Part shown: positions 1 through 64,000 of the stretch, one piece after another
How positions within the stretch are numbered: position 1 is the first letter of the stretch
Layout: the number at the start of each line of letters is the position of its first letter
Assembly (NCBI GenBank): GCA_963666055.2
Contig: CAXWPH010000015.1
Coordinates: 352,001 to 416,000 of the forward strand
Direction: 5' to 3'
Origin: Acidobacteriota bacterium
GTDB taxonomy: Bacteria > Acidobacteriota > UBA890 > WLXD01
DNA: 64,000 bases
The notes under the pieces: model-generated
What the model saw: only the letters and a program-made list of their open reading frames with translations
Database searches by the model: none
What the model was told of the DNA's origin: nothing
Program-made: the position numbers and the translations under genes

Positions 1-140
1 CACTTGGAGGCCATCTTGGCTGGCCACGCCCCATTCCCGTAGCACCATTTTTTTGACTCGGACTTCGATATGGTCTTAGGGCATTTCGCAACGTTGCCAC
101 CGTGACCAGCACCCTCATGGGCGAATGGAGTCTGAGCTCG

Positions 141-1146
141 ATGATCACCACCACACAAACCCACGTCTGCCTGATTCTGATCCTTGGTCTGGCGATCTTC
201 GGTTGTGTGCGAACCACCACCCGGGTGAGCCCCGACCCGATCGACGCCGAGACGCCTCGCAAACCTGAGCCGCCACCGCGCCGAGGACCGCGCGCCCACC
301 TGGTCGACGCTGGGGCAAATGTTGCTCTTCGAGTCGGACCGCGCCGGCAACCGCGACATCTGGTCGATGGCTCCGGACGGCTCCTCCGTCTTGGCAATGA
401 CCGATAACGCCGGCGACGACATGTACGCGGCCTGGTCGCCAGGCGGTGGACGGTTCGTGTTCCAGAGCACCTGGGACGGTGTCGCCGGTCTATGGATCAT
501 GGAGATCGGCACGCAGCAGGTAACGCTGCTGCTCGAGGACGACAGCGCCGAGCTGACGCCCGACTGGTCGCCGGATCTGCGGTGGATCGCCTTCACGTCG
601 GAGCGCTCCGGCAACCCCGACCTGTGGGCGGTCGCGGCCCCGGCATCCGGCTCGAGTACCGGCTCCGCGCCGCCGCCGCGACAGCTCACCGACAACCCCT
701 ACCGCGATGTTTGGCCGCGCTGGTCGCCCGACGGCGCCTCCCTCCTCTTCTTCTCGCGTCGCGACACCGCCGGGGAGCGCGACGAGCTCTACCTCATGCG
801 CTGGAGCGACGGCTCGGTGCGGCGCTTGACGGTCAACCCATCACACCACGACTTCGGGCCCTCCTGGTCACCGGACGGAGAGCACGTCGTCGCCGCCGTG
901 TCGGACTCCGCAAACGACCGCGCCCTGGTGATCTACGACCTCGGTGGCAACCCCGTGCATCGATTCGCCGAGGGCTACCATCGTGTGTTCCAGCCGGCCT
1001 GGTCGCCCGACGGCCGCTCGATCGCCTGCGCCGCGCGAATTCGAGATGGGGTGGGCGCGGAGATCTTTGTCGCGACGGTTCCTGAGCTGTCGATCGCTCG
1101 TCGAGCGGACGATGGGCGCAGCCTTGATCCTGAGCCGCCCCGGTAA
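141..1146 (+). CDS. TolB-like PD40 beta-propeller lipoprotein, probably frameshifted near 280-318
   Basis: ORF 319-1146 has repeated PxWSPDG motifs; upstream frame from ATG 141 gives a lipoprotein-like signal (LILILGLAIFGC). Confidence 0.75.
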
Positions 1147-1214
1147 AGAAACGCGGCATCGCAACTGGCGGGAGCCTCCCGGAACAATCATCGGTTCCGT
1201 CTGGTGCGATTTCT

Positions 1215-1277
1215 ACCGACAAATATTTCTGTCGGTCTTGACACCGATCCGGTTGACCGACAAGAATAACTTTCGGT
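1215..1277 (+). promoter_or_regulatory. Two operator palindromes ACCGACA-N8-TGTCGGT around a TTGACA -35 box
   Basis: ACCGACAaatatttcTGTCGGT 1215-1236, TTGACA 1238-1243, ACCGACAagaataacTTTCGGT 1256-1277, upstream of the SRPBCC-HTH operon. Confidence 0.7.
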
Positions 1278-1340
1278 ATCCGCCCACGCTGTTTCGCCTA
1301 CCCGAGGCATCAGCTCAGCCCACCAGTGAGGACCGCGCCG

Positions 1341-2189
1341 ATGACAGAGCAATTCAACGCCCGCCGCTTCGAGATCGCACTGGAACTAGAAGCTTCACGC
1401 GAAGACGTCTGGCACTCCATCGCCACCGGCGACGGGCTGGCCAACTGGTTCCCGGCCAGCGCTGAAGTCGTGCCGGGCGTCGGTGGCCGCATGGTGTGGA
1501 ACTGGGGCGACGCCTACCGCTGGGCCTTGACCATCGATGCCTGGGTCCCGGGCGAGCGCTTCACGGCGCGCTACGAATCGGGTGTCGACGACGAGGGCGG
1601 CGGTAAGGTGCCGCTGTTCGTCCAGTTCGTCCTCGAAGGCGAGGGTGGCCGCACCACGCTGCGCCTCGTCCACTCCGGGTTCGGTCCCGACGCCAGCTTC
1701 GATGAAGAGTACGACGGCATCAGCCAGGGGTGGCCAGTCGAGCTGCAGAGCCTGAAGGTGTACCTGGAGCATCATCAGGGCGTCAGCCGCCAGCTTGCCT
1801 GGGCTCGGACGTCGACGCGCTTGGCACCTGGCGCCGCCATGCAGCATCTGCTTGGCGACGACGGAATCCGACTTCGCCCGGCGGCCAACGAGCTGCACCA
1901 GGGCGCCCACTTTAGAGCGCAGCTAGGTCCAGATACGACACTCGAGTGCGTCGTCGCGAGCTCGCCGACCGCCATCGGTCTCTGCGGCACGGCTGGCGAG
2001 CTCGACCACGCCTTCTTCCATGCACACACCTACCATCATCCTCAGCAAGACACTACCCACGTCTGGCTCTGGCTGGCTCAGTACAGCGCCCCGGCGGAGC
2101 GCGTCGAGCGCTACCAGGCAGCCATGGACGCGACCCTCCGTAGGGCGTTCGCCTCCTCGACATCGATGACCACCGGAGTCCTGGCGTGA
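1341..2189 (+). CDS. SRPBCC/AHSA1-like ligand-binding domain protein
   Basis: ASREDVW..GLANWF..TTLRLVHSGF..GW pattern. Confidence 0.8.
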   Translation: MTEQFNARRFEIALELEASREDVWHSIATGDGLANWFPASAEVVPGVGGRMVWNWGDAYRWALTIDAWVPGERFTARYESGVDDEGGGKVPLFVQFVLEGEGGRTTLRLVHSGFGPDASFDEEYDGISQGWPVELQSLKVYLEHHQGVSRQLAWARTSTRLAPGAAMQHLLGDDGIRLRPAANELHQGAHFRAQLGPDTTLECVVASSPTAIGLCGTAGELDHAFFHAHTYHHPQQDTTHVWLWLAQYSAPAERVERYQAAMDATLRRAFASSTSMTTGVLA

Positions 2190-2863
2190 CGGTTCCTCCG
2201 ACGGCTGGTGATCGTGTCGATGTGGTCGGCGAGACGAGACGCGCCCAGGTGCTCTTGCATCCTACCCGCCTGGCGATACTGGAAGCACTCGAGGTGCCCG
2301 GCTCCGCCAGCAAGCTGGCTACGCGTCTCGAAGCTTCTCGTCAGCGGCTTAACTATCACCTGCGCGAGCTCGAGGCCGCGGGGCTCGTGCAGCTGACCGA
2401 GGAACGCCGGCGTGGCAGTGTCTGCGAGCGCATCTATCGCCGCGTCGGCGATACCTACGCGATCTCCGCGGCGGCCCTCGGCAATCTCGGTACTTGTCCG
2501 GAGCGAGTCGCGGACCACCGATCGTCGGCGTATCAGATCGCCGTGGCCAGCCAGGCAATCGCCGATATCGCCACGCTGCTGGAGGGTGCCGAAGCCGCCG
2601 GCAAGCGCCTTCCCACCCTCACCCTGGATGGCGAGATCGCCTTCGAGTCGCCCGACTCACGTCGAAGGTTCGCCGAGGAGCTCACCGAGGCGGTCGCCGC
2701 GCTCGTGCAGAAGTACCACACCGCGGGAGCCGACGGACGAGTCTACAAGCTATACGTCGGTGCGTACCCGAAGCCCAAGCCCAAGCCCAAGCGCGCCTCG
2801 GCTGACGACAACGTCGACACCTCGGGCATTGCCCCCAACAACAAAGGAATCACCCTTGGCTGA
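2186..2863 (+). CDS. ArsR-like winged-helix transcriptional regulator
   Basis: LHPTRLAILEAL..SASKLA..LNYHLRELEAAGLV; GTGA overlap with upstream gene. Confidence 0.85.
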   Translation: MTVPPTAGDRVDVVGETRRAQVLLHPTRLAILEALEVPGSASKLATRLEASRQRLNYHLRELEAAGLVQLTEERRRGSVCERIYRRVGDTYAISAAALGNLGTCPERVADHRSSAYQIAVASQAIADIATLLEGAEAAGKRLPTLTLDGEIAFESPDSRRRFAEELTEAVAALVQKYHTAGADGRVYKLYVGAYPKPKPKPKRASADDNVDTSGIAPNNKGITLG

Positions 2864-3278
2864 CATCCTTCACGACTTCAAGGTCCAGGCGTCTCCCGAG
2901 CGCGTGTTCGCGGCCATCAGCACCCCGACCGGGCTCGACCAGTGGTGGACAAAAACCTGTGTCGGCGAGCCGAGCCTGGGGGCCGCGTACGAGCTCGGAT
3001 TCGGGTCCGGCTACAGCTGGCGCGCCAAGGTGACCTGCTGCGAGCCCGGCTCCGAGTTCGAGCTCGAGCTAGTCGACGCGCAGGAGGATTGGCTCGGCAC
3101 CCGTGTCGGGTTCGCTCTTACCGCCGACGGCGACGCCACCGCCGTGCGCTTCCACCACACCGGCTGGCCGCAGGCGAACGCTCACTACCGGGGATCCAAC
3201 TACTGCTGGGCCATGTACCTGCGGATCATGGGGCGGGCGATCGAGCACGGCGAGAGCGTTCCCTACGAGCAGCGTTAG
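2856..3278 (+). CDS. SRPBCC/AHSA1 domain protein
   Basis: TTG start after AAGGA; ASPERVFAAISTPTGLDQWWT..FHHTGW..CWAMYL. Confidence 0.85.
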   Translation: MADILHDFKVQASPERVFAAISTPTGLDQWWTKTCVGEPSLGAAYELGFGSGYSWRAKVTCCEPGSEFELELVDAQEDWLGTRVGFALTADGDATAVRFHHTGWPQANAHYRGSNYCWAMYLRIMGRAIEHGESVPYEQR

Positions 3279-4807
3279 CCGGGGCCTCTCGCTGGCGCCG
3301 TGTAGGTGCGACCAAAACGATCGGTGACCTCCACCATGACGTCGGTGGCACGCTCGGACACCTGTGCATAGAACAGGTGCCCCGTCGGTCGCGGCTCCAC
3401 CCATGGCTGACGGGAAGGCAGGTCCTCGCCGGTGTGTAACTCGACGCTCAGCGGGTCGAATCCGACCCGCCGGGCCATCTCTCCCCGCCGCACGCCGCCC
3501 TCGTACAGCAGTACGGTCCATTCCGGATCCCAATCCCACACGTTTGCCACCACCTCGTCAGGGGTAAGCGGGTCGCTGCTGCGCGGGTAGACACGCAGCT
3601 GGTGATCGAACCCCATCCCGGTCGACTTGTATCGCCAGGTAACCTCCTCGCCGGCGATCTCGTAGACCGAGTAGCCCGACGGCGTACCATCCCAGCAGAT
3701 CGGCCCACTCCACCAGGCGCCGCAGACCGTGCCGCTGACGTGCTCATGGGTCCCTTGCTCGAAGACGTGCTCGTTCTCGTGCGTATGCCCGGTGAGGATG
3801 TGCGCGACGTACGGCTCGAGCAGCCGGTAAAGCTCGTCGCGGTTGGCGATCGCCGCTGACAGGGTCGGGCTCGACTGCCCGCTACGGGCATGGACGCTCC
3901 CCAACGCCGGGATGTGCGTCGCCACGATCACCGTGCGACCGGGCGCAACCAGGGCCAGATCGTTGCGCAACCAGGTGAGCGCCTCCTCGGTCAGATAGGC
4001 GATATATCCCTCGCCGTGCCAGAACACATCGTCGAGGACGGCGTAGTGGACGGCGCCACGGTTGAACGAGTACCGGCTGGGGCCGAAGTGCCCGCGGAAG
4101 GTCGCCGTGGAGGCCGCGTCCGTACCGGCCTGGTCAACATCATGGTTGCCGACGACCTGGAAGAACGGAACACCCATGAGCGACACGGCGCGCTCGTACT
4201 CAGGATAGAGCGCCAGGTTGTCGTACATAATGTCGCCATCGGCGATGCCGACGACCTCGCGCTCGCCGAGGCCCCGCAGGGTGTGCTGCACATCGGGGAT
4301 CGTCTGCGTGTAAAACCACCGCATCTCCTCAGGGGTTTTCGTCTGCGGGTCGGCAAGCAGCAGCAGCGCGTGCTCCTCGTCGGAGACATCGAGCCTCTGA
4401 AGCTCGAACACCGTCTGCTGTGTCGAACGTTGCGGATCGATGGCCGCATAGTGGCGCGCCGTGCCGGTCGGATTGGTCGGGACCCGAAATCCCGCCGGCG
4501 TGGTGATGTAAACGAACTCTCGATCCGAGGAGGTCACCAGCTCGAACGTTCCGTCGGAGGCAGTCGCGACCACCTGCAGCCCGTCGCTCACGCCGACCCC
4601 AGCGATTCCGCCGTCGCCGGTCCGTACCTGACCGCGGACTCGGATCGGCGCCCCCGCCATCGGTGCCGTTGGCAACGGCGCAAACGGATCGGCGATCAGA
4701 CGCTCGGCGAGCAACGATCCGGCGACGGCGCCAAGGCCGGAGCGCAGAAACCGACGTCGGTCGAGCACGGGGCCGGCGACACCCGCCGAGTACCGACTAT
4801 CCATCAT
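3275..4807 (-). CDS. Tat-exported calcineurin-like metallophosphoesterase
   Basis: DRRRFLR Tat motif; ADPQ, GD, GNHD, HIP, GHTH metal motifs. Confidence 0.85.
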   Translation of the reverse strand: MMDSRYSAGVAGPVLDRRRFLRSGLGAVAGSLLAERLIADPFAPLPTAPMAGAPIRVRGQVRTGDGGIAGVGVSDGLQVVATASDGTFELVTSSDREFVYITTPAGFRVPTNPTGTARHYAAIDPQRSTQQTVFELQRLDVSDEEHALLLLADPQTKTPEEMRWFYTQTIPDVQHTLRGLGEREVVGIADGDIMYDNLALYPEYERAVSLMGVPFFQVVGNHDVDQAGTDAASTATFRGHFGPSRYSFNRGAVHYAVLDDVFWHGEGYIAYLTEEALTWLRNDLALVAPGRTVIVATHIPALGSVHARSGQSSPTLSAAIANRDELYRLLEPYVAHILTGHTHENEHVFEQGTHEHVSGTVCGAWWSGPICWDGTPSGYSVYEIAGEEVTWRYKSTGMGFDHQLRVYPRSSDPLTPDEVVANVWDWDPEWTVLLYEGGVRRGEMARRVGFDPLSVELHTGEDLPSRQPWVEPRPTGHLFYAQVSERATDVMVEVTDRFGRTYTAPARGPG

Positions 4808-4879
4808 TCCCCTCGACGCGAGGCTTGGCGCAGCCACGCGGGCATCGGCGATGCGCGCGGTGAACGCCGTACGCTTTCG

Positions 4880-5563
4880 TCAGGCCATCGACATGGTGCG
4901 CTGTCCCATGGCCGCGTCGTAGGCCATCAACGCGCGCAGCCATTCACGGGTTCGCGGTCGATCGTCGCTAAGCTTCAGGTTGTCGTAGAAGAACTGGCCG
5001 ATGGGGTGCCCTGCCGCCATCTCGGCGCTCATGTCCGCCAGATACAGCGGCGCGGCGCAGACGATATCGGCGACGGTGAGGCTGTCACCCACCAGAAACT
5101 TGTCGGCTCCCACCTTCTGCTCGATGTCGGCGGTGCGCTCGGTGATCATCTCGTTGGCACGAGCGATGACACTGGCGTCGGGCGTCGGCGAGAGAGCCTC
5201 ACCGAAGGCCATGCCAATGGGTTCGCCGATCTGCGTCTTGGCAAACCCCTCCCACGTCTCGATCTCACCGAAGGTCGCGTAGTCGTCGCTGAAGATCGCT
5301 GGCGTGTCGCGAAAGTTCGCTTCGATATAGCGCAAGATCGAGCCCGAATCGAAGATCACGGTCTCGCCGTGCTCCAGGATCGGCATGCGCGGCTGCCCTG
5401 ACAGCTTAACGGCCGCCGCCCGATCGCCCGGATAGTTGTCCAGCTCGACCGGCAGGCGCTCGTAGTCGAGGCCCTTGTAACCGAGGGCGATACGGATCTT
5501 GACGCTGTTGGGCGAGCCGGTGAGCTCGTGCAACTTGAGCGTGGCGCTCATGGATTCCTCCAT
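4880..5563 (-). CDS. Glutathione S-transferase family protein
   Basis: SPNSVKIRIAL..P.L...IFDSGSILRYIE..FLVGDSLTVADI. Confidence 0.85.
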   Translation of the reverse strand: MEESMSATLKLHELTGSPNSVKIRIALGYKGLDYERLPVELDNYPGDRAAAVKLSGQPRMPILEHGETVIFDSGSILRYIEANFRDTPAIFSDDYATFGEIETWEGFAKTQIGEPIGMAFGEALSPTPDASVIARANEMITERTADIEQKVGADKFLVGDSLTVADIVCAAPLYLADMSAEMAAGHPIGQFFYDNLKLSDDRPRTREWLRALMAYDAAMGQRTMSMA

Positions 5564-5853
5564 CGTGATCGGGGTGGCAATTTCGTTCGGGTCGCTTCAG
5601 CACGACCCCTTCTACCCTATGACGTTTGATCGATGACCATTGGGACCTCGCGTGGGTTTTGGTGGGGTCTTTGTTCGTTCTAGCGGCGACCAGTGGGCGT
5701 CGAAGAAGCAAGCTCGGCCAGCAGGCAGTCCGCAGCGCGGCCACGGGGCGTTGCCTCGCTCTTCTTGCAAGCGTAGGCTGCGAGCACACGAGGGATAGGC
5801 TCGCAGCGATCGAGCCAGTCCCCCTGGTGCTGACCAGTGGGAGTCTCCCGACA

Positions 5854-6335
5854 GTGAAAGGCGAAGCGAACGGCGACGATGGCGCGGCGGTGCGGATTCC
5901 GCCACCGCTCATCTACCTGGCGGCGATCATCGTTGCGGGCCTGCTGCACGCCTACGTGTGGCCCATGCCGCTGTTGCTCGAGTTCGGTCCGCGACTGGCG
6001 GTATCGCTGACCTTCGTGATGCTGGGCATCGTGCTGATGGCGGGCGCCATCGGCCTGTTCAAGCGCACCGGCCAGGACCCCAAGCCCTGGAAGTCGACAC
6101 CAGAGATCATCTCCACCGGCGTCTACCACTTCACCCGCAACCCCATGTACCTGGGCCTGGCACTACTGCAGATTGGCATCGGCGCCGGAATGGAGAACGG
6201 GTGGATCGTGGGTTTGTGCCGCCGGTGCTGCTGGCCGTCTATCGGACGGCGATCCGGCACGAGGAGACCTATCTAGAAGGCAAGTTCGGGAACGCGTACC
6301 TGGAGTACAAGCGCTCGGTCCGCCGCTGGCTCTAG
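5854..6335 (+). CDS. Isoprenylcysteine carboxyl methyltransferase/PEMT family membrane protein, frameshift near 6213
   Basis: TGVYHFTRNPMYLG in one frame and IRHEETYLEGKFGNAYLEYKRSVRRWL in another. Confidence 0.8.
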
Positions 6336-6363
6336 CAGGCAAGTTGAGCTGCTCAGCAGCCCT

Positions 6364-7152
6364 TCAGCTGGCGATCCCGTGCTCCTCGAGAAAGCGAAGC
6401 ACGGCGGCCCAGGGGCGCGGGCAGTCATTGTGTCCGCACGGCATGCGAACGAGCGGTCCTCCCGCTGCACGGGCGAGCGCCTCGCCGTGGGCGTACGGGA
6501 TCACCGAATCTCGTTCACCATGCAGAACCAGGGTCGGAGCCACGCGCGAGGTTGCGACCGCCAGGTTGTCGAAGGGATCGAGCACCAGAGCTCGCGGCAG
6601 AAACCACGGTCCAGCCGCGGCTACGCTGGTGAACGTCGACTCCAGCACCAGCGCTGCAACTGGCCGCACGGCGCCGAGCGCACAGGCAGCGCCGCCGCCC
6701 AGAGAACGCCCGTAGGCGACGATTCGGTCGTCGTCGACATCCGGGTGCTGATAGAGAAAATCGAAGGCTGCGACCATCGTGTCGGTGATCGACTCCTGGG
6801 TCGGCCGGCCTCCCGACCGGCCGTAGCTCGGGTACTCCACCAGCAGCACACCGAGCCCAGCCTCGGTGAGGCGCCCGACCGGCGCCAGCCAGTCGTCGAT
6901 GAGTTCGCCGTTGCCGTGCGAGAAGATGACAACCGGGAACGGTGTCGAGGTTGGGGCGGGCCGCAAGAGCCACGCTTCGACCTCCGCCGCATCCCCGAGC
7001 CAGGCGGGCTCCGCGCCAACTGGCAGCGCAGGTGCGGGCCCCGGATGAGGTGGACGCGGATACATCACGCCTCGCTGCACGCCCAAGATCACGCCGACGT
7101 AGGCGAGGCCGAGCAGCGCAATAACGGCCGCGCTAGCCAACGATCTCTGCAA
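6364..7152 (-). CDS. Alpha/beta hydrolase (ABHD13/17-like)
   Basis: HGNGE, GRSLGG, HGERD and GHND triad motifs; N-terminal TM segment. Confidence 0.85.
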   Translation of the reverse strand: MQRSLASAAVIALLGLAYVGVILGVQRGVMYPRPPHPGPAPALPVGAEPAWLGDAAEVEAWLLRPAPTSTPFPVVIFSHGNGELIDDWLAPVGRLTEAGLGVLLVEYPSYGRSGGRPTQESITDTMVAAFDFLYQHPDVDDDRIVAYGRSLGGGAACALGAVRPVAALVLESTFTSVAAAGPWFLPRALVLDPFDNLAVATSRVAPTLVLHGERDSVIPYAHGEALARAAGGPLVRMPCGHNDCPRPWAAVLRFLEEHGIAS

Positions 7153-8044
7153 CTCGCAACACCCTAGCGGAGCGTCTCACGAGCCGGTCGGCCGCTCTCT
7201 TCAAGCTCTGCACGGCATCCCAAGCGGCACGCTGCAGCAGGTTCGCGTCGGCCGCCGAGAGGGCACTGATGTCGCTTGCGGCACCTTCCCGCGACTGGCC
7301 GAAGCGCGTGCTGAGCCGCAATGCGGGCAGTCCTTCCGGCGACCGGCCCAACAACGTCGCGTAGAAGACACAGGCCGCGACATAGGTCCCGCTCGGTGAC
7401 GGGTGGCTTTGGTCCTCGTGGTGCAGCGCCAGGGTCGGCCGCCCTTGAATCGCCAGGGCCCAGGCGATACCGACCGGCGACACCATCGCACCGAGCTCGT
7501 CGGCGATGCTCATGTAGGCGTCGGTCAACGCCTGTTGCGTCTCCGGAAGATGCTGTCGTGCCCAGGTGAGATAAAACACTGTCTGGGCACCAGATTTCCT
7601 GATCTCCCCGTCCAGGAGTCTCGCGTACTTGAAGAACTGCTCGCGATCGGTGATCGGGCGGGTGCTCTGCTCCTGCAGCACGACGTGGCTCCAGCCGCCC
7701 TGGCGGATGACTTCGATGGCGTCACCCTCCAACCAATGACGCTCGAGGGTCGCCCCACCGACCGTCACCTTCATCACCTCCACGGCAGGAGCATCCGGGA
7801 CCGACGCCGCCAGACGCCGGGTCAGCAGCGGTAAATCGTTCACGTAGGTGTAGCTGTTGCCGATGAACAGCACATGCAGACCGGCTTGCGGCGTCGACGT
7901 AGGCGCTGCGACTGCGTCCGCGGCGGTCGCGCTCGCCGCCAATCCGCAGACGGATAGCGCGACCGACACGGCCAGGATGGCCCCGGCGTGCGGCTTGACG
8001 CGCGTCCCTGTTCTGCCGTTTCCAGTCGTCACGAACCCGAGCAT
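7133..8044 (-). CDS. Exported SGNH/GDSL-type hydrolase
   Basis: VLFIGNSYT block I, VVLQEQS, DQSHP block V; start uncertain. Confidence 0.75.
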   Translation of the reverse strand: MLGFVTTGNGRTGTRVKPHAGAILAVSVALSVCGLAASATAADAVAAPTSTPQAGLHVLFIGNSYTYVNDLPLLTRRLAASVPDAPAVEVMKVTVGGATLERHWLEGDAIEVIRQGGWSHVVLQEQSTRPITDREQFFKYARLLDGEIRKSGAQTVFYLTWARQHLPETQQALTDAYMSIADELGAMVSPVGIAWALAIQGRPTLALHHEDQSHPSPSGTYVAACVFYATLLGRSPEGLPALRLSTRFGQSREGAASDISALSAADANLLQRAAWDAVQSLKRAADRLVRRSARVLRVAEIVG

Positions 8045-8045
8045 C

Positions 8046-8834
8046 CTACGTCCCGCCCCGCGGCAGGAAGAGCTCCACCTCAAAACCCTCGGCATAACTG
8101 GCGTCGATTCGTAGCCCCGCGGCAATCCTGGCGTTGAGCTCGAGGATCCGGTCATCGAGGCCGCTGCCGCGCTGCTTCAGGTTCCGTACCTGCTGCGACC
8201 GGTGGAACCGCAGCATCTGCCGCTTCCATTGCGAGTCGCTCTCGTCGAACGGGAGATACGCGTCAACTCGCATATCGATGGTCTTCGGATCGCGCTGGTA
8301 CAACGCCAGCACGTGTTTCGAGGCAGTCCGCGCCATCTCGCGGAACGTCGCGAACGTGCGACGGTGCCCCGCGTTGATGTCGTCACCATGGGGGAGCATC
8401 ACGATGTCGGGCTCGATTCCGTGAAACAGCGCCGCCAGGGCGTCGCGCGCGTCAGTGTCCAGGCGCAGCTCTCCGTCATCGCTGACCGGGAGACGTAGGA
8501 AGACGACGTTGTCCGGGGGGAGCCCGAAGAAACGCAGTGCTTCAGCCTGCTCGGTCTCGCGAACGTCGATCTTCCGACGGTCGGTCGCGGGCGTCACGAA
8601 CGAATCCAACACGCCGGACGCGCCACCTGTAAGTACCGCCACGGTGATGTCGGCGGCCGCCTCGAAGAAGTACCTCATGGTAACCGCAACCTCGTCGAAG
8701 TCGTCGGGGTGCGGTGCCAGCACGAGCAGACGGAGCGCCGGCGGCGGGCTCAGCTCAGCCAGTGAGTGGGGACCTTCAGCTGCCTCCCCAAGTTGGAGAA
8801 GAAACTCGGTGCACGCCGTTACAGTCGAGGTCAC
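8046..8834 (-). CDS. PIG-L/LmbE family deacetylase
   Basis: LVLAPHPDD motif; R..E..EAL; FHRSQ. Confidence 0.75.
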   Translation of the reverse strand: MTSTVTACTEFLLQLGEAAEGPHSLAELSPPPALRLLVLAPHPDDFDEVAVTMRYFFEAAADITVAVLTGGASGVLDSFVTPATDRRKIDVRETEQAEALRFFGLPPDNVVFLRLPVSDDGELRLDTDARDALAALFHGIEPDIVMLPHGDDINAGHRRTFATFREMARTASKHVLALYQRDPKTIDMRVDAYLPFDESDSQWKRQMLRFHRSQQVRNLKQRGSGLDDRILELNARIAAGLRIDASYAEGFEVELFLPRGGT

Positions 8835-9613
8835 GCTGCCCAGTGTTGATCGCGCACGAACAGCAATCGATCATCGTCCGACATGTCCGGCCGGAAACCA
8901 TAGCCCTCTTCAGCGAAATCCTTGAGACCGTCGAGTCTGTCCACCCGATTCTTGACGACGAACCGCGCCATCAACCCACGAGCACGTTTGGCGGAAAAGC
9001 TGATCGTCTTCGGCTGGCCGTCACGGATCTCTTTGAACAGGGCCGTAACCAAGGGCGGCTTCAGCTCACCAGAGCGGACGCCTTTGAAGTACTCGTTCGA
9101 CGCCAGGTTGAGGATCAGCTTGACCGGGCGTTGTTCGTGCTCGGCATTGAGTGCCTCGGTCAAGCGACCGCCCCAGAACTCGTACAGGTTCTTACCGCGC
9201 ACGTTGTCGAGCCGCGTCCCCATCTCCAGACGATACGGCTGGATCAAGTCCAGCGGCCGCAGTAATCCGTAGAAGCCGGACAGAATGCGCAGCCGGCGCT
9301 GCGCCCAGGTGAGATCACGCTTCGACAGGCTCGCCGCGGCCAGCCCACGGTACACGTCGCCGCCGAAGGCCAACAGGCACGGCTTCGAGTTGTCGCGTGT
9401 GAACGGCAGCGTCATGTCGTGGAATCGCTGGCGATTGAGCTCGGCCAGCGGTTGGCTGAGCTTCATCAGCCTGCGCAACTCGGCGACGGTGAGCTTTCGG
9501 CAGCGCTTCAGCAACATCTCGATGTCCCGCTTGAAGCGCGGCTCCGTGGTCGGCAGCCCGTCGGCGCGGAATCCAAAATCCATCGTCTTGGCGGGAGAAA
9601 GCAAGGTCAGCAT
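8831..9613 (-). CDS. yaaA: Peroxide stress protein YaaA (UPF0246)
   Basis: LSPAKTMD, LSGFYGLLRPLDLIQPYRLEMGT, NLASNEY, AKRARGLMARF. Confidence 0.95.
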   Translation of the reverse strand: MLTLLSPAKTMDFGFRADGLPTTEPRFKRDIEMLLKRCRKLTVAELRRLMKLSQPLAELNRQRFHDMTLPFTRDNSKPCLLAFGGDVYRGLAAASLSKRDLTWAQRRLRILSGFYGLLRPLDLIQPYRLEMGTRLDNVRGKNLYEFWGGRLTEALNAEHEQRPVKLILNLASNEYFKGVRSGELKPPLVTALFKEIRDGQPKTISFSAKRARGLMARFVVKNRVDRLDGLKDFAEEGYGFRPDMSDDDRLLFVRDQHWAA

Positions 9614-9805
9614 GGGTCACTCAGGCTCGATCTTCTAGGCAACCAGAAAGCACGGTGCCAGGGCTGTGGGCAGTGGCTAGATTCTACCTCTTGCCGAGGA
9701 AGTTCTCGGCCCCCTGGAAGCACGCTCCGAGTTAACCGAGCAGAGGGCTCCTTTGACACCCGTGCGTTGGCATTCTAGGTTGCCGGCAGCTAACGATCAC
9801 TACGG

Positions 9806-10537
9806 ATGGAGGATGTCATGGCGGGCGAAGACGAGAAGTTGTCGCGACGTGGGTTTCTCGGCGGGACTGCAGCGGCTGCCGTCGGCGGCCAGGCACTTGC
9901 AGCGTCGAGGCAGGACCAGTCGGCAGAAGAGCAAACGCCGCGTCTGGTCTCCTCGGTGACGATCCCGCCACAGTCGGGGCGCGGGGTGTTCCTGGAGCGC
10001 GATCAGTGGATCAAGGTGATCACTCCCGAGGGCACGCAGGTCTCAGATCTGTTCGCCTTCGTACGCCACGCACCGGACGAGTTTCTTTGCCCCCGAACCA
10101 CGATGACGCGTCAACGGCGCCTGTACCCGCAGGTCGGCGAGCCCTTCTACAGCAACAAGCGTCGAGCACTGCTGATGCTCGAGGAAGACACGGTCGGTGT
10201 GCACGATCTCTTCTATCCAGCTTGCGACGAGTACATGTATCGCGACTACTGGGGAGACGAGAATCATCCGAGTTGCCGCGGCAACCTGAACGCCGTGCTG
10301 AAAGAGCTGGGCTTCGAGCCCGGCGGCTACGCCGAGCCCCATAACCTGTTCCAGAACTCTCCAGCGATCGACATCGAAGGGAATCTAGAGATCCGCGAGT
10401 CGCCAGCGAAACCGGGAGACTACGTCTTGCTCAAGGCGCTCGATGACCTGCTGGTGGTTGCCACCTCGTGCTCTGTAGATCGCGGCGTGCTCAACGGCGA
10501 CCGGCCCAAGGAGATCCTCCTCGAGGTCTACGTGTGA
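9806..10537 (+). CDS. DUF1989 (urea carboxylase-associated) protein with Tat signal
   Basis: SRRGFLG; QVSDLFAF, HD..PAC, HPSC..NL, NLFQN, PGDYV, SCS. Confidence 0.8.
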   Translation: MEDVMAGEDEKLSRRGFLGGTAAAAVGGQALAASRQDQSAEEQTPRLVSSVTIPPQSGRGVFLERDQWIKVITPEGTQVSDLFAFVRHAPDEFLCPRTTMTRQRRLYPQVGEPFYSNKRRALLMLEEDTVGVHDLFYPACDEYMYRDYWGDENHPSCRGNLNAVLKELGFEPGGYAEPHNLFQNSPAIDIEGNLEIRESPAKPGDYVLLKALDDLLVVATSCSVDRGVLNGDRPKEILLEVYV

Positions 10538-12480
10538 CGAGGCTGCGAGGCGCCACATCCGCCTCTGCCGCGGCGATCTGCCTGCTGCTACTCGCTGGCG
10601 TCAACGCCAGGGCGCTCACTGACGCGAGCCCACAGGAGCAGGACCGAGCAGCCTCCGGCCGCTTCACTCTGATCGACGCAACCATCCCCGAGCTGCAGCA
10701 GGCGATGGCGAGCGGAGCGGTCACCGCGGTCGACTTGGTCGACGCATATCTGGCACGCATCGAGGCCTACGATCAGGCCGGCCCGCGACTGAACGCGATC
10801 CTGCACCTCAACCCGAAGGCTCGCGAGCAGGCCGCGGCCCTCGACCAGGAGCGCCGCGCCCAAGGCCCCCGGGGACCGTTGCACGGCGTGCCGATCATCC
10901 TCAAGGACAACTACGACACCGCCGATATGCCCACCTCGGCCGGGTCAATAGCGCTGGCCGGTTTCACCCCGGCGGCCGACGCCTTCCAGGTGCGCAAGCT
11001 TCGTGAAGCAGGGGTTGTGATCCTCGCCAAGGCGAACATGGAAGAGCTGGCGATGGGCATCACGACGATCAGCTCGCTGGGCGGGCAAACGCGCAATCCG
11101 TACGATCCCCGCCGTAATCCCGGTGGCTCGAGCGGCGGCACCGGGGCGGCGGTCGCAGCCGGCTTCGCGGCCTTCGGCATGGGATCGGATACCTGCGGAT
11201 CGATTCGCATTCCGGCCTCACACAACAACCTCGTGGGCCTGCGACCCACCAAGGGGCTGTCGAGCATCGCCGGCATCGTTCCCCTCGCCCACACGCAGGA
11301 CGTCGGCGGGCCCCTGGCTCGTAGCGTCACCGATCTGGCCATCGTGCTCGATGCGACAATCGGGCCGGATCCCCAGGACCCGGCAACCGCGGTGCTGGAG
11401 GGCCGGGAGCTACCGCGCTTCGAGGTCGGGCTCGGCAGCGCGGCAATCGCCGGGATGCGCTTCGGCAAGCTCACCGCGCTGATCGAGCGGGATGTCGCGG
11501 AGAGCTCGGTTATCGATGTAATCGACGCCGCCTTCGAGCATCTGGAGGGGCAGGGGGCGGAGATCATCGATGTCCAGGTGCCGGGAATGCTGGACCTGAT
11601 AGAGAAGTCGGGCGTCATCCGCCACGAGTTCAAGTTCGATTTCATCGACTATCTCTCGACCCGTGCCGGCGCCCCGATCAGCTCACTGACAGAGATGCTC
11701 GAAGGCGGCCTGCATCATCAGGCGATGACGAGCCGCTTCGAAAACATCGACGAAGTAGAAGAGCGCGGCTCGGCGGAATACCTCGCCGCACTCAACTGGC
11801 GCGAGATCCTGAGAGATGCCGTCGTCCAGGTACTCGACGAGCACGAGCTGGACGCCATCGCGTATCCGACGATCGTCCAGCGCCCGAAGCATGTAGGGGA
11901 GCGCCAACCAGGCAGCAACTGCGCGCTGAGCGCGCAAAGCGGGCTGCCGGCGATCTCGATCCCTGCGGGCTTCACTGCCGACGGCCTCCCCGTGGGGCTG
12001 GAGCTCCTCGGCCGACCCTTCGACGACGTGGCGCTCGTAGCGCTGGCGTTCGCTTTCGAGCAGGGCACAAATCACCGAGTGTTGCCCTCCGTAACTCCGT
12101 CCTTGGTCAACGGGGCGGCGCCGCGACCGTTGTCGTTCGAGGTGTCCGTAACAGCCGAGCGCCAAGACGGCGGTGGAACTTCGACCGTCCGGGGTGCGAC
12201 GTTCATCCTGGATTCGACACGGAACCGACTCCGGTACACGCTGACCATCGCCGAAGGCGCGTTCGCGGAAGTGCTCGCGGTGACCCTTCACGTCGGAGAA
12301 GAGGGTCAGGGGCCCGCCATCGCCCGCCTCGCCGGGATCGGTGCCAAGCAAAGGGCCGGTGAGATCGAGTTGCGTCCCGCCGATCGGTGGGCGCTGGACA
12401 AGGGAGAGATCTACCTAAGGGTGTTCACGCGCGCTGATCCGCAAGGCACGCGGCGGGGGCGCCTCGTATTGCCGCGGTAG
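10534..12480 (+). CDS. Exported amidase-signature enzyme with C-terminal CHRD-like domain
   Basis: KDN, GGSSGG, GSDTCGSIR (Ser-cisSer-Lys); C-terminal LHVG..GEIYLRVFT. Confidence 0.85.
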   Translation: MTRLRGATSASAAAICLLLLAGVNARALTDASPQEQDRAASGRFTLIDATIPELQQAMASGAVTAVDLVDAYLARIEAYDQAGPRLNAILHLNPKAREQAAALDQERRAQGPRGPLHGVPIILKDNYDTADMPTSAGSIALAGFTPAADAFQVRKLREAGVVILAKANMEELAMGITTISSLGGQTRNPYDPRRNPGGSSGGTGAAVAAGFAAFGMGSDTCGSIRIPASHNNLVGLRPTKGLSSIAGIVPLAHTQDVGGPLARSVTDLAIVLDATIGPDPQDPATAVLEGRELPRFEVGLGSAAIAGMRFGKLTALIERDVAESSVIDVIDAAFEHLEGQGAEIIDVQVPGMLDLIEKSGVIRHEFKFDFIDYLSTRAGAPISSLTEMLEGGLHHQAMTSRFENIDEVEERGSAEYLAALNWREILRDAVVQVLDEHELDAIAYPTIVQRPKHVGERQPGSNCALSAQSGLPAISIPAGFTADGLPVGLELLGRPFDDVALVALAFAFEQGTNHRVLPSVTPSLVNGAAPRPLSFEVSVTAERQDGGGTSTVRGATFILDSTRNRLRYTLTIAEGAFAEVLAVTLHVGEEGQGPAIARLAGIGAKQRAGEIELRPADRWALDKGEIYLRVFTRADPQGTRRGRLVLPR

Positions 12481-12783
12481 CTACTTGGTGGCGAGGAACA
12501 TCTCGTGCGCCCCCGGTTCCACCTCGGAGTGCTCGAACGGCAGCACCGTGGTGCTGACGAAGCCGACGTCGGCCAGCATCGCCAGCCAGTCATCTCGCGC
12601 AAACAGGGCACGGATCGCACGGTCGTGTTCTACACGTACCGTGCCGTCGGCCGATCGAAGCATGTACGCCATGTCGTGCCTGTAACAGCTGTCGTCGGGG
12701 TCGGGGTCGGAAATCCACTCCAGGTAGCGCAACGCTCGCCCGCCGCCGTCGTGTCCGCCATGATCGGTCGAGGGACAGACCAC
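12481..12783 (-). pseudogene. C-terminal fragment of a class I SAM-dependent methyltransferase
   Basis: GGHDG..RALRYLEW..DPDPDD..VRVEHD..LF..W...LADVGF; SAM-binding half missing. Confidence 0.6.
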
Positions 12784-13232
12784 TAGTCGTTTCGTTGGTT
12801 CGAGTTGTCCATGTCGGAGAAGATCAGCCAGCGTCCGTCGGGCCCCTTGTGGAGGGTGAGCGTGAACTTGCCGGCGTCGGGGCTTCCTTGCTCCTGGGTA
12901 TAACCCCCGATGATGTAGCCGAGCGAGCCGTCGACGTTATAGGCGATCGCCCGAAGGGACAGCGGCCCGCCGCCATCCCCGTAGTATGCGGCGATCGCCG
13001 CGCGGCCGCGCACCGGTGATCGTCCACCGGCGAGAACAAATCCGTTCTCCGCGAAGAGCGGGGCGAGCTCCCTTCCACCGATACGATAGGCCTTCTCGTA
13101 GTCGGTAAGCACCCTGGCCAGCTCCGGTGGGAGCTCGACGCTGGGGAGAGGAGACTTCGTTACGGGCTGTTGCGCAGCCGCCAACGAGGGCAGGACCACA
13201 GCCAGACCGAACGCGGCAATCAACGTGCGCAT
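12783..13232 (-). CDS. Exported NTF2-like (DUF4440) protein
   Basis: Signal peptide; LFAENG..VRGRAAIAAYY..GKF...DGRWLIFSD. Confidence 0.75.
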   Translation of the reverse strand: MRTLIAAFGLAVVLPSLAAAQQPVTKSPLPSVELPPELARVLTDYEKAYRIGGRELAPLFAENGFVLAGGRSPVRGRAAIAAYYGDGGGPLSLRAIAYNVDGSLGYIIGGYTQEQGSPDAGKFTLTLHKGPDGRWLIFSDMDNSNQRND

Positions 13233-13258
13233 AATGTCCTCCAGCCTCCCGTCGCGGT

Positions 13259-13588
13259 CTAGCTGGCTGTGGGCTGCTCCAGCCTGTCGGCGATCCACTG
13301 ATTGATGCTCTTCCCATCGCGCCTCGCCTCCACATAGATGTGGCGATGGAGCTCCGACGACAGTCGCAGCATCAGCCGGCCCGAGAAAGGCTTGTCGGGC
13401 TCCTCATCTCGCTCCCTACAAAACTCGAGGTAGTCCTCGATGGACTCGCGAAACGCCTCCTCCAATTCATCTACGCTAGTCCCCTGAAACGTGATCACGT
13501 CCCGGGTGTCGAGGACTTCGCCATGAAACAAGCTCGCTTCACTATCGAACTCCACGTTGCCCGTGTAGCCCCGATACTCCAACATCAT
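13259..13588 (-). CDS. hicB: HicB antitoxin
   Basis: YRGYTG..DVITFQG..F..S..DYL..C..EPDKPFSG.L.LR; overlaps hicA stop. Confidence 0.92.
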   Translation of the reverse strand: MMLEYRGYTGNVEFDSEASLFHGEVLDTRDVITFQGTSVDELEEAFRESIEDYLEFCRERDEEPDKPFSGRLMLRLSSELHRHIYVEARRDGKSINQWIADRLEQPTAS

Positions 13589-13857
13589 TCACCGTCCTCT
13601 GGCACAACGTCCGCATTGACCAGGAAACGCCGCATGGAACGGAGCGCTCCCTTGTCCGTCTCCTTGCGCGGATGCGGCCGATGGAAAACGGCCCGAACGC
13701 CGTTGAGATAGATGCGGACCCGCGATCCCCGTCCCTCGCTCAGCTCTGCTCCAAGCGCATTTAGCAGTTTCTCCATCTCTGCCCATGACACGTTGGATCG
13801 AGCTGGAACTGCGAAGATCGCCACAAGCGTCTTCCGATGCTTGCTCGACACATTCAT
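13585..13857 (-). CDS. hicA: HicA toxin
   Basis: EGRGSRVR..FHRPHP. Confidence 0.92.
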   Translation of the reverse strand: MNVSSKHRKTLVAIFAVPARSNVSWAEMEKLLNALGAELSEGRGSRVRIYLNGVRAVFHRPHPRKETDKGALRSMRRFLVNADVVPEDGE

Positions 13858-13878
13858 AGTGTCATATTATGACACTAT
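13856..13878. promoter_or_regulatory. hicAB operator palindrome
   Basis: ATAGTGTCAT-att-ATGACACTAT perfect 10-bp inverted repeat at the hicA start. Confidence 0.75.
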
Positions 13879-13898
13879 AGCATCAATCGACAGTACCG

Positions 13899-15152
13899 TC
13901 ACGCAATGAGCCGCCATCCCATCCAGCCGAAGAACGCGATGGCGGCCAGCAGCGCCACGACCGTGGGCTTCCTGTTGGCGAGGTCCCCCACCCACTCGCG
14001 CCGGCCATTGAGGATCAGCAGCACCAGCGCGAGCATCGGAATGAACATCGCCCCGATCACGGCGTAGAGTTTTTGCACCTCCCTGAAGCTCATCAGCAGG
14101 CCGAGCATCGGCACGATCGCCATTCCCAGCAGGTAGCCCCGGTAGGGGGCCGACCGGGTGTCGATCGCAACCCCTGGCTCTTGACTCCTGGCCGGGTCGG
14201 GACTGCGAATGAACAGACGCCAGAGATCAGCAAAGAGGTATGGTACCGACTGCCACACGCCCAGCAGGCTGCTGAACACCGCGCCAAACGCACCGATCAG
14301 GAATAGCCACCGCCCCCAGAGCCCCAGGGAGCCTTCGAGGCTGTCGGCGAGCGACACGAGCAGCCCGGCGCCCTGGCCCTCGATCCGTACCGTGGTGCCG
14401 ATGATCACCATGGCAATCCCGAAGAGGATGGTCAGGGTGTACGCCACCCCGAGATCGATGCGGCAAGTGGCAAGGTCGCCCGGCCCCAATCGTCCCTTCT
14501 CACGGATCCAGTAGCCATAGCACAGCACGGTCAACGTCCCGCCGACGCCGCCGATCAACGCCACTGTCCAAGTAATGCCCTCCCCGCCCGCGGCGGGGAT
14601 CGTGGGAACGAACAACCCACGTAGCACCTCCCCCGCCCCCGGAGACAGCAGAGCCCCAGTCAACAGGACGGTGCCGAACATCACCGCGATGCAGACGCTC
14701 ATCACCTTCTCGAACAGCAGGAATCCGCCCGCCCACACCAGCGCCAGCCCGGTCAGGCTCGACAGAATTCCGAAGACGATCTTGCCGTCGGCCGGGTCGC
14801 CGAATATCGGCACCATGGCGTGAAGCGTGACGCCGCAGGCGCTCATCAACGCCGAGCCGACGAAGAACGACCACAAGAGCAGGTAGGGCAGGAACAGCCA
14901 GCCCACAGCTCGACCCAGTCGACTGGCAATCCCTTCGAGGAGTGTCTGGCCGGTGGCCAGCTGCCACCGCGTCAGCCCCTCGTTGAGCAGGAACTTGAGA
15001 AACCCGCCGACCACGACGGCCCAGAGCACCGCCGTCCCGAGCTGACTACCCGTGAAGCTCGCGGTGGCAAGATCGCCGGCCCCGACACCGGTGGCGGCCA
15101 CCAGCAGCCCGGGCCCGATGACCACGAACAAGCTCCGCAGATTCCAGTTCAC
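13899..15152 (-). CDS. Nramp-related membrane transporter
   Basis: GPGLLVAATGVGAGD, many TM segments, GGVGGT. Confidence 0.8.
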   Translation of the reverse strand: MNWNLRSLFVVIGPGLLVAATGVGAGDLATASFTGSQLGTAVLWAVVVGGFLKFLLNEGLTRWQLATGQTLLEGIASRLGRAVGWLFLPYLLLWSFFVGSALMSACGVTLHAMVPIFGDPADGKIVFGILSSLTGLALVWAGGFLLFEKVMSVCIAVMFGTVLLTGALLSPGAGEVLRGLFVPTIPAAGGEGITWTVALIGGVGGTLTVLCYGYWIREKGRLGPGDLATCRIDLGVAYTLTILFGIAMVIIGTTVRIEGQGAGLLVSLADSLEGSLGLWGRWLFLIGAFGAVFSSLLGVWQSVPYLFADLWRLFIRSPDPARSQEPGVAIDTRSAPYRGYLLGMAIVPMLGLLMSFREVQKLYAVIGAMFIPMLALVLLILNGRREWVGDLANRKPTVVALLAAIAFFGWMGWRLIA

Positions 15153-15278
15153 GGGGATCTATTCTATAGAGCCTCGAGAAACTGACCGATTCTCTTCCCG
15201 GTCAGATAGAAGCCGGCCAGTCTCTTGTCTCCGGATACCAAGGTGGGGATTGCGCCGACGCCATCTTCGAGCCTCACC

Positions 15279-16018
15279 CTACCGACGTATGTGGCTGCCG
15301 AAGACGCGGCGCTCGACAGCCTCGACGATCTGTTGTCCGTTGGAGCTGTTGGTCAACAGCGCGTACCCGAGGTTCTCCTCGACCCCGTACATGAAATCCG
15401 CAATGAAGATCACGTTGTTGCCGCCGTGGTAGACGTATCAGCGTGACCCATCCGTCACGATGCCCAGACCCAGTCCCCAGCTCAGCTCCCGGTCGCCATC
15501 CGTCTCGACACTCACGGCGGGATTCGCGAGCGCGGAGTAAGGCCCGCCGGAGCGAATCTCCGAAGCCAGATGCGCCCCGAACGCGGCGAGATCTGCGGCT
15601 GTCGTGTGCAGGGTCGAGCTGGAGAGCGGCACATGAAGCTCCCACTTGTCTGGGCTGCCCTCAGCATCGTGACCGAGTGAGTAGTTGCGCCGCATCTCGG
15701 TGTCGAGCAGGAAGCTGCTGCGGGTCATTCCCAGCGACTCGAAGACCCTTCCGTCGCCAACTCATTCAGGCTCCTGCCGGTCATCTCTTCCACGATCCGC
15801 TGCAGGAGAACGTAGCCCTCGCCGGAATAGCGGTACTCGGTGCCCGGGTCGACGACGAACTCGAGCCTGTCGTCGGGCGCAAAGAGCTCGGAGTAGCTTC
15901 CGGCGGCGAGATTCAAACGGCTGCGCCAATTGGGCAGCCCGCCGCGATGCGTCAGCAGGATCCGCGCGGTCAGGCTTGCGGCGCGCGCGTCGTGGGCGAG
16001 CTCCGGAATCTCTGGCAC
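15279..16018 (-). pseudogene. Beta-lactamase-family serine hydrolase remnant (5'-truncated, two frameshifts)
   Basis: LLTHRGGLPNW, PGTEYRYSGEG, TTAADLAAF, WGLG, HGGNN spread over three frames; no SxxK region. Confidence 0.7.
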
Positions 16019-16152
16019 CAGCGCGTCGCCACGCAGTGTCAGCGCGGTACCGTCATCGAAGGCACCCAGTAGTCAGGCGCGAGAATCGACACCTTGGAAC
16101 CGAAGCGATCGAGGTTGAGCGTCAGCGACGATGAGCGCGCCGTGGGTGGCGC

Positions 16153-16848
16153 TCAACGCTCGGCGTCGGCGACGCCCCCCGTTTCGAGCGCAGCGGCCGC
16201 AAGCGCCTTGACCGCGAACGTCGTGCCGGCGTGCGTCAGGAAGTTCGAGGTTGTGAAGCTATTGCGTATGGACTGGGTCCACCAGTAGCCACCGGCACGC
16301 TGGTTCGTCTTCAACCAGCCGACGCCGCGTTGGATCGCCGCGTGCGACGCCGGAACTCCGGCCTGTCGCAGAACGTATATGACGAAGCCGGTGCCGTAGC
16401 CATCACTTTCGACAGTCACCGGGGGATCGGATTCGAGTCCCTTGCGCATCCGCCATACGCCGAGCTTTCCCGAGGCCCAACCACCGTCTTCACGCTGCAG
16501 ACCGAGAAGCTCGTCGATCCAGCGTTGGCGATCAGCGTCGCTGACCAGCCCCTCGTTGACACTGCCGGCCCATAGCAGCATGCCGCGGTTGTGGGCGATT
16601 TCGGGCGGGTTCGCGGCGATGTAGGCGCGAATCCTGCGCATCCCCTGCACAGCAGCATCGGTGCTGGGGTAGTCGCCCGGAGCCATGCCGGTGGCGATCG
16701 CCATCAGCGTGACGGCGAAGTGGAAATCGGACTCGAACGGTGGCCAGTTGCTTACCGTCCAATCGGCCCAATGGCCGCCTTCGTCCTGTAGCGACCAGGC
16801 GTGGTCGTCTTGTCGGATGCAGCAACCGCGCACTTGGTGCCACGCCAC
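16153..16848 (-). pseudogene. Squalene-hopene cyclase/prenyltransferase-like protein, 5'-truncated
   Basis: QW-like repeats LQREDGGW and WLKTNQRAGGYW; ESDGYGTG. Confidence 0.6.
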
Positions 16849-16948
16849 CGTACCATGTCGCCTGCGCTAGCGACCGATTCCAGGCGGATCCCTCACGGCA
16901 TCTACAACCAGGGACCGACCTCGTCAGCGTCTCGCACGCACGGATCGC

Positions 16949-18202
16949 TCAGAAGGTGTCCTCCTTGAGCTTGAACGTGTCGGCCAAGTCCGGGTTGCGA
17001 TCGTCGCCCACGACACGATGGGCCACGTACTCGCCCAGCATGATGCCGTGCTTATAGCCATGGCCTGAGCCACCGCCGACGATCCAGACGTTGTCCATCT
17101 CCGGGTGGCGGTCGACGATGAAGTGATCATCGACGCTGTTCTCCAACTGGCACACCCGCGACTCGAGCACTGGCTGGTGCGCGAGAGCCGGGAAGGCGCG
17201 CGCCACGAACTGGCGCGCCTTCTCGATCTCCTCGGAGGTCACGATCCGCTCGCCGGTATCCGGATCGAACGAGATGCTGTCGAAATAGGGCCGCACCTTC
17301 CAGCCGCGGCCCTCGATGCTCGGGAAGCCGTAGGCGCGCTGCATCTCCCACGTCGGACAGTTGGGGTAGATGAACCGGTTGTCGTCGGTCGGCACGCCAT
17401 ACCAGAAGGTGATTCCGCGCGGAGTCTGGAGCTTGTTCTGCATCACGGAGGGAAACACCTTCGGCAGCCATGGGCCGCACGCGAAGACGAACGTGTCAGC
17501 CGACACCGGCTCGCCGGTCGAGAGCTCGAGCTCCAGTAGCTTCCCTCCGGCATGCTGCCCGGGCTTCGCCCTGGCGGTGACCAGCGTGCCGCCCTTACGC
17601 TCGAAGGCACCAGCGACGGCGAAGCAGGCACGTCGCGCCATGAGGACACCGGTGCTGGGCACAGAGAACCCGAATTCGAACTCCTGGTGGTTGAACTGAG
17701 GATAGCGCCGCGACAGCTCGTTGTGAGGCACGACTTCGTTGTCGATCCCGTGTCGATCGAGCACTTCCTTGGAGGCCCGCAGGTACGCGGACCATTGGCG
17801 CGCGAGAGTGAGCTGACCCGTACGGTAAAAGAGCGGCCGTCCACCCCACTCTCTCTGGCGCGCTTCCCAACGGTCGAACGCCTGCACGACCCAACGGGTG
17901 TAGATCTCGCGTTCGCCATATTGGGTGCGGATCTGCCGAGTCTCTCCGCCGGAGGCCGCCCTTGCGTTGCCGGCGCCGTAGGCGTCGATGAGGGTGACCC
18001 GGTGCCCCATCTCTCGCAGATAAAGGGCTGTCCAACCGCCGAACGCTCCTGCCCCGATGACCGCTACGTCCGCCGTCGATGCGGCCGCCGGTCCGGACGC
18101 GTGCACCGCGGTGGCCGCCGCCTGCAGTTCTTTGGTGGTGCCCAACGCCAGCGCACCAGCCCCGGTCAGCTTGAGGAACGTGCGTCGGTCATGCCGCGAC
18201 AT
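16949..18202 (-). CDS. Tat-exported FAD-dependent oxidoreductase (sarcosine oxidase/DAO-like)
   Basis: DRRTFLK; GAGAFG; GGGSGHGYKHG. Confidence 0.85.
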   Translation of the reverse strand: MSRHDRRTFLKLTGAGALALGTTKELQAAATAVHASGPAAASTADVAVIGAGAFGGWTALYLREMGHRVTLIDAYGAGNARAASGGETRQIRTQYGEREIYTRWVVQAFDRWEARQREWGGRPLFYRTGQLTLARQWSAYLRASKEVLDRHGIDNEVVPHNELSRRYPQFNHQEFEFGFSVPSTGVLMARRACFAVAGAFERKGGTLVTARAKPGQHAGGKLLELELSTGEPVSADTFVFACGPWLPKVFPSVMQNKLQTPRGITFWYGVPTDDNRFIYPNCPTWEMQRAYGFPSIEGRGWKVRPYFDSISFDPDTGERIVTSEEIEKARQFVARAFPALAHQPVLESRVCQLENSVDDHFIVDRHPEMDNVWIVGGGSGHGYKHGIMLGEYVAHRVVGDDRNPDLADTFKLKEDTF

Positions 18203-18262
18203 GGCGCCACTCCAAGGTTGGTATTGTGGCCCGGCTGCTTACCGGGCTCCCTCGGCCCGCAG

Positions 18263-18296
18263 CTAGCAGGCCGTGGTGAAAGTGTGGTGGGCCTGG
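18263..18296 (+). repeat. Solo terminal inverted repeat of the 279-bp element
   Basis: CTAGCAGGCCGTGGTGAAAGTGTGGTGGGCCTGG, 33/34 identical to element end. Confidence 0.9.
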
Positions 18297-19346
18297 CTAC
18301 CTGTGCTCCTCGCTTGTCTCCTGATAGCGCGCGCCGCTCAGGGTGTTAGAGAGCGAGTAGTTCCCCTCGTGACACGCATACTCGTAGAGCAGGTCGTCGA
18401 GGCGCTCGAACGGAACCTCCCCTCCCCAGGTGCTCGCATACATCGTCGGGTCGTCGATGGTGAACTCGTAGTGAATGGTCGCCTCATCGACTCGGGTAAA
18501 GCGCTCGACCACCTTGCGATCTGCCGAGGGAGGGACACCGCGGAGCGGGTGGTCGGGATTCAAGTTGGTGGTCTCGACAACGAGCGTGTCCCCCTCCCAA
18601 CGACCCCACGAGTCACCGAACCAGGGACGAATGTCGTTCGGCAGCGGTACGGGATCACCTAGCCGGATGATCCGGACGTCGTGCACCATCTCGGTCATGA
18701 TCATCACGTGATCGGCCGTCTGCACGATCGTGTAGTTGTTGAGGTAGAAGTAGTTGGGGAGCATCGGCGGACCGGCGTTGGAGCCGAACGATACGAGCCA
18801 ACGGTCCTCCAGCGGTAGAAGCTCGGGATGATCGTACGGGCCGAACTCGCTCTTGAGCTCGGCAAGCACCTCGATCCGCCGACGTCCCTCCGGCGTCAGC
18901 TCCGGCACGCGGCCATCCGCTGGATTCGTCACCAGCGAGCTCCTGGGCACGCCATTGACGACCGCCACGCGGTCACCGGCCTCGCTCCGCGCAGCGCCCT
19001 TGGCGAGTCCAACCTCTTCTCCAAAACGTCTCCAATAGCCGTCGTCAGTCAGCACCTCCGGGCGATCGCGGGGCGCCTGACCCTCCTCGATCTCCGCAAC
19101 CTGTTCCGGGCTGAGAACGGGCCCCAGACCCTCCGGGCGCTGCACGGGGGTGAGCGTGGCGTTGGTCCAGTTCCCCTGGAGATCCGGGTGGCCGTGCGGT
19201 GTCCTCGGCACCTGCCACACCGCGGCGTCGGAAGCAGCGCTCTGCGCCGCCGCGGTCGACCACAGCGTCGCCGCCGACAACGCGATCACTGCAACAGCCA
19301 TGGCGCATCGCCTGAGCGTCAGCGAGGTGCAGAGATTCATCTTCAT
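18297..19346 (-). CDS. Conserved exported hypothetical protein
   Basis: Signal peptide; PRTPHGHPDLQGNW, GDSWGRWEGDTLVVET, EYACHEGN. Confidence 0.75.
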   Translation of the reverse strand: MKMNLCTSLTLRRCAMAVAVIALSAATLWSTAAAQSAASDAAVWQVPRTPHGHPDLQGNWTNATLTPVQRPEGLGPVLSPEQVAEIEEGQAPRDRPEVLTDDGYWRRFGEEVGLAKGAARSEAGDRVAVVNGVPRSSLVTNPADGRVPELTPEGRRRIEVLAELKSEFGPYDHPELLPLEDRWLVSFGSNAGPPMLPNYFYLNNYTIVQTADHVMIMTEMVHDVRIIRLGDPVPLPNDIRPWFGDSWGRWEGDTLVVETTNLNPDHPLRGVPPSADRKVVERFTRVDEATIHYEFTIDDPTMYASTWGGEVPFERLDDLLYEYACHEGNYSLSNTLSGARYQETSEEHR

Positions 19347-19685
19347 CTTTACCCGGCATTCCCCAGATGACCCTTGTCGAATCACGTTCTTGGCTTGACC
19401 AGTATCGGGACGCCTGAATTCAAACACCGATTGTTGGGCTCCTCAAGAGATTCGCAGCGCGAACGATACCACCCACCAAGAGCGGTATTCTCTTGTCCTC
19501 GAGCGGTTACGAGGTGCTGGCTTCCTGTCCGCACAGGCTTCTGCTGTAACCGGGATCAAAGATCCATTTGGGAAATCCGGGCTAATATCTGGGAGGATCC
19601 CCACCGGCCGCGCCGCGTCCACGCAAGGCGGCCCGCACCGCGCGGTCGATCCCCCCGCGACCCGTGACGATGGAGGCGAGTAAGG

Positions 19686-22100
19686 ATGCCGAGCTTGGAG
19701 CGTGGTCGGCGTGTGCCGCGACCTGGTGCGATCGCAGCGCTCGCCGCTGTCACGTCCGTGTCCGCGATCGTCCTGCTGACGATCGGCTGTGGCCCGGGAG
19801 CGTCCCCCGGGGCACGGCTCGACGAGCTCCGCGGCGACCGCAAGCTCAACGTCCTGCTGGTGACGCTCGACACGACGCGCGCCGATCGACTCGGCGTGTA
19901 CGGCTTCGACGAGGTCGACACCCCGGTCATCGATGGGCTTGCCGCCCGCGGCGTCACCTTCATGCGCGCCTACGCCTCGACGCCGCTGACGCTGCCCTCG
20001 CACACCTCGCTATTCACCGGAACCCATCCGCCCTACCACGGGGTACGCGACAACGGCGCCCACATCGCGCCAGAAGGGCTGCAGACCCTGGCCGAGAGCT
20101 TCCAGCAGGCCGGCTACCGAACTGGCGCGTTCGTCGGAGCCTTCGTGCTCGACTCGCGCTGGGGCCTGGCCCAGGGGTTCGACCGGTACTTCGACGAGTT
20201 CGAGTTGCCCAGGCAGCGAATGATCTCTCTGAGCACCGTGCAGCGCTCCGGATCCGAGGTCGTCGACACCGCCCTGGCGTGGGCCCGCGAGGACGACACC
20301 ACCCCGTTCTTCATGTGGGTGCACCTGTACGATCCGCACACCCCGTACGATCCACCCGAGCCCTTCAGGTCACGATACGCCGACCAGCCCTACGTCGGCG
20401 AGATCGCCTGGACCGACTCCGTGGTCGGCAGGCTGACCTCCTGGCTGGACGACTCCGGCCGATCCGACGACACCTACGTGGTGGTGGCAGCCGATCACGG
20501 CGAGAGCCTCGGCGAGCACGGGGAGAACGAGCACGGGCTGCTGCTGTACGAGTCGGCCATCCGGGTGCCGCTGATCATCGCCACGCCGTTCGACGAGCCG
20601 CAGGGCATCCAGCGCCACGAGCTGGTCTCGTTGATCGACGTCATGCCGACCGTGCTGGAGTTGACCGGGCTGGAGGTCCCCGAAGAGGTGCATGGCAGGA
20701 GCCTGGTACCGCTGTTTACCAACGACGCCGAGGTCGAGGGCAGGCCCGACGAGCGCGTCTATGCCGAGACCTTCTACCCGCGCCTGCATTTCGGCTGGAG
20801 CGAGCTCCAGGCGATCCTCGAGCCCACCCACAAGCTCATCATCTCGTCCGAGCCGGAGCTCTACGATCTTCTGCAGGACCCCGAGGAGCAGGAGAACCTC
20901 GCACCGCAGCGCGCCGCCACGGCAGAGGCGCTGCGCCGGGAGGCCGAGGAGCTGGTGGCGCAGTTCGAGGAGAACGCCAACCCGGCGAACACCGTCACGC
21001 TCGACCAGGAGACTCTGCAGCGGCTCGCCGCGCTCGGGTACATCGGCGGCTACAGCGCCGATGCAGACGACCCGGAGGTCAAGCGCGCTAACCCGAGGGA
21101 CAAGATCGAGATATACAACGACCTGCTGCGGGCCCGCAGTCTGACCCTCCGGAACGAGCCGGCCGAGGCCGAGGTGCTCCTGCGGGGGGTTATCGTCGAG
21201 GATCCTGGCGTGGTCGATGCACACCAGTCGCTCGGCAACCTGCTCGTCGAGCAGCTCCGCTACGACGAAGCGATCGAGGTTTTCGAGACCGCCCTCTCTA
21301 TGCGGCCCGAGGATGCAGCCCTGGTGCTCCTTCTCGCCACCACGCAGAGGCAGGCCGGTCGGTTGGACGAGGCCGAGAAGGTGTTGCTGGACTTCATCGA
21401 CGTCCTTGAGCCGGATGCCCGGCTGTACATCAGCCTCGGACGCATCAAGCAGGCGACGCGCTCCTACACCGAGGCAGCAACCTATTTCAACGAGGCGTTG
21501 CGCCTCAGCGAGGATGCTCCGGCGAGCAACATCATGGCCGGCGCGCACGTCGGGCTCGGGGCTGTCCTGCTGGCCAGCGGCCGCCTGAGCCTGGCGGAGG
21601 AACACCTGAACCTGGCGCTCGGCTTCAACGATAGCCTCGCCGATCTGCACTTCCAGCGCGCCTTGCTGTTCCAGGCCCGGGAACAGCCGGACGAGGCGAT
21701 CGGAGCCTACCGCCGCGAGCTCGAGAGCTCGCCGCGCAACGGCAGGGCCGCCTTCAACCTCAGCGTCATCTACCGCAACCGCGGTGACCTCGTCGAGGAG
21801 GAGCGCTACCTGCGTCTGGCCCTCGAGATCAACCCGCAGTTCGCCGGTGGGCGCCTTTTCCTCGCCCGCATCTACCTGCTGAAGAACGAGCGCCTCGACG
21901 AGGCCGTGTCGCTCGTCGAGGGGGCGCTGGAGCGACTCGAGTCGTCGACTGCGCGCGGAGTGCCGCAAGAAGTGACCAGGCAGGACCAGGTGCTGGGTCA
22001 TCTCTTGCTGGCGGATATCTACAATCGACTCGGCAGAAACGAGCTCTCCAACCAGCACGCGCGTCTCGGGACGCAGCTGCGTACCGGCACACAGCGCTGA
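19686..22100 (+). CDS. Sulfatase-like hydrolase with C-terminal TPR repeats (lipoprotein)
   Basis: NVLLVTLDTTRAD, TLPSH, HLYDPH, DHGE, LAALGY; TPRs. Confidence 0.88.
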   Translation: MPSLERGRRVPRPGAIAALAAVTSVSAIVLLTIGCGPGASPGARLDELRGDRKLNVLLVTLDTTRADRLGVYGFDEVDTPVIDGLAARGVTFMRAYASTPLTLPSHTSLFTGTHPPYHGVRDNGAHIAPEGLQTLAESFQQAGYRTGAFVGAFVLDSRWGLAQGFDRYFDEFELPRQRMISLSTVQRSGSEVVDTALAWAREDDTTPFFMWVHLYDPHTPYDPPEPFRSRYADQPYVGEIAWTDSVVGRLTSWLDDSGRSDDTYVVVAADHGESLGEHGENEHGLLLYESAIRVPLIIATPFDEPQGIQRHELVSLIDVMPTVLELTGLEVPEEVHGRSLVPLFTNDAEVEGRPDERVYAETFYPRLHFGWSELQAILEPTHKLIISSEPELYDLLQDPEEQENLAPQRAATAEALRREAEELVAQFEENANPANTVTLDQETLQRLAALGYIGGYSADADDPEVKRANPRDKIEIYNDLLRARSLTLRNEPAEAEVLLRGVIVEDPGVVDAHQSLGNLLVEQLRYDEAIEVFETALSMRPEDAALVLLLATTQRQAGRLDEAEKVLLDFIDVLEPDARLYISLGRIKQATRSYTEAATYFNEALRLSEDAPASNIMAGAHVGLGAVLLASGRLSLAEEHLNLALGFNDSLADLHFQRALLFQAREQPDEAIGAYRRELESSPRNGRAAFNLSVIYRNRGDLVEEERYLRLALEINPQFAGGRLFLARIYLLKNERLDEAVSLVEGALERLESSTARGVPQEVTRQDQVLGHLLLADIYNRLGRNELSNQHARLGTQLRTGTQR

Positions 22101-22102
22101 CC

Positions 22103-23335
22103 ATGCACGCGACGGTAGTCCGGGTCGGCCTGCACATCGTCGTCTGCTCCTTCCTGGCCGCTCCAAGCCTTTTCGGTTCGACTTCAGCGACATCGGCCTC
22201 GCTGGCTTTGATGGGTACGCGGTCGGCAGCCCATCAGGAATCTGAGACCGCGCAGACGCCAGCCGAGGAGTTCGACCAGGCGATGCAGACCGCTGCGGCG
22301 GCCCTACAGAACGGCGATTTCGAGTCGGTTCTCAGGGCGGCGACGGCGTACGAGCGCGCCCACGAGCTGCGTCCCGAGAGTATCCAAACCTGCCTGGCGC
22401 TCGGGCGCACCTACCGCCGTCTCACCCTCCATGAGAAGACGATCGCCCTCATCGATGACTGTCTGGCCGCGGCTGGCCCGGCCCCGAACCTCGAGCTGAT
22501 GAGGGGGCGAACGCTGCTTCAGATGGGCATGGGGTCGGAGGCGCGAGCCGCCTTCGAGGCGGCCACAGCGGCGGGCGCCGTGGACGCGCGCTCCGATCTC
22601 GGCCTCCTGGCGTGGGCACAGCGCGATCTCGACGTCGCCGTGGAGGAGTTCGAGGCGCTGATCCGGGTGCGTCCGCGCCGAGCCCTGGTGTACGTGCGCC
22701 TCGCCGAGGTGTACATCGATCGCCTGGAGGTCGCGACCGCTGAAGGACTGCTCCAACGTGTCCTCGAAATGCAAGCCTGCTGCGCGGCGCAGGCGCATAA
22801 CCTGCTTGGGCTCATTCGCTACAAGGCCGGCGATCTGGAGGGCGCGGTGACCCACGGGCGCGAGGCAATCCGGCTTGACGCAGATCTGGGACTGGCGCAC
22901 TACAACCTGGCCATGGCCCTTCGCGACAGCGGTCAGCGGGAGCAGAGTCAGCAGGTGATGCAGCGCTTCCAGGAGATCGACAGCGCCGCCAACCAGCGCG
23001 AGCTCGAGGAGAATCGCGCCACGCAGATCGCCGTGTTGAACGCGCAGGGACTCTACTATTTTCGCCGTGACGATCCGGCCGAGGCGCTGAAGCTTTTCGA
23101 GGCCGCGCTCGGGTTTGCGCCCGACGACCCATTGATCCACTTCAACATCGGCCTGTCCAGGTCAGTACTCGGCCAGCACGAAGGTGCGATCACGGCACTG
23201 GAGAGCGCGCGCCAGCTGCAGCCGAAACGCGCGGAGACCTACGTGCTTCTCGCCGCCGCCTACCGTGCGCTGGGTCGAGCGGCGGATGCGCAGCGCGTCG
23301 ACGAGCTGCGCCAGCAGCTCGAGGAACAGCGCTGA
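22103..23335 (+). CDS. Exported TPR repeat protein
   Basis: Multiple TPR-like repeats (AHNLLG, AHYNLA, IHFNIG). Confidence 0.8.
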   Translation: MHATVVRVGLHIVVCSFLAAPSLFGSTSATSASLALMGTRSAAHQESETAQTPAEEFDQAMQTAAAALQNGDFESVLRAATAYERAHELRPESIQTCLALGRTYRRLTLHEKTIALIDDCLAAAGPAPNLELMRGRTLLQMGMGSEARAAFEAATAAGAVDARSDLGLLAWAQRDLDVAVEEFEALIRVRPRRALVYVRLAEVYIDRLEVATAEGLLQRVLEMQACCAAQAHNLLGLIRYKAGDLEGAVTHGREAIRLDADLGLAHYNLAMALRDSGQREQSQQVMQRFQEIDSAANQRELEENRATQIAVLNAQGLYYFRRDDPAEALKLFEAALGFAPDDPLIHFNIGLSRSVLGQHEGAITALESARQLQPKRAETYVLLAAAYRALGRAADAQRVDELRQQLEEQR

Positions 23336-23363
23336 TGAGCTCCTGCTGCAGGCGACTCGCTCA

Positions 23364-25388
23364 TCATCCTCCTCCCTGCTGCTGCGGCTGATCGAGGATC
23401 TGCCGGGCCCTGCCCGCATAGGTTGCGGAGAGCTCTTCGTTGCCCAGCCGATTGTGTAAGTCGGCGAGAAGAAAGAGCCCGAGCGCACGATCCCTCGACG
23501 AGAGCTCGCCCGACAGAGCCCTCTCCGTGATGCCGACCGCTTCCTCGTAGTGTTCTCCCTTTTCGAGATAGGTCCTCGCCAGATAAAGACGCGCCTGCGC
23601 GAGGTCCGGATTGAGCTCGAGAGCGCGGCGTAGAGACTGCTCCTCCCGCCGGGGGTCGCCCAGATTGCGGTACGCCTCGGCGAGCCTCAGGTTTGCCGCG
23701 GCGTGCGTGGGGGCCATCTCCAGCTCTAGGAGGTATTCTCGTGCCGCCTCCGCATGCTCTCCACGGCGAGCCAAGAGCTGACCAAGCATGAAGTGCGCTT
23801 CGGGCAGCCGCTCGTAGATCTGCAACGCTTTGTGGAGGTGCTGTATGGCCCGGTCCTCGTCGCCGGTCTCCACATACACGCCCGCCAGAGTCCGGTGCAC
23901 GATGGCCTCGTCATCGCCGGCCAGCAGTTCCAACAACAGCCCTTCAGCCTCCTCGTATTCTGCTGTCCGGAACAACGAGAACACATCGAGGAGCCGATTG
24001 TGAACCGCGATCTTCGCCCTCGGAGAAGGTACCTCGGCGTTGTCTTCGTCGACGGGTGCGGCGGTGGCGCTCAGGTATCCCAAGGCCGCAAGCTGCCGCC
24101 GGGTCTGCTCGTCGACAACGGTCTGCTCGGCGCTCACGTTCCCTTCCAGCTGGGCAAACATCGCTGCCGCGGTGTTACTCATCTGCAGAAACACGCTGTT
24201 GAGCCTACCGACCAAGTTGTGTTGCTCGTCCGGATCGTCGACCAGATCGAATAGCTCGGGATCCACCGAGGCGATCAGCTTGTAGCGGTCGTTCTGGATC
24301 GACCGTAGCTCGCTCCAGCCGTACCGCAGCCGTGGGAAGTAGCTCTCCGCGTAGACGGTGCGTGGCTGCGCCGCGGCGGCCGGATCAAACAGCGGTGCGA
24401 GGCTCCTGCCTTGCACATACGCTGGAATCGGCAAGCCGCTGAGCTCGAGCACCGTCGGCAGGATGTCGACCAGCGATACGACCTCCGAGCGCCGAGTTCC
24501 CGCGGAACCGCTCAATCGCCCCGAGAAAATGAGCGGAACGTGAAGGGTCTCTTCATAGACGAAGAAACCGTGCTCGTGCTCCCCGTGCTCGTTCAGGCTC
24601 TCGCCATGGTCACCTGCAACCACGATGACAGCCTCCGCCAGCCCGGTGTCGTCGATGGTGCCGATGAGCCGGCCGATCTGGGAATCGACGAAAGCGATCT
24701 CTCCCAGGTAGGGACGTCCCAGGTACTCGGTGCGAAATGGTTCCGGCGGTGCATAGGGAAAATGCGGATCGTAGAGATGAACCCACAGGAAGACCGGCTG
24801 ACCAGGACGTCGATCGTCGAGCCACCGCAGCGACCGGTCGACGACCTCGTCGGCCGAGCGCTCAACGCTCTCCAGAGAGGCGCTCCGCTCCGGTGGTTGG
24901 AACGAGTCGAAATAGGTCTCGAACCCCTGAGCAAGACCCCATCTGGAGTCCAACACGAAGGCGGCGACGAAGGCAGCCGTCTGATAGCCGTTGGCTCGGT
25001 AGATCTCCGCCATCGTCTCGATCTGCTGCGGAACGACAAAGCCGCCGTTGTCGCGAACCCCGTGGTACGGAGGATAGGTTCCGGTAAAGATCGATGCGTG
25101 CGACGGCAAGGTGAGCGGTGTCGGTGAAACCGCCCGCGTGAAGGTGACCCCGCGCCTCGCGAGGCCATCGAGGTTCGGTGTCTGAACCCCATCGAAGCCG
25201 TAGACCCCGAGGCGATCCGCCCGCAGCGTGTCGATGGTGATGACGATGACGTCGGGCTTGTCTTGCCCGGCCACGGCAGGTCGGGGTGTCGCTTCCACGC
25301 CGGACGGTGTCTGCATCCAGGACCATACAAGGCCTATGAGCAGGGTGCGGAGCAGAACCCGTGAGCGCTTGACGGACCAAACCTGCAT
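23364..25388 (-). CDS. Sulfatase-like hydrolase with C-terminal TPR repeats
   Basis: DTLRAD, TLPSH, HLYDPH, DHGE; paralog of 19686-22100. Confidence 0.88.
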   Translation of the reverse strand: MQVWSVKRSRVLLRTLLIGLVWSWMQTPSGVEATPRPAVAGQDKPDVIVITIDTLRADRLGVYGFDGVQTPNLDGLARRGVTFTRAVSPTPLTLPSHASIFTGTYPPYHGVRDNGGFVVPQQIETMAEIYRANGYQTAAFVAAFVLDSRWGLAQGFETYFDSFQPPERSASLESVERSADEVVDRSLRWLDDRRPGQPVFLWVHLYDPHFPYAPPEPFRTEYLGRPYLGEIAFVDSQIGRLIGTIDDTGLAEAVIVVAGDHGESLNEHGEHEHGFFVYEETLHVPLIFSGRLSGSAGTRRSEVVSLVDILPTVLELSGLPIPAYVQGRSLAPLFDPAAAAQPRTVYAESYFPRLRYGWSELRSIQNDRYKLIASVDPELFDLVDDPDEQHNLVGRLNSVFLQMSNTAAAMFAQLEGNVSAEQTVVDEQTRRQLAALGYLSATAAPVDEDNAEVPSPRAKIAVHNRLLDVFSLFRTAEYEEAEGLLLELLAGDDEAIVHRTLAGVYVETGDEDRAIQHLHKALQIYERLPEAHFMLGQLLARRGEHAEAAREYLLELEMAPTHAAANLRLAEAYRNLGDPRREEQSLRRALELNPDLAQARLYLARTYLEKGEHYEEAVGITERALSGELSSRDRALGLFLLADLHNRLGNEELSATYAGRARQILDQPQQQGGG

Positions 25389-25397
25389 CCAGGCTAC

Positions 25398-25676
25398 CTA
25401 GCAGGCCGTGGTGAAAGTGTGGTGGGTCTGGTTACGGCGAGTTGGGGCCAGATGCAAGGCGGCCTGACACGGGCGATGCCCCGGCCATCGTCGAGGAAGG
25501 CCAACGCCGCAAATGGCCCCAAATCGCCGTAACCCTTCGGGCGACAGGGGGTTGCGCGCGTATCCTGCGTCGTTCCTCGTCCACGATGGGGTAACCATCG
25601 CCTCCTCCTCTCTCCTTGCCTCCACTTCGCAAGTCCCTGTCGACAGACCCACCACACTTTCACCACGGCCTGCTAG
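25398..25676. mobile_element. 279-bp MITE-like element, copy 1
   Basis: 33-bp perfect terminal inverted repeats including CTAG at both ends; near-identical copies at 31113 and 51525. Confidence 0.88.
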
Positions 25677-25802
25677 GGCTCCTGATCATAGGTACGGCGA
25701 CGTTTGCCGGAGCGAAACGCGGGCGACATCGAGAAAGGGGGGGGCAGGCGATGCCTCAGCCATCTACGCGAGGTGTGAACGGCAGATCGAAGAAAACGAC
25801 AA

Positions 25803-25834
25803 GCGGGGTGCGGCCCTGGAGGACCGCACCCCGC
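25803..25834 (-). terminator. Intrinsic terminator after the TonB-dependent receptor
   Basis: GCGGGGTGCGG/CCGCACCCCGC 11-bp stem followed by a T-rich stretch on the minus strand. Confidence 0.65.
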
Positions 25835-25863
25835 GTTATCGCTTGTCGTTGAGGGTCAGCGAA

Positions 25864-28800
25864 TCAGAAGGAGAGTCGTGCTCCGATCCTGAACTGCCGC
25901 CCGGGCAGCAGGCCACCTGTTGTCCGGGGCGACCCGACGGCGGAGACGCGGCCCCCGGACGCGTCGCGATGCACGTTGAAGGTTCGGCTTCTGTCCTCTT
26001 GGACGTTGGTCGGGGAGAAGTCGTTGAGCAGGTTGAATCCGTCGACCATCAGCTCAAAGCGGCCACCATCCCCCATCTCAAAGGACTTCGAGAGCCGCAG
26101 ATCGAGCTGCTTGAGCGAATCCCACCGCCTGCTGCCGACCTTCTCGATGTTGGAGCGGCCGTAGTCGGCGTTTTGAAGCCCAATCCGACTGTTCCTCTGT
26201 TGCAGGTTCCACGGCCGACCCGACGCGAAGTTCCAGTACATACCCGCAAGGATGTTTCCGGGCAGCCTGTAGTTGCCCAGTACCTTCCAGCTCCACGCCC
26301 TGCTGAAGCGCAACGGGCCAGACTCGGAAAACGGGTGGCCGTTGAAGTTCGGGTTGTCTTCCTGGTCGAAGCCTCTTCCCCAGACGCTCTGGCCGTCGCC
26401 GTTCTCCTTCGTTCCCCGGTTGTTCTGGTAGGTGACGGAGGTGCTGAAGTTGAGGCCGGAGCCCGTGCGCCGTCGGTCCAGCGTCAGCGACACGATGTCG
26501 TGCGTTCGGGTGTAGTAGGGGCTGTTGGTGAAGGCTTGGTCAGTGAAGCCGGTGTCTTTGTGGTAGAGCGTTTGCGTTTGACCGGTGGCCACGGTTCCGT
26601 CCGCCAACAGCGTGTCGGGGGCGGTGTATTCGAAGGCCGTGAACTGATGGTCAATCTGGTCGTCGTAGTTGAAGAAGTTGCTGTCGTCTTTGTGGATATA
26701 GTCGACACCCACGACCCAGTCGTTGACGAATTCAAACTCGAAACCGATGTTGATGACATCGGTGTGCAACGAATGCAAGTCCTCCGGGATCGGGAATTGT
26801 GGGGCGTCCTGCGTTCTCAGGTTCGCAGGTACAAACGTAGCGTCTTGCAGCGCTATTGCTTGTGCGTCGGTTAGGTTTGCCAGGTCGACGCTGCTGTCGA
26901 AAAAGTCTGTCGCATCGAAGAAGTACGACGCGTAGGACTTGTAACCGAGGTTTTCGCGAAACGCGCCGCCACTGGCTCTCGAGATGTGGCCGATGGCGAC
27001 CTTCTCGAAGTAGCGTCCCCAGCTGCCATGCGCGACAGCACGACCATCACCTGACAGATCCCAGGTGAATCCCAACCGTGGCGCCAAGTTGTAGTACTTG
27101 GTTTGCAGCCCCGATCCCGCTGGGGCCCAGGGAGCACTTATATCGGTTCTGGACCCGCCCCTTCCTCCTGTCCGGTCGTAACCGTTCGTCCGGTCGTAGC
27201 GCAGCCCGAGGTTGAGGGTGAGGTCGTCGGTGGCGGTAACGTTATCCTGAAGAAAGGCCGAGCTGCGTACGATCTGGGCCTCGAGGCCAACGTCGTAGTA
27301 ATACGCGTATACGTACAAATAGCCGCCGTGGTAGCCATAGGTATACAGACCGCCTTCGCCGGTATAACTACTGATCCAGCTGGACCAACTGTCGTTGTAG
27401 TCGATACCCAGCTTGACGTCATGCGCGGCGCCCATGAAGTTGTCGACGTACTGGGTCACCGTTGCGGTGATCTCTTTCCGGGCGTTGTCCTCGTCCTCCA
27501 AGAAACCGCGGGTAAGCCTCCTCGACCCGCCGAACCAGTAATCGGGTACGTCACAGCCGGTGCCCGCGTCGGGTTGAGCGCCAGGAGGATTGGCAGATGC
27601 TGGCCCCTCTTGACACTTGATCGGGAGGCGTATGTAGGCCCCCGAATATCCTGCGAAGCGGAGATCGGTGAAGGTGTTGTCGCCCAGTTGGGCTTGCCAG
27701 CTGAACAACCAGGTCGTCGTCTCGATTGAGGTATCCATGGCGACGATGAGCGGCGAACCTGGTCGCAGGCTCTCATTCGACCCTCCGCCCGGATCATGGT
27801 TGATCATGGCACCGAGCGTGTGGCGGTCGTTGAGCAAGTAATCCAGCCTGCCGTGCAGGCGCCATATGTCGTTACCCTGCTGGGCAGATTCGGGGGTGGT
27901 TGCTGCTACTCCGTCGTTGTCCCAGATCGAGTCGGCGACATTCCCACCGAGACTTTCTTGACGAGCGGCGCTGGCAAAGAAGAGCAGCTTGTTGCGCACA
28001 ATCGGGCCACCGAAAGTGGCGGAAAACTCGCGGTCGTACGAGAACTTTCCGCGCTCGAGATCGACGATGCCGCCCGAGTTGTCGCTTCTCAGCGAGCCGC
28101 CCTCCCAGTAGAAAGAGCCCGTGCCATGAAACTCGTTGGTGCCCCCCTTGGTGATCATATTGATCATCGCGCCAGTGAAGTTGCTGTACTCGGCGCTGGC
28201 GCCGACACCGACAATCTGGATCTCGGCGATGGAATCGACGTTCGGGTTGATCCAAGTGTTACCCCAATCGCCCTCGTTGACGTCAACGCCGTTGAGCCGG
28301 TAGCCGTTGGTTGCCGAACCGATCCGATGCGAGCTGGAGCCCTCGGAGTGGTTGCCGCCGGCGCCATAGGCTCCCTTGTCGGCGAAACCAGGGGCGAAGT
28401 TCGTTATCTCGGAGAACTCCCGCGGCGCCGGAATGTTTTCCATCAGATCCGAGCCGTATGACGTCGTAAGCGATGCCGACTCCAAGTCGATCAACGGTGT
28501 CTCGGAGATCACTGTGACGGTCTCTGAGATCCCCGCCAGCTCCAGCACCGCAATCACGTTTGAGGTTGTGCCGACGCTCACCGGGACGTTGTAAGCCATC
28601 GTCTGGAACCCGGTGAGTGCGACCGTCACGAGGTAGGTTCCCGGCCTGAGATTACGAAACCGGAAGACACCCGAGAGGTCGCTTGTCACCGCGACAGATT
28701 CCTGGATGAGGTTGTCCCCCTCGATGGTGGCGGTGGCGCCGGGCAGCCCCGCACCATCCACGTCGTGAATCTCTCCGGCGATCATTCCGGTGCTCCGAGC

Positions 28801-28872
28801 GCCCTGCGCCATCACCTGCGCGGGGAGTATCAAAAGCATAGCGATGGTCAAAACCGCCAGCTTGTTGCGCAT
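25864..28872 (-). CDS. TonB-dependent receptor with N-terminal carboxypeptidase-regulatory-like domain (Oar-like)
   Basis: Signal peptide, LPGATATI..G.F....LRPGTY, plug SAEY..GA.IN..TKGGTNEFHG, C-terminal Phe; RBS GGAGG. Confidence 0.92.
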   Translation of the reverse strand: MRNKLAVLTIAMLLILPAQVMAQGARSTGMIAGEIHDVDGAGLPGATATIEGDNLIQESVAVTSDLSGVFRFRNLRPGTYLVTVALTGFQTMAYNVPVSVGTTSNVIAVLELAGISETVTVISETPLIDLESASLTTSYGSDLMENIPAPREFSEITNFAPGFADKGAYGAGGNHSEGSSSHRIGSATNGYRLNGVDVNEGDWGNTWINPNVDSIAEIQIVGVGASAEYSNFTGAMINMITKGGTNEFHGTGSFYWEGGSLRSDNSGGIVDLERGKFSYDREFSATFGGPIVRNKLLFFASAARQESLGGNVADSIWDNDGVAATTPESAQQGNDIWRLHGRLDYLLNDRHTLGAMINHDPGGGSNESLRPGSPLIVAMDTSIETTTWLFSWQAQLGDNTFTDLRFAGYSGAYIRLPIKCQEGPASANPPGAQPDAGTGCDVPDYWFGGSRRLTRGFLEDEDNARKEITATVTQYVDNFMGAAHDVKLGIDYNDSWSSWISSYTGEGGLYTYGYHGGYLYVYAYYYDVGLEAQIVRSSAFLQDNVTATDDLTLNLGLRYDRTNGYDRTGGRGGSRTDISAPWAPAGSGLQTKYYNLAPRLGFTWDLSGDGRAVAHGSWGRYFEKVAIGHISRASGGAFRENLGYKSYASYFFDATDFFDSSVDLANLTDAQAIALQDATFVPANLRTQDAPQFPIPEDLHSLHTDVINIGFEFEFVNDWVVGVDYIHKDDSNFFNYDDQIDHQFTAFEYTAPDTLLADGTVATGQTQTLYHKDTGFTDQAFTNSPYYTRTHDIVSLTLDRRRTGSGLNFSTSVTYQNNRGTKENGDGQSVWGRGFDQEDNPNFNGHPFSESGPLRFSRAWSWKVLGNYRLPGNILAGMYWNFASGRPWNLQQRNSRIGLQNADYGRSNIEKVGSRRWDSLKQLDLRLSKSFEMGDGGRFELMVDGFNLLNDFSPTNVQEDRSRTFNVHRDASGGRVSAVGSPRTTGGLLPGRQFRIGARLSF

Positions 28873-28943
28873 TCCACTTCCTCCTGGGGAGACGCCCGTC
28901 ATCCGAACGGGCAATGCTTACCTTGTGCATTGCACAAGAGCGA

Positions 28944-28960
28944 TGCAAAAATCGTGCCTA
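28944..28960 (-). promoter_or_regulatory. Sigma-54 (-24/-12) promoter of the receptor gene
   Basis: Minus strand TAGGCACGATTTTTGCA = GG-N10-GC, close to TGGCACG-N4-TTGC. Confidence 0.8.
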
Positions 28961-29142
28961 GTGGCCCTTTTGTGGCGTCTTTGCCGACACCGCGCTTGCG
29001 CAAACTCAACAATTCCCTCGTCAGGCCAATGTCTACTGGGCGATTTCGTCCACCTGCCGATCAGTCGTCGCTGGATTGGAGGGCGAGCACAGCACGAAAC
29101 CGGACCCGCTCTGCGGGTCCGCGGCGTCCGGCGCCACTTGAA

Positions 29143-29178
29143 TCCAACTAATTGGGTCCGTCACTCCAACAATTTGGT
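29143..29178. promoter_or_regulatory. Tandem palindromes, candidate enhancer-binding protein sites
   Basis: tCCAActaaTTGG and tCCAAcaatTTGG, starts 22 bp apart, about 190 bp upstream of the sigma-54 motif. Confidence 0.55.
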
Positions 29179-29463
29179 GCATGTCTTACTGTGACCCGAG
29201 GCGGCCCCCCCCCCTTGCAGACGGAGCTTGCCCGTGAACCTACGGCACGTGTTAGTAGCACCGCGCCGCGACCGATGTCAACCGGTGAGGAGCAAACGAG
29301 GCACGTAAATCTCTCGCGTTCCTTCACATTTCCTCACATTTCCGTCGCGGCTATGGACGCGGATCGCACCGTGGAGCAGCCTGTGGATCCATGCTTGAAT
29401 GATTTTCGGGGCGGCTCGCCGGTACCATGCCGACCGCTCGCACGGCTTAGCCAAGGAGGAAGC

Positions 29464-31116
29464 GTGAAAAGGCGTGACTTCATCAAGCTCGGCGCAGCTG
29501 TCGGCGCCATCGCAAGCGGTCCAGCTACACCGTCTGCAATCGCAAGACAGCACCCAGCGGCCACGACCGAGAGCTATCGATCGAGGGGCGGTCGCGACCT
29601 GGCCATCGTCAACGCCAAGATCGTCACCATGGAGCCAGGGCAGCCGGAAGCCGAGGCCGCCCTTGTTCGAGGTGGCCGCGTGGTGCTGGTCGGAGACAGC
29701 ACCGAGGTACGCTCGCAGGCCGGTCCCGTAACGGTCTTTGATGCCGCAGGGCGAACGGTCGTACCGGGATTCATCGATGCTCACACCCACCTGGAGGTAG
29801 CCTGCGTCGCCGAGACCTACCAAGCAAAGGTCCACACACCCCCTCTCGGCAGCCTTCGAGAGGTCATCGACGTGTTGCGCTCCAAGACGGCCGAGACACC
29901 AGCAGGCGAATGGGTGATTGCTCGCGGCTCGTTCGCTCTCGAGCGGCGCGTCAGCGAGGGCCGATTGTTCACCCGGCAAGATCTCGACGACGTCACCCAG
30001 GACCACCCCTTGATCGTGTTTTCCGGACGCCACGTAGCCATGCTCAACACCAAAGCGATCCACACGATGGGGCTCTGGGACCCGGACTCGACGCCGCCTC
30101 GTGGAGCGATCGTTCATCGGGACGCCTCCGGCGTACCGACCGGCACCGCGACCGAGCTCTACTATCTGCTGCCCTCGTACTCGATCGAACAGGTCAAGGC
30201 GGCGATCCGCGAGCACGTCGGCCCGATGTTCGTCGCCAACGGTACGACGTCCGTATATACCGTTCCCTACTCGACCAGCGACATCACCGCCGATCTCGAG
30301 CTACAGGCAGCCGGCGAGCTGCCGCTGCGCGTGCGCATGTACTACCACGTACCCCACATGATCTCCCTGCAGGGTCTTCTCGATACCGGTCTGGTCTCCG
30401 GCTTCGGCGACGATATGTTTCGTTTGGGGGGTGTAAAGCTCTTTGTCGACGGGCTCGGCGGCAACGGTCTCGGGGACCCGCTCGAAGACTACAAGTGGAC
30501 CCAGGAGGAGCTCGACGAGTTGGTGTTCCAGGCTCACACGAGCGGCCTCCAGGTGCTGATGCACGTGATCACGCCGGGGGCCGTGCATCGGGCCGCGACC
30601 GCCGTCGAGAAAGCCCTGCGTCGTGATCCCCGACCCCATCGTCATCGGCTCGAGCACGGTGGCAGTGTCGAGACCGTCGAGGAGATGCGTTGGCTGCGCG
30701 ATCTGGGATTGCGTCTGGTCGTCACCCCCAGCCGTGGCCGGCCGGGACGCCGCACACCACGCTACCGAACGCTGGTGCGGGAGGGACTCGAGATCATCGG
30801 CATCACCGATACCACCGGCACCGTGCCGGGCTCCTCCGCACCGCTACCGAAGATCGCCGCGGCGATGGTATCGGTCGAGGAGGGCGGCGGGGCGCCCGCC
30901 GGAGAGACGCTGACCTTCGACGAGGCGCTGCGTCTGTACACGCTGTGGGCGGCACGCGGTGGTCTGGAGGAAGCCGACAAGGGCTCGATCGCCGTCGGCA
31001 AGCTGGGTGACTTTGCGGTGCTCTCCGATGACCCACGCAACCTTGCCGGCGAGGATCTATTCGGGGTCCAGGTGGAGGCGACGATCCTCGGCGGCGAGGT
31101 CGTCTTCGAGCGCTAG
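29464..31116 (+). CDS. Tat-exported amidohydrolase (YtcJ-like)
   Basis: GTG start after AAGGAGG; KRRDFIK; PGFIDAHTH, KLFVDG, RLEH, GSIAVGKLGD. Confidence 0.88.
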   Translation: MKRRDFIKLGAAVGAIASGPATPSAIARQHPAATTESYRSRGGRDLAIVNAKIVTMEPGQPEAEAALVRGGRVVLVGDSTEVRSQAGPVTVFDAAGRTVVPGFIDAHTHLEVACVAETYQAKVHTPPLGSLREVIDVLRSKTAETPAGEWVIARGSFALERRVSEGRLFTRQDLDDVTQDHPLIVFSGRHVAMLNTKAIHTMGLWDPDSTPPRGAIVHRDASGVPTGTATELYYLLPSYSIEQVKAAIREHVGPMFVANGTTSVYTVPYSTSDITADLELQAAGELPLRVRMYYHVPHMISLQGLLDTGLVSGFGDDMFRLGGVKLFVDGLGGNGLGDPLEDYKWTQEELDELVFQAHTSGLQVLMHVITPGAVHRAATAVEKALRRDPRPHRHRLEHGGSVETVEEMRWLRDLGLRLVVTPSRGRPGRRTPRYRTLVREGLEIIGITDTTGTVPGSSAPLPKIAAAMVSVEEGGGAPAGETLTFDEALRLYTLWAARGGLEEADKGSIAVGKLGDFAVLSDDPRNLAGEDLFGVQVEATILGGEVVFER

Positions 31117-31392
31117 CAGACCGTGGTGAAAGTGTGGTGGGTCTGGTTACGGCGAGTTGGGGCCAGATGCAAGGCGGCCTGACACAGGCGATGCCCTAGC
31201 CATCGTCGAGGAAGGCCAACGCCGCATAATGGCCCCAAATCGCCGTAACCCTTCGAGCGACAGGGGGTTGCGCGCGTATCCTGCGTCGTTCCTCGTCAAC
31301 GACGGGGTAACCATCGCCTCCTCCTCTCTCCTTGCCTCCACTTCGCAAGACCCTGTCGCCAGACCCGTCACACTTCCACCACGGCCTGCTAG
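31113..31392. mobile_element. MITE-like element, copy 2 (280 bp)
   Basis: Same TIRs with a few substitutions; left CTAG contains the amidohydrolase stop codon. Confidence 0.88.
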
Positions 31393-31439
31393 CAGGCTGC
31401 TGCCGGTCCGACTTGCAGTGCGGCTCGAGCGGTGTTCCG

Positions 31440-32483
31440 CTAGCGCTCGCCGAAGATGCTCTTGGGCAACATCACGTGCACCCCGAGGCTGTCGTCGACG
31501 ATTTGTGTCATGCGGATATCGGCCGCCATGCTGGCGAGCCGGTTCGCCTCTACCGGCGTCATCGACCACGTCTGCACCAGGAAGTCGATCGCTTCCTGAA
31601 CGGCGATCTGCGTAGCCTTCGTGAGGTCCGGGTCCGACCCCATGGCGATGAAATGGGTCGGGGTCTCGGCGCGCGGCCAGCGCAGATGCAGGTCTTTGCG
31701 GACGATCAGCTGCAGGCGGCCACGCAGCGAGCTCTCCAGCGCCGTGCCCCCGACCTCACCATCACCCTGGGCGGCGTGGCCGTCGCCGACGAACAGCAGC
31801 GCACCCTCGACAAAGACGGGAAGAAAGAGGGTCGTCCCACCCACCAGCTCCTTGTTGTCCATGTTGCCGCCGAAGTTTGCCGGGGGATTGCTGCTCACAC
31901 GGCCAGCCTCCAGCGGCGGTGCCACTCCCATAATGCCGAAGAAAGGTCGCAAGGGAATCTCGATCCCCGATTCCAGCGGCGCGACCATGCGCTCCATATC
32001 GAAACGGATGAGCTGACTGCGAGGCTCCTCACAGTTTTCTGGAAGGAAGGTCCAGGCCTCGTTGCAGGCTTGATAGCCATACGGGGTGGCCAGATCGATG
32101 TCGAGGATGCGTACCTCGAGGGCATCTCCCGGTTGCGCCCCTTCCACCCAGATCGGCCCGGTGACGATGTGACCACCGGGGCCGCGATCGGTGACCGCGG
32201 CGTGGATAGCCCGCAACGACGCTTGGATCTCCGAGGGTGCCGCACCCAGACTCTCGAGATAGTCGGGACCCGCGGTGATCAGGCTGTCGACATCGACGAC
32301 ATCACCCGACTCGACCCGCAAGACCGGCGCCAGCCGCGCATCGAAGTACCCCCATGCAACAGTCTGCGGCGTCGCCTCGAGGCGATGGACGGTTTCCAAG
32401 GCCTGGGTCGGAAGGCCACCAGGGGCGGCACCAACCGTGCTCATAGATACGAGCATTGCCACCAGCGTCACCGTGATCCTCAT
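31440..32483 (-). CDS. Exported acetamidase/formamidase family protein
   Basis: HIVTGPIWVEGAQPGD, GGNMD, GDGHAAQGDGEV. Confidence 0.9.
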   Translation of the reverse strand: MRITVTLVAMLVSMSTVGAAPGGLPTQALETVHRLEATPQTVAWGYFDARLAPVLRVESGDVVDVDSLITAGPDYLESLGAAPSEIQASLRAIHAAVTDRGPGGHIVTGPIWVEGAQPGDALEVRILDIDLATPYGYQACNEAWTFLPENCEEPRSQLIRFDMERMVAPLESGIEIPLRPFFGIMGVAPPLEAGRVSSNPPANFGGNMDNKELVGGTTLFLPVFVEGALLFVGDGHAAQGDGEVGGTALESSLRGRLQLIVRKDLHLRWPRAETPTHFIAMGSDPDLTKATQIAVQEAIDFLVQTWSMTPVEANRLASMAADIRMTQIVDDSLGVHVMLPKSIFGER

Positions 32484-32722
32484 GAGTACCCTCCGCTATT
32501 GGTCCGTCCTCCTGCTCACGCTACAGCGATCGGCGCGCCGGTTCCAGCGACGCGCCTGTTTGGGCCTCATCTGCTCAAAATCCACCTGCTCGGACGTCGT
32601 ATGTATAGGCGTGAGTGCTGCAGCACGTGGAGCAGTGTTGAAGGGTGCGCTCGCCGTGCCGGAACTGAGCCGCTGCCCGCGGAGAGATATTCTGAAGCGG
32701 ATATCCTGGAAGCAGCCTCCGC

Positions 32723-34525
32723 ATGAGGGTGCAAACGGTGGACAATGGCGCTATGACGAGTCTTTCGACGACGCCCAGTTTGGCGCTGGCGTGCATCGTT
32801 TTCGCGGTCCTTGAAGTGAGTGCGCAGACTGCTCAGCGTCGCGCTGCTGGCAGCGACGGCGACGGTCAGGCCATGATCCGCTTGTCCGACGTCAGCCGTG
32901 CCGCCGGGCTTCGATTCGACCACTTCGCCGGCCTCAGCCTCGAGAAGCACCTGCCAGAGATCATGGGCGGCGGCGTCGCCTGGCTGGACTACGATGTCGA
33001 CGGCCACTGGGATCTGTATCTCGTCGACAGCGGAGCGCTGCCGGGTGCAGCCCCCGTACGAACGCCGGCTCCGGGAGCCGGCGCCAACGCCATGTTTCGC
33101 GCTCGCCCGGGCGGTTTCTTCGACCGCGCCGACGGCGCCCGAGTGGCGCACAGCGGGTTCGGAATGGGCGTCACCGCCGGCGACTACGATGGCGACGGAT
33201 TCGTCGATCTGTTCGTTGCCAATTTCGGCCCTAACGTCCTCTATCGCAACAACGGCGACGGCACCTATGGCGACGTGACTGCGATGTTGGGTCTCGGTGA
33301 CGCGCGCTGGGGCAGCAGCGCCGCCTGGGGAGATCTCGACCTCGACGGGTTCCCGGAGCTCTACGTGGCGAACTACCTCCACTACGAGGTCGCCACGGCG
33401 CGCATCTGCGGTGATCTTACCCGCGGGAAGCGCAGCTACTGCCCGCCTGACCTCTACGATGGCGTCAGCGACGTCCTCTACCGAAACATCGGCGGGCGAG
33501 CATTCGAGGACATCACGGTGACGGCCGGGGTCGCGAATGCCGCCGACGGCAAGGGATTGGGCGTGACCATCGCCGACACCGATGGTGATCGGCTACCCGA
33601 CATCTACGTGGCCAATGACGGCACGCGCAACTTCCTCTACGCGAACCGAGGCGCGCTGCGCTTTGAGGATCAGGGGCTGTTCTCGGGTGCCGGCCTGAGC
33701 GTGAACGGGGCTCCGCAATCGGGCATGGGGGTGGATATAGGCGACCTGAACGGCGATGGTCTTCCGGAGATCGGAGTGACGAACTTCGAGGCTCAGCCCA
33801 TCAACATGTACCGTTCGACGACGCCGGGGCTGTTCCTCGACGAGACGTTTCGCTTCGGCACCGGCGATCGGACGTGGAACACGCTCGGGTTCGGGCTCGT
33901 TTTCGTCGACCTGGACGGCGACGGCGACCGGGACGTGGTGATCGCCAACGGGCACGTATCCGATCGCGTCGACAACTTTGCCCAGCCCAACCAGGTTTTC
34001 GCCAACCGCCACGCCGAGCGCTGGCTGGCCGGCTCGACCAAGGCCGAGGGCATGCTCCAAGAGATCTCCACGGAGGCGGGGTCGGCCCTGCAGCACGCCC
34101 GGGTCTCGCGCGCCCTCGCCCACGGGGACTTCGACGGAGATGGCTGGCCGGACCTCATCGTGTCCAACATCGACGGCCCGATCGAGTTGCTGCGAAACAT
34201 CTCCTCGCGAGGAAATCGACGAGTGGTGCTGAGGCTGCGGGGCCGCGACGCCAATCGCGATGCCTTTGGCAGCCGTGTCATTGTTACCACCTACCCGATC
34301 TCGAATCGGCCCTTCAAGCAATTCTTCGAGGTCACCAGTGCGACCTCCTATATCTCGCAGAGCAGCACCGACATTCACGTCGGGCTGGGACGCGCCAGCG
34401 GCGCCGAGTTCGAGGTGGTCTGGCCCGGCGGGACGAGCGAGCCCCTAGGTATCATCGAGGCCGGCCAGCTGGTGCTGGCGCAACAGGGTAAGGGCGTGGT
34501 GGCGACACGCCGGCTAAGCCGATGA
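32723..34525 (+). CDS. CRTAC1-family protein (FG-GAP/VCBS repeats plus ASPIC/UnbV)
   Basis: Repeated DxDGDG..D motifs; NRDAFGSRV..SY.SQ..HVGLG. Confidence 0.9.
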   Translation: MRVQTVDNGAMTSLSTTPSLALACIVFAVLEVSAQTAQRRAAGSDGDGQAMIRLSDVSRAAGLRFDHFAGLSLEKHLPEIMGGGVAWLDYDVDGHWDLYLVDSGALPGAAPVRTPAPGAGANAMFRARPGGFFDRADGARVAHSGFGMGVTAGDYDGDGFVDLFVANFGPNVLYRNNGDGTYGDVTAMLGLGDARWGSSAAWGDLDLDGFPELYVANYLHYEVATARICGDLTRGKRSYCPPDLYDGVSDVLYRNIGGRAFEDITVTAGVANAADGKGLGVTIADTDGDRLPDIYVANDGTRNFLYANRGALRFEDQGLFSGAGLSVNGAPQSGMGVDIGDLNGDGLPEIGVTNFEAQPINMYRSTTPGLFLDETFRFGTGDRTWNTLGFGLVFVDLDGDGDRDVVIANGHVSDRVDNFAQPNQVFANRHAERWLAGSTKAEGMLQEISTEAGSALQHARVSRALAHGDFDGDGWPDLIVSNIDGPIELLRNISSRGNRRVVLRLRGRDANRDAFGSRVIVTTYPISNRPFKQFFEVTSATSYISQSSTDIHVGLGRASGAEFEVVWPGGTSEPLGIIEAGQLVLAQQGKGVVATRRLSR

Positions 34526-36093
34526 TTCCTGCCGTCGGCGCATTGTTGGCAGCGATCTACGCAGCCTCCGTGACGCCCGTGTGCGTGTGCTCGTCGGCAG
34601 CCGAAGATATCCAGGAGGGTCAGATAGCGCAGACTCTCTCGGCTGACGAACGTGCCGCCCGCGAGCGCTTCATCGCCGCACGCCGACTAGCCGAGCAGGG
34701 CAGCGTCGAGGAGGCATTGGAAGCTGCCGCCGAGGGCCTGGTGTTGAATGAGGACAACGCCGACGGGCTCAACCTCGTCGGGCAGCTCTACGAGCAGCTG
34801 GGCCGCGGGGCGGAGGCCGAGGACGCCTACTTGAAAGCGTCCAGGGTCGACCCGGAGTGGCCAATGCCGTACCGCAACCTGGGGAACCTCTACGTGGCGC
34901 GCGGCCAGCTGAACGACGCCGTGCTTGCCTTTCAACGCGCCTGGAAGCTCGACCCGGAGAACGTCGAGCTGGCTGTTGATATCGTCGTGGCACAGATCGG
35001 CTCTGGCGATCTGGCCGGCGCGATCGTCACCGCCGAGATCGCTGTCGAACGGGCCCCCGACGATCCTACGTCGCTCGAAATGCTCGCCCGCACCCTCAGC
35101 GCCAGTGAGCTGGTGGATGACCACTTGCAGCGCGCGCCCGCGGCCTTCCGACGGGCGATCGCGCTCGACCCCGAGCACGCCGACCTGTGGTTGGCTCTGG
35201 GTACCACCTACGACCGGCTGGCGCTGCGCACCCAGGCCGAACAGGCCTATCGACGCGCCATCGACCTCGGTCTCGACAACGCCCAAGTGCGTTATGAGCT
35301 CGGTCAGATTCTGTCGCGTCAGAACCAATTTGCACCGGCGCTGGAGGAGTATCAGCGCGCCATCGACGCGGACGCCGACGGAGATGGCTGGCCGGACCTC
35401 GCCGTGTCCAACAATGCCGGCTTCGCGGCCGCCTACTACGCACGCGGCGAGGCGCTCTTCGAGCTCGGCCGCGCCGAGGAGGCTCTGGCCGACTTCGAGT
35501 ACGCCATGCGGATATCACCCGGCGACCCCGATCCGGTGCTGGCGGCAGTGCAGGTCTACATGGTGCGAGGTGACCTGGCGTCTGCAGAGCGATTGCTGAG
35601 CGAGATCGCCTCGACAGCGACCAGCAAGCGTGCCGAGATCTCCCTCGCGGTGGGCCGGCTTCGCCTGCGGCAAGGGCGCGACGAGGAGGTCATCGAGGTG
35701 CTCACGTCCGTCCTGAGCACCACTCCGCAGCTGATCGAGGCGCGTTATCTCACCGGGCAGGCGCTGCTCCGGCTCGGACGCGTCGACGCGGGCCGTACGG
35801 TGCTTTCCGAGTACCAGCGCCTGCTGACGGAGGGCCACGCTCGCGGTCTCGACCTGCTGCGTAACGAGGTGGTGGGTCGGTGGCAGATCTATGTGCTGCG
35901 CGGGCGCGTGTACATCTACGAAGGGCGGCTCGACCTGGCGCTCGAGCAGATCGAGTCGGCCACGGTGCTGGCGCCCGACAATCCCGATGTCTGGCAAGCG
36001 CTCGCCGAGCTGCATGATCTGCGGAACGAGGCCGAGGCCGCCGCGGCTGCTCGCCGCCGGGCCGAGTCTCTGCGCGGTTCCGGCGCTAGCTGA
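34522..36093 (+). CDS. Exported TPR repeat protein
   Basis: Many TPR repeats; ATGA overlap with the CRTAC1 gene. Confidence 0.85.
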   Translation: MIPAVGALLAAIYAASVTPVCVCSSAAEDIQEGQIAQTLSADERAARERFIAARRLAEQGSVEEALEAAAEGLVLNEDNADGLNLVGQLYEQLGRGAEAEDAYLKASRVDPEWPMPYRNLGNLYVARGQLNDAVLAFQRAWKLDPENVELAVDIVVAQIGSGDLAGAIVTAEIAVERAPDDPTSLEMLARTLSASELVDDHLQRAPAAFRRAIALDPEHADLWLALGTTYDRLALRTQAEQAYRRAIDLGLDNAQVRYELGQILSRQNQFAPALEEYQRAIDADADGDGWPDLAVSNNAGFAAAYYARGEALFELGRAEEALADFEYAMRISPGDPDPVLAAVQVYMVRGDLASAERLLSEIASTATSKRAEISLAVGRLRLRQGRDEEVIEVLTSVLSTTPQLIEARYLTGQALLRLGRVDAGRTVLSEYQRLLTEGHARGLDLLRNEVVGRWQIYVLRGRVYIYEGRLDLALEQIESATVLAPDNPDVWQALAELHDLRNEAEAAAAARRRAESLRGSGAS

Positions 36094-36218
36094 TCCTTGG
36101 CGATCCCCGGACTGCAGTTCGCTCGACAGTTGACCTGCCATCACGCTGCTGCCAACGTAGCCGGGCTCGACGTACGACGTCGACGATCAGAGCAACCGCC
36201 CGCAGCGATTAGGAGCGA

Positions 36219-38321
36219 GTGATGAGGCTCGGACACCACAAGACACTCTTGGTTTACCTGGTGGTCATCTTGGCCGGTCTCGCGGCTGCGAAGGCGTTGA
36301 TGGCGCATGGCAGTGAGGCCCGTCTGGTCAAGCTCATGCCATGGCAAAAGGAGCGGGTTGTCCGGGTGCTGGCGGCGGAGCGCTCCGAGCTCGGGGTGCG
36401 GGGCTCCGATCGACGCATCGAGATGATGACGATCGGCGACCGATCCTGCGTTGCGGGGCCGGTCATCGCCTTGGACGTCGACGATGACTACGCCTTCGAT
36501 ATCGACGAGCCGGTCTATCTGACGCTCACCTATGTCCCGGAGCTCACGGCGCCGTTCACCGTCGGCTGGGACCAGAACGGCGGTGCAGGCGTCGGCGTCT
36601 CGGAGCGCATCGAGCCACAGCTGGGAGGCATGTTCCGCCGCCTGACGCTGACCCTCGATCGCGCCCGTCTGGCCGGCCAGGGTCTCCGACGCACCGACAT
36701 CGCGGTCGGCGGGCAGGGTGGCATCGTGCTCTGCGACGTCGAGATCGTGCGCAGCGACAGCACCGTGACGCCGACGGCGTTTGGCCGCTTGCAGCTAAAG
36801 GTGACGGACGTCGGCTCAGAACGCCCGATCCCGGCACGGGTGGGGGTGTACGACTCGACCGGTCGTGCGCCGCTGCCGTCGGAGCAGGCGCTGTTGGTGC
36901 ATCGATTCACCGACGAGGTCCGTCTCGTCTGGGTCAATGGCAGAACGCTGTGGCCGTCGGACAACCGTCAGGCCTTCTATGTGAACGGCGACTACGAGGC
37001 TCGTTTGCCGGTGGGTACCTACGAGCTGGTGCTTACGCGAGGACCCGAATACCGTGTGGCGCGTCGCAGCTTCGAAGTTCGGGAGGACGACACCAGCAGG
37101 GTAACCGTGGCGTTGGAACGCTACGCAGATCTGCCGGCCCGCGGCTGGTTCTCCGGTGACTCCCACGTTCATATCCAGCGACACAAGGTCGACGACGAGG
37201 CCGTCTGGGGGCAACTGGCAGCCGAGGACGTTCATGTCGCCAACCTGCTGGAGATGGGCAACATCAGCGGTACTCATTTCAAGCAACCCGCCTGGGGCGA
37301 GGAGGGCCGCTTCGGACGCGATAGCTACATGCTGGTCTCCGGCCAGGAAGATCCGCGCACCGTACAGCGCGGCCACACAATCCATCACAATCTCTACCGC
37401 CCCTTCCATCAGGACCCGGACTCCTACTTCCTCTACCATCGCGTCTTCGAGGAGTCGCACCGCCAGGGGGGTATTTCGGGGTACGCGCACCTCGGGCAAC
37501 TGTTCAACGGCCGGCGGGGACTCGCCTTGGATGTCCCCTTCGGGATCGTCGACTTCATCGAGGTGCTGCAGGGCGGGCGTCTGTTCGGCGACATCTGGTA
37601 CAGCTTCTTGAACCTCGGCTTCAAGGTATTGCCGGTCGCGGGCGCCGATTTCCCGTACTTCGGACCGACCTTGCCGGGGGTCGAGCGCACCTACGTCAAG
37701 CTGGATGGCCCGTTCAGCGTCGACGCGTTCTTCGACGCCTTCCTGCGTGGGCGGGTATTCGTCAGCAACGGCCCGTTCTTGGAGTTCACCGTGAACGGCC
37801 ATGAGATCGGCGAGGAGCTACGGGTCGAGCGTGGTACCCGGCTGCAGATCGAGGCCGAAGCCTCGCTCAACCCGGATGTCGACCAGCTCGACCGCTTGGA
37901 GCTGTTGGTTCATGGTGAGGTGGTGACGTCGGTGCCGGCGGGCGGACGAGATCGTGTGCGGCTGCGCACGGAGATCACCGCCGATCGCAGCATGTGGCTC
38001 GCTGTTCGCGCCCTGGGGCAGCGCCAGGAGCGCCGCGACACGATCGTCGCTCACAGCGCCGCCACCGTCGTCATCGTCGATGACGAGCCCTTCTGGAAAC
38101 CGGAGGCCGTCCCCGAGCTGGTGGCGCTGCAACGCGCCCAATTGCAGGAGCTGATGACGGCACGGATCGCGCCGGATGACGATCTGGAGCCCTGGGAGAC
38201 TCGTTACTTATTGCTGCAACAGTGGGAGCGACAACGCTTGCTGCTGGAGGCTAGGGTGGAAGAGGCCGACGCGCGCTACGGCGATCTGCTGGAGCGCGTC
38301 CGGGCATCGTCGCGGCGTTAG
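36219..38321 (+). CDS. CehA/McbA-like PHP-fold metallohydrolase
   Basis: GWFSGDSHVH, YAH, AGADFP, GRVFVSNGP. Confidence 0.8.
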   Translation: MMRLGHHKTLLVYLVVILAGLAAAKALMAHGSEARLVKLMPWQKERVVRVLAAERSELGVRGSDRRIEMMTIGDRSCVAGPVIALDVDDDYAFDIDEPVYLTLTYVPELTAPFTVGWDQNGGAGVGVSERIEPQLGGMFRRLTLTLDRARLAGQGLRRTDIAVGGQGGIVLCDVEIVRSDSTVTPTAFGRLQLKVTDVGSERPIPARVGVYDSTGRAPLPSEQALLVHRFTDEVRLVWVNGRTLWPSDNRQAFYVNGDYEARLPVGTYELVLTRGPEYRVARRSFEVREDDTSRVTVALERYADLPARGWFSGDSHVHIQRHKVDDEAVWGQLAAEDVHVANLLEMGNISGTHFKQPAWGEEGRFGRDSYMLVSGQEDPRTVQRGHTIHHNLYRPFHQDPDSYFLYHRVFEESHRQGGISGYAHLGQLFNGRRGLALDVPFGIVDFIEVLQGGRLFGDIWYSFLNLGFKVLPVAGADFPYFGPTLPGVERTYVKLDGPFSVDAFFDAFLRGRVFVSNGPFLEFTVNGHEIGEELRVERGTRLQIEAEASLNPDVDQLDRLELLVHGEVVTSVPAGGRDRVRLRTEITADRSMWLAVRALGQRQERRDTIVAHSAATVVIVDDEPFWKPEAVPELVALQRAQLQELMTARIAPDDDLEPWETRYLLLQQWERQRLLLEARVEEADARYGDLLERVRASSRR

Positions 38322-38357
38322 CAGGCCGTGGTGGAAGCGTGGCGCGCCTGGCGACAG
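38319..38357. repeat. Degenerate solo right end of the MITE-like element (reverse orientation)
   Basis: 34/39 match to reverse complement of element right end; begins at the gene's TAG stop. Confidence 0.75.
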
Positions 38358-38398
38358 CTGGTCAGAGCGCGAGGATCAACCATGAAGGAGGATCGCCC

Positions 38399-40132
38399 AT
38401 GAATCGCGGCCCCATGAATCGGACCTCGGACCTTATTTTCCGCCTCACCGTCATCCTGGGAGCTGCCGTCTCGCTGACCGTCGCCGGATCCCTGATAGGC
38501 TCCGCATCGCCCGCTTCTCAGGGAGCCCAGCGTCTCGACGTGCTGATCAAGGGGGGACGTGTCTTTGACGGCAGCGGCAACCCGTGGATCCGCGCCGACG
38601 TGGGCGTGCGCGACGGCAGGATCACCGCGATCGGCGACCTCTCCGACGCCGACGCGGCGCGTGTCATCGACGCCGCCGGTATGGCGGTGGCCCCCGGCTT
38701 CATCGACATCCACAGCCATTCGGACGGCACTCTGCCTGTCGATGGCACGGGGCAAAGCAAGGTTCGCCAGGGGGTAACGTTGGATGTCGGCGGCGAGCGA
38801 TCGTCGGTAGCGCCACTTGCCGGCGAAGTACTGGAGGAACGCCGGCGCAGCGCCCGAAGCCAGGGCTACGATCTCGACTGGACCGATCTCGGCGGTTACT
38901 TCGAGCACCTGCTGCGTAAGGGCATCTCGCTCAACGTCGCCATCAAGGTGGCACCTCAGCAGATCAAGCGCATCGTCGTCGGTGGGAGCGTCGAGCAGGC
39001 TGCCAGCCCCGAACAGCTGGAGCGCATGAAGCAGCTGATCATCGAGGCGATGCACGACGGCGCCATCGGCATCGCCAGCTGGTTCCGCGGTGGCGGCTAT
39101 CGCTTCGCCGAAGAAATGATCCCGATGGCGCAGGCGGCGGTAGACCATGGCGCCGTGGTCTATGAAACGCATGTCGGAAGCGAGGGCTACCAGCTCGAGG
39201 AAGAGCTGCAGAAAGCGATCGACATCGTCGAGCAGACGGGCTTGCCGGTGAGCATTGCCCACTTCAAGATTCGCGGCCGCGCCATCTGGGATCGCCTGGA
39301 GCCTGCCATCCGCATGATCGAGGATGCGCGAGAGCGCGGCCTCGACATCACCGCCAACCAGTACCCCTACACGGCGATGACGCAGGGGTGGTCCAACTTC
39401 TTCCCGACCTGGGCGCGAGAGACGGAGGAGCTCGAGGAGCTCCTCGGGAGCACCGCCAACCGCGACCGTATCCGCAACGATCCTGAATGGATCCAGTACT
39501 TCGAGGAGCACGGCGGTATCGAGGGCGTCGTCCTGTGCTGTCTTCGAAACGACAGCCCGGTCAAGCAATACGACGGCATGAGCGTGGCGCAGATCGCCGC
39601 GCAGCGTGGTGACCCGGACCCGATCAACGCCCTCTTCGAGGTGGTCATGGAGAACGGTCGCTTCCCGGGCGGCATCCACCACAACCAATCGGAGGAGAAC
39701 GTTCGTCGCATCATGGCGCTTCCGTGGGTGGCGATCGCTTCCGACGGGTGGGCGGTGCGTCCCGACGGCGTTCTGGGTGAAGGGGTCGTGCACCCTCGCC
39801 TCTACGGCACCTTCCCGCGGGTGTTGGGACGCTACGTGCGCGACCAACCGCTGCTGACCTTGGCAGACGCGATCCGCAAGATGACCTCACTGCCGGCTCA
39901 GGTTCTGCGGCTCGAGGATAGGGGCCGATTGCTGCCAGGCTATTGGGCCGACGTCGTCGTCTTCGACCCGGGAACGGTCATCGACGTGGCGACCTACGAG
40001 GAGCCGCACCAGTACTCGATCGGCATCGACTATGTGCTGGTCAACGGGGTCGTTGTCATCGACGACGGAGAGCACACCGGTGCACGGCCCGGACGACCGG
40101 TTTATGGGCCCGGAAGACAAGCCACGCATTGA
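38399..40132 (+). CDS. Exported N-acyl-D-amino-acid deacylase
   Basis: PGFIDIHSHSD, YPY, ASDG, HPRLYGTFPRVLG. Confidence 0.9.
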   Translation: MNRGPMNRTSDLIFRLTVILGAAVSLTVAGSLIGSASPASQGAQRLDVLIKGGRVFDGSGNPWIRADVGVRDGRITAIGDLSDADAARVIDAAGMAVAPGFIDIHSHSDGTLPVDGTGQSKVRQGVTLDVGGERSSVAPLAGEVLEERRRSARSQGYDLDWTDLGGYFEHLLRKGISLNVAIKVAPQQIKRIVVGGSVEQAASPEQLERMKQLIIEAMHDGAIGIASWFRGGGYRFAEEMIPMAQAAVDHGAVVYETHVGSEGYQLEEELQKAIDIVEQTGLPVSIAHFKIRGRAIWDRLEPAIRMIEDARERGLDITANQYPYTAMTQGWSNFFPTWARETEELEELLGSTANRDRIRNDPEWIQYFEEHGGIEGVVLCCLRNDSPVKQYDGMSVAQIAAQRGDPDPINALFEVVMENGRFPGGIHHNQSEENVRRIMALPWVAIASDGWAVRPDGVLGEGVVHPRLYGTFPRVLGRYVRDQPLLTLADAIRKMTSLPAQVLRLEDRGRLLPGYWADVVVFDPGTVIDVATYEEPHQYSIGIDYVLVNGVVVIDDGEHTGARPGRPVYGPGRQATH

Positions 40133-40232
40133 ACGATCTGAACGATCGCCGTGGAGCTGGCGACGACATGTTTCGTTGCCTCGGGCAAGATCTGCCCGAT
40201 CCGTCGTCAACTCGACGATCCCGTGGCAGAAT

Positions 40233-40248
40233 CGGTATTGTGCTTGCA
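40233..40248 (+). promoter_or_regulatory. Possible sigma-54 promoter
   Basis: CGGTATTGTGCTTGCA = GG-N10-GC with TTGCA, about 40 bp upstream of the Rieske gene. Confidence 0.4.
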
Positions 40249-40285
40249 TGCAGGAATCTGGACATCTTGGCTGCGGGAGAAGGGT

Positions 40286-41836
40286 ATGGACAAGAAGAGC
40301 GATAAGAACGACAAGCGTACCGAGCGAAAGAAGGTCAGCCGTCGTGACTTCGCCAAGACGTCGGTTGCGGCAGGAGCCGCTGCGGTGGCGCTTCCCAAGG
40401 CGCTGCGTGCCGAGGCGTTAGCGGGGAAGGGAACGTCGACGGCAGCGAAGGCGCCGGCAGCCGCGGCGCGGGGCCCGATCACGATGCCGCCCGAGGTGTC
40501 GTATGGCGGCCTCGATTTCGACGGTCGCGATGTGCTGCTGGAGGAAATCCTGTCGCCGCCCGGGGAAGCGCCGAACTATCCAGGAGGATGGCAGGAGGGG
40601 ACTACGCTCCCGGCTGAGTACTACCTCGATGAGAAGCACTGGCTCAACGAGGAGCGCTTTCTCCGCGAGCACTTCTGGTTCATGGCCGACCACGAGAGCC
40701 GCATCGCCAATCCCGGCGACTACTTCCTCTTCGAGTTCGGGCGTGGCGACAGCGTCATCATCGCGCGTGCCGAAGACGGTTCCGTGAAGGCCCACCACAA
40801 CGTCTGTCGACACCGCGGATCGCGGATCTGCCTGCACGACCAGAACCTGCCCGGGTCGGCGAGGTCGGACGGCAAGCCGGAGGACCCGCGGCTGTCGGTA
40901 GTACAACAGGGACCGAGCGGTAACACGGCGGTCTTTCGTTGCCCCTATCACTCCTGGACCTACGATCTCGACGGCAAGCTGATCTCGTTCCCGACCGGCA
41001 TGCCGGAGGGATTCGACGAGAACCAGCACGGCCTGCACCCGGCCCACGTGCGTGTGGTCGAAGGCTTCATCTTCGTCAGCCTGGCTGACCAGGAACCGAA
41101 GGGGTTCGACAAGTTCGTGGCCAACTGGCGACGTGTCTGCCAGTTCTACGGAACCGCGGGTATGAAAGTAGCGGCTCGCATACAGCACCCGACGAAGGCC
41201 AACTGGAAGCTGGCGATCGAGAACTTCGAGGAGTGCTATCACTGCGAGCCAGCGCACAAGTCGCTGGTAGAGGTGCAGTGGTGGCAGCGCAAGCACGTGC
41301 TGAGCGACGAGCAAGTTGCCGACATCGAGCAGGAGTTGGCACGTCACCAGCACCCGGACGAGCAACAGCGGAAGGGGGCGGCAGGGGTACGGGAGGACAC
41401 TTACACGATGAGCGTCCACCTGGCTCCCGGCTACGTGACCGGCAGCCTCGATGGTAAGCCGGTGGCGCCGCTCTTGCTCGATGAGTGGACCCATATGCGG
41501 CGCGGCGCCACGACCGGCTTCTCGACGTCGTTCTTCGCCGCCTACGACGACCACATCGCGGTCGCCCGGTTCACCCCGCGAGACATCGTGATGACCGATG
41601 TCGAGATCTTCTGGCTGGTCAAAGGCGACGCCAAGGACGATGAGGTAGATGTGGAGCGCATGATGGAGCTCTGGGACATCACCTACCGGGAGGATCTGTG
41701 GATCGTCGAGAACAACCAGCACGGGATCCGGAACAGCCGCTACAACTACGCCGGCGGACAGCCGTACGCCCGGCGTGAAGGCGGACCCGCGGGATTCATC
41801 AAGTGGTATATGACCGAGATAGCACCCCACGCTTGA
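40286..41836 (+). CDS. Rieske oxygenase alpha subunit (glycine betaine demethylase GbcA-like) with Tat signal
   Basis: SRRDFAK signal; CRH...CPYH; NWKLAIENFEECYHCEPAH; C-terminal ED..IVE.NQ.G. Confidence 0.85.
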   Translation: MDKKSDKNDKRTERKKVSRRDFAKTSVAAGAAAVALPKALRAEALAGKGTSTAAKAPAAAARGPITMPPEVSYGGLDFDGRDVLLEEILSPPGEAPNYPGGWQEGTTLPAEYYLDEKHWLNEERFLREHFWFMADHESRIANPGDYFLFEFGRGDSVIIARAEDGSVKAHHNVCRHRGSRICLHDQNLPGSARSDGKPEDPRLSVVQQGPSGNTAVFRCPYHSWTYDLDGKLISFPTGMPEGFDENQHGLHPAHVRVVEGFIFVSLADQEPKGFDKFVANWRRVCQFYGTAGMKVAARIQHPTKANWKLAIENFEECYHCEPAHKSLVEVQWWQRKHVLSDEQVADIEQELARHQHPDEQQRKGAAGVREDTYTMSVHLAPGYVTGSLDGKPVAPLLLDEWTHMRRGATTGFSTSFFAAYDDHIAVARFTPRDIVMTDVEIFWLVKGDAKDDEVDVERMMELWDITYREDLWIVENNQHGIRNSRYNYAGGQPYARREGGPAGFIKWYMTEIAPHA

Positions 41837-41846
41837 GGAGAAAGCC

Positions 41847-43811
41847 GTGACCGACCGCGACCTCGGAATGCTCCGCGACATCACCCGACGGGATTTCGTC
41901 AGCGGTGTCAGCGTTGCCATCGGCGGTGCGCTGGCGCTGCCAGCCAGACTACGCGCCGCTGGCATGACGCAGGCCTACGCGCCCGAGAAGGCGGCAGGCT
42001 ACTACCCGCCGGCCCGCACCGGCATGCGCGGCTCGCATCCTGGCTCGTTCGAAGCGGCGCACGCCGCCCGCGACGGGATGAGGTTTGATGGAGCCGAAGA
42101 CACCGGCGAGACCTACGACCTGATCGTCGTCGGTGCCGGCCTCAGTGGTCTGGCTGCAGCGTACTTCTTCCGCAAGGCGACGAGCCCCGACGCCCGCATC
42201 CTGATCCTCGAGAACCACGACGACTTCGGGGGCCACGCCAAGCGCAACGAGTTCGAGCACGATGGCGACGTGCTGCTCGCCACCGGCGGTACCGTCTTCA
42301 TGGTGCAACCGGAGCGCTACCCGCAACCGGCGCGCGAGATGCTCGAGGACATCGGCGTCGAGCTGGATCATCCGACCAACAACGTTCATCGAGGGATGTT
42401 CAGGGCATCGGGGCTGGAGCCGGCCGTTTTCTTTCACGAGGAGAGCTTCGGGAAAGACGTCCTGGTCAGCGGCAGCGTCAGACGGCCCAGCGAGGAGTTC
42501 CTCGCCAAGACGCCGCTCTCCGAGTCGGTTCGTCGGGACTTGCTGCGGCTCTGGAACGACCAGCGCGACTACCTGCCGGGGTTGTCGAGGGCGGAGAAGG
42601 TCGAGCGGCTGCAGCGCACTAGCTATCGCGACTACCTGCTCGATCTGGTCAAAGTAGATCCGGACGTGCTGCCGCTGGTGGGTGGAGTCTGGTGTCTGGG
42701 GGCCGATACCTCGAGCGCCTGGTTCGCCCTCTATCGTGGCCTGCCGGGTTTCGCAGGACTGGGGATCCCGATTCCGGCGGAGTCGCCGGCGCTCTCCGAG
42801 AACGTCAAGACGGATGTCTACTTCCCCGCCGGTAACTCCGACATCGCGCGGATGATCGTGCGTTCGCTGATCCCGGCGGCCCTGCCGGCCGGGTCGATGG
42901 CGGACGTCGAGTTGCGGCGAACCGATTACTCGAGGCTCGATGAGCCGCGATCGCCGGTGCGCCTGCGGCTCAACAGCGCCGCCGTAGGGGTACGCCATAT
43001 CGGCGACCCACGGGAGGTTCTGAGCTCGGACCCCCGCGAGACGGAGGTCACCTACGTCCGCGGCGGCAAGGCCTACCGGGCGCGAGGCAAGGGCTGTGTG
43101 CTGGCCTGCTACCACACCATGATCCCGCACCTGTGCCCGGAGCTTCCGAACAAGCAGAAAGACGCGCTGAGCCTCGCTGCACGGGCCGTCCAGATGTACA
43201 CCAACGTCCTGGTGCGCGACTGGCGGGCGTTCGAGGAGCTCGGAGTGTCGACCATCTCGTGTCCGGGCTCGTTCTACAGCGCCATCCGTCCCCGCGCACC
43301 ACACACGCTGGGGACCTACGATCCACCACGCTCGCCGGCGGACCCGATCATCGTCTCGCTGAGCGATGCTGGAGGAGTGCTCTCCTGGGAGCCGATGGTT
43401 CGCGGCCTACGCGGCGGAGAACCGATTCCACCGGGCACCCCGGTTCGCGATCAGATGCGAGCGGTGCGACAGGCGCTCCTGGAAAACTCGTTCGAGGACT
43501 TCGAACGGCGCATTCGCGAGCAGATGGCGCGGGTGCTATCGCCGGCGGGCTTCGACCCGGCGCGCGATATCGAGGCCATCATGGTCAACCGCTGGCCGCA
43601 CGGCTACGCCCTGGCGACCAACACGCTCTTCGATCCGGAATGGGCTCCCGGCGAGGAGCCCTGGCTCGTCGCCAGTCAGCCGTTCGGGCGGATCACGATC
43701 GCCAACACGGATGCCTCGGGAATCGACCTCACCCAGACCGCCTTCGACGAGGCACACCGTGCAGTCGGGGAGCTCATGCAGATGCGCCACGGCTGGTTCC
43801 CGCGCATCTGA
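41847..43811 (+). CDS. Spermidine dehydrogenase-like Tat flavoprotein
   Basis: TRRDFVSG; YYPPARTGMRGSHPGSFE; HDDFGGHAKRNEF; NRWPHGYA. Confidence 0.85.
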   Translation: MTDRDLGMLRDITRRDFVSGVSVAIGGALALPARLRAAGMTQAYAPEKAAGYYPPARTGMRGSHPGSFEAAHAARDGMRFDGAEDTGETYDLIVVGAGLSGLAAAYFFRKATSPDARILILENHDDFGGHAKRNEFEHDGDVLLATGGTVFMVQPERYPQPAREMLEDIGVELDHPTNNVHRGMFRASGLEPAVFFHEESFGKDVLVSGSVRRPSEEFLAKTPLSESVRRDLLRLWNDQRDYLPGLSRAEKVERLQRTSYRDYLLDLVKVDPDVLPLVGGVWCLGADTSSAWFALYRGLPGFAGLGIPIPAESPALSENVKTDVYFPAGNSDIARMIVRSLIPAALPAGSMADVELRRTDYSRLDEPRSPVRLRLNSAAVGVRHIGDPREVLSSDPRETEVTYVRGGKAYRARGKGCVLACYHTMIPHLCPELPNKQKDALSLAARAVQMYTNVLVRDWRAFEELGVSTISCPGSFYSAIRPRAPHTLGTYDPPRSPADPIIVSLSDAGGVLSWEPMVRGLRGGEPIPPGTPVRDQMRAVRQALLENSFEDFERRIREQMARVLSPAGFDPARDIEAIMVNRWPHGYALATNTLFDPEWAPGEEPWLVASQPFGRITIANTDASGIDLTQTAFDEAHRAVGELMQMRHGWFPRI

Positions 43812-43928
43812 GTCCCCGCGTCGGCAACAACTAGTGGCCTGTAGCGAGGGATCATCGGTCTCGGGTCAGACGTCCGATGATCCTGTCGGTCGGCCCGCGC
43901 GCTCACGCTGCCTCCCAGACTCCGTGTA

Positions 43929-44399
43929 TTACTGCTTGTCGAAGTGGAGATCCTGCAGGATCGAGCCGTCCGCCCTGTACCACATCACACGCATCGATCT
44001 GCCGTCCTCCGAGACCTGTCGCAAGAACATGCCGGAGAAGGTCCCATCGCCGCGCTTGCCGAGACGCAGCTCGCTGCGTTCGTCCATGCGGATCATCCTC
44101 ACGAGCCCGCTCGATTCCTCGCCCGTGTCGAGACTCTTGCCCCGGTACCACTCGCCGTCGTCGAAGGTTGCCGTATAGGTGCTTCGCGAGCGCCGGCCGT
44201 TCGCTGTGATGTCGTTGATGCCCGTCTCGGCGTTGTTCTCATGCTTGAGCGTGATCACCTCCAGCTCCGGAAGCGGGGAGCCGTTGGTAATGGACTTCGA
44301 TTGATCGAGCTTCCAGACCCCGTTAAAGGGATCGGTCTGGGCATGTGCAGTCCCGACCAGCAAGAGAGACAGCGCCAGCGCTGCGATCGACGTCTTCAT
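43929..44399 (-). CDS. Exported hypothetical beta-barrel-like protein
   Basis: Signal peptide; DPFNGVWKLDQSKS...VSEDGRSM...FDKQ. Confidence 0.7.
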   Translation of the reverse strand: MKTSIAALALSLLLVGTAHAQTDPFNGVWKLDQSKSITNGSPLPELEVITLKHENNAETGINDITANGRRSRSTYTATFDDGEWYRGKSLDTGEESSGLVRMIRMDERSELRLGKRGDGTFSGMFLRQVSEDGRSMRVMWYRADGSILQDLHFDKQ

Positions 44400-44478
44400 G
44401 GTTTTCTCCCTGTTTGTGAGTAAAGCAAGCCCGAGTCGTTGCTTGCCGTGCCGCCATCGTCGACGCCAGCTCCGGCGA

Positions 44479-45204
44479 TCAACGCTTGTTCCAGATGTCG
44501 ATGACCTCGGTATGCCCCACCAGCGTAGCGTTGTCACCGATGTACAGCATCGCGTCCTCGGCGCGAGCCGGATCCGTCGGCACGATGGCGTCCTTGATGG
44601 CAACCGTGCGGTAGCCGAGGCTGCGGGCGGTCTGCATCGTCGGCACCACGCCGACCTCGGCGCCTACCCCGACGATGACGATGGTGGTGATTCGATTCCA
44701 CCGCAGCAACGCATCGAGTGCAGTGGCAATGAACGCGTCCGGCCGGTACTTCCTGAGCACCCAGTCATTGACCTCTGGCGCTATCTCCTCTGGGTTTTCC
44801 CAACCCCAGGTGCCCTCGTGGGTCGAGATCGTCGACGGTGGTCCAGTGTTGCTGGGCCTGTCGCCCGGTCGCCCATAGGTCGACCCGTCCGGATAGGAGG
44901 TCCAGCGAACATAGGCAACCCGTACGTTGTTTGCTCGCGCCGCAGCCAGCAGCTCGACCATCGGGTCCATGATGCCGGTGACGTCGATGCGGCGCCCGCT
45001 GATGTCGAACGTTCCGCCCTCCGAGACGAAGGCGTTGAGCACTTCGTGGACGAGAAGAACCGTGTGTTCTGGACGCAGCAGCTCTTCGAGCTCCGGACCC
45101 GACGGTGCTTGAACGCTCCCTCGCGCTCCCGCCGCCGGCATGTAGCCGAGCACGACGACCAGCAGGGCAAGGGTCGTTATCCGGATTCCTGGCCTGCGTC
45201 TCAT
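44479..45204 (-). CDS. Exported isochorismatase-fold protein lacking the catalytic Cys
   Basis: GTWGWE, KYRPDAF..T.LD..LR; GVGAEVGV in place of G..T..CV. Confidence 0.75.
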   Translation of the reverse strand: MRRRPGIRITTLALLVVVLGYMPAAGARGSVQAPSGPELEELLRPEHTVLLVHEVLNAFVSEGGTFDISGRRIDVTGIMDPMVELLAAARANNVRVAYVRWTSYPDGSTYGRPGDRPSNTGPPSTISTHEGTWGWENPEEIAPEVNDWVLRKYRPDAFIATALDALLRWNRITTIVIVGVGAEVGVVPTMQTARSLGYRTVAIKDAIVPTDPARAEDAMLYIGDNATLVGHTEVIDIWNKR

Positions 45205-45439
45205 GTTTCCTCCTTCATCCAAAGTGCCGGAAGTCATCGCCAGACAGCTCACGCTGGAGCCGATCAACACCCTGTACAACTTCGAGACGCGAATCGCCGG
45301 TAGGGGCGCGATCCATGAACCCCGAATCAGCAAGATCAGCGGGTCTCGTGATCATTCGTGCGGTAAGGCAATCGCTAAGCGTACAATCCAACCGCGCGAT
45401 AGGACACCAACACGTCGCGCAGCAGCGCGGCAGGGCTCC

Positions 45440-46994
45440 ATGTACAGATCAGTGGCTCGACGTGAATTGGGTGCGATTGGCAAGTTCGCGGTGACGGCGA
45501 CCATCGTGGCCGTCACGGTGTCAGGAGCGGCGTGCTCGGGAGAGGCCGATTCCCGGCCACCGGAGGGTGCCTCGACGACGCTGGACGGCCTGCAGGATTC
45601 GTTGCTGCGATGGCCGCTGCCGTCCGGCGCTGAGGCGTACGCGGACATCGACGGCCGGCGCCTGCATCAGTACGTCGTCGACCAGGCGGAGATATCGCGG
45701 CGGTATCGAGATCAGGGGCATCCGCAGTTCTGGGGCCGGATCACCGGCACCTCCGCCGATGCGGACAGCGCCGAGTGGCTAGCCGCCAAGTTCCGCGACA
45801 TCGGCCTCTCGGAGGTGCGCATCCAACCGCTCGAGCTCGAGCCGCAGTGGATGGCGCAGTCGTGGGAGGTGTCGGTCACGGCCGGCGGCGAAACCTTCCC
45901 GCTGGAGTCCGCCCAGCCGGCTTATCGCACGTCGGCGACACCCCCCGACGGCCTCCGACTCGACGCCGTGTATGTGGGGCTCGGCAGCGAAGCCGACTTC
46001 GCCGGGCGCGACGTCCGTGGCAAGGCCGCGTTCGCCTTCGGCATGCTTGGGGGTGCGGACGGAGCGCGCACTGGCGCGAGCCGATGCTAGCGGCGCCGCC
46101 GCCATCTTCGATGTTCGGATGTTGCCGGGGAACATACGCTACCAGGCCTACCCGGCGCGAACCAACGTCCCAACATTTACTCTCGGAGGCGACGACGGCT
46201 ATGCGGTCCGCGACCTGATCGCCGTGGCGGCGGCGGGCGAAGCACCGCGGATGAGGGTGGAGCTCGAGGTCGAGATGGTCCCGGATCTCGAGACCGCGCT
46301 CGTCTGGGGCACGCTCCCGGGCGCCACCGACGAGACGATCTACATCATGGCGCACCGCGACGGCTGGTTCGACGCCGCCGGTGACAACGCCTCCGGCGTC
46401 GCCTCGATGATCGGGCTAGCGGAGCACTACGCGCTGATCCCGCCGACCGAGCGGCGTCGCACGATGGTCTTTCTCGGCCTGGATGGACATCACAACTCGG
46501 GACCGGGCTCTGCGGCGGGCGGATTCTGGTTGATGGACCACCGGGAGGAGCTCTTCGCGAAGACCGCCTTGGTGATCAACTGCGAGCATCCGTCGACGGT
46601 GCAGACCACGGTCAGGCCGCGATACCTGGGGAAGGACGAGATCACCTGGTCGAATGCGTACATGCCCCAGCAGTGGTACGTAGGCGGCCCCTCGAGACCT
46701 CAGCTCGGGGCGATCGCCGTCAGCGCCTTCCGAGAGTTCGGGGTCAGCACGTATCTCGAGCCGAATGCCGAGCCGCCGGCCGGGGATCTCGGCTGGCGTG
46801 GCGGACCGGAGCTGTGGCGCTTCGTGCCGGGCATCGCGACAAGCGAGTTCTACCACTACTTCCACACCGACCGGGAGACGCCGGAGACCGTCTTGTGGAC
46901 CGGTCTCGAGGCGTCGACGCGAGCCTACGCGCGCATCGTCGACGAGGTGAACAAGCTCGAGCTGAGCGACTTGCAGCGGCCAGAGGAACCGTAG
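45440..46994 (+). CDS. M28 family peptidase lipoprotein, frameshift near 46060-46075
   Basis: FWGRITG in one frame; AHRDGW, DNASG, FHTD in the next frame. Confidence 0.75.
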
Positions 46995-47127
46995 GCGGCA
47001 GGGGTTGACTGTATTGCACGCGCTGTTCTTAACTGCCGTTCCGCCTTCTCGGGACGTCCGCGCCGTACGGTCAGCTGCAACGACAAGATCCTGCACCGAC
47101 ACCGGCGCATCGAGTGGAGAACGCACC

Positions 47128-49089
47128 ATGAGATGGAGCCAGCTGGCCGCGCGCTCCAACACCGACGTCGCCGCTCCGCAGGCGAGGGCGGAGATCGTCG
47201 CGCTGCTGGTCGAGCATGGGGGTGGCACCGAGGGCGAGGCACTCGTTGACCTCATCCGGACGGGCTACCTCGATGCGGTGCGGACGATCGTCGGGCGAGG
47301 CAGCGCCAACCCATCGTATCTGAACGCGGCGCTCGGCGCGGCACGCAGCAACCAGCATACTGAGCTGGCAGCGTTCCTCGTCGCAGCGGGCGCGCAAGAG
47401 CCGACAGCGGTGGATCGCGTCTACACAGCAGAGCGACTGGAGCGACTCGAGGGCGTCTATCGGGCTCAGAGCGGGGAGACGGTGGCGCTCCGGAGGGGCT
47501 CCGAGGACGGCGAGCTCGTCCTCGAACGGACCGATCGTGGCGACATGACGCTCGTGCCGGCCAATCTGACCATCTTGCGATCTCTCGACCGAACGGCGGT
47601 TGTCGAGCTGCGCGGAGGAGCCCTGCCAGCGTCCGAGTTGGTGTTGTCCGAAGGAGATCAGTCCGAGGTATTCCTATGGACCGCCCCGGTCGACGAACGG
47701 CCGAAAGCCGCCCCGGTCAACGACCGTGCCATGAATCGGCCCGGCGCGCCCCCGCCAGTGTCCGGCGCCCGGGAGTGGTCTTCGTTCCGCGGTCCCGGCG
47801 GTTCGGGCGTCGCCGATGGGACCGACCTGCCAACCGAGTGGGACGTGGAGCGGGGGGTCAACGTTGTCTGGAAGACGCCGATTCCGGGGCTCGGTCATTC
47901 GAGCCCGATTATCTGGGGCAACCGAGTGTTCATCACGACCGCCGTCCCGAGCGCGGATGCGGTTGCGACCTTCCGGAACTTCTCGGAGGTCGTACGCTCC
48001 GGGGTCCTCGCGTACGTCAAGGAGGACGTGCGGTATTCGTGGCGGGTGATCGCGCTCGACAAGAATAACGGTGAGCTGCTCTGGGAGCGGGTGGCGCGCG
48101 AAGCGGTGCCACGCACGGCACGTCACGTCATGGCCTCGCATGCCAACCAGACGCCGGCCACGGACGGTACGCACGTTGTGGCGTGGTTCGGGTCCGAAGG
48201 CGTCTACTGTTATGACGTCGATGGCAACCTGCTGTGGTCCAAGGACCTCGGCCCGCTCCCATCGGGTCGCTACTTCGATCCGGGATACCAGTGGAACACC
48301 GCGAGCTCGCCCATCATCTACAAGAATCTGGTGATCCTCCAGGCGGACGGGATCGACGAGGCGTATCTCTTGGCGCTCGATATCACGACGGGCGAGGTGG
48401 TCTGGCGTACCGAACGTGATGAACACCCGTCCTGGCCAACGCCCTTCATCTACGAAGGCGCCACACGCATCGAGCTGGTCACCGCCGCCATCAGATTCGC
48501 GCGCGGCTACGACCCCGACACGGGCCAAGAGCTCTGGAGGCTCGGCCTGCACGGCGACTTTCCGACACCCACACCGATTGCCGGCCGTGGGCTGATCTTC
48601 ATCATGAGTGGGTACGGCACGGTCGAGCCCATCTACGCTATCCGTCCCGGCGCCAACGGCGACATCACGCTGGCTGACAACGAAACCTTCAATGACTCGG
48701 TCGCCTGGAGCAAACGGCGGGGGGGGCGGGGGGGGGGGGGGGGGGGGGCGGTCATCCCAACGCCGATCGTCTATGGAGACCTGCTGTATGTCTGCCGGGC
48801 CGGCGGTATCCTGGCCGCCTATCAGGTGGAGACCGGAGAGCGTGTTTATCAGGCGCGGATCACCCGGGGCGGCAACTACTCGGCGTCCCCCGTGGCGGCT
48901 GACGGCAAGATCTATTTCGCCAACGAGGACGGAGAAGTGATCGTCGTCAAGGCCGGTCCGAAGTTCGAACGCCTGGCGGTCAATCAGATGGGCGAGCCGC
49001 TCATGGCAACCCCGGCGATTGCCCATGGGATGATCATCTTCCGCATGCAGGAGCACGTCGTCGCGATCGCCCTGGGCTCAGCTGAGTAG
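47128..49089 (+). CDS. PQQ/BamB-like beta-propeller protein with ankyrin-like N-terminal remnant
   Basis: WSSFRGP, SSPIIWG, TPATDG, ASPVAADG; poly-G tract inside. Confidence 0.8.
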   Translation: MRWSQLAARSNTDVAAPQARAEIVALLVEHGGGTEGEALVDLIRTGYLDAVRTIVGRGSANPSYLNAALGAARSNQHTELAAFLVAAGAQEPTAVDRVYTAERLERLEGVYRAQSGETVALRRGSEDGELVLERTDRGDMTLVPANLTILRSLDRTAVVELRGGALPASELVLSEGDQSEVFLWTAPVDERPKAAPVNDRAMNRPGAPPPVSGAREWSSFRGPGGSGVADGTDLPTEWDVERGVNVVWKTPIPGLGHSSPIIWGNRVFITTAVPSADAVATFRNFSEVVRSGVLAYVKEDVRYSWRVIALDKNNGELLWERVAREAVPRTARHVMASHANQTPATDGTHVVAWFGSEGVYCYDVDGNLLWSKDLGPLPSGRYFDPGYQWNTASSPIIYKNLVILQADGIDEAYLLALDITTGEVVWRTERDEHPSWPTPFIYEGATRIELVTAAIRFARGYDPDTGQELWRLGLHGDFPTPTPIAGRGLIFIMSGYGTVEPIYAIRPGANGDITLADNETFNDSVAWSKRRGGRGGGGGGAVIPTPIVYGDLLYVCRAGGILAAYQVETGERVYQARITRGGNYSASPVAADGKIYFANEDGEVIVVKAGPKFERLAVNQMGEPLMATPAIAHGMIIFRMQEHVVAIALGSAE

Positions 49090-51498
49090 GCGTTCACTAT
49101 TGGGGTCGTAAAGCGGCTGCTCGACGACCTGTGCGGAACGGCGCTCGCCGAGGATGCCTACCTCCAACTCGGTGCCAGGCTCGATGTAAGCGATCGGCAA
49201 GTAGGCGAAGCCGATCGACTTCTGAACGCTATGGCCATAGCCGCCCGACGCGATGTAGGCGATCGGTTTTCCGTCTGCGTAGATCGGCTCAAAGCCACGT
49301 GCATCCGCGTCATCGGCGTCGATGACGAGACCGGCGAGCTGGCGATCAACGCCTTTCTTCTTCTGCTCGAGGAGCGCGTCGCGGCCGATGAAATCGCCCT
49401 TCTCGAAATCGACGAAACGCTCCATTCCAGCCTGCAGCGGTGTCCAGTCCGCCGACATATCCGCTCCCCAGAGCCGGTACGCCTTCTCGAGCCGCATCGA
49501 CTCGAGCGCCCGATATCCCCAATCGACGATCCCGTACTGTGCACCCTCCTTCATCAACAGATCGTAGAGGTAACGCTGATATTCCATGGGTGTGTGCAGC
49601 TCGTAGCCGAGCTCACCGACGAATGAGACTCGCAACACCCTTACCGGCACTTTGTCGACGTGCAACTGCTTGCAACGGAAGAACCGGAACGCCTGATTGG
49701 AAATGTCGGTGTTGGTGAGCGGTTGGATGAGATCGCGTGACCGGGGTCCCGCCACCGTCAGGGTTGTAATGCTGCTGGTCGTGTTCACCAGGCTTACGCT
49801 GCCGTCGTCGGGCAGGTGGCGCTCGATCCACGCATGGTCGTGGAGCTCTGTCGCGGCGGCTGAGACGACATAGTAGTGACCCTCGGCGAGCCTGGTCACT
49901 GTTACATCGCATTCGATACCACCTTTCGGAGTGCACATCTGCGTCAGCGCGATGCGGCCGTCGCTCTTTGGAAGCCTGTTGGCGCAGAGGCGGTCGAGGA
50001 AGCTCTCGGCGCCTGGTCCCGAGACCTCGTACTTCGCAAAGCTCGACTGGTCGAGTACGCCGACGGTCGATCGAACCGCAGCGCACTCCTTGCCTACCGC
50101 ATCGTGCCAGTTTCCACGACGAAACGAATACTCGTCGCGCCTCGGTCCGTCCGGGTCAAACCACAGCGGACGCTCCCACCCGAATCGGGCGCCGAAGACG
50201 GCTCCCTTGGCGAGCAGTCGATCGTAGAGTGGATCCGTCTTCAAAGGCCGGCCAGCCGGGAGCTCCTCTTCGGGATAGTGAATCGCGTATTCGCGCCGAT
50301 AGACCTCGAGCGCACGTTCCGAGATGTAGCTGGAGGAGGCCGCGTAGTCATCGAACCGCCGCACGTCGAGCTCCCACATGTTGTCGCTCGGCTGTCCATC
50401 GACGATCCACTCCGCGGCGTATTTCCCAGCGCCACCACCAAAAACGATGCCGAAGATGCTGAAGCCCGCCAGGACGTGAAAGTTCGGCAGGCCCGGTACC
50501 GGACCCATGAGGCAGTGACCATCCGGCGTGTAACCGTCGGGTCCGTTGACGATGGTCTCGATCGGTGCATCAGCGAATATGGAAATGCGTTCGGCGCAGC
50601 CGAGGAGAGACTCTTCGAGGCGATCGGGCGCTGGCCTGAGCAGACAGCTGTGAAAATCGTCTGGGATTCCGTCGCCCCCCCATGTCACGGTGTCGTGCTC
50701 GAAGGGGCCGACGAGCAGAGCGCCCTCCTCCTCTCGAACGTAGAACGATGAATCGGGATCCCTCAGTACGGGCAACTCGCTGGTGAGGGCCTGCACCTCT
50801 TTCAGTGCCGTGGTGACGAGGTAATGGTGCTCGAGGGAAACAATCGGCAGGTCCAGTCCGACGAGGCGACCGATCTGTCTCGCCCATTGGCCCGCCGCAT
50901 TAACGATCACATCGGTACGGATCTCGCCCTTCGTCGTCTTCACGAGCCAACCATCACCATCTCGCTCGATCGCCGTTACCCCCGCGTGCCGGTGGATTTC
51001 GGCCCCCTCTGCCGTTGCTCCGCTGGCCAGCGCCCGGGTGACGCCAGAGGGATCCACGTGGCCATCGGTCGGAATGTGAGCGATGGCAAGCGCATCGTCG
51101 AAGTTCGCAAGCGGGAAGAGCTCGTGAGCTTGCGCGGGAGTGATGATGTTGAACGGAATACCGAGTGTCTCGGCGATGCCCTTACGGTTGTTGAACTCGT
51201 CGAGACGATCCTCTGTCGTGCCGATCCGGAGGCTGCCGCACTGATGGAAGTCGACCGCCTGTCCGGTTTCGGCCTCGAGCCGCTTGTACAGATCGATGCT
51301 GTACTGGAGGAGTTTCATCAAGTTCCAGCTCGAGATCATCTGCGTGCACAGACCCGCTGCGTGCCACGTCGAGCCGCTCGTCAGCTCGTCCTTTTCGACC
51401 AGGACAACGTTCTTCCATCCCAGCTTCGTCAGGTGATAGAGAACACTGCAGCCTGCTATCCCTCCTCCGATGACCACCGCTTGCGCTTCGTTTCGCAC
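49078..51498 (-). CDS. GcvT-family FAD-dependent oxidoreductase (dimethylglycine dehydrogenase-like)
   Basis: GGGIAG, SGSTWHAAG, YTPDG, GWERP, RVSFVGELGYE, RLEKAY. Confidence 0.92.
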   Translation of the reverse strand: MRNEAQAVVIGGGIAGCSVLYHLTKLGWKNVVLVEKDELTSGSTWHAAGLCTQMISSWNLMKLLQYSIDLYKRLEAETGQAVDFHQCGSLRIGTTEDRLDEFNNRKGIAETLGIPFNIITPAQAHELFPLANFDDALAIAHIPTDGHVDPSGVTRALASGATAEGAEIHRHAGVTAIERDGDGWLVKTTKGEIRTDVIVNAAGQWARQIGRLVGLDLPIVSLEHHYLVTTALKEVQALTSELPVLRDPDSSFYVREEEGALLVGPFEHDTVTWGGDGIPDDFHSCLLRPAPDRLEESLLGCAERISIFADAPIETIVNGPDGYTPDGHCLMGPVPGLPNFHVLAGFSIFGIVFGGGAGKYAAEWIVDGQPSDNMWELDVRRFDDYAASSSYISERALEVYRREYAIHYPEEELPAGRPLKTDPLYDRLLAKGAVFGARFGWERPLWFDPDGPRRDEYSFRRGNWHDAVGKECAAVRSTVGVLDQSSFAKYEVSGPGAESFLDRLCANRLPKSDGRIALTQMCTPKGGIECDVTVTRLAEGHYYVVSAAATELHDHAWIERHLPDDGSVSLVNTTSSITTLTVAGPRSRDLIQPLTNTDISNQAFRFFRCKQLHVDKVPVRVLRVSFVGELGYELHTPMEYQRYLYDLLMKEGAQYGIVDWGYRALESMRLEKAYRLWGADMSADWTPLQAGMERFVDFEKGDFIGRDALLEQKKKGVDRQLAGLVIDADDADARGFEPIYADGKPIAYIASGGYGHSVQKSIGFAYLPIAYIEPGTELEVGILGERRSAQVVEQPLYDPNSERLLS

Positions 51499-51524
51499 CT
51501 TCCTCTTCCTCTCTCGGGTAACTG

Positions 51525-51803
51525 CTAGCAGGCCGTGGTGAAAGTGTGGTGGGTCTGGTTACGGCGAGTTGGGGCCAGATGCAAGGCGGCCTGACACAGG
51601 CGATGCCCTAGCCATCGTCGAGGAAGGCCAACGCTGCAGATGGCCCCAAATCGCCGTAACCCTTCGGGCGACAGGGGGTTGCGCGCGCATGCTGCGTCGT
51701 TCCTCGTCAACGATGGGGTATCCATCGCCTCCTCCTCTCTCCTTGCCTCCACTTCGCAAGACCCTGTCGCCAGACCCACCACACTTTCACCACGGCCTGC
51801 TAG
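51525..51803. mobile_element. MITE-like element, copy 3 (279 bp)
   Basis: Perfect TIRs with CTAG at both ends. Confidence 0.88.
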
Positions 51804-51824
51804 GTCCCGAAGCGTGCCTCTACA

Positions 51825-52619
51825 TCAGGGCCTGGTTGCCCGGAAGTTGATGCCGACGGTGCCAAACTCGCTGGCGCTAGATGCCTGCGGGGCGCCGTCG
51901 AAGACCTCCGCCTTCCAGGTGATCTCGAAGTCGGTGAAACCCGCCGCGACGACCGTCGCCTCGAGCTCTGCTTCCAGCAGAGCGCCGGCGATTCAGCCGG
52001 TCCACAAATCGATCTTCTGTTTCGCCGCCTCCGGTACTTCTCGGCTTACCAGAATGTCGCCGATCTGCAGCCGACCGCCGGGGCGCAGCACGCGGAACAT
52101 CTCACCCAGGGTCTGTTGCTTGTCGGGCGTCAGGTTGAGCACGCCGTTGGAGATCACCACGTCGGCCCAGCCGTCGGGCACCGGGATCTCCTCCATGTAG
52201 GCCTCGCGGAACTCGACGTTATCGATGCCCGACTCGACGGCGGCGGCCCGCGCCCGCTCGAGCATCGCCGGGGTCATTTCGATGCCCACAACCTCGCCGT
52301 CTGGGCCGACCATGCGAGCGGCGACGAGCGAGTCGATACCCGCGCCCGAGCCAATGTCGACCACTCGCTCACCAGAAGCCAACTCGCCCATGGCAAAGGG
52401 GTTGCCGGTGCCGGCAAACGATTCGATGGCCGATTCCGAGACACCTTCGAGCCACTCGTCCTTGTAGCCGACGATCTTGGTCAGCGGGCGGCCGGTGTGG
52501 AAGTGGAATCCCTTGCCGGGGTTCTCAGCCACTACCGCGTATTCGTCCTGGATGGCTTTGCGCAGGGTGTCGGTATCGACATCGATAGCTCGGGCCACCA
52601 GCGAACGGTCTGCCGTCAT
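51825..52619 (-). CDS. ArsM-like SAM-dependent methyltransferase, probable selenoprotein (UGA codon 209)
   Basis: RBS AAGGAG; VVDIGSGAG; LWTG-UGA-IAGAL continues 55 codons to TGA at 51825-51827. Confidence 0.85.
51956..51992 (-). promoter_or_regulatory. Bacterial SECIS-like stem-loop
   Basis: UGA-AUCGCCGGC-GCUCUGCU-GGA-AGCAGAGC-UCGA-GGCGA: 8-bp upper stem, lower UCGCC/GGCGA stem, G-first loop 17 nt after UGA. Confidence 0.75.
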
Positions 52620-52799
52620 CGGTTCTCTCCTTGTCTCATCCAGCAGGAATTGAACGATACCCTGAGACGTTCGACGCTGCCGACGCACGATGCTGCAGAA
52701 GACGCGCTGCTCAACCTCCGCGCCCTCGGAACCGATGAGACGGAGAGGGTGTTAGCTCTTGGCCAGGGCCACCCTCGCAACACCGGCCAATATGATCAG

Positions 52800-55222
52800 T
52801 CACTTGGCGTTGAGGCGCGCCAGGGCGTCGTCGAGATGACGACGATACGCCTCACGATCCTCCGGCCTCAACCAGGCGTCTCTTTGATCCACACGACGCC
52901 AGATCTCCTCGATCACCGCGGTCAGGAACTCGGCGGACGCCCGTGATGCATCGTTCGGCAGCGCGCCGGCGAAGTAGACCGGCGTCGTGTGCGCGAAGGT
53001 GTAGTTGTCTCCGGAATAGCGGGCTTTGCCGCCCCGGGCCCGCACCGCGACCCAGCGCGCGCCACTTACCGGTATGGACTCGCTAGCTTCCAGCCGATTC
53101 TGTCGTGGCGACACGGGTACCGTGTGCACAACGCGTCCATCGACGATGATCTCGACCACGTCCACCGGGGCGATGGTCGCGAGGTCGACGGACACCGTCG
53201 CGCGATGGCGCGCGCTGATCTCCGAACCGGGCTCGTGACCGTCCACCTCGGCGAACAAGAGCGGTCCGTTGGTAGCCACAGTGCGGCCGGCGCGGACCGC
53301 CTCGATCCAGTCACCCCAGGTGAGCGGGCCGTCCAGTCGAGCGTAGGTGCGCGCCGTTCCACCGGACGGGTCGCGCCAGACGTTGGAGAAGTTGTCGGTG
53401 CCCCCGGTGGCGGCCAGCCGGATGCCGACGTTGAGCATGTGGTAGTAGATCGCGGCGCTGGCCATCTCGTCCGACGCGGTGGACACCACGTCGTAGAAGT
53501 TACCGCGCCCCAGGATGGCGTGGATGGGAATGTCGGATTGAGCGGCACCAACGGGCGTGGCGACGCTGGCGCTGTTGCCGGTGTAGGGGTGCAGGAACCC
53601 ACCGATTCCACCGAGGGCCTTGATGGCATCCAGATATGTGAGCTTGAGGCCATCCGCGGGGTACGGGGATCCATCGGTGCCGCCGATGAGGGGCATGATG
53701 AAGTCCTCCGCGCCCCGAGCAACGCCACGTGTCCGAAGGATCCGCGGAACTCCTGGCTGTACCGCAGGATGGTGTCGTCGCTGGATCCGGAGTAATCCTG
53801 GCCCGTGAGGTCGCTCCATCGACCCATGATCTTGGTGCCATCCATGTGGATCAGATCATTGGCAACGTGAAGATCGTCGGCCCGCAACTGATCGAAGAAC
53901 TCCTGCTGGGTGAGGCCCCAGCGTCCCTCGTGCAAATCGTGCACGTGGGTGTCGCCCGACACCCAGTCAGATTGCCGCGGATCAGAGAGGCGCTCCATTC
54001 GGAGCTCGACCGTCGTGGTCTCGCCCGCCGCGGCGCGCACCGTGACGTCCGCCGGAACCCACTCGAACCCCCGGATCGCCTCGACCCGCACCTCTCCGGC
54101 CGGCACGGTAACCTCGAACTGGCCGGTCGAATGGAAGTAGTGGATCTCGTTGGCCGGACTGACGCGATGAAAGGCGTTGTTCGGGACGTAGCCGCGTCCG
54201 TCCGAGGCCAGGAGCTGGATTCGGGCCGGGACGATCGCGCCGTCCGGTCCGGTCACGCGTCCGCGCAAAGTCGCGCCGTCGTAGCGCGGTGACAGGCGGA
54301 CCTGCGTAAGCCGTTCCCACGCTTGATTGCCGCCGCCGAAACGAGACGTCACAAACAGAACGGTAGGGCCGTCCTGATTGCCGACGAACGCTACGCGCTC
54401 GCCGTCGGGACTCACCGCCGGGGCGAACTCGTCCAGAGGCTGCGAGGTCAGGCGAACGGGGTTGCCGCCCGCCGAGGGCACCGTCGCCAGGTCGTAGGAT
54501 CCGGCGGTGTCGGAGGCGAACACCAGGGCCGAGCCATCCGGCGTCCACGCGGGGGCCGCCCGGTAGCTGGTTTCTTCGTAGTGCACCAGCCGGGGCTCGC
54601 CGCCGGTCATCGGGACCATCCAGATCCCTCCGCTGCCGAGGCGTCCGCTCACCCTTGCGATGAACGCGAGCTGCGAGCCGTCGGGGGACAGCGCCGGCTG
54701 GAACTGGTGCCCGGCGCCGCCGACCACGGTGTCGACCGCACCGGTCGCCACCTCGTACCGCAGGATATCGAAATCCCCTCCGCGTGCCGACGCGAAGACG
54801 ATGAATCGCCCATCGGGAGTCCAGGCGGGTTGAATGTCCACCGCGGCGTCGGAGGTCAGGCGCCGGAACCCCGTGCCGTCGGCCCGAACCACAGCGATAT
54901 CGAGATCGCCGTCCGTGTCTACCGCGAGGGCGACCCATTCACCGTCCCGGCTCCACGCCGGCTCGAAGTGATAGCCGGGACCCTGGGTGATGGCCCGGGC
55001 GTGCTCCGTCCCGATGCTCTGAACCCAGATGTCGCCACGCATCGAGTAGGCCAGCGTCGAGCCGTCCGGGTGCCAGCTCGGATCGAGCGGTCCGCTGGTG
55101 ACGGCCGGGAGCATGTGGAGCTCCACCCGGGTCGAAAGCCCGTATCGGGGTAGCTGGGCGGCCGCGGAGGAGGAGAGGAAGATCCATGCGACACAAGCCA
55201 ACGACAGGAATCTACACGGCAT
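52800..55222 (-). CDS. TolB-like propeller fused to CehA/McbA metallohydrolase, frameshift near 53715
   Basis: PD40 repeats, SGDTHVH; continuation frame has GGTD, GRTVATNGP, FAHTTPVY. Confidence 0.8.
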
Positions 55223-55400
55223 GCAAGCATCCGGGGTCTGCGGCCAAGAATCTGAGCATCATTGTAATGAGATCCTCGCGACCCTGGTCTTGTCGGACCC
55301 TCAGCCCTCAATCCTACCGGGCCACGTCACCCGCGCACCCGGTCAGCACCGTCGCCTGACGCTCGGGGCCCAGGATTGCCGATCAGCCGAGAATATATAT

Positions 55401-55436
55401 ATATTCCTTGACAAGAATATTCTTCTATATGAATAT
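55401..55436 (+). promoter_or_regulatory. ArsR-type operator pair overlapping a TTGACA promoter
   Basis: ATATTC-N8-GAATAT at 55401-55420 and 55417-55436; TTGACA 55408-55413; AT-rich. Confidence 0.75.
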
Positions 55437-55442
55437 TCATGG

Positions 55443-55754
55443 ATGATTGAAACGTTGGTCGCGCTCGCCGAGCCTAACCGTTTGCGTATCATCGAACTGT
55501 TGCGTGACGGACCGCGTCCGGTGGGCGAAATCGGCGACCGACTTCGACTGCGCCAGCCGCAAACGTCAAAGCACCTGCGAGTCTTGAAAGAAGCCGGGCT
55601 CGTCGACGTGCGCCCGGACGCACAGCGCCGCGTGTACCAGCTGCGTGCTCAGCCGCTTCGTGATCTCGACACCTGGCTGGAGCCCTATCGCCAGTACTGG
55701 AGCGCACGGCTCGACGCTCTGGAGACCATGCTCCGGAGTGACTCCAAGGAGTGA
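55443..55754 (+). CDS. ArsR/SmtB family regulator
   Basis: ALAEPNRLRIIELL..QPQTSKHLRVLKEAGLV. Confidence 0.92.
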   Translation: MIETLVALAEPNRLRIIELLRDGPRPVGEIGDRLRLRQPQTSKHLRVLKEAGLVDVRPDAQRRVYQLRAQPLRDLDTWLEPYRQYWSARLDALETMLRSDSKE

Positions 55755-55758
55755 ACCC

Positions 55759-56205
55759 ATGAGCTCGACCGTGCCTGCAATCAAGATGACGCGGACGATC
55801 AATGCCCCCGTCGCCAAAGTGTTCGAGGCGTGGACCGACGCGGCTCAGCTGAAGCGTTGGCTCGCACCCCATCCCTACGAGGTGCGCGAAGCGACCGCAG
55901 ACGCCCGACCGGGCGGTCGTTACCGAATCGTCGTGGCGACCGTGGACGACGGGCCTCACACGACGACGGGCGAGTACTTGGAGGTGGAGCCGGGGCGCCG
56001 CCTGGTGATGACGTGGTTCTACGAGGGCCCCTTGGGTAAAGACGAAACGCCCTCGGTGGTCACCGTTGATTTTCTTGAAGTTGCTCCAGGAGCGACCGAG
56101 GTCACTTTGACCCATGCCGAGCTCCGCAGCGACGAAGGTGGCCGCGAGGGCTGGACTCTGATCCTGGACAAGCTCGCGGCACTCTTCGACGGTGCGGAGA
56201 AGTAA
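55759..56205 (+). CDS. SRPBCC/AHSA1 domain protein
   Basis: APVAKVFEAWTD..GEYLEVEP..EGW..ILDKL. Confidence 0.88.
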   Translation: MSSTVPAIKMTRTINAPVAKVFEAWTDAAQLKRWLAPHPYEVREATADARPGGRYRIVVATVDDGPHTTTGEYLEVEPGRRLVMTWFYEGPLGKDETPSVVTVDFLEVAPGATEVTLTHAELRSDEGGREGWTLILDKLAALFDGAEK

Positions 56206-56263
56206 TTCGACCCGCGGTGCGACGCGGCGGCTTCACTCGGCAGCACCCGTGCGGCTCAGAGGC

Positions 56264-56812
56264 TCAGCGCAGGCGACCACAGACAACCGACTTGATTCGT
56301 AGCACCGTATTCCAGTTCCGGGCTGTGCCGCGGCTGGCCAGCGCCTTCTCGATCACAGCACCGGTGAGGCGAGAGCGGCCTATGCCATTTGGATATACGA
56401 CGTACGCCTGCTTGCCGCGGGCGCGAATCAGCTCAGGCCCTTTGATGGACGACTGGAGCGACCCCACGGCCCGGGCCGACGGTGCCTTCTTGAGAAACAT
56501 GACGCCGAGCTTGCTCGGCTCGCTCTGCGCAGCTCGCATGAAAGGGTTGCGTTGGACAAGCGCCTCCCACTGCTTCGAGGACCGGACGAAGAAGTCCGTC
56601 TCGAGATCGAGCTCACTCTGGGCCCGAGTCTCCAGAATGCTCTCGAGCTCCCCGGCTCCCGAACTGCTCGTAAATACGACATTCCCGCTCTGCAGTAATG
56701 TCTGCACGGGCCCGTACCCGAGCGCCGAGAACAGGCTGCGTAAGTCACTCATGGCAACGGGCCGACTGCCGCCGACATTGACCGCGCGCAGAAGCGCAAC
56801 GTAAGTCATCAT
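56264..56812 (-). CDS. DUF1697 family protein
   Basis: YVALLRAVNVGG, QSGNVVF, TARNWNT. Confidence 0.9.
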   Translation of the reverse strand: MMTYVALLRAVNVGGSRPVAMSDLRSLFSALGYGPVQTLLQSGNVVFTSSSGAGELESILETRAQSELDLETDFFVRSSKQWEALVQRNPFMRAAQSEPSKLGVMFLKKAPSARAVGSLQSSIKGPELIRARGKQAYVVYPNGIGRSRLTGAVIEKALASRGTARNWNTVLRIKSVVCGRLR

Positions 56813-57471
56813 CTTTTCAGCACCCTGCTAGCGCTGCGATGCCTCTCGATCCAAGCCGCCCACGGTGGTAGCAGCCACAAGATCAGCGCGCCCGCCGCCA
56901 CCGCAGTCGCCGATCCGGGTAGCGGGGCCCACGGCTGGGTGACCCATATCAGTCCGGTCAGACCCACCAGAGCGATAAGAGCCCATGTGCCTATACGGTC
57001 GCGGGCGGAGCTGGCACCGACGTAAAGCCAGAGACCCCCAGCGAGCAGGCCGGCTTCGACGAGAACCGTGCCAGGAATGGAGTTCCAGAGTCCGAGGCCC
57101 ACCAACGGGCCACCCGGCCAAAGCGGTAGGTCTGGTCGGTGCGTGATCAGGTCCAGAGCCCAATGACTCAGAACTAGCAGGCCGAGCACCACACCGGCCC
57201 GCCACGAGCCAAACAGCCGGCGCCCGAGGAACGCCACGACTCCCGACCATCCGATGACCGCCAGGAGACTGTGACTCCAGGGGTAAGAGGCGAAGGCGAG
57301 ATTCGTGAACGCGGTATCGCCCGGGTTGATCCGAACGGTCTCGAATCCAAGCAAGAGCAAGACTGGCCACAGCAGGTCGAGTCCAAAGGCGGCGGCGACC
57401 GATGCTCCCAAAGGCAGTCGCGGCTCCACCTTCTTGGTACCCAGCGCAACCGCCAGATGACCGACGAACAT
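56809..57471 (-). CDS. Membrane-bound metal-dependent hydrolase-like protein
   Basis: MFVGH, DLLWP, YPWSHSL, SHWALDLITHRPDL. Confidence 0.8.
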   Translation of the reverse strand: MFVGHLAVALGTKKVEPRLPLGASVAAAFGLDLLWPVLLLLGFETVRINPGDTAFTNLAFASYPWSHSLLAVIGWSGVVAFLGRRLFGSWRAGVVLGLLVLSHWALDLITHRPDLPLWPGGPLVGLGLWNSIPGTVLVEAGLLAGGLWLYVGASSARDRIGTWALIALVGLTGLIWVTQPWAPLPGSATAVAAGALILWLLPPWAAWIERHRSASRVLKR

Positions 57472-57497
57472 GATCCACCTCCCTTGTCGTCAGTGCG

Positions 57498-57521
57498 GCC
57501 TAACGGCCCGGAGTTCAGCGG
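57498..57521 (-). other. attC-like right half (core GTTAGGC)
   Basis: Minus strand CCGCTGAACTCCGGGCCGTTAGGC directly before the RBS and ATG of the 57471 gene. Confidence 0.5.
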
Positions 57522-57559
57522 TCAGGATCGAGAGCCGGAGCATCTGGACCGGCCCATGG

Positions 57560-57919
57560 CTACTTCTCCGACCAGACTGCGAGCTCGTGGCCTGATGGAT
57601 CGCGAAAGTGAAAGCGCCTGCCGCCAGGGAACTCGTAGGCCTCCTTCACTACTGTGCCGCCATTGGCGACCACATCCTCCTCGACCCGCGAGAGATCGAC
57701 CGCATAGAGGACTATGAGAAGACCACCAGGCACCACCGTCGAAGACCCTGCGAAACCACCGGACAGGCGACCATCGTCGAAGCTCGCGTAGTCGGGCCCC
57801 CAGTCCGTGAATGACCAACCGAAGACGCTTGAATAAAAGCGCTTTGCCTCGTTGATGTCGAGGACAGGGAACTCGATGTAATCAATTCGGAGGTCATGAT
57901 CTTCTTGACCCATTGGCAA
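57560..57919 (-). CDS. VOC/glyoxalase family protein
   Basis: IDYIEF..AKRFY..FGW..FPGGRRFHFRDPSG. Confidence 0.9.
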   Translation of the reverse strand: MPMGQEDHDLRIDYIEFPVLDINEAKRFYSSVFGWSFTDWGPDYASFDDGRLSGGFAGSSTVVPGGLLIVLYAVDLSRVEEDVVANGGTVVKEAYEFPGGRRFHFRDPSGHELAVWSEK

Positions 57920-58153
57920 TCTCCCGGATTGGGTGGTTGGAAAGCGGCCGACGCTACAGGGCTCGCCAGATTCATCGCAAGTCGCGAACCGCCTCCTCGT
58001 CAGCGGAGCGTTATTGCTCGCGGATCAATCGTCCTACCAGCGTGCATCTCCATCGAGAAGTACGGATGCTCGGGATGCGCTGTCTCGTAGAACGCGAATC
58101 GGTCCACGCCCGACATCATGCGCAGCATCGCTTGCTAGAGAGCCTCCGCTCTG

Positions 58154-58173
58154 TGTAGCATTACAGTGCTACA
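58154..58173. promoter_or_regulatory. TA operator palindrome
   Basis: TGTAGCA-ttacag-TGCTACA just upstream of the antitoxin RBS. Confidence 0.7.
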
Positions 58174-58183
58174 GGAGGCGACA

Positions 58184-58411
58184 ATGGTTAGGAACGTAAC
58201 GCTCCGCCGTATGGGCGGCTCCGTCGGTGCCACTCTCCCCAAGGATATGGCTGACCGATTCCATTTGGCTGCGGGCGACGAAATCATGGCCGTCGAGACG
58301 GCGCACGGAATTCTACTCACTCCCTACGATCCCGACGTTGAGGAGGGCCTCCAGATCGCCGCCGAGGCTCAGAAACGGTATCAGAACGCACTCCGTGAAC
58401 TGGCCAAGTGA
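58184..58411 (+). CDS. AbrB/MazE-type antitoxin
   Basis: LRRMGGSVGATLPK..YQNALRELAK; GTGA overlap with toxin. Confidence 0.88.
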   Translation: MVRNVTLRRMGGSVGATLPKDMADRFHLAAGDEIMAVETAHGILLTPYDPDVEEGLQIAAEAQKRYQNALRELAK

Positions 58412-58809
58412 GTGCTGCTGAGCCGCGGTGGGTGCCGCGGCTCGTCGTCGAGGCTGCACATCTGGATCAGATCCGCGAGCACGGTGGTCTGATCGGAATC
58501 CGAGACGACAATGCGCTCGAGTCAGCTCTCGCTCGGGCACGACAACGCTGGTCCTATGAGCCTCAGGTCGACCTGCCACGCCTCGCGGCAGACGACGCGT
58601 TTGGGATTGCCTCGAACCACCCGTTTCAAGACGGGAACAAGCGCACTGCGTTCCTCGCCGCCGTCATCTTCCTCGGACTGAACGGCCTCGATTTCATCGC
58701 CCCAGAGGACGAGGTGGTTGCTCGGATGATCAGTCTAGCCTCCGGCGACATTGGCGAAGAGGACATCGCAGATTGGATCCGCTCACGAGTCAAATCCAGG
58801 GGTCTGTAG
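58408..58809 (+). CDS. doc: Death-on-curing (Fic/Doc) toxin
   Basis: HPFQDGNKRTA motif. Confidence 0.9.
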   Translation: MSAAEPRWVPRLVVEAAHLDQIREHGGLIGIRDDNALESALARARQRWSYEPQVDLPRLAADDAFGIASNHPFQDGNKRTAFLAAVIFLGLNGLDFIAPEDEVVARMISLASGDIGEEDIADWIRSRVKSRGL

Positions 58810-58943
58810 GCGAGGCTTCATCGCAGCTCCGAGATAAGAGTAATTGGGGGCTTGGCGACCGTAGTTTTCTCGTCAGCGAATGGTACTGCGAAGGGGAATG
58901 GCGCTGAAATCGCGCGCCGCATGAAGACAGGTAGGAGAACGCG

Positions 58944-59408
58944 GTGCTTGATCCGATTGTTAGAACCATTGAAGTTCCCTGCAGCCAAGAAGCAGCATTC
59001 CGGGTGTTTGTGAACGAAATGGACAGTTGGTGGCCCCTGGACAGCTTCACAGTGTCAGCAATAGGTGGCCAGGCCGCCAAGTCGATACGCGTAGAACCGA
59101 AGCAGGGCGGCAAGATAGTGGAGATAGGCCCCGATGACGCTGAGCATCTGTGGGGCACGATCAAGTCATACGACCCGTATTCCTTTGTCAGCATGGACTT
59201 CCACATACCCCAACCAGGCGAACAAGTAGCGTCCAGAAGCCTTGTTGAAGTGCGGTTTATCGCTCTTGGAGAGGAACAAACACGCGTCGAACTCACCCAG
59301 AGTAATTGGGAAGCATTTGGTGAGAGGGCTGCTGACATGCGCGGTGGTTACGGCGGCGGTTGGAGCCTTATTTTCGAGCAGGCATTCAAATCCGCTTGCG
59401 GTGGCTGA
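58944..59408 (+). CDS. SRPBCC domain protein
   Basis: AFRVF...WWP..TRVELTQSNWE..GGW. Confidence 0.82.
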   Translation: MLDPIVRTIEVPCSQEAAFRVFVNEMDSWWPLDSFTVSAIGGQAAKSIRVEPKQGGKIVEIGPDDAEHLWGTIKSYDPYSFVSMDFHIPQPGEQVASRSLVEVRFIALGEEQTRVELTQSNWEAFGERAADMRGGYGGGWSLIFEQAFKSACGG

Positions 59409-59557
59409 CCCGTGGCGCCGTTGACAGCGTAGATCTAGTTGTAGCGCTGGTAGGCTCTACGCAAGTGGCCATGCTAGTGGCAAAGACGGGCCCGTTGTGG
59501 CCGCGCGCCAGGGCGGTCCAGTCGTGGCCGCGCAGCGCCGCGGCACCCTGTCATGTC

Positions 59558-60181
59558 TCACTCTTGAACCAGGCCGTATATTTTCGCAAACGGATCCCAG
59601 CCAGCTTCGCTATGCCATTCATATTCAGCCCATATCGCGATCTGCTCTGCGGTCTCCTGCCCCAAGATCCTACTGATCACGGCCAGCGACATATCCATTC
59701 CGGCCGAAACCCCTGAGGATGTGAAGAACTTGCCATCCTCCACCCAACGCGCTTCCTTCTCCCACTTCACTTTGTCGCCCTGCGAGGTAGCCCACGCAAA
59801 CGCCTGCTTGTTCGTCGTCGCCCGTACGCCATCCAGTACCCCCGCTCTCGCCAGGAGCGCGCTGCCTGTACATACGGATGTGACGTACTCCGCTCCCATC
59901 GATTGGGTTCGAAGCCATTCCAGTAGTCTTGGGTTGCCTATTTCCGCGCGTGTGCCACCCCCTCCTGGTACAAGCAGAACCTCATATTGGCGTTCTTCGC
60001 CGAATTCATGCTCAACGACCGACTTGGGTCCCTGCGCGCTCGCTACATCTCCGCCGCTTTCTGCGACCATATGAATCTCGAAGCTTTCGGGCGCCATTCC
60101 ATACATTTCCAGCGGCCCGAAAACATCCAGGAGCTCAAATTCTTCGAAGAGAACAACGCCGATTGACCGCACTGATTTCAC
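59558..60181 (-). CDS. DJ-1/PfpI family protein
   Basis: FELLDVFGP, VPGG, SVCTG, SSGVSAG; GTG start. Confidence 0.9.
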   Translation of the reverse strand: MKSVRSIGVVLFEEFELLDVFGPLEMYGMAPESFEIHMVAESGGDVASAQGPKSVVEHEFGEERQYEVLLVPGGGGTRAEIGNPRLLEWLRTQSMGAEYVTSVCTGSALLARAGVLDGVRATTNKQAFAWATSQGDKVKWEKEARWVEDGKFFTSSGVSAGMDMSLAVISRILGQETAEQIAIWAEYEWHSEAGWDPFAKIYGLVQE

Positions 60182-60199
60182 CTCGCCTGTGCTTCTTTC

Positions 60200-60320
60200 A
60201 CATGACGGTAGGTGGCGCTCAGCTGCGGACCCGCCGTAGGCTCCGGCCCAAGCACCCGAGGACCGAAGCTCCGGTGAGGCTACCAAGATCGGTTGGAACG
60301 CGCGGTGGCGTTCAGCCGCG
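60200..60320 (-). other. Two degenerate attC-like right halves
   Basis: Minus strand CGCGGCTGAACGCCACCGCGCGTTCCAAC and CCGCAGCTGAGCGCCACCTACCGTCATGT before the DJ-1 gene. Confidence 0.35.
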
Positions 60321-60388
60321 CCTTCTCGGGCACCTGTAACGTGTAGCGTGCATCCGCGTAGCAACGAACAGAAGGGAGCGCGCAGGAG

Positions 60389-61138
60389 ATGTCCAGCGAC
60401 GACAGGCCGGCAAACAAGGGACGTCGCCAGTTTGCCACAACTCGGTGGAGCCTGGTTCTGGCCGCCGGCGAGAGCGGCTCCGACGATTCGGAGTGCGCTC
60501 TGGCAGAGCTGCGCGAGCAGTACTGGTACCCGCTGTACGCCTATACGCGCCGCCGCGGCTACGACCCCGATGATGCCCGCGACCTGACCCAGGCCTTCTT
60601 CACCAAGCTGCTCGCTGAACGGAACCTGAGGGCCGCCGACCCAACGCGCGGTCGGTTTCGCACCTTCCTGTTGTCTTCCCTGAAGAACTTCCTGGCGGGT
60701 GAATGGCGCAAGGACCATACGCTGAAACGGGGAGGCGCATTCAACGTCCTGTCGCTGGACTTCGACTCGGCCGAGGAGTCCTATCGAGTCGAGCCTTCTC
60801 ACGAGCTGAGCCCGGAGGTGATCTACGAGCGTCGCTGGGCGTTGAGCCTGCTCGAGCGGGCGGTGACCGATCTGCAGAGCCAGTACGCCAAAGCCGGGAA
60901 CCTCGAGCTTTTCAATGCACTCAAGGGTTTTCTGGGAGGCGCAGACGACGTCCTTCCTTACGCCGAGCTGTCACGGCGCCTCGGTCAGAGCGAAGGGGCG
61001 CTGCGCACCGCCGCCTCGCGTTTGCGCTCTCGCTGGCGAAAGCGGCTGCGGGAGCTGGTGGGCGAGACCGTCAGAGATGAGTCCGAGGTCCAGGACGAGC
61101 TGCAGAGTTTGATCGCCTCGGTTGATGCGGGCGTGTAA
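60389..61138 (+). CDS. ECF-type RNA polymerase sigma factor
   Basis: FATTRWSLVLAA, YWYPLYAY, DLTQAFF, GRFRTFL. Confidence 0.9.
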   Translation: MSSDDRPANKGRRQFATTRWSLVLAAGESGSDDSECALAELREQYWYPLYAYTRRRGYDPDDARDLTQAFFTKLLAERNLRAADPTRGRFRTFLLSSLKNFLAGEWRKDHTLKRGGAFNVLSLDFDSAEESYRVEPSHELSPEVIYERRWALSLLERAVTDLQSQYAKAGNLELFNALKGFLGGADDVLPYAELSRRLGQSEGALRTAASRLRSRWRKRLRELVGETVRDESEVQDELQSLIASVDAGV

Positions 61139-61168
61139 CAGTTGGACCCCGATCGCATAGAACCAGGT

Positions 61169-62617
61169 ATGAGCCAAGCACGCATCTGTCCCAACTGTCA
61201 GACTACTGTCCCGGCCGACGCGCCCGAGGGCGTCTGCCCCGCCTGCGCACTGCGCGCTGGATTCGACACCGGGGAAGGGACCGAATCCCCGACCCAGGGG
61301 GCCCCGCCGCGGCGCTCGCAACCGTTGCCGGTCGAAGAGCTCGCCCGCCTGCTCCCAGAGCTCGAGCAGTTCGAGCTGATCGGCCAGGGTGGCATGGGTG
61401 CGGTCTACAGGGCGCGTCACCGGAAGCTCGAGCGGCTGGTTGCTGTCAAGGTGCTCGACTCGGCCCTGCGCAACCACGCTTCGTTTGCCGAGCGTTTCGC
61501 TCGCGAAGCGCGCACCCTGGCGCAGCTCGACCACCCGAACGTGGTGCGGATCTACGACTTCGGCCACCGCAACGATCTCTACTACCTGATCATGGAGCTG
61601 GTCGACGGCGTCAACCTGCGCCAGACAATCGAGGCCGGGGGGCTCGAACCGCACGAGGCGCTCGCAATGGTGCCGCCGATCTGCGAAGCGCTGCAGTACG
61701 CGCACGATCATGGCGTCGTGCACCGGGACATCAAGCCCGAAAATATCCTCGTGGACCGAAACGGCTCGGTAAAGATCGCCGACTTCGGGCTCGCGAAGCT
61801 CGTCGGGGGAGAGCCCGGGCGACGCCTGACCCAGACCGCGCAGATCATGGGGACGCCCAACTACATGGCTCCCGAACAGTTCGAGAATCCGGGCGAGGTC
61901 GACCACCGCGCAGACATCTTCGCACTCGGAGTCGTTCTCTACGAGCTCCTCACCGGTGAGCTGCCGATCGGGCGTTTCCCGCCGCCCTCGAAGAAGGTGC
62001 AGATCGACGTGCGCCTCGACGACGTGGTCCTTCGTACGCTCGAAAAGGAGCCCAGCCTGCGCTATCAGCAGGCCCGCGAGCTGCAGTTCGACGTCGAATC
62101 GCTTTCGACCGGCGGCGACCGGACGGCCGAAGTGCCAGGCGAGTCGAGACCGCGCTCAGAGCGGCAACGAGACTACGAATACCGCTCTGCCGTGACGGTG
62201 TTCGGCTTGCCGCTGGTACACATCGCCTCCGGCCGCGATCCTGAGGGCAAGAGGATGCGCGTCGCCAGCGGCATCATCGCGATCGGCGACGTGGCGATCG
62301 GGGCCGTCGCCATCGGCGTTTTCCCCTTCGGCGGCATCACCATCGGTCCCTTCGGCGTCGGCCTCGTGAGCTTCGGCGGTGCTGTCGCGGGCCTGTTGAC
62401 GGCGATCGGTGGCGTTGCAGTCGGCGGCTTCGCCGTCGGCGGGCTCGCGGCCGGTCTGGTCGCCCTCGGCGTATCGCCCTTCGGCTTCTTTGCGCCGGCG
62501 TTCGCGGTGATCCTGCCAGCGTTGCTGGTGGCAATCGTGGGCCTCGCAATCGGCGCAGTGGCAGCTGCGATCGCCTGGGTAATGGCCGCAAGGGCCCGAC
62601 CCGCTCGGCGCCGCTAA
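61169..62617 (+). CDS. Ser/Thr protein kinase with N-terminal zinc ribbon and C-terminal Gly-rich membrane domain
   Basis: CPNC/CPAC; GQGGMG, VAVK, HRDIKPEN, DFG, APE. Confidence 0.92.
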   Translation: MSQARICPNCQTTVPADAPEGVCPACALRAGFDTGEGTESPTQGAPPRRSQPLPVEELARLLPELEQFELIGQGGMGAVYRARHRKLERLVAVKVLDSALRNHASFAERFAREARTLAQLDHPNVVRIYDFGHRNDLYYLIMELVDGVNLRQTIEAGGLEPHEALAMVPPICEALQYAHDHGVVHRDIKPENILVDRNGSVKIADFGLAKLVGGEPGRRLTQTAQIMGTPNYMAPEQFENPGEVDHRADIFALGVVLYELLTGELPIGRFPPPSKKVQIDVRLDDVVLRTLEKEPSLRYQQARELQFDVESLSTGGDRTAEVPGESRPRSERQRDYEYRSAVTVFGLPLVHIASGRDPEGKRMRVASGIIAIGDVAIGAVAIGVFPFGGITIGPFGVGLVSFGGAVAGLLTAIGGVAVGGFAVGGLAAGLVALGVSPFGFFAPAFAVILPALLVAIVGLAIGAVAAAIAWVMAARARPARRR

Positions 62618-62620
62618 GGG

Positions 62621-62790
62621 TCAACCGCCCGCAAGAGACAGCCGGAAGGCGGCCATCTCCTCACCGTTGCGGACCAGCAGGAGGTCGCCGACCAGCACCG
62701 TGTGATTCCAAGTCTTGCCCTCGATCGCAGAGAGGGCGCGAGCTCCGTGAACCGGTCGGGGCGGCCGCGACCAGCGCCAGCTCACCTTTC
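62621..62790 (-). pseudogene. C-terminal fragment of a PQQ/BamB-like propeller gene
   Basis: IEGKTWNHTVLVGDLLLVRNGEEMAAFRL with no upstream body. Confidence 0.55.
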
Positions 62791-62880
62791 TCCGACAGCA
62801 TGGACACGCTGCCTCCCGTGGACCCTCGCGTGCCCCAGAGGTAGGCTTCAGGCGCTCACCCACCCTGCTTCCGGAGCGCC

Positions 62881-64000
62881 ATGGAACCCGGCACCAAACT
62901 AGGCCATTATGAGATTCTCGCGGCGCTCGGTGCAGGCGGCAGGTCAAGTGTTCGTCTCGGCCGGTGCTACTCGCTTGCAGCGCTGCTACTGGCGATCCTC
63001 ATAACCGCGAGTTGCACAGGGCTTGACCCCGGCCCGTCGCCGTTGAACGCAGAGCTTCCTCTCCACCTCGAGGATCACCTCGATGCTGCAACCATCGTCG
63101 GCTCGGATATTCCCCCCGATGTCCCCGCTACGGTGGAGTGGCGTTTCGATGAACCACCTCCGGAGTGGAAGGTTGCCGTTTCCCCGGACCCATCCTGGCA
63201 CCCATTAGAAGCAACACATACCGAGGATACGCTGCGGCTCTCCCTCACCGAAGCCACCCGCCGCGTGTTCCCGTGGGGACGTAGCGTGTACGGCGGCGTC
63301 TACATCGATTTGCCCGATTGGCAACGTGAGGATTGGGCCTACGTCCTGGTGCAAGCGCGTACCTCGGCAAAGAACCCGTCAGTCGCGGTTCAGTTCAATC
63401 TGCGCGAAGAGGCTGGGCCCACCTTATTCGAGCAATTTCCGTTTCGCTTTTTTGGCGAATTCGCGGATATGGTCAATGACGGCACGGTACAGACGTACCG
63501 GCTGCGGGCCGACTGGTCGGGAGGAACATGGCAAGGTCCATGGCGGCAGCTCGGCCTAACCTTCGCTGCCTCAGAGCCGGCCGGGATCGACCTACTGTCG
63601 GTGCGCGTGATCCCCAAGGAAGCTAACTACGCCGCTGCTTCCGCGGGGGTGCAAACGGAGACGCGTAACCGTGCCTATCGCCGCGCACTCTACATCCATG
63701 CCCCTGGCCGGGTCGACTATCGGGTCCAAGTGCCCGAGGCGGGCCGCCTCGACGTGGGGCTCGGGGTGCTGCGGGACGACGCCCCGGTGACCTTCCGGAT
63801 CACGGCCGCTCCAGCGGGCGGCCAGGCGGAGAGCCTGCTCGAGGAGACCTACGCCGACAAGGAGCGCTGGGACGATCGTTCCGTGGATCTGTCCCATTTG
63901 GCCGGGCGGACAGTGACCCTGCAACTGGAAGCGGAGGCCGAGCGAGCGGGCACCGTGGCGCTGTGGGCGGCGCCAACCGTCAGCGGTTCGCGCACCACCG
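62881..64000 (+). CDS. Open reading frame running off the window: kinase-like leader plus lipoprotein, possibly the N-terminal part of a sulfatase-type protein
   Basis: Manual translation shows no stop: MEPGTKLGHYEILAALGAGG..LLLAILITASC..VDLSHLAGRTVTLQLEA..ALWAAPTVSG. Confidence 0.65.
   Translation, partial: MEPGTKLGHYEILAALGAGGRSSVRLGRCYSLAALLLAILITASCTGLDPGPSPLNAELPLHLEDHLDAATIVGSDIPPDVPATVEWRFDEPPPEWKVAVSPDPSWHPLEATHTEDTLRLSLTEATRRVFPWGRSVYGGVYIDLPDWQREDWAYVLVQARTSAKNPSVAVQFNLREEAGPTLFEQFPFRFFGEFADMVNDGTVQTYRLRADWSGGTWQGPWRQLGLTFAASEPAGIDLLSVRVIPKEANYAAASAGVQTETRNRAYRRALYIHAPGRVDYRVQVPEAGRLDVGLGVLRDDAPVTFRITAAPAGGQAESLLEETYADKERWDDRSVDLSHLAGRTVTLQLEAEAERAGTVALWAAPTVSGSRTT

Follow-up and report, generated by a model that had tools for sequence, protein, structure and literature searches.

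The window analyzed here, a 64,000-nucleotide stretch of an Acidobacteriota genome, contains a well-supported selenoprotein gene, a further member of a catalogued family of selenocysteine-containing, ArsM-like proteins known since 2007–2008. The program-made list of open reading frames ends this gene at the TGA at 51995–51993. With that codon read as U, translation yields a 264-residue protein with U209 in the context LWTG-U-IAGAL and zero cysteines, as the sequence-only reading that drew attention to the gene had claimed, and the comparative evidence presented below leaves very little doubt that the UGA is decoded as selenocysteine (Sec). The features of the gene are as follows.

52627–52632, minus strand: Shine-Dalgarno-like AAGGAG, 7 nt before ATG 52619
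51825–52619, minus strand: ArsM-fold methyltransferase gene (class I SAM-dependent), from ATG 52619 to the stop TGA at 51825; 264 aa, Sec209, no Cys
52497–52505, minus strand: His39-Phe40-His41 motif, near the location of the canonical ArsM N-terminal Cys; putative functional role
52335–52358, minus strand: SAM-binding motif I, DIGSGAGI, residues 88–95, from sequence (Pfam Methyltransf_31, E 1.8e-33)
51993–51995, minus strand: in-frame TGA, codon 209, probable Sec; aligned with CmArsM Cys224, with TGA/TGC alternation among homologs
51965–51983, minus strand: SECIS upper stem-loop, 8-bp stem with a GGA loop from 17 nt after the UGA, predicted from fold, synonymous lock and covariation
51956–51991, minus strand: predicted SECIS in full, with its weakly conserved lower stem, from fold; lower-stem pairs partly broken in homologs
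51828–51992, minus strand: 55 codons after the UGA, dropped by gene callers, recognized from pN/pS and predicted secondary structure

Because of the position of AAGGAG and because close homologs measure 208 residues up to the TGA, ATG 52619 is favored as the start over an upstream GTG at 52688, which is less likely. Promoter and terminator scans found none, and the RNA runs contain only 0.00–0.08 of the sequence words.

The in-frame UGA, its hairpin and the codons that follow

Homologous loci in named genomes are spread over Acidobacteriota, Gemmatimonadota, Chloroflexota, deltaproteobacteria and others. Across 58 related genome loci, codon 209 is TGA in 55 and TGC in two, with one locus uncovered; in the best 80 of 553 metagenome loci it is TGA in 77 and TGC in three. 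Taken together, TGA occupies the codon in 132 of the 137 covering loci and TGC the others, never TAA or TAG, which is the alternation of UGA and Cys that the sequence-only reading had proposed as a check. Most of the database proteins (105 of the best 120) stop at WxG, and the 15 long ones carry Cys (11), Trp (2), Arg (1) or Tyr (1) at the Sec position. The prevalence of this 208-residue form in databases is what a true stop or nonsense mutation would predict, with the short protein as the product. We consider that explanation scarcely credible, as the codon alternates with TGC and never with another stop, the tail behind it is conserved and part of the predicted fold, and the genome holds the machinery for Sec.

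That machinery is complete in the sense that selA, selB, selC and selD were all found in the genome (95.7% complete): selA (contig C9), selB (C6) and selD (C2), all above their curated cut-offs, and two tRNA-Sec genes (G000:C6:7932-8029 and C13:66090-66187) with one mismatch in 98 bases. The pair of tRNA-Sec genes, a Lys-Glu-Thr tRNA cluster on both C7 and C10, and two selA matches in the relative G002 may reflect duplication or strain mixture. A match with one internal TGA was obtained in 15 of 40 relatives, and 13 of these 15 have selA above the cut-off; a partial selA match was found in G024 and none in G023, in assemblies that are 68% and 69% complete, respectively.

Several other explanations of the codon were tried and rejected. 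An assembly error is excluded because homologs carry the same TGA. Contigs from runs X1 and X2 (X1 is possibly the source sample) span the codon with no differing letters, with only 22 letters on one side; read-depth peaks in the same comparison were left out, being due to other organisms and a repeat. A genome-wide TGA = Trp code is at odds with TGA being the commonest stop (1823 of 3487 long coding frames) and with the presence of tRNA-Sec. ARAGORN called a tRNA-Pyl (cta) at G000:C5:65608-65685 (minus strand), but no PylS scored over the cut-off, so a pyrrolysine system was dismissed; the call is probably false, or the tRNA an odd one.

Bacterial SECIS elements are hairpins located just 3′ of the UGA whose apical loop opens with a G. 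Here the upper stem, GCUCUGCU/AGCAGAGC, occupies +10 to +17 and +21 to +28 and lies just 3′ of the UGA, the GGA loop (+18 to +20) begins with G, and a lower stem pairs +2 to +6 with +33 to +37. The 43-nt piece folds at -22.2 kcal/mol (z = -2.21; 5 of 200 shuffles equally good), and three longer pieces give z of -0.94 to -1.58, so that folding energy, taken by itself, exceeds chance only modestly. Since this is weak proof of a SECIS, we used comparative tests.

In those tests, Ala213 is encoded by GCT in 54 of 55 TGA loci, against 10.7% among the remaining Ala codons of these genes, and Ala217 by GCA in 48 of 50, against 10.6%; the hairpin evidently locks rare synonymous codons at both positions. 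Among 22 close homologs, the SECIS region has a pN of 0 and a pS of 0.273, compared to 0.50–0.51 elsewhere in the gene. For 30 chosen sequences, the covariation score of the named structure exceeded all 500 of 500 shuffles, a type of score that relatedness inflates, and percent paired was not clearly above chance (32 of 500 shuffles). The pair +15/+23 is altered on both sides in three of the 30. In the best 80 of 553 metagenome loci, the SECIS core folds at a mean of -3.5 kcal/mol in the three TGC loci vs. -9.6 in the 77 TGA loci. Of the hairpin as originally drawn, the upper stem and GGA loop are present and conserved; the lower stem can be formed but is poorly conserved, with two of its pairs broken in 17 of the 30 sequences, and we reject it as a conserved element.

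The 55 codons past the UGA, judged plausible as coding sequence in the sequence-only reading, are also conserved. Their pN/pS is 0.115 after the SECIS vs. 0.169 before the UGA (22 close homologs), the frame stays open for 55–82 codons past the TGA in 54 of 55 TGA genome loci, and the AlphaFold2 model places a helix (216–225) and two strands (229–237 and 255–262) of the tail as parts of the fold. The tail is under purifying selection. The same reading had named observations that would speak against Sec, namely TGC or TGT in reads, a genome lacking selABCD, and homologs all ending at the codon or unconserved downstream, and none of these occurred; Sec read-through is instead supported by the TGA/TGC alternation, selA, selB, selD and tRNA-Sec, and the conserved tail and hairpin.

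A crude genome scan for UGA codons followed by hairpins returned 45 candidates, mostly noise, with the ArsM-like gene first by coding score. Five others have redox-like contexts (UMPC, WUGC, TULAC and two WUPL): G000:C14:536181 (minus), C6:386052 (minus), C15:964774 (plus), C3:143460 (minus) and C15:1843609 (plus).

Relation to canonical ArsM and to catalogued selenoproteins

The AlphaFold2 model (pLDDT 94.1) and the Pfam match assign the protein to the ArsM-type class I SAM-binding fold. Its nearest structure is CmArsM 4fr0 (Z 27.1, rmsd 2.2 over 215 residues; next entry 21.3), and Foldseek ranks 1–13 are all ArsM/AS3MT structures. The top NCBIfam models are likewise all of ArsM type, none above its cut-off; PRK11873/NF008823 gives 236.3 bits vs. 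263. The genome's own multi-Cys ArsM also falls below the NF008823 cut-off, at 192 bits, which makes this score a weak test.

Canonical ArsM/AS3MT enzymes (CmArsM 4FR0, CrArsM 5EVJ and human AS3MT 8XT7) are the nearest structures, at 28–33% identity. PDB alignments place T71, G159 and U209 on CmArsM Cys72, Cys174 and Cys224 (Cys numbering from PMC6138428), so that Sec209 stands at Cys224, with Thr and Gly at the other two sites and a His motif replacing the N-terminal Cys; the protein also lacks the C-terminal extra domain. The available text of PMC6138428 states that As(III) methylation requires all four Cys, the arsenic site being made up of Cys174 and Cys224. That pair is absent here, and of the four conserved Cys (44, 72, 174, and 224), of which a published ArsM filter asks for at least three (PMC5552862, available text), only position 224 is matched, as Sec. 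The single-selenol pattern described from the sequence, including GTGNP and SNGV at two of the other ArsM Cys sites, is thus confirmed, and judged from the alignments the protein stands outside canonical ArsM by its defining cysteines.

The HFH motif is unchanged across 44 close sequences, and in wider representatives His39 is kept in 65 of 76 and His41 in 28 of 76. The two histidines lie 32 and 30 residues before T71, compared to 22–45 for the N-terminal Cys of 52 of 56 canonical proteins.

These losses extend beyond the single gene. Gly159 is present in all covered loci (55 of 55 genome loci and 80 of 80 metagenome loci, the latter being the best 80 of 553). The best 150 representatives from a profile search, clustered at 50%, comprise 79 of SNG type, none with Cys at 71; at position 209 these have Cys (33), the protein end (23), another residue (9) or no coverage (14). 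The 58 SNC-type representatives have Cys at 71 in 55 cases and at 209 in 57. On a maximum-likelihood tree of 159 rows (quick search, no outgroup), the two types require one change, against a shuffled mean of 47, with SH-aLRT values of 66 for the exact SNG/SNC split and 91 for the adjacent branch. Representatives without SN, AN or TN at 157–158, alignments below 140 residues, and P0123 were excluded from the tree.

The genome also encodes a separate multi-Cys ArsM/AS3MT-type protein of 420 aa (G000:C6:206333-207595; L066:1393-2655), which matches NF040538 at 319 bits (cut-off 500), and second matches fetched from relatives were of the canonical GCG/SNCV type in seven of seven cases. The genome (95.7% complete) has no match to acr3 or ArsC (PF03960), and contains two LMWPc genes. 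The suspicion that substrate or mechanism may differ from multi-Cys ArsM has indirect support from the branch-wide loss of the Cys72 and Cys174 equivalents, the tree split, the coexisting canonical ArsM and the sulfur-relay neighbors described below.

Literal absence of Cys is less general, being found in 28 of 52 full-length TGA loci; the rest have 1–4 Cys, often in the SAM-binding loop. What characterizes the branch across these loci is that the arsenic-binding Cys positions are gone, not Cys altogether.

The sequence-only reading had allowed that Sec-containing ArsM relatives might already be reported, and they are, in selenoproteome catalogs. A 2026 review (PMC13188914, available text) counts “arsenite methyltransferase, NF008823, UxxG” as one of the selenoproteins of prokaryotes, with Fomenko 2007 cited as the first report. 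The family is also listed in the available parts of PMC9312934, and available counts are 41 proteins in 39 organisms (PMC5029168) and eight sequences in the GOS paper (PMC2398784). The GOS supplement displays all eight; four are of LWTxUIAG type, and three of these show SNGV (PMC2398784). One of its reads, JCVI_READ_1095469420928, is full-length, with FHFHTG, SNGV and LWTGUIAGALLEAEL, and has no Cys (PMC2398784). The Cys-free branch has therefore been in print, as sequence, since 2008, and the Cys-free pattern was overrated when singled out as the unusual part.

Our protein shares with this “Arsenite S-adenosylmethyltransferase” family (PRK11873/NF008823) the ArsM-like SAM domain, the Sec at the C-terminal conserved Cys, and UxxG (here UIAG). 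The catalogued family groups the SNG branch together with Sec forms of the canonical SNCV type (four of the eight GOS sequences), and in the available parts of the catalogs the lost cysteines are not remarked on and no separate function is offered; Fomenko 2007, Haft and Tolstoy 2025, or their supplements may already remark on them. The NCBIfam fusions ArsM/AhpD (NF041537), ArsM/DUF2284 (NF041536) and methyltransferase/UXPK-star (NF047649) also have an ArsM-like domain with UxxG, but the protein scores only 211–237 bits against their cut-offs of 460–575; as described in the available entries, they are longer fusions with two or three Sec, whereas this is a single domain with one. The literature covered, which took in few subscription journals, yielded no characterized Sec-containing or SNG-type ArsM homolog.

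Gene neighborhoods and candidate substrates

Within the window, the gene has a predicted CehA/McbA-type hydrolase gene on one side and an FAD/GcvT-type gene on the other. It stands alone, is followed by a repeat element, and has no sulfur-relay neighbor. Among seven relatives, this order is kept in G002 only and not in G004, G005, G006, G011, G012 or G034; even in G004, which belongs to the same genus, the neighbors are different. An operon with the downstream or the upstream gene is not supported, the order being lost in six of seven.

The surroundings include other features. The downstream gene (49078–51498, minus strand) encodes an 806-aa FAD oxidoreductase with GcvT folate-binding domains and a dimethylglycine-dehydrogenase-like architecture. 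Upstream, a TolB-like propeller and CehA/McbA metallohydrolase (52800–55222, minus strand) is split into frames 53066–55222 and 52800–53819, by frameshift or assembly error. A MITE-like repeat of 279 bp, whose terminal inverted repeats are perfect over 34 bp and start with CTAG, occurs at 51525–51803, 25398–25676 and 31112–31392 of the window; the genome contains 94 near-full copies of it, of which 89 are at ≥85% identity, and it is absent at the matching place in G002. Farther off are a peptidase M28-like gene (45203–46994, plus strand), apparently split into the overlapping frames 45203–46090 and 45972–46994, and an AbrB/MazE-type antitoxin and Fic/Doc gene pair (58166–58809, plus strand).

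Family-wide, neighbors are mostly unrelated to each other. When 735 neighbor ORFs from 138 loci were clustered, the commonest types were rhodanese-containing proteins (44 loci), MFS transporters (28), a second methyltransferase (24), DsrE (19) and OsmC (10). Within 3 kb, the best 80 of 553 metagenome loci have rhodanese (37), an ArsR-type regulator (31), an MBL-fold protein (31), DsrE (17) and TusA (13); the ArsR-type matches are the N-terminus of an ArsR-rhodanese fusion, and the MBL-fold proteins are persulfide-dioxygenase-like. Rhodanese, persulfide-dioxygenase-like, DsrE and TusA families handle persulfide. At least one of the four lies within 3 kb in 53 of these best 80 metagenome loci, or 21 of 39 clusters at 80% identity, a set that is biased because it was fetched with the TusA-fused P0064, consists of the best 80 of 553, and includes one cluster of 26 near-copies; among genome loci, only 7 of 58 have a sulfur-relay neighbor. 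TusA is also fused to the methyltransferase in P0064, P0083, P0153, P0174 and P0177 (5 of 33 long homologs scanned).

Other observations made at these loci include two likely selenoproteins, a UGSC-type gene right after the methyltransferase (L053:877-1296) and a DsbA-like neighbor with YIUPWC (L047:3853-4635). A sister Cys-only group (HFPTG, GVGYP, SNGV, LWAEC; listed loci L034, L088/L102 and L189) sits beside the Sec gene in L034:4503-5931, with a TusA fusion and DsrE, and in G034, and twice lies behind a sigma-70/zf-HC2 anti-sigma pair. In L020:6947-8299, the methyltransferase is immediately followed by ThsB TIR-like and SLATT genes, which are characteristic of anti-phage systems.

From this material we tentatively propose, at somewhat less than an even chance, that the substrate class is sulfane sulfur or sulfide, methylated with the assistance of the selenol, rather than arsenite. 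The loss of the arsenic-binding Cys would make sulfur compounds the likelier substrate. The proposal is guilt by association in other lineages, the gene itself being without such a neighbor. In the mechanism we envisage, SelB would bind the hairpin and insert Sec209, which by homology should lie at the substrate site beside the SAM methyl, as Cys224 does in CmArsM. Sec209 could then accept sulfur from polysulfide or from a persulfide carrier (TusA, DsrE or rhodanese) to form a selenenyl sulfide, SAM would methylate this, and reduction by thiol would release methanethiol or methyl persulfide, with His39 (and His41) perhaps assisting in substrate binding or deprotonation. Disposal of reactive sulfur would be the likely purpose. 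Counting against the proposal, the codon specifies Trp, Arg or Tyr in four of the best 120 proteins, and the residue is other than Cys in 9 of 79 SNG representatives.

Among known enzymes, MddH and MddM (H2S/methanethiol S-methyltransferases) are class I SAM enzymes that, in their available descriptions, yield the products proposed here. As a point against the proposal, MddH is not linked to sulfur-generating genes, and the available text on it mentions no catalytic selenol or Sec and no sulfur-carrier link.

An arsenic methyltransferase after all is unlikely in our estimation, although the nearest solved folds, the top NCBIfam matches and the name used in catalogs all lean that way. Sec209 would then be a ligand of As(III) or, with greater likelihood, of a methylated or aromatic arsenical for which fewer ligands suffice; His39/His41 would complete the site, and free thiols would serve as reductant. 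One chalcogen is compatible with arsenic, since TtArsM (TTC0109, Thermus thermophilus HB27) is reported, in the available text, to use one Cys and two His for arsenite methylation, the same type of proposed active site; likewise, DMAs(III) is described as held by Cys224 alone (PMC6138428, available text). The Cys of TtArsM (Cys77) is, however, in the N-terminal part, and the available account calls this enzyme distant from other ArsMs. The joint Cys174–Cys224 site and the need for all four Cys also count against arsenite, as does the canonical ArsM held by the same genomes. No ars-type family was found among the 140 of 205 listed neighbors (58 genome loci) that were scanned, and LMWPc/ArsC is near just one of 145 family loci, about 5 kb off, with a control (1 of 13 short loci) that is weak and too small to discriminate.

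Not all associations point to sulfur. There are one MerC fusion (P0154) and one DsbA-like fusion (P0165) among the 33 long homologs, and DUF2652 precedes the methyltransferase in P0127, P0128, P0135, P0136, P0148, P0137 and P0172, six of which end at the Sec codon position (6 of the 33 long homologs scanned are DUF2652 fusions). OsmC is a neighbor in 2 of 58 genome loci and 11 of the best 80 of 553 metagenome loci, and of three plasmid homologs two adjoin OsmC and one lies behind a sigma/anti-sigma pair. The MerC, DsbA-like and OsmC links would suit a selenol that serves as a one-point ligand for a different soft metal or metalloid (Hg, Sb, Bi), or for an organic thiol or electrophile. They are single cases or nonspecific, with no mer gene in the scanned neighbors (140 of 205) or the 30 commonest neighbor clusters, and we regard such a substrate as quite unlikely.

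The substrates might instead be selenium or tellurium species (selenide, selenopersulfide); the enzyme would then guard Se-using cells from excess, and the Sec codon would also tie enzyme level to Se supply. Retention of Sec in 132 of 137 covering loci fits this, as do the selenoprotein neighbors in L047 and L053 and a TPMT-like gene near 6 of the best 80 of 553 metagenome loci; sulfur carriers can carry selenium too. Yet members of the wider group commonly have Cys instead (33 of 79 representatives), as do haloarchaeal and Chelatococcus plasmid homologs that sit beside OsmC or sigma-factor genes, and no selD or selA was found among the scanned neighbors (140 of 205), making a selenium role decidedly unlikely.

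Finally, Sec209 might itself accept the SAM methyl, as a relay or methylation switch, and hand it to a partner such as DsrE or TusA. Going by the PDB alignment, the methyl-acceptor site would carry a single, highly nucleophilic residue, Cys77 of TtArsM is docked beside the SAM methyl in the available account, and fusion or adjacency with small Cys proteins recurs. No precedent was found in the literature searched. Methylselenocysteine is a poor methyl donor, and we hold this relay to be very unlikely.

Consequences for annotation and a possible role in sulfur cycling

Gene callers remove the active-site residue and the last 55 codons of these proteins, as seen in 105 of the best 120 database matches, and some sources label the stumps “arsenite methyltransferase.” Surveys of arsM by name may therefore be inflated, while those filtered by Cys drop the SNG branch.

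Returning to persulfide sulfur as the substrate, we offer as a speculative possibility that the family is a widespread selenoenzyme, truncated and misnamed in databases, that methylates sulfur delivered by TusA, DsrE or rhodanese carriers through one selenol. If so, it would be a methyltransferase with a catalytic Sec, and would provide an unrecognized way in which reactive sulfur is turned into methanethiol or dimethyl sulfide in sediments and soils. More generally, if the branch methylates persulfide or selenide, it would represent a new step in sulfur or selenium volatilization.
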